A stretch of DNA of 64,000 bases. Source: Escherichia coli. GTDB taxonomy: Bacteria > Pseudomonadota > Gammaproteobacteria > Enterobacterales > Enterobacteriaceae. The position numbers and the translations under genes are program-made. The notes below the pieces were generated by a model, which did no database searches, had not been told where the DNA came from, and was given only the letters and a program-made list of their open reading frames with translations. This document shows positions 1 through 64,000 of this stretch, one piece after another; positions within the stretch are counted from its first letter, which is position 1, and every line of letters starts with the position of its first letter. The stretch lies in assembly GCF_003334405.1 (NCBI RefSeq), contig NZ_QOWM01000001.1; one strand, given 5' to 3'.

Positions 1-165
1 AAAATGATGATCAACGCTTTTGATGATAACCGCAATTTTCGCGTGCAATTATATCTTTTTACTCCGGTATCGCTGTTTTTTACCGGTTCGATATTTAGCC
101 CGGAATATGCATTTTTAATCGTCTGTCCGTTTATTTTGCGAAAAGCGTTAAATATTACGAGGTAA
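1..165 (+). CDS. wcaD: 3' end of upstream colanic acid gene (wcaD-like, putative colanic acid polymerase), 5' truncated by window edge
   Basis: Open frame from base 1 to TAA at 163-165; hydrophobic C-terminus; sits immediately upstream of wcaE as in the cps gene order. Confidence 0.5.
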
Positions 166-175
166 GAATAAGAAC

Positions 176-922
176 ATGTTGCTTAGCATAATCACTGTCG
201 CGTTTCGTAACCTCGAAGGGATAGTCAAAACACATGCCTCGCTGGCGCATCTGGCGCAGGCGGAAGATATCAGCTTCGAATGGATTGTTGTCGATGGCGG
301 TTCCAATGACGGCACCCGTGAGTATCTGGAAAATCTCAATGGTATCTATAACCTACGCTTTGTCAGCGAGTCAGATAACGGTATCTACGACGCCATGAAC
401 AAAGGCATTACGATGGCACAAGGCAAGTTCGCGTTGTTTCTCAATTCGGGCGATATTTTTCATCAGGATGCCGCAAATTTTGTCCGTAAGTTAAAAATGC
501 AAAAAGATAACATGATGATCACCGGCGATGCGCTGCTGGATTTTGGCGACGGGCATAAAATTAAACGTAGCGCCAAACCGGGCTGGTATATTTATCACAG
601 CCTGCCCGCCAGTCATCAGGCGATATTTTTCCCTGTATCCGGCTTGAAAAAATGGCGTTATGACCTGGAATATAAAGTTTCTTCCGACTACGCGCTGGCA
701 GCCAAAATGTATAAAGCCGGTTATGCATTTAAAAAACTCAATGGCCTGGTGTCTGAATTTTCCATGGGTGGGGTATCTACCACCAATAATATGGAATTGT
801 GTGCTGACGCGAAAAAAGTCCAACGACAAATATTACATGTACCTGGCTTTTGGGCTGAATTATCCTGGCATTTACGCCAACGTACTACCTCAAAGACGAA
901 AGCCTTATATAACAAAGTCTGA
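176..922 (+). CDS. wcaE: Colanic acid biosynthesis glycosyltransferase WcaE (GT2)
   Basis: 248 aa ORF with [10 protein letters not shown] motif typical of GT2; synteny upstream of wcaF-gmd. Confidence 0.85.
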
Positions 923-937
923 ATATAAGGAGAACCA

Positions 938-1486
938 ATGCAAGATTTAAGCGGTTTCTCGGTGCCGAAAGGGTTCCGGGGCGGCAACGCTATTAAAGTG
1001 CAATTATGGTGGGCAGTACAGGCAACAATATTTGCCTGGTCTCCACAAGTATTGTATCGCTGGCGGGCATTTTTATTACGTTTATTCGGCGCAAAAATAG
1101 GAAAAAACGTAGTTATTCGTCCGTCAGTAAAAATTACCTATCCGTGGAAATTAACCTTAGGTGATTACGCGTGGGTCGGCGATGACGTCAATTTATATAC
1201 CCTCGGTGAAATAACCATTGGCGCACATTCGGTGATATCGCAAAAAAGTTATTTATGCACCGGTAGCCACGACCATGCAAGTCAACATTTCACCATTAAT
1301 GCTACGCCTATTGTGATTGGCGAGAAATGCTGGCTGGCAACCGATGTTTTTGTTGCCCCTGGCGTCACGATTGGCGACGGCACCGTCGTGGGGGCGCGAA
1401 GCAGTGTTTTTAAAACGCTTCCGGCAAATGTGGTTTGCCGGGGGAATCCCGCAGTGGTGATACGTGAACGCGTTGAAACTGAATAA
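938..1486 (+). CDS. wcaF: Colanic acid biosynthesis acetyltransferase WcaF (hexapeptide-repeat)
   Basis: 182 aa ORF with left-handed beta-helix repeat pattern; synteny. Confidence 0.85.
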   Translation: MQDLSGFSVPKGFRGGNAIKVQLWWAVQATIFAWSPQVLYRWRAFLLRLFGAKIGKNVVIRPSVKITYPWKLTLGDYAWVGDDVNLYTLGEITIGAHSVISQKSYLCTGSHDHASQHFTINATPIVIGEKCWLATDVFVAPGVTIGDGTVVGARSSVFKTLPANVVCRGNPAVVIRERVETE

Positions 1487-1512
1487 ATTCAAAAAATACA
1501 GAGGAATAAGAC

Positions 1513-2634
1513 ATGTCAAAAGTCGCTCTCATCACCGGTGTAACCGGACAAGACGGTTCTTACCTGGCAGAGTTTCTGCTGGAAAAAGGTTACGAGGTGC
1601 ATGGTATTAAGCGTCGTGCATCGTCATTCAACACCGAGCGCGTGGATCACATTTATCAGGATCCGCACACCTGCAACCCGAAATTCCATCTGCATTATGG
1701 CGACCTGAGTGATACCTCCAACCTGACACGCATTTTGCGTGAAGTGCAGCCGGATGAAGTTTACAACCTGGGCGCAATGAGCCACGTTGCGGTTTCTTTT
1801 GAGTCACCGGAATATACCGCTGACGTCGACGCGATGGGTACGCTGCGCCTGCTGGAGGCGATCCGCTTCCTCGGTCTGGAAAAGAAAACCCGTTTCTATC
1901 AGGCTTCCACCTCTGAACTGTACGGTCTGGTGCAGGAAATTCCGCAGAAAGAAACCACGCCGTTCTACCCGCGATCTCCGTATGCGGTCGCCAAACTGTA
2001 TGCCTACTGGATCACCGTTAACTACCGCGAATCCTACGGCATGTACGCCTGTAACGGTATTCTCTTCAACCATGAATCCCCGCGCCGCGGCGAAACCTTC
2101 GTTACCCGCAAAATCACCCGCGCAATCGCCAATATCGCCCAGGGGCTGGAGTCGTGCCTGTACCTCGGCAATATGGATTCCCTGCGTGACTGGGGCCATG
2201 CCAAAGACTACGTAAAAATGCAGTGGATGATGCTGCAACAGGAACAACCGGAAGATTTCGTTATCGCGACCGGCGTTCAGTACTCCGTACGTCAGTTCGT
2301 GGAAATGGCGGCAGCACAGCTGGGCATCAAACTGCGCTTTGAAGGCACGGGCGTTGAAGAGAAGGGCATTGTGGTTTCCGTCACCGGGCATGACGCGCCG
2401 GGCGTTAAACCGGGCGATGTGATTATCGCCGTTGACCCGCGTTACTTCCGTCCGGCGGAAGTTGAAACGCTGCTCGGCGACCCGACCAAAGCGCACGAAA
2501 AACTGGGCTGGAAACCGGAAATCACCCTCAAAGAGATGGTGTCTGAAATGGTGGCTAATGACCTCGAAGCGGCGAAAAAACACTCTCTGCTGAAATCTCA
2601 CGGCTACGACGTGGCGATCGCGCTGGAGTCATAA
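1513..2634 (+). CDS. gmd: GDP-mannose 4,6-dehydratase
   Basis: 373 aa; N-terminal [15 protein letters not shown]ossmann motif; SD AGAGGAATAAGAC upstream; followed by fcl. Confidence 0.95.
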
Positions 2635-2636
2635 GC

Positions 2637-3602
2637 ATGAGTAAACAACGCATTTTTATCGCTGGTCATCGCGGGATGGTCGGTTCTGCCATCAAGCGGC
2701 AGCTCGAACAGCGCGGTGATGTGGAGCTGGTATTACGTACCCGCGATGAACTGAACCTGCTGGACAGCCGCGCGGTGCATGATTTCTTTGCCAGCGAAAG
2801 CATTGACCAGGTCTATCTGGCGGCGGCGAAAGTGGGCGGCATTGTTGCCAACAACACCTATCCGGCGGATTTCATCTACCAGAACATGATGATTGAGAGC
2901 AACATCATTCACGCCGCGCATCAGAACGACGTGAACAAACTGCTGTTTCTCGGATCGTCCTGCATCTACCCGAAACTGGCAAAACAGCCGATGGCAGAAA
3001 GCGAGCTGTTGCAGGGTACGCTGGAGCCGACCAACGAGCCTTATGCCATTGCCAAAATCGCCGGGATCAAACTGTGCGAATCTTACAACCGCCAGTATGG
3101 ACGCGATTACCGCTCTGTCATGCCGACCAACCTGTACGGGCCGCATGACAACTTCCACCCGAGTAATTCGCATGTGATCCCAGCATTGCTGCGTCGCTTC
3201 CACGAGGCGACGGCACAGAATGCGCCGGACGTGGTGGTGTGGGGCAGCGGTACACCGATGCGCGAATTTCTGCACGTCGATGATATGGCGGCGGCGAGCA
3301 TTCATGTCATGGAGCTGGCGCACGAAGTCTGGCTGGAGAACACCCAGCCGATGCTGTCGCACATTAACGTTGGTACGGGCGTTGACTGCACTATCCGCGA
3401 GCTGGCGCAAACCATCGCCAAAGTGGTGGGTTACAAAGGCCGGGTGGTTTTTGATGCCAGTAAACCGGATGGTACGCCGCGCAAACTGCTGGATGTGACG
3501 CGCCTGCATCAGCTTGGCTGGTATCACGAAATCTCACTGGAAGCGGGGCTTGCCAGCACTTACCAGTGGTTCCTTGAGAATCAAGACCGCTTTCGGGGGT
3601 AA
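2637..3602 (+). CDS. fcl: GDP-L-fucose synthase (GDP-4-keto-6-deoxymannose epimerase/reductase)
   Basis: 321 aa SDR-type ORF directly after gmd with 2-nt spacing. Confidence 0.95.
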
Positions 3603-3604
3603 TG

Positions 3605-4084
3605 ATGTTTTTACGTCAGGAAGACTTTGCCACGGTAGTGCGCTCCACCCCGCTTGTCTCTCTCGACTTTATTGTCGAGAACAGTCGCGGCGAGTTTCTG
3701 CTTGGCAAAAGAACCAACCGCCCGGCGCAGGGTTACTGGTTTGTGCCGGGAGGGCGCGTGCAGAAAGACGAAACGCTGGAAGCCGCATTTGAGCGGCTGA
3801 CGATGGCGGAACTGGGGCTGCGTCTGCCGATAACAGCAGGCCAGTTTTACGGTGTCTGGCAGCACTTTTATGACGATAACTTCTCCGGCACGGATTTCAC
3901 CACTCACTATGTGGTGCTCGGTTTTCGCTTCAGAGTAGCGGAAGAAGAGCTGTTACTGCCGGATGAGCAGCATGACGATTACCGCTGGCTGACGCCGGAC
4001 GCACTGCTCGCCAGTGACAATGTTCACGCTAACAGCCGCGCCTATTTTCTCGCTGAGAAGCGTGCCGGAGTACCCGGATTATGA
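3605..4084 (+). CDS. gmm: GDP-mannose mannosyl hydrolase (Nudix)
   Basis: 159 aa from MFLRQ; Nudix box region; start overlaps fcl stop. Confidence 0.9.
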
Positions 4085-5304
4085 AAATACTGGTCTACGG
4101 CATTAACTACTCGCCGGAGTTAACCGGCATCGGCAAATACACCGGCGAGATGGTGGAATGGCTGGCGGCACAAGGTCATGAGGTGCGGGTCATTACCGCA
4201 CCGCCTTACTACCCGCAGTGGCAGGTGGGCGAGAACTATTCCGCCTGGCGGTACAAACGGGAAGAGGGGGCCGCCACGGTGTGGCGCTGCCCGCTGTACG
4301 TGCCAAAACAGCCGAGCACCCTGAAACGCCTGTTGCATCTCGGCAGTTTTGCCGTCAGCAGTTTTTTCCCGTTGATGGCGCAACGTCGCTGGAAGCCGGA
4401 TCGCATTATCGGCGTAGTGCCAACGCTGTTTTGCACGCCGGGAATGCGCCTGCTGGCGAAACTTTCTGGTGCGCGCACGGTGCTGCATATTCAGGATTAC
4501 GAAGTGGACGCCATGCTGGGGCTGGGCCTTGCCGGAAAAGGCAAAGGCGGCAAAGTGGCACAGCTGGCGACGGCGTTCGAACGTAGCGGACTGCATAACG
4601 TCGATAACGTCTCCACGATTTCGCGTTCGATGATGAATAAAGCCATCGAAAAAGGCGTGGCAGCGGAAAACGTCATCTTCTTCCCCAATTGGTCGGAAAT
4701 CGCCCGTTTTCAATATGTTGCAGACGCCGATGTTGATGCCCTTCGTAACCAGCTTGGCCTGCCGGATAACAAAAAAATCATTCTTTACTCCGGCAATATT
4801 GGTGAAAAGCAGGGGCTGGAAAACGTTATTGAAGCTGCCGAACGCCTGCGTGATGAACCACTGATTTTTGCCATTGTCGGGCAGGGCGGCGGCAAAGCGC
4901 GGCTGGAAAAAATGGCGCAGCAGCGTGGACTGCGCAACATGCAATTTTTCCCGCTGCAATCGTATGACGCTTTACCCGCACTGCTGAAGATGGGCGATTG
5001 CCATCTGGTGGTGCAAAAACGCGGCGCGGCAGATGCCGTATTGCCGTCGAAACTGACCAATATTCTGGCAGTAGGCGGTAACGCAGTGATTACCGCAGAA
5101 GCCCACACAGAACTGGGGCAGCTTTGCGAAATCTTTCCGGGCATTGCGGTTTGCGTTGAACCGGAATCGGTCGAGGCGCTGGTGGCGGGGATTCGTCAGG
5201 CGCTCCTGCTGCCCAAACACAACACGGTGGCACGTGAATATGCCGAACGCACGCTCGATAAAGAGAACGTGTTACGTCAATTTATAAATGATATTCGGGG
5301 ATAA
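4081..5304 (+). CDS. wcaI: Colanic acid biosynthesis glycosyltransferase WcaI (GT4)
   Basis: 407 aa; start overlaps gmm stop (ATGA); synteny. Confidence 0.9.
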
Positions 5305-5306
5305 TT

Positions 5307-6743
5307 ATGGCGCAGTCGAAACTCTATCCAGTTGTGATGGCAGGTGGCTCCGGTAGCCGCTTATGGCCGCTTTCCCGCGTACTTTACCCCAAGCAGTTTT
5401 TATGCCTGAAAGGCGATCTCACCATGCTGCAAACCACCATCTGCCGCCTGAACGGCGTGGAGTGCGAAAGCCCGGTGGTGATTTGCAATGAGCAGCACCG
5501 CTTTATTGTCGCGGAACAGCTGCGTCAACTGAACAAACTCACCGAGAACATTATTCTCGAACCTGCAGGGCGTAACACTGCACCTGCCATTGCGCTGGCG
5601 GCGCTGGCGGCAAAACGTCATAGCCCGGAGATCGACCCGTTAATGCTGGTATTGGCGGCGGATCATGTGATTGCCGATGAAGACGCGTTCCGTGCCGCCG
5701 TGCGTAATGCCATGCCGTATGCCGAAGCGGGCAAGCTGGTGACCTTCGGCATTGTGCCGGATCTACCTGAAACCGGATATGGCTATATTCGTCGCGGTGA
5801 AGTATCTGCGGGTGAGCAGGATACGGTGGCCTTTGAAATGGCGCAGTTTGTCGAAAAACCGAATCTGGAAACCGCCCAGGCCTATGTGGCAAGCGGCGAA
5901 TATTACTGGAACAGCGGCATGTTCCTGTTCCGCGCCGGACGCTATCTCGAAGAACTGAAAAAATATCGCCCGGATATTCTCGACGCCTGTGAACAAGCGA
6001 TGAGCGCCGTCGATCCGGATCTCGATTTTATTCGCGTGGATGAAGAAGCGTTTCTGGCCTGCCCGGAAGAGTCGGTGGATTACGCGGTCATGGAACGTAC
6101 GGCAGATGCCGTTGTGGTGCCGATGGATGCGGGCTGGAGCGATGTCGGTTCCTGGTCTTCATTATGGGAGATCAGCGCCCACACCGCCGAGGGCAACGTT
6201 TGCCACGGCGATGTGATTAATCACAAAACTGAAAACAGCTATGTGTATGCCGAATCTGGCCTGGTCACCACCGTCGGGGTGAAAGATCTGGTGGTGGTGC
6301 AGACCAAAGATGCGGTGCTGATTGCAGACCGTAACGCGGTACAGGATGTGAAAAAAGTGGTCGAGCAGATCAAAGCCGAAGGTCGCCATGAGCATCGGGT
6401 GCATCGCGAAGTGTATCGCCCGTGGGGCAAATATGACTCTATTGACGCGGGCGACCGCTATCAGGTGAAACGCATCACCGTGAAACCGGGCGAGGGCTTG
6501 TCGGTACAGATGCACCATCACCGCGCGGAACACTGGGTGGTTGTCGCAGGAACGGCAAAAGTCACTATTGACGGTGATATCAAACTGCTTGGTGAAAACG
6601 AGTCCATTTATATTCCGCTGGGGGCGACGCACTGCCTGGAAAACCCGGGGAAAATTCCGCTCGATTTAATTGAAGTGCGCTCCGGGTCTTACCTCGAAGA
6701 GGATGATGTGGTGCGCTTCGCGGATCGCTACGGACGGGTATAG
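5307..6743 (+). CDS. cpsB: Mannose-1-phosphate guanylyltransferase (colanic acid copy)
   Basis: 478 aa; [11 protein letters not shown] nucleotidyl-transferase motif and C-terminal cupin domain; paralogue of the ORF at 21239-22678. Confidence 0.95.
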
Positions 6744-6844
6744 CAGTTGAATAATCAACCGGAATAAATCTCCGGCAAATAACGACAAAAACAAAATTGG
6801 CCGTTTCGGTCAGGGCCAACTATTGCCTGAAAAAGGGTAACGAC

Positions 6845-8215
6845 ATGAAAAAATTAACCTGCTTTAAAGCCTACGATATTCGCGGGAAATTAGGCGAAGA
6901 ACTGAATGAAGATATTGCCTGGCGTATTGGTCGCGCCTATGGCGAATTTCTTAAACCGAAAACCATTGTTTTAGGCGGTGATGTCCGCCTCACCAGCGAA
7001 ACCTTAAAACTGGCGCTGGCAAAAGGTTTACAGGATGCGGGCGTCGATGTGCTGGATATTGGCATGTCCGGCACCGAAGAGATCTATTTCGCCACGTTCC
7101 ATCTCAGCGTGGATGGCGGCATTGAAGTTACCGCCAGCCATAACCCGATGGATTACAACGGCATGAAGCTGGTGCGCGAAGGGGCTCGCCCGATCAGCGG
7201 CGATACCGGACTGCGCGACGTCCAGCGTCTGGCAGAAGCCAATGACTTCCCTCCTGTCGATGAAACCAAACGCGGTCGCTATCAGCAAATCAATCTGCGT
7301 GACGCTTACGTTGATCACCTGTTCGGTTATATCAACGTCAAAAACCTCACGCCGCTCAAGCTGGTGATCAACTCCGGGAACGGCGCGGCGGGGCCGGTGG
7401 TGGACGCCATTGAAGCTCGCTTTAAAGCCCTCGGCGCACCCGTAGAATTGATCAAAGTGCACAACACGCCCGACGGGAATTTCCCCAACGGTATTCCTAA
7501 CCCGCTACTGCCGGAATGTCGCGACGACACCCGCAATGCGGTCATCAAACACGGCGCAGATATGGGCATTGCCTTTGATGGCGATTTTGACCGCTGTTTC
7601 CTGTTTGACGAAAAAGGGCAGTTTATTGAGGGCTATTACATTGTCGGCCTGCTGGCAGAAGCGTTCCTCGAAAAAAATCCCGGCGCGAAGATCATCCACG
7701 ATCCACGTCTCTCCTGGAACACCGTTGATGTGGTGACGGCCGCGGGCGGCACGCCGGTGATGTCGAAAACCGGACACGCCTTTATTAAAGAACGTATGCG
7801 CAAGGAAGACGCCATCTACGGTGGCGAAATGAGCGCTCACCATTACTTCCGCGATTTCGCTTACTGTGACAGCGGCATGATCCCGTGGCTGCTGGTGGCC
7901 GAACTGGTGTGCCTGAAAGGAAAAACGCTGGGCGAACTGGTGCGCGACCGGATGGCAGCGTTTCCGGCAAGCGGTGAGATCAACAGCAAACTGGCGCAAC
8001 CCGTTGAGGCGATTAACCGCGTCGAACAGCATTTTAGCCGTGAGGCGCTGGCGGTGGATCGTACCGATGGCATCAGTATGACCTTTGCCGACTGGCGTTT
8101 TAACCTGCGCTCCTCCAACACCGAACCGGTGGTGCGGTTGAATGTGGAATCGCGCGGTGATGTGCCGCTGATGGAAGCGCGAACGCGAACTCTGCTGACG
8201 TTGCTGAACGAGTAA
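6845..8215 (+). CDS. cpsG: Phosphomannomutase (colanic acid copy)
   Basis: Start taken at [14 protein letters not shown] (internal to the listed ORF 6797-8215); TASHNP active-site motif; paralogue at 22705-24099. Confidence 0.95.
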
Positions 8216-8220
8216 TGTCA

Positions 8221-8340
8221 TTACTTTCCCCCTCACCCTGACGCTCTACTGCCTGCGAAGAGAAGTGAGCACGGAACTTTCTTCTCCCCCTCGCCCCTTT
8301 GGGGAGAGGGCCGGGGTGAGGGGCGAGGCGACAATAGAAC
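8221..8340. repeat. GC-rich imperfect palindromic intergenic repeat (REP/BIME-like)
   Basis: CCCCTCACCC ... GGGGTGAGGGGCGAGG and CCCCTCGCCCC...GGGGAGAGGG inverted motifs between cpsG and wcaJ. Confidence 0.5.
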
Positions 8341-8350
8341 AGGAACAACG

Positions 8351-9745
8351 ATGACAAATCTAAAAAAACGCGAGCGAGCGAAAACCAATGCATCGTTAAT
8401 CTCTATGGTGCAACGCTTTTCAGATATCACCATCATGTTTGCCGGGCTATGGCTGGTTTGCGAAGTCAGCGGACTGTCATTCCTCTACATGCACCTGTTG
8501 GTGGCGCTGATTACGCTGGTGGTGTTCCAGATGCTGGGCGGCATCACCGATTTTTATCGCTCATGGCGAGGTGTTCGGGCAGCGACAGAATTTGCCCTGT
8601 TGCTACAAAACTGGACGTTAAGCGTGATTTTCAGCGCCGGACTGGTGGCGTTTAACAATGATTTCGACACGCAACTGAAAATCTGGCTGGCGTGGTATGG
8701 GCTGACCAGCATCGGACTGGTGGTTTGCCGTTCATGTATTCGCATTGGGGCGGGCTGGCTGCGTAATCATGGCTATAACAAGCGCATGGTCGCGGTGGCG
8801 GGGGATTTAGCCGCTGGACAAATGCTGATGGAGAGCTTCCGTAATCAGCCGTGGTTAGGGTTTGAAGTGGTGGGCGTTTACCACGACCCGAAACCGGGTG
8901 GCGTTTCTAACGACTGGGCGGGCAATCTGCAACAGCTGGTCGAGGATGCGAAAGCGGGCAAGATTCATAACGTCTATATCGCGATGCAAATGTGCGACGG
9001 CGCGCGAGTGAAAAAACTGGTCCATCAATTGGCGGACACCACCTGTTCGGTGCTGCTGATCCCCGATGTCTTTACTTTCAACATTCTCCATTCACGTCTC
9101 GAAGAGATGAACGGCGTTCCGGTGGTGCCGCTTTACGATACGCCGCTTTCCGGGGTTAACCGCCTGATAAAACGTGCGGAAGACATTGTGCTGGCGACGC
9201 TTATCCTGCTGCTGATCTCCCCGGTGCTGTGCTGCATTGCGCTGGCGGTGAAACTCAGTTCACCTGGGCCGGTTATTTTCCGCCAGACTCGCTACGGTAT
9301 GGATGGCAAGCCGATCAAAGTGTGGAAGTTCCGTTCCATGAAAGTGATGGAGAACGACAAAGTGGTGACCCAGGCGACGCAGAACGATCCGCGCGTCACT
9401 AAAGTGGGGAACTTTCTGCGCCGCACCTCGCTGGATGAATTGCCGCAGTTTATCAATGTGCTGACTGGCGGGATGTCGATTGTCGGGCCACGTCCGCACG
9501 CGGTGGCGCATAACGAACAGTATCGCCAGCTCATTGAAGGCTACATGCTGCGCCATAAAGTGAAACCGGGCATTACCGGCTGGGCGCAGATTAATGGCTG
9601 GCGCGGCGAAACCGACACGCTGGAGAAAATGGAAAAACGCGTCGAGTTCGACCTTGAGTACATCCGCGAGTGGAGCGTCTGGTTCGATATCAAAATCGTT
9701 TTCCTGACGGTATTCAAAGGCTTCGTTAACAAAGCGGCATATTGA
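8351..9745 (+). CDS. wcaJ: UDP-glucose:undecaprenyl-phosphate glucose-1-phosphate transferase
   Basis: 464 aa; N-terminal TM segments and C-terminal bacterial sugar transferase domain (PRPHAVAHNEQYRQLIEGY). Confidence 0.9.
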   Translation: MTNLKKRERAKTNASLISMVQRFSDITIMFAGLWLVCEVSGLSFLYMHLLVALITLVVFQMLGGITDFYRSWRGVRAATEFALLLQNWTLSVIFSAGLVAFNNDFDTQLKIWLAWYGLTSIGLVVCRSCIRIGAGWLRNHGYNKRMVAVAGDLAAGQMLMESFRNQPWLGFEVVGVYHDPKPGGVSNDWAGNLQQLVEDAKAGKIHNVYIAMQMCDGARVKKLVHQLADTTCSVLLIPDVFTFNILHSRLEEMNGVPVVPLYDTPLSGVNRLIKRAEDIVLATLILLLISPVLCCIALAVKLSSPGPVIFRQTRYGMDGKPIKVWKFRSMKVMENDKVVTQATQNDPRVTKVGNFLRRTSLDELPQFINVLTGGMSIVGPRPHAVAHNEQYRQLIEGYMLRHKVKPGITGWAQINGWRGETDTLEKMEKRVEFDLEYIREWSVWFDIKIVFLTVFKGFVNKAAY

Positions 9746-9746
9746 T

Positions 9747-11225
9747 ATGAGCTTACGTGAAAAAACCATCAGCGGCGCGAAGTGGTCGGCGATTGCCACG
9801 GTGAGCATCATCGGCCTCGGGCTGGTGCAGATGACCGTGCTGGCGCGGATTATCGACAACCACCAGTTCGGCCTGCTTACCGTGTCGCTGGTGATTATCG
9901 CGCTGGCAGATACGCTTTCTGACTTCGGTATCGCTAACTCCATTATTCAGCGAAAAGAAATCAGTCACCTTGAACTCACCACGTTGTACTGGCTGAACGT
10001 CGGGCTGGGGATCGTGGTGTGCGTGGCGGTGTTTTTGTTGAGTGATGCCATTGGCGACATGCTGAATAACCCGGACCTGGCACCGTTGATTAAAACATTG
10101 TCGCTGGCGTTTGTGGTGATCCCCCACGGGCAACAGTTCCGCGCGTTGATGCAAAAAGAGCTGGAGTTCAACAAAATCGGCATGATCGAAACCAGCGCGG
10201 TGCTGGCGGGCTTTACTTTTACGGTGGTTAGCGCCCATTTCTGGCCGCTGGCGATGACCGCGATCCTCGGTTATCTGGTCAATAGTGCGGTAAGAACGCT
10301 GCTGTTTGGCTACTTTGGTCGAAAAATTTATCGCCCCGGTCTGCATTTCTCGCTGGCATCGGTGGCACCAAACTTACGCTTTGGTGCCTGGCTGACGGCG
10401 GACAGCATCATCAACTATCTCAACACCAACCTTTCAACGCTGGTGCTGGCGCGTATTCTCGGCGCGGGCGTGGCAGGGGGATACAACCTGGCGTACAACG
10501 TGGCCGTTGTGCCACCGATGAAGCTGAACCCAATCATCACCCGCGTGTTGTTTCCGGCATTCGCCAAAATTCAGGATGACACCGAAAAGCTGCGCGTCAA
10601 CTTCTACAAGCTGCTGTCGGTAGTGGGGATTATCAACTTTCCGGCGCTGCTCGGGCTGATGGTGGTGTCAAATAACTTTGTACCGCTGGTATTTGGCGAA
10701 AAGTGGAACAGCATTATTCCGGTGCTGCAATTGCTGTGTGTGGTGGGGCTACTGCGCTCCGTGGGTAACCCGATTGGTTCGCTGCTGATGGCGAAAGCGC
10801 GGGTCGATATCAGCTTTAAATTCAACGTATTCAAAACCTTTCTGTTTATTCCGGCGATTGTTATTGGTGGGCAGATGGCGGGCGCAATCGGCGTCACGCT
10901 CGGCTTCCTGCTGGTGCAGATTATCAACACCATTCTGAGTTACTTCGTGATGATTAAACCGGTGCTCGGTTCCAGTTATCGCCAGTACATCCTGAGTTTA
11001 TGGCTGCCGTTTTATCTCTCGCTGCCGACGCTGGCGGTCAGTTATGCGCTGGGCATTGTACTGAAAGGGCAACTGGCGCTGGGGATGCTGCTGGCGGTGC
11101 AAATAGCCGCGGGCGTGCTGGCGTTTGTGGTGATGATTGTGCTGTCGCGCCATCCGCTGATGGTGGAAGTGAAGCGTCAGTTTTGTCGCAGCGAAAAAAT
11201 GAAAATGCTTTTACGGGCGGGGTGA
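9747..11225 (+). CDS. wzxC: Colanic acid repeat-unit flippase (Wzx family)
   Basis: 492 aa polytopic membrane protein directly after wcaJ. Confidence 0.9.
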   Translation: MSLREKTISGAKWSAIATVSIIGLGLVQMTVLARIIDNHQFGLLTVSLVIIALADTLSDFGIANSIIQRKEISHLELTTLYWLNVGLGIVVCVAVFLLSDAIGDMLNNPDLAPLIKTLSLAFVVIPHGQQFRALMQKELEFNKIGMIETSAVLAGFTFTVVSAHFWPLAMTAILGYLVNSAVRTLLFGYFGRKIYRPGLHFSLASVAPNLRFGAWLTADSIINYLNTNLSTLVLARILGAGVAGGYNLAYNVAVVPPMKLNPIITRVLFPAFAKIQDDTEKLRVNFYKLLSVVGIINFPALLGLMVVSNNFVPLVFGEKWNSIIPVLQLLCVVGLLRSVGNPIGSLLMAKARVDISFKFNVFKTFLFIPAIVIGGQMAGAIGVTLGFLLVQIINTILSYFVMIKPVLGSSYRQYILSLWLPFYLSLPTLAVSYALGIVLKGQLALGMLLAVQIAAGVLAFVVMIVLSRHPLMVEVKRQFCRSEKMKMLLRAG

Positions 11226-11296
11226 ATGGTTGTTTTAGGCTACGGCAATAAAAACAATAACATAACCTCACCTGGCATCAAATTTATGAGGAAAAA

Positions 11297-12577
11297 ATGA
11301 AATTACTTATTCTGGGCAACCACACTTGCGGCAATCGTGGCGACAGCGCCATCTTGCGCGGCTTACTTGATGCCATCAACATCCTCAATCCACATGCCGA
11401 AGTGGACGTGATGAGCCGCTATCCGGTCAGTTCTTCCTGGCTGCTCAACCGCCCGGTAATGGGCGATCCGCTGTTCCTGCAAATGAAACAACACAACAGC
11501 GCGGCGGGCGTTGTCGGGCGCGTTAAAAAAGTTCTCCGTCGCCGCTATCAACACCAGGTATTGCTCTCACGCGTCACCGACACTGGCAAGCTGCGTAATA
11601 TCGCCATCGCCCAGGGATTCACTGACTTCGTGCGCCTGCTGTCAGGTTACGACGCCATTATTCAGGTCGGCGGATCGTTTTTTGTCGATCTCTACGGCGT
11701 GCCGCAGTTTGAACACGCGCTTTGCACTTTCATGGCGAAAAAGCCGCTGTTTATGATTGGTCACAGCGTCGGCCCCTTCCAGGATGAGCAATTTAACCAA
11801 CTGGCGAACTACGTTTTTGGTCACTGCGACGCGCTGATCCTGCGCGAATCGGTCAGCCTTGATTTGATGAAACGCAGCAATATCACTACCGCAAAAGTTG
11901 AACATGGCGTTGATACTGCCTGGCTGGTCGATCACCACACAGAAGATTTCACCGCCAGCTATGCCGTTCAACACTGGCTGGACGTTGCCGCACAACAGAA
12001 AACGGTGGCAATTACCCTGCGCGAACTGGCACCGTTCGACAAACGCCTCGGCACCACTCAACAAGCGTATGAAAAAGCCTTTGCCGGGGTGGTCAATCGC
12101 ATTCTCGACGAAGGGTATCAGGTGATTGCGCTCTCCACCTGTACGGGCATCGACAGCTATAACAAAGACGACCGCATGGTGGCGCTCAACCTGCGCCAGC
12201 ACATCAGCGATCCTGCCCGTTATCACGTAGTGATGGATGAACTCAACGATCTGGAAATGGGCAAAATTCTGGGTGCCTGTGAACTCACCGTCGGTACGCG
12301 CCTGCACTCTGCCATTATCTCAATGAACTTTGCCACTCCGGCGATTGCCATCAACTATGAACATAAATCCGCCGGGATTATGCAGCAGCTGGGGCTGCAA
12401 GAGATGGCGATTGATATCCGTCATTTATTAGACGGCACCCTGCAAGCGATGGTTGCGGATACCTTAGGCCAACTTCCGGCGCTGAACGCACGACTTAGCG
12501 AAGCCGTCAGTCGCGAACGTCAGACGGGAATGCGGATGGTGCAGTCTGTGCTTGAGCGCATCGGGGAGGCGAAATGA
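11297..12577 (+). CDS. wcaK: Colanic acid pyruvyl transferase
   Basis: 426 aa; N-terminal GNHTCGNRGDSAIL pyruvyl-transferase-type motif; synteny. Confidence 0.9.
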   Translation: MKLLILGNHTCGNRGDSAILRGLLDAINILNPHAEVDVMSRYPVSSSWLLNRPVMGDPLFLQMKQHNSAAGVVGRVKKVLRRRYQHQVLLSRVTDTGKLRNIAIAQGFTDFVRLLSGYDAIIQVGGSFFVDLYGVPQFEHALCTFMAKKPLFMIGHSVGPFQDEQFNQLANYVFGHCDALILRESVSLDLMKRSNITTAKVEHGVDTAWLVDHHTEDFTASYAVQHWLDVAAQQKTVAITLRELAPFDKRLGTTQQAYEKAFAGVVNRILDEGYQVIALSTCTGIDSYNKDDRMVALNLRQHISDPARYHVVMDELNDLEMGKILGACELTVGTRLHSAIISMNFATPAIAINYEHKSAGIMQQLGLQEMAIDIRHLLDGTLQAMVADTLGQLPALNARLSEAVSRERQTGMRMVQSVLERIGEAK

Positions 12578-13794
12578 AGGTCGGCTTCTTCTTATTGAAA
12601 TTCCCGCTGTCGTCGGAAACCTTCGTCCTCAATCAAATTACCGCGTTTATTAATATGGGCTTTGAGGTGGAGATTGTCGCGCTGCAAAAAGGCGACACCC
12701 AGAACACCCACGCGGCATGGACGAAATACAACCTTGCCGCCAGAACCCGCTGGTTACAGGACGAACCTACGGGCAAAGTGGCGAAACTGCGCCACCGAGC
12801 CAGTCAGACCTTACGCGGCATTCATCGTAAAAATACCTGGCAGGCGCTCAACCTCAAACGCTATGGCGCAGAGTCGCGGAACCTGATTTTGTCTGCCATT
12901 TGCGGCCAGGTCGCAACACCATTTTATGCCGATGTCTTTATCGCTCATTTTGGTCCAGCGGGGGTAACCGCAGCAAAACTCCGCGAACTGGGTGTCATTC
13001 GCGGCAAAATTGCCACTATCTTCCACGGTATTGATATCTCTAGTCGGGAGGTGCTCAACCATTACACTCCCGAATATCAGCAACTGTTCCGCCGTGGCGA
13101 CCTGATGCTACCGATAAGCGATCTGTGGGCCGGAAGGCTGCAAAAAATGGGCTGCCCGAGGGAAAAAATTGCCGTATCGCGCATGGGCGTGGACATGACG
13201 CGCTTTAGCCCGCGTCCGGTGAAAGCGCCCGCAACGCCGCTGGAAATCATTTCCGTCGCACGCTTAACCGAGAAAAAAGGCCTGCATGTGGCGATTGAAG
13301 CCTGCCGTCAGTTGAAAGAGCAGGGCGTGGCATTTCGCTATCGCATCCTCGGCATTGGCCCGTGGGAACGACGCCTGCGCACCCTCATCGAACAATATCA
13401 ACTGGAAGATGTGGTGGAGATGCCGGGCTTTAAACCGAGCCATGAAGTGAAAGCGATGCTAGACGACGCGGATGTTTTCCTGCTGCCTTCGGTAACGGGT
13501 GCGGACGGCGATATGGAAGGCATCCCGGTGGCGCTGATGGAAGCGATGGCGGTCGGCATTCCGGTTGTTTCTACTCTGCATAGCGGAATACCGGAACTGG
13601 TGGAGGCCGATAAATCCGGCTGGCTGGTGCCTGAGAACGATGCTCGCGCACTGGCGCAACGACTGGCGGCGTTTAGCCAACTGGACACCGACGAACTGGC
13701 TCTGGTCGTCAAACGTGCGCGCGAAAAAGTCGAACACGATTTTAACCAGCAGGTGATCAATCGAGAACTCGCCAGCTTGCTGAAGGCTTTATAG
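12574..13794 (+). CDS. wcaL: Colanic acid glycosyltransferase WcaL (GT4)
   Basis: 406 aa; start overlaps wcaK stop; GT4 [20 protein letters not shown] motif. Confidence 0.9.
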
Positions 13795-13804
13795 AGGAGA
13801 ACGC

Positions 13805-15199
13805 ATGCCATTTAAAAAACTCTCCCGACGCACCTTCCTGACGGCAAGCTCGGCGCTTGCCTTCCTCCATACCCCTTGCGCTCGCGCACTTTCCGCCCGA
13901 CAAAACGTTAACATTAACGACTACAATCCACACGACTGGATCGCCTCATTTAAACAAGCCTTCAGCGAAGGGCAAACGGTCGTCGTACCTGCCGGAATGG
14001 TTTGTGACAATATCAACACCGGCATCTTTATCCCTCCCGGTAAAACGTTACACATCCTTGGAAGCCTGCGCGGCAACGGCAGAGGGCGATTTGTCTTACA
14101 GGACGGCAGCCAGGTGACAGGGGAGGAGGGCGGCAGTATGCATAACATCACCCTGGATGTGCGCGGCTCTGACTGCACCATCAAAGGTCTGGCGATGAGC
14201 GGCTTTGGCCCGGTAACGCAGATTTATATCGGCGGCAAAAACAAACGGGTCATGCGCAACCTGACCATCGATAACCTCACTGTCAGCCACGCTAATTACG
14301 CCATCTTACGCCAGGGATTTCATAATCAGATTATCGGTGCCAACATCACCAATTGTAAGTTCAGTGATTTACAGGGCGACGCCATCGAATGGAATGTGGC
14401 GATTAACGACCGTGATATTTTGATCTCCGACCATGTCATCGAGCGCATCAACTGTACCAACGGCAAAATCAACTGGGGAATCGGCATAGGCCTTGCGGGA
14501 AGTACCTACGATAATAACTACCCGGAAGACCAGGCAGTGAAAAACTTTGTCGTGGCGAATATCACGGGATCGGATTGTCGGCAGTTGATCCATGTTGAAA
14601 ATGGTAAACATTTTGTTATCCGTAATATCAAAGCCCGCAATATCACGCCGGATTTCAGTAAGAAAGCAGGTATTGATAACGCCACAGTCGCTATTTACGG
14701 TTGTGACAATTTCGTGATTGATAATATTGAAATGATTAATAGCGCCGGGATGTTAATCGGCTATGGGGTAATTAAAGGCAAATATCTCTCGATACCACAA
14801 AATTTCCGAGTGAATAATATTCAACTGGATAACACCCACCTTGCTTACAAATTGCGCGGCATCCAAATCTCCGCCGGGAATGCCGTCTCCTTTGTGGCGC
14901 TGACTAACATTGAGATGAAGCGTGCTTCGCTTGAGCTACACAATAAACCGCAACATCTTTTTATGCGTAATATCAAGGTGATGCAGGAATCCTCAGTTGG
15001 ACCCGCATTGAGCATGAACTTCGACATGCGCAAAGACGTTCGCGGCGTGTTTATGGCGAAAAAAGAAACACTACTATCTCTTGCAAATGTTCATGCGGTG
15101 AATGAAAGAGGGCAAAGCTCCGTCGATATCGACAGGGTTAATCACCATATTGTTAATGTGGAAAAGATTAACTTTAGATTGCCGGAACGGAGAGAGTAG
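13805..15199 (+). CDS. wcaM: Colanic acid biosynthesis protein WcaM (signal peptide, beta-helix-like)
   Basis: 464 aa with N-terminal signal/Tat-like [13 protein letters not shown]; last gene of the cps cluster. Confidence 0.85.
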
Positions 15200-15373
15200 A
15201 TTTGCGACCATTCCTGGAAAAATGGAGCCATACTTAGGAACAATGCTACTGCAATCCACAACGAAGCGGCGTAACATCACAAGTAATTCAGTAATCAATT
15301 CAGGGTAATTGATGCTGGCGAAAAAAATCGAACAAGCTATAATTCAGCAACCATTTTACAGGTGGATGAAATA

Positions 15374-16267
15374 ATGACGAATTTAAAAGCAGTTATTCCT
15401 GTAGCGGGTCTTGGGATGCATATGTTGCCTGCCACTAAGGCGATTCCCAAAGAGATGCTACCGATCGTCGACAAGCCAATGATTCAGTACATTGTTGACG
15501 AGATCGTGGCTGCAGGGATCAAAGAAATCCTCCTGGTAACTCATGCGTCCAAGAACGCAGTCGAAAACCACTTCGACACCTCGTATGAATTAGAATCTCT
15601 CCTTGAGCAGCGCGTGAAGCGTCAACTGCTGGCGGAAGTTCAGTCCATCTGCCCGCCGGGCGTGACTATTATGAACGTGCGTCAGGGCGAACCTTTAGGT
15701 TTAGGCCACTCCATTTTATGTGCACGACCCGCCATTGGTGACAATCCATTTGTCGTGGTACTGCCAGACGTTGTGATTGACGACGCCAGCGCCGACCCGC
15801 TGCGCTACAACCTTGCTGCCATGATTGCGCGCTTCAACGAAACGGGCCGCAGCCAGGTGCTGGCAAAACGTATGCCAGGTGACCTCTCTGAATACTCCGT
15901 CATTCAGACCAAAGAACCACTGGATCGTGAAGGTAAAGTCAGCCGCATTGTTGAATTTATCGAAAAACCGGATCAGCCGCAGACGCTGGACTCAGACATC
16001 ATGGCCGTTGGTCGCTATGTGCTTTCTGCCGATATTTGGCCGGAACTAGAACGCACTCAGCCTGGTGCATGGGGACGTATCCAACTGACAGATGCTATTG
16101 CCGAACTGGCGAAAAAACAGTCCGTTGATGCCATGCTGATGACAGGTGACAGCTACGACTGCGGTAAAAAAATGGGTTATATGCAGGCATTTGTGAAGTA
16201 TGGACTACGCAACCTGAAAGAAGGGGCGAAGTTCCGTAAAGGGATTGAGAAGCTGTTAAACGAATAA
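15374..16267 (+). CDS. galF: UTP-glucose-1-phosphate uridylyltransferase-like regulatory subunit GalF
   Basis: Start at [14 protein letters not shown]; classic left flank of O-antigen clusters. Confidence 0.9.
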
Positions 16268-16525
16268 TGAAAATCTGACCGGATGTAACGGTTGATAAGA
16301 AAATTATAACGGCAGTGAAGATTCGTGGCGAAAGTAATATGTTGCGAATATTCCTGCCGTTGTTTTATATAAACAATCAGAATAACAACGAGTTAGCAAT
16401 AGGATTTTAGTCAAAGTTTTCCAGGATTTTCCTTGTTTCCAGAGCGGATTGGTAAGACAATTAGCGTTTGGATTTTTCGGGTTTAGCGCGAGTGGGTAAC
16501 GCTCGTCACATCGTAGGCATGCATG

Positions 16526-16564
16526 CAGTGCTCTGGTAGCTGTAAAGCCAGGGGCGGTAGCGTT
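16526..16564 (+). promoter_or_regulatory. JUMPstart element with ops site (RfaH-dependent antitermination signal)
   Basis: CAGTGCTCTGGTAGCTGTAAAGCCAGGGGCGGTAGCGT; ops core GGCGGTAG at 16553-16560, about 50 nt upstream of the first O-antigen gene. Confidence 0.8.
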
Positions 16565-16612
16565 CGTTAATATAGATACCAATATATAAAATTACATGTG
16601 GCTAAATGTTAG

Positions 16613-17821
16613 ATGAATGATAGAATAAATATGATAAGAAATGAAAATGCCATAATTATTATGGCGACGATATTAGCGGTTATTTTTTTGTGTTGTGTGT
16701 CACTGTCTCCATTATTGGGTTTTTATATCCCGTTAATGTTTTTATGTATAGTGTGCGGTAATTCCAAATACATCAGAATGGTTTTAATCTTATTTTCAAT
16801 ATATTCTGCTTCATTTTTTGTTGCCTCGCGAAATATATTTGATGCGAATGCAAGTGATTTTGATGTTTACTATGATGTTTATCAGATAGTGAATAACGGG
16901 GGGACTATATTATACAAGGACTTTTCTGCTGGGTTTGAATTTTTCTTGCCATTATTCTTTAAAATGATTTCTTTTATTTTGGGAGATGCAAGCCCGCAGA
17001 TTGTGCTTGCAGTTACAGTTTTTGCACAATTGTTTTTGCTCTATATATGGTTGGAATGGGATGGATTTAAAAATGTAAATCCAGAAGACCGTAATTTATG
17101 TGCTGCATCAACATTTGGTTTACTCTTTATTTATATGTTTTCTCAGATCTTGAGACAAGGATTCTCGAGTGTCTTTTGTTTGTTTGCAATATCATTTTTT
17201 CTTCGTAAAGAAAGATTATCATTTATTATATTTTATCTGTTAGCTATATCATCTCATTTAACAGCTATAATCATTGTGCCTATGTTTATTATTTTTATGA
17301 AAAATAAAAAAATAAGCATGTTAATATGTTTGGGGATGTTTGCTTTCTCAGGCGTATTTAGTTTGTTATTGCCATTTATTGTTGCTCATAATTTATTTGG
17401 CGAAATGTCATATAAATTTGCATTTTACACATTTACATCACTTGCTGGTTATGACCTATCTAGTTACTTTAAGTTTTTAGTTATTACTGTTATCGCAGGT
17501 TATTTCTTTTTTGATAATAAGAATAAATACTTAAAGCCGTTAATATATTATGGAGGATTGGCTTACATTGCATTATTACCAATTCCATTGGCTTCTGATA
17601 GAATGCTAATGGTTTTAGCTGCACTGTTGCCGGGATATATACTATTTTTTAGTTTTTATAAAATCAAAAATATTTACAAAATAATATTGATTTTGTTTTT
17701 TGTGTTAAAGGTAATGACTTATGGTCCATTTTATGATCATAAAAAAGATTATGATAACCCAATGCAATACTGGTATACGTATCCATGGATAAATGACACT
17801 CCATTTTATTATATACATTAA
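16613..17821 (+). CDS. wzy: Putative O-antigen polymerase (Wzy-like polytopic membrane protein)
   Basis: 402 aa, highly hydrophobic multi-TM, AT-rich codon usage, first gene after JUMPstart; start codon uncertain. Confidence 0.55.
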   Translation: MNDRINMIRNENAIIIMATILAVIFLCCVSLSPLLGFYIPLMFLCIVCGNSKYIRMVLILFSIYSASFFVASRNIFDANASDFDVYYDVYQIVNNGGTILYKDFSAGFEFFLPLFFKMISFILGDASPQIVLAVTVFAQLFLLYIWLEWDGFKNVNPEDRNLCAASTFGLLFIYMFSQILRQGFSSVFCLFAISFFLRKERLSFIIFYLLAISSHLTAIIIVPMFIIFMKNKKISMLICLGMFAFSGVFSLLLPFIVAHNLFGEMSYKFAFYTFTSLAGYDLSSYFKFLVITVIAGYFFFDNKNKYLKPLIYYGGLAYIALLPIPLASDRMLMVLAALLPGYILFFSFYKIKNIYKIILILFFVLKVMTYGPFYDHKKDYDNPMQYWYTYPWINDTPFYYIH

Positions 17822-17875
17822 AAAACGAAAAAGTTATTTGTTGACAATGTTTTTTGAGAAAAGATTACATTAAAT

Positions 17876-18964
17876 ATGAAGAAAATTGCAATTCTTACTA
17901 CTAATATTGGTAACAGTGGTGGGACTGAAAGAGTCGTATCATTTGTTGCCAATAATTTTTCCAAGAAGAATGATGTTACTGTTTATAGTATGGTAAAAAC
18001 ATCTATTTCTACTTTTTATGAATTAGATAGTAAAATATCTATTCGATATTTAAATTTATATCAATATGAGCATGAAAAAAGAGTGCTATTTAAAACTATA
18101 AAAAAGGTATGGAATACAATTTCATTTTTTTATAAGGTGAAAAATATAGATGCAGATATTATTATAGGTACAAGTAAAAGTATTAATATATATCTATCAC
18201 TACTAAGTTTTTTTTTCAAAAAGAAAATCATAGGATGTGAGCATTTTGCTCATAATGCCCCTATGTCTAAATTTATTAAGACAATCAGACTTGTTGCATA
18301 TAAACGGTTAGATCGTTTAATAGTCTTAACATTATTTGATTACAATTATTATAAAAGTAAGGGAATAAAAACCGAAATTATACCGAATGCAATACCTTTT
18401 CAAATAAATCAGAGACCCGAACATAGGGCTAAAATAATCTTGGCTGTTGGACGACATAGCATACAAAAGCGATTTGATCTACTCCTTAGAATTTGGCTGA
18501 AGGCAAAATTATATGAACATGGATGGCAGCTTAAAATAATCGGTGATGGAGAGCTTTTCGACAGAAATAAGAGCTTAGCTATTGATCTAGGAATTGCAGA
18601 GTCAGTTTTCTTTGAGCCGCCTACGAAGGATATAGTCGATGAATATCTAAATGCCTCATTTTTTGTCATGACATCAGAATATGAAGCTCTTCCTATGGTA
18701 CTAATAGAATCTATGTATTGTGGTTTACCCTGTATAGCCTTCGACTGTGATACAGGGCCAAGGGATATAATAGAGGATAATGTTGATGGCTTTATTGTTC
18801 CATTTGGCAATATTGAGCTTTTTTCCCAAAAAATGATATGGTTATCAAATAATGATGTAATTTTAAAAGAAATGAGCACCAGTGCTGTTTTAAATATTTC
18901 AAGATTTTCCGCTCAAACTATATATGAAAAGTGGAATGGTTTGATTCGAGATATTTATGAATAA
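17876..18964 (+). CDS. Glycosyltransferase family 4 (O-antigen)
   Basis: 362 aa; C-terminal GT4 signature EYEALPMVLIESMYCGLPCIAFD. Confidence 0.75.
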   Translation: MKKIAILTTNIGNSGGTERVVSFVANNFSKKNDVTVYSMVKTSISTFYELDSKISIRYLNLYQYEHEKRVLFKTIKKVWNTISFFYKVKNIDADIIIGTSKSINIYLSLLSFFFKKKIIGCEHFAHNAPMSKFIKTIRLVAYKRLDRLIVLTLFDYNYYKSKGIKTEIIPNAIPFQINQRPEHRAKIILAVGRHSIQKRFDLLLRIWLKAKLYEHGWQLKIIGDGELFDRNKSLAIDLGIAESVFFEPPTKDIVDEYLNASFFVMTSEYEALPMVLIESMYCGLPCIAFDCDTGPRDIIEDNVDGFIVPFGNIELFSQKMIWLSNNDVILKEMSTSAVLNISRFSAQTIYEKWNGLIRDIYE

Positions 18965-18987
18965 TATCATTATGGATTGAGTTAACT

Positions 18988-20100
18988 ATGAATAAAATTA
19001 AAGTATTACAAATGGGGAAGTTTTACCCTCCTTCATTTGGAGGGATTGAACAAGTTGTTTATGATATAACTAAAGGGATTAATAGCTTATCTTCAAAATA
19101 CTGCTGTGATGTCTTATGTTTTAATCATGATACAAGAAAGGGAAGCAAAACTGATTATAGTGACGGAGCTGAAATATATAGAATGAATACTATCGGAGTT
19201 ATATCCTCAGCTCCAATATCACTCATGTATTTTTTTAAATTTATAAAAATTAAAGGGGAATATGATATTATTCACTTACATGCACCTAATCCCATTGCAA
19301 CTATTGCTGCACTTTTTGCAAGAAATAAAAAGATTATAATCCACTGGCATAGTGATATAGTAAAACAAAAAAGATTATTGAGGTTATTTTTGCCTGTCCA
19401 GAAGCAAATGCTTAACCGTGCATCGAAAATAATAGTAACAAGTGATAACTATGGAAGGTGCTCAGAACAATTATTTGGATTTGAGCGAAAAATTATGACA
19501 ATACCTATTGGCATACCATCGGATAAAACTTTAACTCCAAAAGAATATGTGCCAAAAAATAAAAAAATTATTTTTTCTCTGGGGCGCCTCATTTACTATA
19601 AAGGTTTTGAGTATTTAATTGAAGCAGCAAAATATTTGCCAGAAAATTACATGGTAATTATTGGTGGTACAGGGTCGTTATATTCAGAACTGCAAAAGAA
19701 AATAGATGATAATAGGTTGAACAATAAAGTTCGATTGGTTGGGCGAATCCCCATGGAGGAATTACAAAGTTATTATGAGAGCGCAGATTTGTTTTGTATG
19801 CCTTCTATTGAAAAATCAGAAGCTTTTGGAGTTGTTCAGTTAGAAGCAATGAAACATGGAGTTCCAGTTGTATCAACTCGGATACCGGGATCGGGGGTTA
19901 GCTGGGTAAATTTAAATGGAGTAAGCGGATTAACAGTTCCAGTTAAAAATAGTCAAGCGTTATCGGAAGCTTTCATAAATATTTTAGAAAACGAATCCCT
20001 TTATAAACATTTATCGAATGGAGCTTTAAGGAGATATAATGAGAATTTCACATCAGATAAAATGTGTAGAAAAATAATTGAACTTTATGATGAACTATAG
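18988..20100 (+). CDS. Glycosyltransferase family 4 (O-antigen)
   Basis: 370 aa; GT4 signature EAFGVVQLEAMKHGVPVVSTRIPGSG. Confidence 0.75.
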   Translation: MNKIKVLQMGKFYPPSFGGIEQVVYDITKGINSLSSKYCCDVLCFNHDTRKGSKTDYSDGAEIYRMNTIGVISSAPISLMYFFKFIKIKGEYDIIHLHAPNPIATIAALFARNKKIIIHWHSDIVKQKRLLRLFLPVQKQMLNRASKIIVTSDNYGRCSEQLFGFERKIMTIPIGIPSDKTLTPKEYVPKNKKIIFSLGRLIYYKGFEYLIEAAKYLPENYMVIIGGTGSLYSELQKKIDDNRLNNKVRLVGRIPMEELQSYYESADLFCMPSIEKSEAFGVVQLEAMKHGVPVVSTRIPGSGVSWVNLNGVSGLTVPVKNSQALSEAFINILENESLYKHLSNGALRRYNENFTSDKMCRKIIELYDEL

Positions 20101-20129
20101 ATTTATCTTTGCGATAAGATTATTAAATA

Positions 20130-21200
20130 ATGAAAAAAATACTTGTTGATTGTCGGTTAATAAATAACTCTGGTATTGGTGTTTATATTAAATCAATGTT
20201 AGAAGAGTTAAGGGAATATAGTGATATTCATGTGTCTATATTAGTTATGTATCAAGAAAACAAAGTAGAGGAATTATGTGATTTGATAAATGGAGATGTA
20301 ATATATACAAGAATATCGCGATTCAATCCTCTTAATTTATTTATTTTCAACAAAATATTATCTGGATTTGATTTTTATTTTGTGCCTTTTTTAAGTATAT
20401 TGCCTGTAAGAATATTTTCTGGCAAAGTGAAAATAATATCTACGGTCCATGATTTGTGTCCAATTAAAGTAAAAAAAGCATTTGATTGGAGGGTTATAAT
20501 TGTGTACTACATAATTATGTATTTACAGTTAAAGTTCTCTAATTCAATTATAGCTATATCAAATTTCACAAAGACTGAAATCATAGATATTTATGGTAAG
20601 CAGTATAGCAATAAAATTACAGTGATTTATAATGCAGCACGTATTATACCCTCAGGGCAATCTTTAATTAAAGAATGTGATTTTAAATCTGAAATATATG
20701 GTATCTGTGTTGGTAATATTAAACCACACAAAAACATTACACCATTAATATCGTATTGGAAAAAAAATAAAATAAAAGTAAAACTGTTATTTGTGGGGGA
20801 AAGTTCAGGATTTTATACATCTGATATAAGCTCAATGTTATTAACTAACGAATATGTTTCATTTACAGGTTTCATTACTGATGAAGAGCTGCATGAGTAC
20901 TATAAGGGAGCTAGTTTTTTTATTTACCCATCACTTTATGAAGGTTTTGGATTACCACTTCTAGAAGCTATGAGTTACAAATTAAAAATATTTGCATCTG
21001 ATATACCTGTTTTTCATGAGATTGCTAATGATTCAATTGAGTATTTTTCACCAGAAAATTTTTCTGGATTAAAAGAAAAAATAGAAAAATTCATTGCATC
21101 GTCTCGCGAAGAGAAAATATCATATAACTATGAATCTATTTTAAATAAATATTCATGGAGAGACTCAGTTAAATTATTTGTCCATGATTTATTAATCTGA
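20130..21200 (+). CDS. Glycosyltransferase family 4 (O-antigen)
   Basis: 356 aa; GT4 signature EGFGLPLLEAMSYKLKIFASD. Confidence 0.7.
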   Translation: MKKILVDCRLINNSGIGVYIKSMLEELREYSDIHVSILVMYQENKVEELCDLINGDVIYTRISRFNPLNLFIFNKILSGFDFYFVPFLSILPVRIFSGKVKIISTVHDLCPIKVKKAFDWRVIIVYYIIMYLQLKFSNSIIAISNFTKTEIIDIYGKQYSNKITVIYNAARIIPSGQSLIKECDFKSEIYGICVGNIKPHKNITPLISYWKKNKIKVKLLFVGESSGFYTSDISSMLLTNEYVSFTGFITDEELHEYYKGASFFIYPSLYEGFGLPLLEAMSYKLKIFASDIPVFHEIANDSIEYFSPENFSGLKEKIEKFIASSREEKISYNYESILNKYSWRDSVKLFVHDLLI

Positions 21201-21238
21201 TTATTTCCGAATAATTGATTTTTATAAGTGAAAAATAT

Positions 21239-22678
21239 ATGAAAGAGAAAAATAAAATTTATCCGGTAATAGTGGCCGGAGGAACAGGTAGCAGACTTTG
21301 GCCTCTATCAAGAGAGTTATATCCTAAACAGTTTTTATGTTTGCAAGGAAAACTTACAATGTTGCAAACTACACTCTGTAGATTGAATGATCTTCCTTGT
21401 GAGGAGCCTATTGTAATATGCAATGAGCAACATCGTTTTATAGTAGCTGAACAGTTACAACAAATTAATAAACTTACAAAAAATATAATTCTTGAACCTG
21501 AAGGACGTAATACTGCACCAGCAATAACATTGGCTGCATTAGCTGCACTAATGAATAATCCTGGTGAGGATCCGATGGTACTTGTTCTTGCAGCCGACCA
21601 TATTATCGAAGATGAAAAAAAGTTCCAAGAAACAGTACGAGAAGCTTTATTTTTTGCCAAGAAAGATAAGTTAGTTACATTTGGTATTGTTCCGGATCAT
21701 CCAGAGACAGGTTATGGATATATCAAACGAGGAAATGCTATAGATAATGAAAATAGTTTCAGGGCATACAGCGTTTCAGAATTTATTGAAAAGCCTAATT
21801 TAGTAACAGCTAAAAAATATGTATCCATGGACAGTTATTACTGGAACAGCGGAATGTTTCTATTTCGCGCAAATCGTTACATTGAAGAGTTAGAGAAATT
21901 TCGTCCAGACATCTTATCTGCCTGTCGACAAGCCATGTGTCATATAAATAATGATCTTGATTTTATTAGAATAGATGACGAGGCATTTCTTGCTTGCCCG
22001 GAAGAATCTATCGATTATGCTGTAATGGAACATACCGCAGATGCAATCGTAGTACCTCTTGATGCTGGCTGGAATGACGTGGGCTCATGGAGGGCGTTGT
22101 GGGAGATTAGCCAAAGAAATGATGAAGGTAATTCAGTATATGGCGATGTTATTAGCTACATGACTAATAATAGCTATTTATACGCAGAATCTGGGTTAGT
22201 GACAACTGTTGGGGTTAAAGATCTAATTGTTGTGCAGACAAAAGATGCAGTTCTAGTAGCTGATCGGCATGCAGTACAGGATGTAAAAAAGGTTGTAGAA
22301 CAGTTAAAACTAAAAGGACGGCAAGAACATCATATGCATCGTGAGGTTTATAGGCCTTGGGGTAAATATGACTCAATAGACTCAGGAAAACGATATCAAG
22401 TAAAGAGGATCACCGTAAAACCAGGAGAAGGACTATCGTTGCAAATGCATCATCACTGTTCAGAACATTGGATAGTCGTTGCAGGTACTGCGAAGATAAC
22501 ACTAAATAACAAGAGTTATTTAGTGAGTGAAAATGAATCTATTTATATCCCCCTTGGGGCAAAGCATAGTTTAGAAAATCCCGGGAAAATTCCCTTAGAA
22601 TTAATTGAGGTTCGTACAGGTTCCTATCTTAAGGAAGATGATGTTATTCGCTTAAAAGACCGTTATGGTAGAGTTTAA
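21239..22678 (+). CDS. manC: Mannose-1-phosphate guanylyltransferase (O-antigen copy)
   Basis: Start taken at [24 protein letters not shown] motif; AT-rich paralogue of cpsB. Confidence 0.9.
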
Positions 22679-22704
22679 TAAGAGATAAAAAATCGAGAAT
22701 TAAA

Positions 22705-39824: not shown

Positions 39825-40649
39825 ATGAAAAAGGTCGCAATTGTCGGGTTAGGGTGGTTAGGCATGCCGCTGGCGATGTCACTTTCAGCGCGAGGCTGGC
39901 AAGTCACCGGGAGTAAAACCACACAAGATGGTGTCGAAGCGGCCCGAATGAGTGGCATTGATAGCTATCTGCTTCGCATGGAGCCTGAGTTAGTTTGCGA
40001 TTCTGACGATCTGGATGCCCTGATGGATGTCGATGCGCTGGTCATTACGCTTCCGGCACGTCGTAGCGGCCCCGGCGATGAGTTCTATTTACAAGCGGTA
40101 CAAGAGTTAGTGGATAGCGCGCTGGCCCATCGTATTCCCCGCATTATTTTTACCAGCTCAACATCTGTCTATGGCGACGCGCAAGGCACGGTGAAAGAAA
40201 CTACCCCGCGTAATCCGGTAACCAACAGTGGACGAGTATTAGAAGAACTCGAAGACTGGCTGCACAATTTACCCGGTACTTCGGTCGATATTCTGCGTCT
40301 TGCGGGGCTGGTCGGACCGGGACGTCATCCCGGACGCTTCTTTGCCGGAAAAACCGCGCCTGATGGTGAACATGGTGTTAATTTAGTCCATTTAGAAGAT
40401 GTTATTGGCGCTATCACTCTGTTGTTACAGGCACCTAAAGGCGGACACATCTATAATATATGTGCGCCAGCTCACCCTGCGCGTAATGTTTTCTATCCGC
40501 AGATGGCCCGTTTACTGGGGCTGGAGCCTCCGCAGTTCAGAAATAGTCTGGACAGCGGCAAAGGTAAGATTATTGATGGCAGTCGGATTTGTAATGAACT
40601 GGGATTTGAATACCAGTATCCCGATCCGCTGGTAATGCCGCTGGAGTAA
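39825..40649 (+). CDS. yeeZ: NAD(P)-binding Rossmann-fold protein YeeZ
   Basis: 274 aa; N-terminal VAIVGLGWLG motif; synteny. Confidence 0.85.
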   Translation: MKKVAIVGLGWLGMPLAMSLSARGWQVTGSKTTQDGVEAARMSGIDSYLLRMEPELVCDSDDLDALMDVDALVITLPARRSGPGDEFYLQAVQELVDSALAHRIPRIIFTSSTSVYGDAQGTVKETTPRNPVTNSGRVLEELEDWLHNLPGTSVDILRLAGLVGPGRHPGRFFAGKTAPDGEHGVNLVHLEDVIGAITLLLQAPKGGHIYNICAPAHPARNVFYPQMARLLGLEPPQFRNSLDSGKGKIIDGSRICNELGFEYQYPDPLVMPLE

Positions 40650-40673
40650 ACGATCACGCCAGCAGGACGCCGC

Positions 40674-41624
40674 ATGCACTGCAAGGGGGCGTGTATGAAA
40701 CCACTGCTGGATGTGTTGATGATCCTCGATGCCTTAGAAAAAGAAGGCAGTTTTGCGGCGGCGTCGGCCAAACTCTATAAGACGCCGTCCGCTCTGAGTT
40801 ACACCGTTCACAAGCTGGAAAGCGACCTTAATATTCAATTGCTTGATCGTAGCGGTCACCGCGCTAAATTCACCCGTACCGGAAAAATGTTATTAGAGAA
40901 AGGGCGGGAAGTTCTGCATACCGTGCGAGAACTGGAAAAGCAGGCGATCAAACTGCATGAAGGCTGGGAAAACGAGCTGGTGATTGGCGTGGACGACACG
41001 TTTCCTTTTTCTCTGCTTGCGCCACTGATTGAAGCTTTTTATCAACATCATAGCGTGACGCGCCTGAAGTTTATCAATGGCGTACTCGGTGGTTCCTGGG
41101 ATGCCCTGACTCAGGGGCGAGCGGATATTATTGTTGGCGCGATGCATGAGCCACCATCTTCCAGTGAGTTTGGTTTTTCACGGTTGGGCGATCTGGAACA
41201 AGTCTTTGCGGTCGCGCCTCATCATCCGTTAGCCCTGGAAGAAGAGCCGTTAAATCGTCGTATTATTAAGCGATATCGGGCGATTGTGGTGGGGGATACT
41301 GCGCAGGCAGGCGCTTCTACGGCCTCACAACTTCTCGACGAACAAGAAGCCATTACCGTTTTCGATTTTAAAACCAAGCTGGAGCTGCAAATTAGCGGCC
41401 TCGGCTGCGGCTATTTACCCCGTTATCTGGCGCAACGTTTTCTCGATAGTGGCGCGTTAATCGAGAAGAAAGTGGTCGCCCAAACTCTCTTTGAACCCGT
41501 CTGGATTGGCTGGAATGAACAGACCGCAGGACTTGCCAGTGGCTGGTGGCGGGATGAAATTTTAGCAAATAGTGCGATCGCCGGTGTTTATGCAAAATCT
41601 GATGACGGAAAATCAGCCATTTAA
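40674..41624 (+). CDS. yeeY: LysR-family transcriptional regulator YeeY
   Basis: N-terminal HTH (GSFAAASAKLYKTPSALSYTV) and LysR substrate domain; true start may be the internal ATG at 40695. Confidence 0.85.
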   Translation: MHCKGACMKPLLDVLMILDALEKEGSFAAASAKLYKTPSALSYTVHKLESDLNIQLLDRSGHRAKFTRTGKMLLEKGREVLHTVRELEKQAIKLHEGWENELVIGVDDTFPFSLLAPLIEAFYQHHSVTRLKFINGVLGGSWDALTQGRADIIVGAMHEPPSSSEFGFSRLGDLEQVFAVAPHHPLALEEEPLNRRIIKRYRAIVVGDTAQAGASTASQLLDEQEAITVFDFKTKLELQISGLGCGYLPRYLAQRFLDSGALIEKKVVAQTLFEPVWIGWNEQTAGLASGWWRDEILANSAIAGVYAKSDDGKSAI

Positions 41625-41707
41625 AGAAAAATTATTATGACAAGCCTCTCATTCTCTTGTCATTTCCCCCCCATTTAGGCACAATGCGCCGCTGTCAAAA
41701 AATGACT

Positions 41708-41743
41708 AAAAACCGACGTTTCATCAGCGTCGGTTATTTTTTG
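41708..41743 (+). terminator. Rho-independent terminator downstream of yeeY
   Basis: ACCGACG...CGTCGGT stem followed by T-run. Confidence 0.65.
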
Positions 41744-41890
41744 CTTCAAACCAATCATTCATACCAAGAGGCCGGGCTTCGTACCGGATAGATATTTACT
41801 AAAAATCGACAGTTGTTGTCGCTGAGGAATCCAAAAAAATGGGGCAATTTTTTGCTTACGCGACGGTTATCACTGTAAAGGAGAATGACC

Positions 41891-43249
41891 ATGTCGCATA
41901 ACGTTACTCCAAACACCTCTCGCGTGGAATTGCGTAAAACGCTTACGTTAGTTCCGGTTGTAATGATGGGTCTTGCCTATATGCAGCCGATGACGCTGTT
42001 TGATACTTTTGGTATCGTTTCAGGCCTCACGGATGGTCATGTGCCGACAGCCTATGCGTTCGCATTGATTGCGATCCTGTTTACGGCTCTGAGCTACGGG
42101 AAGCTGGTTCGCCGCTATCCTTCTGCTGGCTCTGCATACACTTACGCCCAGAAATCCATTAGCCCGACTGTCGGCTTTATGGTGGGTTGGTCTTCTCTGC
42201 TCGACTATCTGTTCGCGCCGATGATCAACATTCTGCTGGCGAAAATCTATTTTGAAGCTCTGGTGCCTTCCATCCCATCGTGGATGTTTGTGGTGGCGCT
42301 GGTGGCCTTTATGACCGCCTTTAACCTGCGTAGTCTGAAATCCGTAGCGAACTTCAACACTGTAATCGTCGTGTTGCAGGTAGTGCTGATCGCGGTGATT
42401 CTGGGCATGGTTGTTTATGGCGTATTTGAAGGTGAAGGCGCTGGTACGCTGGCGAGCACTCGTCCGTTCTGGTCTGGCGATGCGCATGTTATCCCGATGA
42501 TTACCGGGGCGACAATCCTGTGCTTCTCCTTTACCGGCTTTGACGGCATCAGCAACCTGTCGGAAGAAACCAAAGATGCAGAGCGCGTGATCCCGCGTGC
42601 GATTTTCCTGACCGCGCTGATTGGCGGCATGATCTTCATCTTTGCAACTTACTTCCTGCAGCTGTACTTCCCGGATATCTCTCGCTTTAAAGATCCGGAT
42701 GCGTCACAGCCTGAAATCATGCTGTACGTTGCGGGTAAAGCGTTCCAGGTTGGCGCGCTGATCTTCTCCACCATTACCGTACTGGCGTCCGGTATGGCGG
42801 CGCATGCAGGCGTAGCGCGTCTGATGTACGTAATGGGTCGTGACGGCGTATTCCCGAAAAGCTTCTTCGGTTATGTACACCCGAAATGGCGTACTCCGGC
42901 GATGAACATCATCCTGGTTGGCGCGATTGCCCTGTTGGCAATCAACTTCGACCTGGTAATGGCTACAGCGCTGATTAACTTTGGTGCGTTGGTGGCGTTC
43001 ACCTTCGTTAACCTGTCGGTCATCTCGCAGTTCTGGATCCGTGAGAAGCGTAATAAGACGCTGAAAGATCACTTCCAGTATCTGTTCCTGCCGATGTGTG
43101 GTGCGCTGACCGTTGGTGCGCTGTGGGTTAACCTGGAAGAAAGCTCAATGGTTCTGGGTCTGATCTGGGCGGCTATCGGTCTGATTTACCTGGCTTGCGT
43201 CACCAAGAGTTTCCGTAACCCGGTTCCGCAGTACGAAGACGTAGCGTAA
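41891..43249 (+). CDS. plaP: Putrescine importer (APC family amino acid/polyamine permease)
   Basis: Start taken at [14 protein letters not shown]; 12-TM APC transporter. Confidence 0.9.
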
Positions 43250-43266
43250 TCATCTTTTGTAATAAT

Positions 43267-43305
43267 AAACCGGAGCCAAATGAATATTTGGCTCCGGTTT
43301 TTTTA
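43267..43305 (+). terminator. Rho-independent terminator downstream of plaP
   Basis: CCGGAGCCAAA...TTTGGCTCCGG stem followed by T7 run. Confidence 0.8.
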
Positions 43306-43427
43306 TTCTTTTTTATCGACATCCTCATTAATAACCATTTGTTCTAATTTAGAGAATTTGGTTATTGGTCTGCATTCCACCAGTCATGAATAATTTCCCT
43401 ATTAACATTCATCTGGTTAATTAATTT

Positions 43428-44486
43428 ATGTTTTCAATGATATTAAGCGGGCTAATTTGTGGTGCTCTGCTGGGATTTGTCATGCAGCGTGGGCGTTTTT
43501 GCCTGACAGGTGGTTTTCGCGATATGTATCTCGCGAAAAATAATCGCATGTTTTACGCCTTGCTGATTGCAATTTCGGTACAAAGTGTGGGGGTTTTTGC
43601 GTTAATTCAGGCGGGCCTACTGACTTACGAAGCCGGGGCGTTCCCGTGGCTTGGTACTGTTATAGGTGGGTATATCTTTGGGCTGGGAATTGTTCTGGCG
43701 GGTGGATGTGCCACCGGGACCTGGTATCGCGCGGGTGAGGGATTGATCGGCAGTTGGATCGCGCTTTTCACTTATATGGTGATGAGTGCGGTGATGCGTT
43801 CTCCACATGCCAGTGGTTTAAATCAAACCTTGCAGCACTACAGTACTGAACATAACTCTATTGCTGAGACTTTTAATTTGTCTGTGTGGCCGTTGGTTGC
43901 CGTTTTGCTGGTGATAACGCTCTGGGTGGTGATGAAAGAGTTGAAGAAGCCAAAACTCAAAGTCGCGACCTTACCGCCGCGCCGAACCGGGATCGCTCAT
44001 ATTCTGTTTGAAAAACGCTGGCATCCCTTTGTCACTGCTGTACTCATCGGTTTGATTGCGCTTTTAGCCTGGCCCCTGAGTGAAGCAACCGGACGCATGT
44101 TTGGGTTAGGAATCACTTCCCCAACGGCCAATATTCTGCAATTTCTGGTCGCGGGTGACGTGAAATACATTAACTGGGGCGTTTTCCTGGTGTTAGGGAT
44201 CTTCGTGGGGTCATTTATTGCAGCCAAAGCGAGCCGTGAGTTCCGCGTTCGCGCAGCTGATGCACAAACAACATTACGTAGCGGGTTAGGTGGTGTACTG
44301 ATGGGCTTCGGTGCCAGTATTGCAGGTGGTTGCTCTATCGGTAATGGACTGGTTATGACTGCAATGATGACCTGGCAGGGCTGGATTGGCCTTGTATTTA
44401 TGATTCTCGGAGTCTGGACTGCGTCCTGGCTTGTGTATGTTCGACCGCAGCGTAAGGCGCGACTGGCAACTGCTGCGGCAAATTAA
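43428..44486 (+). CDS. yeeE: YeeE/YedE-family thiosulfate transporter
   Basis: 352 aa membrane protein with two conserved Cys-containing repeats (GRFCLTGG, GGCSIGNG). Confidence 0.85.
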   Translation: MFSMILSGLICGALLGFVMQRGRFCLTGGFRDMYLAKNNRMFYALLIAISVQSVGVFALIQAGLLTYEAGAFPWLGTVIGGYIFGLGIVLAGGCATGTWYRAGEGLIGSWIALFTYMVMSAVMRSPHASGLNQTLQHYSTEHNSIAETFNLSVWPLVAVLLVITLWVVMKELKKPKLKVATLPPRRTGIAHILFEKRWHPFVTAVLIGLIALLAWPLSEATGRMFGLGITSPTANILQFLVAGDVKYINWGVFLVLGIFVGSFIAAKASREFRVRAADAQTTLRSGLGGVLMGFGASIAGGCSIGNGLVMTAMMTWQGWIGLVFMILGVWTASWLVYVRPQRKARLATAAAN

Positions 44487-44499
44487 GTAAGGTGTAAAG

Positions 44500-44727
44500 A
44501 TGGCGATTAAAAAGCTGGATGTGGTGACGCAGGTCTGTCCGTTTCCACTCATAGAAGCAAAAGCAGCACTGGCAGAAATGGCCAGCGGCGATGAGTTGGT
44601 AATTGAGTTTGATTGCACCCAGGCAACTGAAGCAATCCCACAGTGGGCGGCAGAAGAAGGACATGCCATCACCGATTATCAGCAGATTGGCGATGCAGCG
44701 TGGAGCATCACCGTTCAAAAAGCCTGA
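44500..44727 (+). CDS. yeeD: TusA-like sulfurtransferase YeeD
   Basis: 75 aa; CPFP motif (TusA-type active Cys); immediately downstream of yeeE. Confidence 0.85.
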   Translation: MAIKKLDVVTQVCPFPLIEAKAALAEMASGDELVIEFDCTQATEAIPQWAAEEGHAITDYQQIGDAAWSITVQKA

Positions 44728-44769
44728 CTCAACATTGTCCTCCGCCGTACCAGCGGCGGAGGCTTCAAA

Positions 44770-46197
44770 TTAGACGATCTCTTCCGCGTACTGCCAAAGC
44801 GCTTTTAACAGCGCCACTTTCTCTTTGTCATCGGCATATTGTTGTGCCAGCATCTGCAATTCATCTGCATAACCCTGTAAAAACTCTGGCGTGAAGACCT
44901 GGCGGCGGTGCTCCAGCCAGCGTTGCTGCTCGGCATAATCCAGCGTCCCCGGGAAGTTGCGCGCCCGATAATTGAACAACAGCTTTTCAATCCGTTTATC
45001 GACAAAAGTGATATCCAGTGCCGGTAAATTACGCGGCTCGGTTTCCAGCACAATTTTCATTGCTGCACGATCGGCGTCACTGAAAAAGCCGTTATAAAGC
45101 TGTGCATCCACGTTATCTGAAGGCGTAAACGGTTCGGCTTCCGCGAATATCGCCACCACTTTTTCGCGCACTTGCGGATTTTCACGCAGAATTTTCAGGT
45201 TATCGAGGCAATGCTGACGATTAATTCCCAGTCGGTCGGCATCTTCCGGGCGTAGCGTATTCGCCTGGGCCAGCACCGGACATTTATTGATATGCACCAG
45301 CTTAACCGGAACGGCGGCGTTATCGCCAAGATCGGTTTTTGCGGTATATAAACGCTCGCGCAATGTGTCGCTATCCAGTTCCAGTAATGGCGAAATGTCT
45401 CCTGCCAAATCCACCATAATTACAGCATTGCGATTTTCAGGATGCCACGCCAGCGGTGCCACCCAGCTGGTATTGCCGCGCCATGCCCCAAACATTCCGG
45501 AAACGTGAACCAGGGGTTTCATCTGCGGAACATCAATCAACGCCATCAGTTTGTGTTTATTACGATGGGTAAAGAGATAATCAAACAGGCGTGGCTGACG
45601 CGTTTTTACCAGTTTCGCCATCGCAATAGTGGCGTACACATCAGCCATCGCATCGTGGGCGTTGCTATGTTCAATACCATTCGCTTTGGTTAAATGCTCA
45701 AGGCGAAAGCTCGGTAGACCGTCATCATTTTCAGGCCAGTTTATTCCTTCCGGGCGCAGGGCATAACAGGCACGCATAACATCCAACAAATCCCAGCGCG
45801 AGTTATCATGCTGCCAGCTCCAGGCGTAAGGATCGTAGAAATTACGATAAAAAACGTTGCGTGTGACTTCGTCGTCGAAACGCACATTGTTGTAGCCCAG
45901 AATACAGGTCTTCGGTACGGTAAAAAGCGAGTGAATACGGGCGGCAAACGCGGCTTCGTTTTCTCCTTTCGCCCGTGCTTCCTGCGGGGTAATACCGGTA
46001 ATTAATACTGCTCCAGGCTGGGGTAAATAGTCATCCGCGGGCTTGCAGTAAAAGACTTCGGGTTCGCCGATGACATTGAATTCGCTATCGGTGCGAATGG
46101 CTGCGAACTGTGCAGGGCGATCTAACGCGGGGTGCGTGCCAAAGGTTTCGTAATCGTGAAACAAAAAGGTAGATTGTTGCTTACCGTCATTCATCAT
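44770..46197 (-). CDS. sbcB: Exodeoxyribonuclease I
   Basis: Start taken at MMNDGKQQSTFLFHDYETFGT (DEDD exonuclease motif); listed ORF extends 16 codons upstream. Confidence 0.95.
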   Translation of the reverse strand: MMNDGKQQSTFLFHDYETFGTHPALDRPAQFAAIRTDSEFNVIGEPEVFYCKPADDYLPQPGAVLITGITPQEARAKGENEAAFAARIHSLFTVPKTCILGYNNVRFDDEVTRNVFYRNFYDPYAWSWQHDNSRWDLLDVMRACYALRPEGINWPENDDGLPSFRLEHLTKANGIEHSNAHDAMADVYATIAMAKLVKTRQPRLFDYLFTHRNKHKLMALIDVPQMKPLVHVSGMFGAWRGNTSWVAPLAWHPENRNAVIMVDLAGDISPLLELDSDTLRERLYTAKTDLGDNAAVPVKLVHINKCPVLAQANTLRPEDADRLGINRQHCLDNLKILRENPQVREKVVAIFAEAEPFTPSDNVDAQLYNGFFSDADRAAMKIVLETEPRNLPALDITFVDKRIEKLLFNYRARNFPGTLDYAEQQRWLEHRRQVFTPEFLQGYADELQMLAQQYADDKEKVALLKALWQYAEEIV

Positions 46198-46399
46198 TAG
46201 GTTAAATCCGTTATTTCTGCTGTCTGCCAGAGTATCAAATATCACCGTGCTAATCAGCTTTAGCGCAACAATTTGACAGCGAGTGGCAACAGATCATGTC
46301 AGATAAAAATGAGAGAGTAGTCACATTTTCTTGCACTTTATTCCAGCCAGTTCATAAGTATTTCCGTAAAAAGAACAGCTATTTGAAACTCCTGAGGGT

Positions 46400-47572
46400 T
46401 TGCTGTTGAAACGCCGTCTTATTATTGCTGCTTCTTTGTTCGTTTTTAACTTATCGTCTGGTTTTGCGGCGGAAAACATTCCTTTTTCACCTCAGCCTCC
46501 ACAGATTCATGCCGGGTCCTGGGTACTGATGGATTACACCACCGGTCAGATCCTCACCGCGGGTAATGAGCATCAACAGCGCAATCCCGCCAGCCTGACA
46601 AAGCTGATGACGGGTTATGTCGTGGATCGCGCTATCGATAGTCATCGCATTACGCCAGACGATATTGTCACCGTGGGGCGCGATGCGTGGGCGAAAGATA
46701 ATCCGGTGTTTGTCGGTTCTTCACTGATGTTTTTGAAAGAGGGCGATCGCGTATCGGTACGTGATTTAAGCCGTGGTTTAATTGTGGATTCCGGAAATGA
46801 CGCTTGTGTTGCTCTGGCTGACTATATTGCCGGTGGGCAACGGCAGTTTGTTGAAATGATGAACAACTATGCCGAGAAGCTGCATCTCAAGGATACGCAT
46901 TTTGAAACAGTGCATGGTCTGGATGCACCTGGCCAGCATAGCTCGGCTTATGATTTAGCTGTGCTTTCTCGCGCTATCATCCACGGCGAGCCCGAGTTTT
47001 ATCATATGTACAGTGAGAAAAGTCTCACCTGGAACGGTATCACCCAGCAAAACCGTAACGGGTTGTTGTGGGATAAAACCATGAATGTTGACGGCCTGAA
47101 AACGGGTCATACTTCTGGTGCCGGGTTTAATCTCATTGCTTCGGCTGTAGATGGGCAGCGTCGTCTCATTGCAGTGGTAATGGGGGCTGACAGTGCAAAA
47201 GGTCGTGAGGAAGAGGCAAGAAAATTACTGCGTTGGGGGCAACAAAACTTTACTACGGTGCAAATTTTGCACCGTGGGAAAAAGGTCGGAACGGAACGCA
47301 TCTGGTATGGCGATAAAGAAAATATCGACCTGGGAACGGAACAAGAGTTCTGGATGGTGCTACCGAAAGCCGAAATTCCACATATCAAAGCCAAATATAC
47401 CCTTGATGGTAAAGAGCTCACCGCGCCAATTAGCGCCCATCAGCGGGTAGGGGAAATTGAACTTTACGACCGTGATAAACAGGTGGCGCACTGGCCGCTG
47501 GTTACCCTGGAATCTGTCGGGGAAGGCAGCATGTTTTCTCGCCTGAGTGATTATTTCCACCATAAGGCCTGA
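46400..47572 (+). CDS. dacD: D-alanyl-D-alanine carboxypeptidase (PBP6b)
   Basis: 390 aa; signal peptide, SLTK active-site motif (ASLTKLMT); apparent TTG start. Confidence 0.9.
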   Translation: MLLKRRLIIAASLFVFNLSSGFAAENIPFSPQPPQIHAGSWVLMDYTTGQILTAGNEHQQRNPASLTKLMTGYVVDRAIDSHRITPDDIVTVGRDAWAKDNPVFVGSSLMFLKEGDRVSVRDLSRGLIVDSGNDACVALADYIAGGQRQFVEMMNNYAEKLHLKDTHFETVHGLDAPGQHSSAYDLAVLSRAIIHGEPEFYHMYSEKSLTWNGITQQNRNGLLWDKTMNVDGLKTGHTSGAGFNLIASAVDGQRRLIAVVMGADSAKGREEEARKLLRWGQQNFTTVQILHRGKKVGTERIWYGDKENIDLGTEQEFWMVLPKAEIPHIKAKYTLDGKELTAPISAHQRVGEIELYDRDKQVAHWPLVTLESVGEGSMFSRLSDYFHHKA

Positions 47573-47656
47573 CCTTTCTTTTGCAGCAGACTGGCAGGAG
47601 TGCGAGTCTGCTCGCATAATCAACACTCATTCCTTGTGGTTTTAATTTTGCAACTA

Positions 47657-47676
47657 TACTGTATATAAAAACAGCA
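47657..47676 (+). promoter_or_regulatory. LexA (SOS) box upstream of sbmC
   Basis: TACTGTATATAAAAACAGCA matches CTGT-N8-ACAG consensus, 15 nt upstream of sbmC ATG. Confidence 0.85.
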
Positions 47677-47690
47677 TCAATGGAGGCGTC

Positions 47691-48164
47691 ATGAACTACG
47701 AGATTAAGCAGGAAGAGAAACGTACCGTTGCAGGTTTCCATCTCGTTGGCCCGTGGGAACAGACGGTAAAGAAAGGTTTTGAGCAGTTGATGATGTGGGT
47801 AGATAGCAAAAATATTGTGCCGAAGGAGTGGGTTGCTGTCTATTACGACAATCCGGATGAAACACCCGCCGAAAAATTACGCTGCGACACCGTCGTGACG
47901 GTACCGAATAACTTTACGCTCCCCGAAAACAGTGAGGGCGTCATTCTGACAGAAATTTCAGGTGGTCAATATGCGGTGGCGGTGGCTCGTGTAGTCGGTG
48001 ATGATTTTGCTAAACCCTGGTATCAGTTCTTTAATAGCCTCTTGCAGGACAGTGCTTATGAAATGTTACCAAAGCCCTGCTTCGAGGTTTACTTGAACAA
48101 TGGCGCGGAAGATGGGTACTGGGATATCGAAATGTATGTTGCGGTGCAGCCAAAACATCACTAA
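47691..48164 (+). CDS. sbmC: DNA gyrase inhibitor SbmC (GyrI)
   Basis: 157 aa; synteny and LexA box. Confidence 0.9.
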
Positions 48165-48361
48165 TTCATCTCAGGGCGGTGTGTTAACGCGAAGACCACT
48201 CTTTTTTTGAAAGCGAAAAGAGTAAGATGCGCCTTTCAAATTTTTCGCTCCTGCCGGGAAATTACACTGTTCCCGGTATGTCCGTCGGATAACTCAGAGG
48301 CGCGCCTTCTGGCCGACAGATGTGTTATGAGCGCTTTTCATCTTCATTACGGAGTTTCTGA

Positions 48362-49420
48362 GTGCGTGCCGATAAGTCATTAAGCCCGTTTGAAATCCGG
48401 GTATACCGCCATTACCGCATTGTGCATGGTACTCGGGTCGCGCTGGCATTCCTGCTCACTTTTCTCATTATCCGCCTGTTTACTATCCCGGAAAGCACCT
48501 GGCCGCTGGTCACCATGGTGGTGATTATGGGGCCAATCTCGTTCTGGGGGAACGTTGTCCCTCGTGCCTTCGAACGTATTGGCGGTACGGTGTTGGGGTC
48601 GATTTTAGGTCTTATCGCTCTGCAACTGGAGTTAATTTCGTTACCGCTGATGTTAGTCTGGTGCGCGGCGGCGATGTTTCTTTGCGGTTGGCTGGCGCTG
48701 GGCAAGAAACCGTATCAAGGATTATTGATTGGGGTGACGCTGGCAATTGTTGTGGGTTCCCCGACAGGTGAAATTGATACGGCGTTATGGCGAAGCGGCG
48801 ATGTGATCCTCGGCTCTTTACTGGCAATGTTGTTTACCGGTATCTGGCCACAACGGGCGTTCATCCACTGGCGCATTCAACTGGCGAAAAGTCTGACCGA
48901 GTATAATCGGGTCTATCAATCTGCATTCTCACCGAACTTACTCGAACGCCCACGTCTGGAAAGCCATCTACAAAAACTGCTGACCGATGCCGTGAAAATG
49001 CGTGGGCTGATTGCGCCCGCCAGCAAAGAAACCCGTATTCCCAAATCGATATATGAAGGTATCCAGACCATTAACCGCAATCTGGTTTGTATGCTGGAGT
49101 TGCAAATCAATGCGTACTGGGCCACGCGCCCCAGCCATTTCGTGTTATTGAACGCGCAAAAACTTCGTGATACCCAGCACATGATGCAGCAAATACTGCT
49201 GAGCCTTGTTCATGCGCTGTACGAAGGTAATCCGCAGCCGGTTTTTGCCAATACGGAAAAATTGAACGATGCTGTGGAAGAGCTGCGTCAGTTGCTCGAT
49301 AACCACCATGACCTGAAGGTTGTGGAAACACCAATCTATGGTTATGTGTGGCTGAACATGGAAACGGCACATCAGCTTGAGTTGCTATCGAATCTGATTT
49401 GCCGGGCCTTGCGCAAATAA
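48362..49420 (+). CDS. yeeA: Inner membrane protein YeeA (FUSC-like)
   Basis: 352 aa with N-terminal TM helices; probable GTG start; synteny. Confidence 0.8.
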   Translation: MRADKSLSPFEIRVYRHYRIVHGTRVALAFLLTFLIIRLFTIPESTWPLVTMVVIMGPISFWGNVVPRAFERIGGTVLGSILGLIALQLELISLPLMLVWCAAAMFLCGWLALGKKPYQGLLIGVTLAIVVGSPTGEIDTALWRSGDVILGSLLAMLFTGIWPQRAFIHWRIQLAKSLTEYNRVYQSAFSPNLLERPRLESHLQKLLTDAVKMRGLIAPASKETRIPKSIYEGIQTINRNLVCMLELQINAYWATRPSHFVLLNAQKLRDTQHMMQQILLSLVHALYEGNPQPVFANTEKLNDAVEELRQLLDNHHDLKVVETPIYGYVWLNMETAHQLELLSNLICRALRK

Positions 49421-49591
49421 TTCCTGAACTTCAGAATCATCTTGCTGCTGCTTCGATTCAGCAAGGATAAAGGGTATGATAGTGAAAAGGGATAAAAGCA
49501 TTGTCATCTGCGGCAGCTATGAGTAATGTTGGCCCTAACGAATAGCGGTTGCTTAAACGAATCCGACTCTCACATTATCAGGGGTATAAAA

Positions 49592-49921
49592 ATGGAAACT
49601 ACCAAGCCTTCATTCCAGGACGTACTGGAATTTGTTCGTCTGTTCCGTCGTAAGAACAAACTGCAACGTGAAATTCAGGACGTTGAGAAAAAGATCCGTG
49701 ACAACCAGAAGCGCGTCCTGTTGCTGGACAACCTGAGCGATTACATCAAGCCAGGGATGAGCGTTGAAGCAATCCAGGGCATCATCGCCAGCATGAAAGG
49801 TGACTATGAAGATCGCGTTGACGATTACATCATCAAAAATGCCGAGCTCTCCAAAGAACGCCGCGATATCTCCAAAAAGCTGAAAGCTATGGGCGAAATG
49901 AAAAACGGCGAAGCGAAGTAA
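49592..49921 (+). CDS. yeeX: UPF0265 protein YeeX
   Basis: 109 aa from [27 protein letters not shown] with SD upstream; listed ORF has a spurious upstream extension. Confidence 0.9.
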
Positions 49922-50021
49922 TTCCCGTTTTATTCAATGAGGGTTGCCCGGCAACCTTCATTGCTCATTGATTCTTATCTGTGTATCACCGTCATCATTC
50001 TCATCTGAGAACCAATCGAAA

Positions 50022-50260
50022 TTAACAACAGCCTTCTTCTGTATGCAGCAAGGCAAAAAGTTCTGTAACTCCATTGTTATTAACTGCACTGGTTACTAAC
50101 ACGTTGTGCGCTCCAGCTTCCCGTAACCAACTTTTCACCAAAGATATTTGTTCCATGCTGGCTAAATCTGCTTTGGTTACTACTCCAATGACCGGGTGAT
50201 TCATGGCCCGGTAGGGCGTTTTTACCTCTAATTCCTGCTTCAGCGCTGAGATTCCTGCTT
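50022..50260 (-). pseudogene. C-terminal fragment of a EutP/PduV-family small GTPase (yoeF-like remnant)
   Basis: PVIGVVTKADLAS...LFALL resembles the PduV/EutP C-terminus; no N-terminal P-loop region present; truncated at the IS66 junction. Confidence 0.4.
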
Positions 50261-50261
50261 G

Positions 50262-50434
50262 TTGCCGGAAAAGCAGGCACCTGCCGTCTGAACGGTATCG
50301 ATCCGGAAGCGTATCTGCGCCATATTCTGAGCATACTGCCGGAATGGCCCTCCAACCGTGTTGACGAACTCCTGCCATGGAACGTAGTTCTCACCAATAA
50401 ATAAGCGTCAATACGGTGCTCCGTTGACGCTTAC
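50262..50434 (+). mobile_element. IS66-family element remnant: last ~45 codons of transposase plus terminal repeat
   Basis: Translation ...GTCRLNGIDPEAYLRHILSILPEWPSNRVDELLPWNVVLTNK*; about 85-90 percent nucleotide match to the inverted copy at 57659-57805; ends ...CGCTTAC. Confidence 0.65.
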
Positions 50435-50818
50435 TTTAATCCGTTTTCTGAGCTTAGATTTTTCTGTTCCTACCCAGACCGTGGATTTGGAATTCATTTT
50501 TTGTCAGGTCAATGCTAATCGTTAAAACGGCCATAACGCACCTCCACTGGAAGGTTTATCAGTAATATCCTACCGTTGCTTCATGGTCGGGGCGTCCATT
50601 CCATTATTATCGGTTTTCCTTTCTGTTTATAAATGAAAACGCCAGCTGTATTCAGGCTGGCGTCAGGGGAAATGAAGCCTGTTGAGTGAGATTCACCGGT
50701 TCTGGTGCAGAAGCTGCAGATGGCGCAGGGTAAGGACATCTTCTCTTGCCTGCTTAATACAGGACAACAGTGCTGTTTCTGTGGTTAATGGCACTATACC
50801 CTGCATCACTGCATTGTC

Positions 50819-64000: not shown

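Follow-up and report, generated by a model that had tools for sequence, protein, structure and literature searches.

A putative inverted BoxC repeat pair in the cpsG–wcaJ spacer of Escherichia coli

What is the GC-rich palindrome that lies between cpsG and wcaJ in this stretch of Escherichia coli DNA, and does it do anything for the genes on either side of it? The window, by which we mean the whole stretch of 64,000 nt that was analysed, had been described before in a sequence-only reading, which boxed 8221-8340 as a long imperfect palindrome of an enterobacterial intergenic repeat family. The palindromic element proper covers approximately 8228-8328 and is enclosed by that box. The cpsG stop codon (TAA) can be read directly at 8213-8215 and the wcaJ ATG starts at 8351, both on the + strand, within a co-directional run of cpsB, cpsG, wcaJ and wzxC, all of them on the + strand. 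The gene names cpsG and wcaJ are those that RefSeq gives for E. coli strain S43, which has a 100% identical spacer; within the spacer RefSeq annotates nothing. The 135-nt spacer is transcribed within the wca (colanic acid) operon and is bounded as follows:

8216-8350, + strand: the cpsG–wcaJ spacer ("long allele"), 135 nt, from the cpsG stop to the wcaJ ATG
8341-8344 and 8351-8353, + strand: the wcaJ Shine-Dalgarno sequence AGGA and the wcaJ start codon, both unpaired in the predicted fold

On the wcaJ side, most of the 73 species loci considered below share the conserved sequence ACAGGAACAACG-ATG. On the cpsG side, an ATG at 8214 opens an 8-codon ORF (MSLLSPSP*, window 8214-8240) that overlaps the cpsG stop as TAATG and extends into the 5' arm of the outer stem; its K-12 counterpart has 10 codons, and its ATG is not conserved beyond Escherichia. 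For cpsG itself the mechanical ORF list gives a TTG start at 6797 (472 aa; window 6797-8215), while the RefSeq orthologue starts at an ATG whose equivalent in the window is 6845 (456 aa). The same list also holds two ORFs that run antisense through the element:

8100-8393, - strand: antisense ORF
8233-8436, - strand: antisense ORF

These had been suspected of being artefacts of composition, and that suspicion fits their absence from the RefSeq annotation and their low-complexity translations across the repeat, rich in Pro, Gly, Arg and Ser; they should not be called in annotation.

The inverted motifs quoted in the sequence-only reading are all present in the letters themselves, CCCCTCACCC at 8229-8238, GGGTGAGGGG at 8314-8323, CCCCTCGCCCC at 8287-8297 and GGGGAGAGGG at 8301-8310. 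A repeat search returned three sets of inverted arms: 8229-8247 / 8305-8323 (19 nt, 84% complementary), 8287-8297 / 8313-8323 (91% complementary) and 8289-8298 / 8319-8328 (100% complementary). Each of the patterns GGGAGAGGGCCGGGGTGAGGGG (at most three mismatches), CCCCTCNCCC-N0-30-GGGNGAGGGG and GGGNGAGGGNNNGGGNGAGGG occurs once in the 64-kb window, against 0.00 occurrences each in 100 dinucleotide-preserving shuffles. The RNA fold of 8216-8350 reaches -58.5 kcal/mol, compared with -44.4 ± 4.0 for shuffled sequences (z = -3.51; 0 of 200 shuffles did as well), and the DNA fold of the spacer gives z = -2.34. The nested inverted G/C blocks are not a product of chance. Their main pairings, in which R…F denotes a reverse followed by a forward repeat copy, are these:

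8229-8240, + strand: 5' arm of the outer stem, 12 bp with 8312-8323, in the RNA and DNA MFE structures and in the consensus of R…F pairs
8312-8323, + strand: 3' arm of the outer stem, which is block 3 of the forward copy, in the RNA and DNA MFE structures and in the R…F consensus
8288-8310, + strand: right inner hairpin, block 1 with block 2 (8288-8297 / 8301-8310), with one C·A mismatch
8319-8328, + strand: AGGGGCGAGG, an additional, overlapping G-block that is perfectly complementary to 8289-8298 and offers another register of pairing

The predicted RNA structure has three helices, with a weaker hairpin at 8260-8286 lying, like the block 1–block 2 hairpin, inside the 12-bp outer stem, and it ends approximately 23-27 nt upstream of the wcaJ ATG. 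Considering that no pairing extends past 8333 in this fold, the AGGA ribosome-binding site at 8341-8344 is predicted to be free. The C·A mismatch of the block 1–block 2 hairpin is the "mm" of the published "type B mm" class. The GGGGTGAGGGGCGAGG of the extra G-block is also found in Enterobacter hormaechei (locus L031). The stretch GGGGAGAGGGCCGGGGTGAGGGG (window 8301-8323), with four G-tracts and 3-nt loops, would qualify as a G-quadruplex motif too, on the mRNA-sense strand; for the DNA oligonucleotide, Holder et al. argued against G4 (PMC4666352).

The identity of the element comes from its right half, which contains two nested features:

8269-8324, + strand: BoxC unit, 56 nt, a T/C-rich leader plus a three-block core (BLAST query positions 54-109)
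8288-8323, + strand: forward BoxC/PIT/TMECO core, type B, an exact fit to the consensus

The repeat that has been named, in order, BoxC, PIT element and TMECO has the consensus CCCTCNCCC-N3-6-GGGNGAGGG-N3-GGGNGAGGG, with three 9-nt blocks (Holder et al. 2015, NAR 43:10126, PMC4666352), and a regular-expression match of 8288-8322 to it gave 0 mismatches. Block 1 is CCCTCGCCC (8288-8296), followed by the loop CTTTG (8297-8301), block 2 GGGAGAGGG (8302-8310), the loop CCG (8311-8313), block 3 GGGTGAGGG (8314-8322) and a terminal G (8323). A second loop of TTA defines type A and one of CCG type B (PMC4666352), so that the CCG at 8311-8313 makes the forward copy type B. Over the 36 nt of 8288-8323 the core is 100% identical to TMECO no. 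3 of MG1655, listed as type B with one mismatch (PMC4666352 Table 1); this is the K-12 copy that Holder et al. probed in vivo, and the exact core sequence has already been studied biophysically (PMC4666352).

A BLAST search with the spacer in 5426 complete E. coli genomes showed 8269-8324 to be multi-copy, with matches in 4611 of them at 28,083 places (median 6 per genome, maximum 15), almost all chromosomal; the published numbers of TMECO copies are 23 in MG1655 and an average of about 15 per strain, from 823 in 56 strains (PMC4666352). Alignments to other loci run from 8269 or 8270 to 8323 or 8324; the segment 8269-8324 is 56 nt long, and the length of BoxC is quoted as 56 bp (PMC2267715). 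When the copy was aligned with six K-12 copies, the blocks were invariant and the flanks unrelated. The core is intergenic, after the stop codon of cpsG and before the start codon of wcaJ, and three diagnostic patterns revealed no second BoxC copy within the 64-kb window. Consensus, copy number, intergenic position, loop type and length all agree, and we have little doubt that the feature between cpsG and wcaJ can be assigned to the BoxC/PIT/TMECO repeats. The earlier placing of the element in an enterobacterial intergenic repeat family, together with the comparison with boxC proposed there, has thus led to membership of the boxC family itself; a single-copy element with no similarity to known repeats had been named as the finding that would overturn this placing, and the core is both multi-copy and identical to a published BoxC/TMECO sequence. 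The BoxC repeat family was described in the 1990s. Since the family is known and the exact core sequence published, we count the element as already known, and it is an ordinary one.

Two aspects were missed by the sequence-only reading: the repeated part is the right half alone, next to a unique left half that appears to be its decayed partner copy, and the element as a whole is an allele carried by a minority of E. coli genomes. The left part of the pair consists of:

8228-8265, - strand: putative decayed, reverse-oriented type-A BoxC partner, from alignment to intact reverse copies
8266-8287, + strand: central spacer of the pair, TGAGCACGGAACTTTCTTCTCC, which resembles the spacer of K-12 TMECO no. 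3 and that of one Enterobacter wca pair

We aligned the left half with intact inverted pairs, namely K-12 lldD–trmL and those in the wca spacers of Kluyvera, Enterobacter, Lelliottia, Buttiauxella and Pseudenterobacter. It matches a reverse type-A copy column by column, although this reading as a decayed copy comes from one alignment in which about 10 positions deviate from the family consensus. Block 3' (CCCCCTCACCC, 8228-8238) is intact; the loop at 8239-8241 is TGA, compared with TAA in the family, block 2' (8242-8249) is CGCTCTAC, compared with CCCTCTCC, and block 1' (8257-8265) is GAAGAGAAG, compared with GGGAGAGGG, a position at which most other long alleles still have GGAGAGAAG. Blocks 2' and 1' fit neither the strict nor the relaxed BoxC pattern, and the reverse copy is recognisable by alignment only. 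The central spacer has its counterpart in the GACTGCACCGAGCCATCTTTTCC of K-12 TMECO no. 3. Published inverted pairs consist of two full TMECO motifs, a type A and a type B, on opposite strands within approximately 100 bp, and a type-A copy inverted beside a type-B copy is the arrangement of all five K-12 pairs (PMC4666352). Because the left half aligns with a reverse type-A copy, and because the order of type A and type B matches the K-12 pairs, the element is, as far as its sequence can tell, an inverted R…F BoxC pair whose upstream member has no inner hairpin and only its outermost block intact.

The left half is also single-copy, as 8216-8274 was found once in each of 509 long-allele genomes and nowhere else among the 5426 E. 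coli genomes, and in metagenomes the exact 21-nt left-half pattern appeared on two contigs only, both at the cpsG–wcaJ junction. Recent copying of the left half from another locus was considered and rejected, with no other copy in the 5426 genomes.

How common is this arrangement in E. coli? Of the 5426 complete genomes, 4649 align to 80% or more of a 735-nt query spanning the locus, and the 135-nt long spacer is present in 509 of these, that is, in approximately 11% or about one in nine. The remainder, roughly 4100 genomes, carry a spacer of 54 nt, the short allele; K-12, O157:H7 and ATCC 25922 are among them, with 54-55 nt between identical flanks. The short allele reads TGTCGGATCTT-CCCTTACCCC-ACTGC-GGGTAAGGGG-CTAATAACAGG and forms a simple 10-bp hairpin with the arms CCCTTACCC…GGGTAAGGG and a fold of about -17 kcal/mol. 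It occupies the same position as the long allele and has the flanks TAATGTC… and …AACAGGAACAACGATG in common with it, but it is 81 nt shorter and has two blocks and no third G-block, and hence no triplex motif. At the same time, its arms CCCTTACCC/GGGTAAGGG are one compensated base pair apart from the BoxC outer blocks CCCTCACCC/GGGTGAGGG, and its CGGA(T/A)CTT leader resembles the BoxC leader, so that the short hairpin may be a reduced relative of the BoxC repeat.

The alleles are not separated by their 440-nt coding flanks, upstream or downstream, all of which lie within the high but normal E. coli wca diversity (95.7-99.3%), and this suggests that the two alleles look like an old, recombining polymorphism and not like a recent import from another genus; such an import of the long allele was rejected on the same grounds, the flanks being unclustered and within E. 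coli wca diversity. Flanking coding sequence is collinear in all genomes examined, and the spacer alone differs between the alleles. Long alleles are themselves variable: E69 has an A→C change in the outer 5' arm together with an 8-nt deletion in block 3, and in O55:H7 DEC5A the third block is mutated to GGGGTGCGGGG, so that this allele would fail the published strict TMECO pattern. These changes are disruptive and uncompensated, suggesting that the outer stem is under no visible constraint within E. coli.

On a larger scale, the wca region (window 5300-11300) is about 97% identical to the best of the 5426 complete E. coli genomes and the sbcB–dacD–cobT region (window 44000-62000) 99.8% identical to the best genome, which indicates that the window is a mosaic with a divergent colanic-acid haplotype. 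Matches to window 44000-62000 are split in 2-4 pieces, and the best-matching genomes annotate ISL3-family and IS2/IS3 transposases inside or adjoining it, which suggests insertion-sequence polymorphism there.

A literature search did not find a described cpsG–wcaJ stem-loop, and the supplements of Holder et al. (PMC4666352) make no mention of wcaJ, cpsG, colanic or manB. Nor did we find an earlier description of the long/short allele pair or of the wide BoxC occupancy of the orthologous spacer; both are minor points, and both fit the strain-to-strain variability already published for the BoxC family.

Taken as a whole, the element is best explained, with a probability of roughly 0.85, as a BoxC R…F pair that is one of two old alleles. 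It would be a tolerated repeat with no gene-specific function, and its most plausible effect would be that of a passive hairpin in the mRNA. Transcribed with the operon, it would form the three-helix mRNA structure in which the outer stem 8229-8240/8312-8323 encloses the block 1–block 2 hairpin, and this structure would sit upstream of the wcaJ ATG and leave the ribosome-binding site free. By analogy with REP hairpins in other operons it could be a passive barrier to 3'→5' exonucleases, and it might act as an insulator between the cpsG and wcaJ cistrons. REP hairpins are stabilisers of mRNA 3' ends in operons such as malE–malF; a role of this mRNA-hairpin kind at cpsG–wcaJ, argued from that analogy, is a tentative proposal and less likely than not, and the effect on RNA stability suggested in the sequence-only reading would be equally tentative.

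Could the hairpin instead be something that the operon itself requires? With WcaJ as a probe we retrieved 80 species-level loci, E. albertii, E. fergusonii, E. marmotae and E. ruysiae not being among them, and delimited the cpsG–wcaJ spacer in 73. A recognisable BoxC is present in 25 of the 73 spacers: 13 contain separate R…F pairs, 3 compact four-block palindromes, 4 the forward copy only and 5 the reverse copy only, with Enterobacter, Lelliottia, Kluyvera, Buttiauxella, Pseudenterobacter, Superficieibacter and Pluralibacter among the genera represented. Most of the other spacers hold a simple GC-rich hairpin of BoxC-like blocks, for example CCCCTCTCCC-GAC-GGGGGAGGGG in Leclercia. When compared with dinucleotide shuffles, 60 of the 73 spacers fold with z < -2 (median z -3.07). 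In two Enterobacteriaceae the spacer has grown to 247 and 357 nt (L030 2254-2500 and L055 2144-2500, respectively) by tandem arrays of partial BoxC-like units that separate the outer R copy from the outer F copy.

The two kinds of hairpin behave differently in alignment. Among 15 sequences of the short-allele 10-bp stem (Escherichia, Salmonella and Citrobacter), 98% of cells are paired and three pairs are changed on both sides (C-G↔U-A, U-A↔C-G and A-U↔G-C), while the same structure slid by 1 to 3 columns scores far lower. The BoxC blocks of the R…F pairs, on the other hand, are invariant across genera with zero covariation; they are conserved as sequence and not merely as pairing, which makes copying or gene conversion a better explanation for them than selection for RNA structure.

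As a control we used the neighbouring cpsB–cpsG spacer, which has likewise gathered REP and ERIC-like repeats and, in one species, BoxC; being equally repeat-rich, it weakens the claim that the cpsG–wcaJ site is special, and spacers of the wca region may simply be tolerant of palindromic repeats. The cpsB–cpsG spacer (window 6744-6844; L001 1438-1629) also varies in length, and REP/PU (BIME) units occupy it in S43, E69 and E. whittamii, with none in the window. Upstream of the cpsG ATG, at about window 6797-6844, a small hairpin is followed by GGGCCAACTGTTGCCTGAAAAAGGGTAA (GGGCCAACTATTGCC… in the window), a motif conserved across many genera, which may serve cpsG/manB as a leader or in the initiation of translation.

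These comparisons bear on the idea of a selected mRNA element of the colanic-acid operon throughout Enterobacteriaceae, which would block exonucleases, be a site of processing or insulate translation so as to set WcaJ dosage, with BoxC as one interchangeable supplier of it. The significant structure of 60 out of 73 spacers, the compensatory changes in the Escherichia/Salmonella/Citrobacter hairpin and the fact that the structure ends clear of the conserved AGGA in the window, in K-12 and in most other spacers are what one would expect of such an element. Palindromic repeats, however, are self-complementary by nature, so that "structured" follows from "repeat-occupied", and the idea must also accommodate an adjacent cpsB–cpsG spacer that is just as rich in repeats, the uncompensated mutations of the E. 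coli long alleles and a few species whose spacers are weakly structured (L081, L029 and L008). We therefore regard selection of this kind as possible but doubtful. A more specific version, in which a family-wide selected cpsG–wcaJ stem-loop balances the sugar-nucleotide genes against the initiating transferase WcaJ, and BoxC persists as a hairpin supplier, seems to us unlikely; if true, it would be the first concrete function for BoxC, for which we know of no role after 30 years.

An effect at the level of DNA was also considered, in which the G-rich strand would adopt a triplex (or G-quadruplex) during replication or transcription and create a hotspot of rearrangement or recombination beside the O-antigen region. 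TMECO-type oligonucleotides do form an intrastrand purine-motif triplex as single-stranded DNA in vitro, as seen by CD and NMR, and TMECO loci vary more from one E. coli strain to another than control loci do (PMC4666352); the cpsG–wcaJ locus is itself polymorphic, and the four G-tracts of GGGGAGAGGGCCGGGGTGAGGGG are in place. But the oligonucleotides are duplex once the complementary strand is present, in vivo DMS footprinting detected no triplex at the identical K-12 copy (PMC4666352), and at cpsG–wcaJ the coding flanks are collinear, with only the spacer differing, leaving this explanation quite improbable.

The comparison of alleles could also be read in terms of a mobile, MITE-like unit, an R…F pair of about 100 bp that inserted into or converted an ancestral short hairpin in one E. 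coli lineage and then spread by recombination. Outer blocks that are terminal inverted repeats, a central spacer resembling that of a pair at an unrelated K-12 locus, and a short allele that looks ancestral for its clade, being common to E. whittamii, Salmonella (S. arizonae) and Citrobacter, would all suit such a unit. Yet comparison of the long and short alleles revealed no target-site duplication at the junctions, no donor for the left half exists among 5426 E. coli genomes, its 21-nt pattern occurs in metagenomes only at cpsG–wcaJ, and the same R…F arrangement in the spacer of many genera fits old vertical presence equally well. We know of no transposase for BoxC, and give this mobility a distinctly low probability.

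The weakest proposal takes up the partial termination of the sequence-only reading, as a partial Rho-independent terminator or attenuator inside the operon, which has in its favour a very stable GC-rich stem within the transcript and can be given almost no credence, since a stem with no U-tract is not an intrinsic terminator and here the stem is followed by CGAGGCGACAATAGAAC with no U-tract on either strand, the sequence after the structure (GGGGCGAGGCGACAATAGAAC) has no U-run, the terminator scan made no call on it, and earlier work by Maher and colleagues, as cited in PMC4666352, reported neither promoter nor terminator activity for PIT elements. The only call nearby, at 8196-8220, is a weak AT-rich stem across the cpsG stop and was discarded, three such hits being near chance against 0.9 ± 1.0 expected. 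A scan of the region found no promoter-like site.

With the BoxC pair as the preferred reading, the element carries little weight as a discovery and has modest uses only. It can fill a spacer that is blank in RefSeq. The natural allele pair, at one site in a well-understood operon, offers a clean system for studying effects of BoxC on mRNA and on local genome stability. As a comparative lead, the presence of BoxC or a related hairpin in the same spacer of dozens of enterobacterial species bears on how BoxC is maintained.

Among known elements, chance similarity accounts for the Rfam hits obtained at a permissive threshold, all to eukaryotic models with 12-15 bits against gathering thresholds of 40-59 and E-values of 2-7, and no Rfam family covers the element. 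ERIC/IRU elements resemble the present one in being enterobacterial intergenic imperfect palindromes (about 127 bp) that are transcribed within operons, but their block structure differs, and the ERIC core (…AAGTAAGTGACTGGGGTGAGCG…) has no match in the window at up to three mismatches; the element is not ERIC/IRU. REP/PU units and BIMEs are likewise palindromic, intergenic, often intra-operon and enterobacterial, and in other strains REPs are found next door, in the cpsB–cpsG spacer; they have no sequence similarity to the element, and the PU consensus GCCGGATGCGGCG…CGCCTTATCCGGCCTAC has no match at up to three mismatches anywhere in the window, so that it is not REP/PU either.

The TMECO family, in contrast, is like the element in being intergenic, multi-copy and strain-variable, and in having an inverted type-A partner, as at five K-12 sites; unlike in the published pairs, the partner copy appears decayed here and is single-copy. 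In the study of Holder et al., the positions of TMECO copies were not linked to gene regulation (PMC4666352). The cpsG–wcaJ spacer is not among the 23 K-12 TMECO sites, because K-12 has the short hairpin allele there. The closest K-12 parallel considered is the lldD–trmL pair (TMECO 17 + 18, NC_000913.3 3781028-3781156), in which a reverse type-A copy, CCCCTCACCC-TAA-CCCTCTCCC…, is followed by a forward type-B copy, …GGGAGAGGG-CCG-GGGTGAGGGG, with complementary outer blocks and in the same R…F order as here. At lldD–trmL both halves are intact, the central spacer is longer and the pair lies between two separate genes, whereas the wca pair lies inside a long biosynthetic operon.

Follow-up and report, generated by a model that had tools for sequence, protein, structure and literature searches.

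The DNA analysed here, called the window, is a stretch of 64,000 nucleotides from Escherichia coli (NCBI RefSeq assembly GCF_003334405.1, contig NZ_QOWM01000001.1). A preliminary description, made from the letters alone, had read two genes in it, yeeE and yeeD, as a thiosulfate uptake pair. The locus raises the question of whether that reading stands, how the pair may work and be controlled, and how constant it is within the species. The open reading frames across 40674-47572 are yeeY (LysR-type), plaP, yeeE, yeeD, sbcB, and dacD. The first four lie on the plus strand, while sbcB lies on the minus strand, convergent with yeeD and with its stop codon at 44770-44772, and dacD is located beyond it. 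The gene yeeE (tsuA; 43428..44486, plus strand) codes for a 352-aa inner-membrane thiosulfate transporter of the YeeE/YedE family (Pfam Sulf_transp), and yeeD (tsuB; 44500..44727, plus strand) codes for a 75-aa cytoplasmic TusA-like sulfurtransferase with a CPFP motif at C13 and a second cysteine, C39; these coordinates are exactly those first assigned. The gap between the genes is 13 nt, and the Shine-Dalgarno sequence of yeeD read from it, AAGGTG (44489..44494, plus strand), stands 5 nt 5' of the ATG.

The pair is almost certainly the E. coli tsuA (yeeE)-tsuB (yeeD) operon, a two-gene thiosulfate uptake system independent of the CysPUWA ABC transporter. It is already known, and its function, structure, and mechanism have been published (Tanaka 2020; Ikei 2024). 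YeeE is residue-for-residue the K-12 TsuA/YeeE (WP_000492346.1), and YeeD is likewise the K-12 TsuB/YeeD (WP_000985273.1). Both proteins passed the curated NCBIfam cut-offs: YeeE scored 710.4 bits against 645 for TsuA (NF041049; residues 2-349 on profile positions 1-348 of 348), and YeeD scored 163.2 bits against 147.5 for TsuB (NF041048; residues 3-74 on positions 1-72 of 72). In addition, YeeE matched Pfam Sulf_transp (PF04143) over the whole model (E=3.2e-119; residues 21-331, positions 1-310 of 310). Among TusA-like PDB chains, YeeD matched 1JDQ (E=5.5e-10), 1JE3 (E=3.5e-7), and the YeeD part of 8K1R (E=4.4e-6), and also 8J4C. A Megablast search of 5426 complete E. coli genomes found a 1551-nt stretch of the locus at 99.9% identity, and in more than 4200 genomes RefSeq names the genes 'thiosulfate utilization transporter TsuA/YeeE' and 'thiosulfate utilization sulfurtransferase TsuB/YeeD'. 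The identity to the K-12 proteins and the two family scores thus support the initial reading as a thiosulfate uptake pair. Growth on thiosulfate as the sole sulfur source without CysPUWA has been published for the identical K-12 pair (PMC7449682; PMC11073785).

Every residue known from experiment to be essential is in place. The three YeeE cysteines C25, C94, and C302 are present and align to C22, C91, and C293 of S. thermophila YeeE (6LEO; end-to-end alignment, E=2.5e-44), and R31, R101, and E104 align to its R28, R98, and E101. In E. coli YeeE, C25, C94, and C302 are essential, and not even Ser can take their place (Tanaka et al., PMC7449682). YeeD carries C13 in VCPFPL, the motif behind its earlier labelling as a TusA-like CPFP protein, and C39 in FDCTQ. 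Both YeeD cysteines are needed in E. coli (Ikei et al., PMC11073785), and YeeE-mediated growth on thiosulfate requires YeeD (PMC11073785). None of these five cysteines was lost on alignment. The membrane protein had also been described as having paired Cys-containing repeats, which holds for C94 and C302, whose motifs align between the two halves of the protein, but not for the third essential cysteine, C25, which lies outside the repeat pair. The two motifs, LAGGCATG (C94) and IAGGCSIG (C302), align weakly by BLASTP (E=0.001), and a profile-profile comparison of the halves built from 93 homologues gave E=5.9e-5 over 40 columns. This internal repeat agrees with the pseudo-222 symmetry published for YeeE (PMC7449682). 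Similarly, the short proteins PmpB and PmpA match the N- and C-terminal YeeE halves, respectively, and have cysteines that correspond to C91 and C293.

The gene order and the cysteines are retained well outside E. coli. The homologue sample was obtained with a degenerate DNA pattern for GGCATGTWYRAGEG in GTDB representative genomes, which returned at least 120 loci; those among the matches listed come from Enterobacteriaceae, Pasteurellaceae, Helicobacter, many Bacillota, and some Actinomycetota, and none is named Escherichia or Salmonella. Among the matches listed, yeeD lies directly 3' of yeeE on the same strand at every one of the 98 loci with downstream DNA, the other 22 ending within 20 nt of yeeE, so the pair is indeed the conserved two-gene unit that it had been taken for. 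YeeE C25 is kept in 117 of 117 and C302 in 103 of 103 of the listed matches, whereas the invariance of C94, R101, and E104 is built into the search pattern and carries no weight. For YeeD, also among the matches listed, C13 is kept in 97 of 98 and P14, F15, and P16 in all 98. A second cysteine of the C39 type is lacking in the crystallised S. thermophila YeeD, and it is present in 97 of 97 of the listed homologues, including those of Bacillota and Helicobacter. A two-cysteine YeeD seems to be the rule in the clade with the E. coli-type YeeE motif.

The mechanism that has been proposed for the pair is a relay of cysteines. YeeE is an inner-membrane protein shaped like an hourglass and built of nine transmembrane helices. 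Thiosulfate would enter a periplasmic indentation near C302 and be passed across the membrane along three stacked cysteines, from C302 to C94 to C25. C13 of YeeD, in the CPFP motif, would then receive it, with YeeD docked on the cytoplasmic face of YeeE and serving as a 'fourth cysteine'. The modified YeeD would dissociate and decompose thiosulfate to sulfide and sulfite, which would feed cysteine synthesis; this fate of the sulfur after YeeD is likewise proposed or inferred. The experimental part of the literature consists of growth complementation, transport by S. thermophila YeeE in liposomes, a crystal complex of YeeE and YeeD, and the decomposition activity of YeeD.

Among the rival explanations, the one that survives best is that YeeE is a passive thiosulfate channel or uniporter and YeeD a cytoplasmic sink that pulls the flux, with no hand-over from cysteine to cysteine. 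Tanaka et al. themselves considered their data compatible with a channel (PMC7449682), and S. thermophila YeeE alone moves thiosulfate in liposomes, yet does not rescue growth without YeeD. Direct cysteine-to-cysteine transfer has been questioned by Dahl's group, as the YeeE cysteines are spaced about 7 A apart, beyond direct sulfur transfer. The S. thermophila YeeE C22A variant still complements (PMC7449682). However, a channel does not sit easily with the intolerance of C25, C94, and C302 in the E. coli protein even of Ser (PMC7449682). In the crystal complex, YeeD C17 lies beside YeeE C22, and thiosulfate weakens the binding; in some bacteria, YeeE and YeeD are fused in one polypeptide, which argues for a 1:1 working complex. 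The passive channel is the less likely of the two accounts, and the cysteine relay remains the proposed mechanism.

Upstream of the pair, a strong hairpin at 43267-43300 has a 15-pair stem with 7 GC pairs and a T-rich tail (dG -25.1 kcal/mol, z -6.8). The preliminary description had given the unit its own terminator upstream. A strong hairpin followed by a T-run is certainly there, but it begins 18 nt past the plaP stop codon and is therefore the terminator of plaP (43267..43310, plus strand, including the T-run), which insulates yeeED from plaP read-through. Its CCGGAG...CTCCGG stem and T-run are kept over ten enterobacterial loci among the matches listed, while the loops vary. The left arm of the stem carries C at 43276 and A at 43278 here, and T and G in K-12; the pairing is preserved by both alleles, as C-G or U.G and as A-U or G.U. 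On the other side of the pair, a GC-rich hairpin between yeeD and sbcB (44739..44762, no strand assigned), recognised by its folding energy, has a 10-pair stem with dG of about -21 kcal/mol and z of -3.5 on the plus strand and -2.1 on the minus strand. A clear U-tract is lacking on both strands, and a consensus scan did not call the hairpin as a terminator because the T-run is missing. The hairpin is a probable shared transcription stop for the convergent genes yeeD and sbcB.

The spacer between the plaP terminator and yeeE would hold the yeeED promoter. A sigma-70 consensus scan of 43150-44900 found no full promoter, and the promoter was therefore placed by conservation. When the plaP-yeeE spacers of ten loci from eight genera, drawn from the matches listed, are aligned, the islands ATAAC, TAG, TTTGGTTATTGG, and AATAAT stand out as invariant amid diverged DNA. 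AATAAT (43389..43394, plus strand) is invariant in all ten aligned spacers and is the candidate -10 box, and no good -35 was seen upstream of it. The lack of a sigma-70 consensus fits an activator-dependent promoter. The other three islands, which are invariant or almost so in the ten loci, all fall inside a 37-bp imperfect palindrome at 43330..43366 (no strand assigned), AATAACCATTTGTTCTAA-T-TTAGAGAATTTGGTTATT, whose 18-nt arms are 78% complementary and 1 nt apart. The pattern of its outer arms is unique in the window, where 0 matches are expected by chance. The palindrome ends about 22 nt before AATAAT and would span about -71 to -35 if AATAAT is the -10 box, and it is a candidate site for a LysR-type activator.

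CysB is a plausible activator at this candidate site, judging from the layout of the sequence. Footprinting by Hryniewicz and Kredich reportedly defined CysB activation sites as pairs of convergent half-sites, each of about 19 bp and separated by 1-2 bp, directly upstream of the -35 region. The arm length and spacing of the palindrome at 43330-43366 would suit such a layout. In published transcriptomes, yeeE and yeeD rise alongside genes of the cys regulon. The searchable literature linked yeeE to sulfur starvation or CysB by co-expression tables only, and it gave no CysB binding site and no transcription start for yeeED. YeeY, an uncharacterised LysR-type protein encoded two genes upstream of yeeE, is an alternative candidate regulator at the palindrome.

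The pair is not constant within E. coli. Searched at blastn sensitivity, yeeED DNA was found in just 4209 of 5426 complete E. coli genomes, although the plaP and sbcB flanks were present in 5425. The whole cassette is absent, as in CFT073, from the remaining 1217 (about 22%). In CFT073, 1520 bp of the window (43252-44771) give way to an unrelated 73-bp sequence containing two hairpins (positions 2353-2425 of the retrieved locus), and both genes are lost together with the candidate promoter, the plaP terminator, and the distal hairpin. Comparison of this 73-bp junction with the cassette of the window gave no homology beyond the flanking coding sequence, and neither deletion end-points nor direct repeats. 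The CCGGAG/CTCCGG terminator stem in the CFT073 junction resembles a Klebsiella-like plaP terminator (30 nt, E=0.003). The empty site is intact in 783 genomes and, by subtraction, split in about 430 more; rows with an IS200C transposase are seen, and the split sites are apparently due to IS200C. A search of the literature linking yeeE to phylogroups gave nothing relevant.

The plaP-yeeE-yeeD-sbcB synteny was found, among the matches listed, in Citrobacter, Kluyvera, Pseudocitrobacter, Superficieibacter, Siccibacter, Kosakonia, and an Enterobacter sp. Because it is kept in these seven other enterobacterial genera, presence would be the ancestral state, and the absence of the cassette in E. coli is most simply a derived deletion, as far as the gene order in Enterobacteriaceae outside Escherichia indicates. 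GC content does not set the cassette apart as foreign DNA: it is 0.50-0.52 in yeeE and yeeD, as in the flanking DNA, and falls to 0.41 in the intergenic promoter region only. Operons disrupted in other ways were also observed. IS5 lies within the locus of NZ_CP062883.1 and IS1A in tsuA of NZ_CP189493.1, and in strain HH45 (NZ_CP116411.1) an internal deletion has cut yeeE down to a 111-nt fragment, which is annotated as a pseudogene, and has shortened the TusA-family ORF to 58 aa. The losses and IS insertions fit a dispensable accessory function that is redundant with CysPUWA. In the record NZ_CP046416.1, of 'E. coli' strain LZYWN_4, plaP has only 89% DNA identity, and an ArsR-family gene and an EF-G paralogue stand between plaP and sbcB with no yeeED. 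Its protein accessions appear Klebsiella-like, and the record is probably mislabelled as E. coli. The plaP-sbcB interval is a variable slot, as this record shows.

Two further readings concern the surroundings of the genes: the palindrome may be the operator of a regulator other than CysB, for example YeeY, and the CFT073-type loss may have been adaptive, a change in sulfur acquisition that defines a lineage, as opposed to neutral decay. We regard these readings as improbable, and CysB as the plausible regulator. A non-CysB operator, if real, would mean thiosulfate-specific control of yeeED. The breakpoints of the polymorphism and the conserved palindrome could offer small testable leads on lineage differences in thiosulfate use.

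Several observations concern the DNA around the locus. Divergence from K-12 over 37250-50196 is uneven, with 44 mismatches in 37250-38749 (the hisD/hisG end), 29 in 47250-48749, and 0 in 43750-45249, a pattern suggestive of a mosaic made by recombination, with a yeeED-sbcB segment of K-12 type. About 9.2 kb at 50197-59413, between tmaR and cobU, has no counterpart at that place in the DH5alpha record, and the alignment jumps from 50196 to 59414; in K-12 MG1655 this is presumably the site of the CP4-44 prophage remnant. In the yeeY-plaP spacer, 41670-41744 (plus strand) matches the enterobacterial sRNA STnc240 in Rfam (68.2 bits against a gathering score of 55). This match ends shortly before the place of the 20-codon yoeI ORF, which in the RefSeq annotation overlaps the start of plaP. 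Further Rfam matches in the window are algC RNA (6791-6840, plus strand), JUMPstart (16526-16564, plus strand), the His operon leader (38808-38931, minus strand), and a tRNA (63034-63106, minus strand). JUMPstart and the His leader agree with the polysaccharide and his gene clusters that E. coli carries on this side of the pair.

Two other identities were weighed for the pair and rejected. The first is import of sulfane sulfur for sulfur oxidation or repressor signalling, as by SoxT1/SoxT2 and TusA in sulfur oxidisers. According to published SoxT work, these transporters belong to the same family and have the three cysteines and the substrate pocket in common with it. However, TsuA stands on a branch well separated from SoxT in the published tree, and at this locus the pair is flanked by plaP and sbcB and has neither sox nor hdr genes beside it, so that this identity is very improbable. 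Still less credible, to the point of being negligible, is a selenium-metabolism transporter and carrier like E. coli yedE-yedF, for the weak matches to YedE/FdhT (114 bits) and YedF (42.8 bits) and the match of YeeD to 1JE3, which is E. coli YedF, reflect shared ancestry, while the scores fall far under the curated cut-offs of the YedE models NF033796/TIGR04112 and the YedF models NF008242/TIGR03527 (114.2 vs 350, 51.7 vs 200, 42.8 vs 79, 28.7 vs 110), the TsuA and TsuB models are passed, and the identical K-12 proteins support growth on thiosulfate (PMC7449682; PMC11073785).

Several known systems resemble the thiosulfate uptake pair. E. coli YedE/YedF has the same two families, a YeeE/YedE membrane protein and a TusA-like CPxP protein, and the same two-gene layout, and the two pairs are paralogues. 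TusA, the sulfur carrier for tRNA 2-thiouridine and Moco, has the same small alpha/beta fold and CPxP active-site cysteine as YeeD. However, TusA is not replaceable by YeeD, the partner of YeeD is a membrane protein, and YeeD decomposes thiosulfate whereas TusA does not; no TusA model was among the NCBIfam matches at E<=0.001. The S. thermophila YeeE and its fusion with YeeD (6LEO; 8J4C, 8K1R) have in common with the E. coli pair the three pathway cysteines, the cytoplasmic-face residues R28, R98, and E101, and the CPxP cysteine of YeeD. They differ in that S. thermophila YeeD is without the second essential cysteine that E. coli has as C39 (PMC11073785), that K67 and E241 of S. thermophila YeeE are G70 and G251 in E. 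coli (PMC7449682), and that the loop at about 125-205 aligns poorly between 6LEO and E. coli YeeE. The closest counterpart is the pair of E. coli K-12, b2013 (TsuA/YeeE) and b2012 (TsuB/YeeD), with identical proteins and 0 differences in coding DNA from the DH5alpha record. There, too, the pair has yeeY, yoeI, and plaP upstream and sbcB and dacD downstream, and just two bases differ over 1551 nt, 43276 and 43278, both in the stem of the plaP terminator. The pair is a textbook-level annotated E. coli operon, with solved homologous structures and published genetics.

Follow-up and report, generated by a model that had tools for sequence, protein, structure and literature searches.

The stretch of Escherichia coli DNA that was analysed, which is referred to here as the window and has a length of 64,000 nucleotides (64 kb), carries the genes sbcB, dacD, sbmC and yeeA in their standard order. 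The features discussed below lie at and between the two middle genes of this series, and are listed here with the grounds on which each was assigned.

46406..47572, + strand: dacD, the upstream neighbour of sbmC, with its stop codon TGA at 47570-47572 (open reading frame and annotation of identical or near-identical loci)
47586..47611, + strand: inverted repeat GCAGACT-N12-AGTCTGC downstream of the stop codon of dacD, sharing sequence with the left half of the CRP-S site (sequence)
47598..47619, + strand: CRP-S site (Sxy-dependent, non-canonical CRP site), core TGCGA-N6-TCGCA at 47601-47616, centre 47608.5 (alignment; PMC1635313)
47634..47639, + strand: putative -35 hexamer TTGTGG, separated from TATACT by a 15-nt spacer (T47635 and G47636 nearly invariant in 81 sequences)
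47655..47660, + strand: putative -10 hexamer TATACT, preceded by C at 47654 and overlapping the left arm of the box (TAnAnT in most genera)
47657..47676, + strand: TACTGTATATAAAAACAGCA, very probably the LexA (SOS) operator of sbmC (matrix score, no chance matches, 19/20 bases shared with K-12, alignment)
47675, + strand: variant base at box position 19, C in the window and T in K-12 (comparison with K-12; E. coli genome counts)
47682..47686, + strand: Shine-Dalgarno sequence GGAGG of sbmC (sequence; nearly invariant across the sbmC upstream alignment)
47691..48164, + strand: coding sequence of sbmC (gyrI), 157 aa (open reading frame list, identical annotated loci, PDB match)

The initial annotation had named the downstream gene as sbmC, encoding a gyrase inhibitor, and this assignment is backed by dacD-sbmC loci identical to that of the window and by a full-length match of the 157-aa product to PDB entry 1JYH_A (“DNA gyrase inhibitory protein”; residues 1-157 to residues 1-157, E 5.4e-107). 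A 301-bp stretch around the box has a match in 5,418 of 5,426 complete E. coli genomes, and in the several genomes that are 100% identical over the 301 bp, the annotation is always dacD followed by sbmC.

Past yeeA and tmaR (approximately 50000-56000), collinearity between the window and strain 7/2 is lost, even though the two are 100% identical around sbmC. The window has transposase-like open reading frames at 51478-52853, where strain 7/2 carries the CP4-44-type genes yeeW, cbtA, cbeA and yeeS, and collinearity with this strain downstream of sbmC was discarded, given that it breaks down near 52 kb.

Sequence and score of the LexA box

The box was located by an exact match of the 20-mer at 47657-47676 on the + strand, and it is palindromic, so it is effectively strandless. 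Its arms are CTGT at 47659-47662 and ACAG at 47671-47674, and the spacer between them, ATATAAAA, is composed entirely of A and T, which agrees with the fit to CTGT-N8-ACAG described in the initial annotation. The distance of 15 nt given there between the box and the start of sbmC is also correct, in that the box and the ATG (47691) are 14 nt apart and, counting from the end of the box, the start codon begins at the 15th base.

The bare pattern CTGT-N8-ACAG has two matches in the 64 kb, when 0.51 would be expected, and two matches were reached in 7 of 100 shuffles, a count that is weak evidence by itself. When up to three mismatches are allowed, the consensus TACTGTATATATATACAGTA was found only once in the window, at the sbmC box (three mismatches), against an expectation of 0.00, given that none of the 100 shuffles produced a match.

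A LexA matrix was also built from the 18 sites that MEME had identified ahead of E. coli genes induced by UV (PMC3009722 Table 4), from which the sbmC site was left out to avoid circularity, leaving 17 training sites. This matrix gives both a heterology index (HI) and a log-odds score, and was applied to all the 20-mers on both strands of the 64 kb. The scoring, which the initial annotation had proposed as a check, places the sbmC box first among all these 20-mers, with 26.9 bits and an HI of 1.15, a value that derives from the 17-site matrix and is not on the published Lewis/Courcelle scale, on which the K-12 sbmC box has an HI of 2.8 (PMC11228462). With this index, the box outscores 15 of the 17 training sites, including the operators of recA, sulA and lexA, and the next distinct LexA-like site in the 64 kb has an HI of 9.81.

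Two other candidates within the window were rejected. The site TTCTGCATAGCTATCCAGTT, at 29989-30008 (HI 9.8), was judged to be a chance match, being inside ugd. The second match to CTGT-N8-ACAG, CTGTCGCGAGTGACAG at 52434-52449, was also attributed to chance, given its G+C-rich spacer and its absence from the top HI scores; it lies within a 223-aa transposase-like open reading frame, which has a weak match to the IS21 family that falls below the curated cut-off.

The allele at position 19

In K-12, the sbmC box TACTGTATATAAAAACAGTA is found in the same dacD-sbmC intergenic locus and at the same distance from the ATG as in the window, and the two boxes share 19 of their 20 bases, with position 19 as the sole difference (T in K-12, C in the window), whereas the CRP-S site and the putative promoter hexamers are identical. 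The comparison with the K-12 promoter that was suggested in the initial annotation thus upholds the identity of the box almost to the base, but also reveals what had been missed there, i.e., that the window carries a minority allele, ending in CAGCA, where K-12 has CAGTA.

The C19 allele is present in 325 of the 5,426 complete E. coli genomes and the T19 allele in at least 3,963, as counted by the use of 36-mers positioned in such a way that each 28-base seed must span position 19. Three alleles (TA, CA and TG) occur at positions 19-20 of the box in E. coli, and these are the only positions that vary within it in typical strains, given that positions 1-18 were invariant in all six of those sampled; in the divergent strain E69, the box differs at positions 2 and 15. 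The last two bases of the box and the adjoining leader form a polymorphic patch (47675-47684), which is represented in E. coli by CAGTATCAATGGA, CAGCATCAATGGA, CAGTAATAATGGA, CAGTGTTAATGGA and CAGTGTTAGTGGA, and in some strains, GGAGG is replaced by GGGGG. The 50 bp at 47596-47645, which include the CRP-S site and the -35 region, were invariant among the E. coli alleles sampled.

On the same matrix, the K-12 T allele has an HI of 0.58 and the C allele of the window an HI of 1.15, such that the cost of T19C is 0.57 HI units with the asymmetric matrix and 1.02 with a symmetrised one, and the HI of the window box is predicted to be approximately 0.6-1.0 higher than that of K-12. Among the training operators, C ranks second in frequency at position 19 (6/17), and it is also found in the operator of lexA itself. 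Operator 1 of lexA, TGCTGTATATACTCACAGCA, has the right end CAGCA in common with the window box, and C19 is therefore compatible with a functional operator; this site departs more from the consensus, however, and its HI is 4.68, against 1.15 for the window box on the same matrix. The K-12 umuDC operator, on the other hand, is the same 20-mer as the K-12 sbmC box (PMC3009722 Table 4), and both are among the tightest predicted operators, but umuDC represents another gene and promoter context, and the window box differs from its operator at position 19.

Given the scores and the allele counts, we infer that C19 is a natural minority allele which is probably near-neutral, with LexA binding predicted to be only slightly weaker and the site still ranking among the strongest operators. 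The reading that competes with this is that T19C measurably loosens repression in the lineage that carries it, raising the basal expression of sbmC or altering the fraction of ON cells, and would thus be a regulatory variant. The rise in HI on both versions of the matrix, the minority status of the C allele (325/5,426) and the presence of T at position 19 in at least 90% of the 81 aligned sequences all point in this direction, but the predicted change is small and leaves a site that still outscores the recA, sulA and lexA operators, C19 is present in six of 17 bona fide operators, and the confinement of the polymorphism of the box to positions 19-20 in typical E. coli suggests that these positions are weakly constrained, all of which makes a regulatory variant unlikely.

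A single-base polymorphism in the yebG box of Salmonella is known to alter the heterogeneity of expression (PMC8072944), and with this precedent, a small phenotypic effect of C19 is conceivable, while a large effect is unlikely. The 20-mer with the C allele was not found in the literature searched. The allele at position 19 adds a small new detail and, as a natural variant, may be used to test the contribution of the outer flank of the box to LexA binding.

Conservation and control of the sbmC promoter

The conservation of the box was assessed in one genome per species, which provided 80 sbmC loci from approximately 20 genera of Enterobacteriaceae, in which the 120 nt upstream of each start codon were aligned (81 sequences in the alignment) and the box was judged by the alignment together with pattern counts. 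A lack of conservation, which the initial annotation had named as a result that would count against the box, was not observed, given that a box-like element is present at the same place, 17-39 nt ahead of the ATG, in 77 of the 80 orthologous loci. The canonical form CTG-N10-CAG accounts for 42 of the 80 loci, again 17-39 nt before the ATG, and the form [A/G]TG-N10-CAG occupies the same place in 35. In the alignment, which has the consensus TTATACTGTATATATATACAGTAT, there is almost no variation in TGTAT and ACAGT, and the flanks are scrambled.

The C of the left-arm CTG is replaced by G mainly in Enterobacter, Lelliottia, Leclercia and Silvania, and by A mainly in Klebsiella and Raoultella. In the genera with the altered left arm, the right arm ACAGT is intact, and in the Enterobacter group, the -10-like hexamer that overlaps the box is still TATAGT. 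The LexA control of sbmC may be weaker in Enterobacter, Klebsiella and related groups (approximately 35 loci) than in Escherichia.

No box was found in three of the 80 loci, which belong to Intestinirhabdus alba, to K. michiganensis, where the locus is interrupted by an intron, and to an Escherichia sp. A deletion has removed most of the box in Escherichia sp. MOD1-EC7003, where sbmC is also truncated, its match extending over residues 1-82 only, and Intestinirhabdus alba has an apparently full-length sbmC with no recognisable box.

In Salmonella enterica, the single sbmC box is located 21 bp from the ATG, has an HI of 6.32, and is associated with a 3.55-fold induction by nalidixic acid (PMC8072944). 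This orthologous operator aligns with the window box and is also close to the ATG, but differs in its distance of 21 bp and in the sequence of its spacer.

Upstream of the box, the most conserved block is the core of the CRP-S site, with the half-sites TGCGA at 47601-47605 and TCGCA at 47612-47616, which fits the 22-bp motif with C6 and G17 (as defined in PMC1635313) and is represented in other genera by TGCGA-N6-TCACA or TGTGA-N6-GCACA. The core and both diagnostic bases are shared with the CRP-S sites of the Sxy/TfoX competence regulon, from which sbmC differs in that it is not a DNA-uptake gene and that its CRP-S promoter is, in all probability, additionally gated by LexA. Cameron and Redfield (PMC1635313) reported a CRP-S motif in sbmC, with a 6-fold induction by Sxy that required both CRP and Sxy, and the power of the CRP-S motif to predict Sxy dependence was validated on this gene as the test case (PMC1635313). 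Activation by CRP through a class I mechanism is stated in the same paper (PMC1635313, citing Zheng 2004).

The centre of the CRP-S site (47608.5) precedes the C of CTGT by 50.5 nt and would be at -58.5 to -61.5 from the transcription start, which we infer to be at 47667-47670, and a centre near -61.5 or -62.5 was taken as the spacing of class I sites. The inverted repeat that overlaps the left half of this site was considered as a structured RNA or terminator and was not adopted, given that its pairing is only modest (67.8% of cells, against 63.1% in the shuffles and 27-43% in slid controls) and that it has no T-run. Some compensatory changes are found in this repeat across the genera.

The assignment of the core promoter is putative. 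The proposed -35 and -10 hexamers were not called as a pair by the sigma-70 consensus scan, and their 15-nt spacer in E. coli is unusually short. The pair that the scan did call, CTGGCA-N18-CATAAT (47591-47620), was rejected as the promoter of sbmC, given that only its TGTGA-N6-GCACA part is kept in the Klebsiella group, and the published CRP-S site was preferred for this segment. The sequence CTATACT is the preferred extended -10 of sigma-S, and a promoter of this type would fit the stationary-phase induction of sbmC. The use of sigma-70 is not predicted for this gene, which has a biphasic UV response (PMC5999292), and the details of the promoter may therefore depart from the hexamers proposed here.

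The position of the box provides a plausible mode of repression, in that it overlaps the conserved -10-like hexamer, and a LexA dimer bound to CTGT-N8-ACAG would, whichever of these promoter readings applies, cover this hexamer (47655-47660) and the likely start, a few bases downstream, such that RNA polymerase would presumably be excluded by occlusion. Following DNA damage, the self-cleavage of LexA stimulated by RecA would free the promoter, and the gyrase inhibitor would be made. As the promoter would also need CRP and Sxy at the CRP-S site located approximately 50 bp upstream, and is induced in the stationary phase, LexA would act as a gate on a promoter that depends on an activator.

In K-12, sbmC is a classical SOS gene repressed by LexA, with an HI of 2.8, a 5.7-fold induction by AZT and a 9.5-fold lexA dependence (PMC11228462), and its box is the best-scoring LexA motif among the UV-induced genes (p 1.5e-12; PMC3009722). 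The SOS regulation of sbmC that was proposed in the initial annotation is thus supported by the matrix score and the conservation of the box, and by the lexA-dependent induction published for the T allele of K-12 (PMC11228462, PMC3009722). Both this induction and the dependence on CRP and Sxy come from the literature on the K-12 allele, and the function of the C-allele operator is predicted from its sequence. Overall, it is very probable that the 20-mer is the LexA operator of the sbmC (gyrI) promoter of E. coli, with LexA gating an otherwise activator-dependent promoter.

The alternative in which the palindrome is kept mainly as core promoter DNA, i.e., the AT-rich -10 and start, or as the site of another regulator, with its likeness to a LexA box being incidental, would account for the overlap of the left arm with the conserved TAnAnT hexamer and for the many genera that replace the LexA-critical C of CTG while the hexamer stays -10-like. 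It would not account for the right arm, ACAGT, which is outside any -10 and yet is conserved as much as the left arm, nor for the extreme score on the symmetric matrix or the lexA-dependent induction published for K-12 (PMC11228462), and it is highly improbable. A functionless chance palindrome, for which the weak over-representation of the bare pattern (two matches against 0.51 expected) might be invoked, is refuted by the matrix score, the 0.00 consensus matches expected, the conservation of the element and the published regulation (PMC8072944, PMC11228462, PMC3009722). The 20-mer is thus best regarded as a textbook SOS operator that was correctly recognised from the sequence alone; the sbmC LexA operator is already known, and its finding here, in which the observation is confirmed and the interpretation supported, adds nothing new in itself.

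Mobile elements in LexA boxes

In other strains, the sbmC operator is a recurrent insertion site, both for an ISL3-family element and for a group II intron whose targets appear to be LexA boxes in general. The 301-bp match around the box is broken in the dacD-sbmC intergenic region in approximately 288 E. coli genomes. The ISL3-family element ISKox3, with a frameshifted transposase, is found inside the box, with an identical junction in 82 of these complete genomes, where it is flanked by an 8-bp target duplication of ATATAAAA, which corresponds to 47663-47670 in the window (coordinates 3150-4500 in the example locus). The element splits the two arms of the box and displaces the promoter and the CRP-S site, which destroys the sbmC operator in these 82 genomes.

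A group II intron of 1.9 kb, in sense orientation to sbmC, interrupts the same box in seven records from six E. coli strains. The junctions in strain CH468 are clean, reading ...AAAAACAGT/GTGCG...CGCGAC/ATCAATGG, where the uninterrupted allele reads ...AAAAACAGT/ATCAATGG, and the intron is therefore located between positions 19 and 20 of the box, with no duplication, a point equivalent to that between 47675 and 47676 in the window. In the sbmC box of K. michiganensis, the 3' end of the same intron is found at the same position. Given the sense orientation, the intron is left under what would be an almost intact SOS operator.

A query internal to the intron recovered 267 copies, of which 222 are plasmid-borne and which are distributed over 215 of the 5,426 E. 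coli genomes, and the intron is present in 4,259 of the 72,556 PLSDB plasmids, mostly from Klebsiella. Ten copies sampled for diversity, together with a prophage copy in strain 97.3, provided eleven 5' junctions from at least eight different loci, and in all eleven, a complete LexA box lies directly 5' of the intron (TACTG-N9-ACAGT/GTGCG). The targets include the chromosomal boxes of umuDC and istR-2/tisB, both identical to the K-12 sequences in PMC3009722, as well as three different plasmid umuD boxes and the boxes of plasmid and prophage S24-peptidase genes. With the addition of the sbmC copies of CH468 and K. michiganensis, all 13 intron copies examined are inserted in a LexA box between positions 19 and 20. 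The boxes differ from one intron copy to another, and are therefore targets rather than part of the element. The possibility of a LexA box that travels with the intron was rejected for this reason, and also because the boxes match those resident at umuDC, istR-2 and sbmC and uninterrupted alleles exist.

The ribozyme matches the Rfam model group-II-D1D4-6 with 184.9 bits, and in the search of the intron-encoded protein against Pfam, only an RT domain was found, with no endonuclease domain detected. Folding predictions for the boxes give single-strand hairpins with stabilities of -2.3 to -6.1 kcal/mol, values that include three test sequences with a borrowed 3' flank. Compact introns of class C, which have no endonuclease, recognise stem-loops in the DNA. 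A LexA box that forms a hairpin resembles the targets of class C introns, and the assignment to this class is putative. The right arm of the box is complementary to UACUGU, which is a candidate EBS1 of the intron.

All 11 of the 5' exons sampled, and that of the CH468 sbmC copy, have T at position -1, where the window has C (47675); the window thus departs from the target pattern TACTG-N9-ACAGT with T at -1, and it carries no intron. The T19C change also lowers the predicted stability of the hairpin from -4.0 to -1.6 kcal/mol. A tentative reading, to which we would give a little less than an even chance, is that this widespread and mostly plasmid-borne intron homes specifically into LexA operators, and that T19C, which alters the -1 base complementary to the candidate EBS1, could confer resistance to invasion; the protection of the C19 site is speculation.

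The only mention of the intron found in the searched literature is that of an ltrA intron in pOXA-48, “suggested to frequently excise/insert” (PMC10432403). No description of a link between a group II intron and LexA boxes was found in the literature searched, and the literature and databases beyond this coverage may hold one. If the specificity of the intron is real and undescribed, a retroelement present on about 6% of sequenced plasmids would be coupled to the SOS response.

Finally, in the E. coli O68:H12 strain 97.3, dacD is absent and a prophage remnant lies between sbcB and sbmC, which contains an integrase disrupted by an IS3 element, an HTH regulator, a DUF2513 gene and a partial S24 peptidase gene. 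The 5' exon of the intron found there is the LexA-like box of the S24 gene, and its 3' exon is the sbmC leader, an arrangement which looks like the outcome of a deletion by recombination between two copies of the intron inserted in two different LexA boxes.
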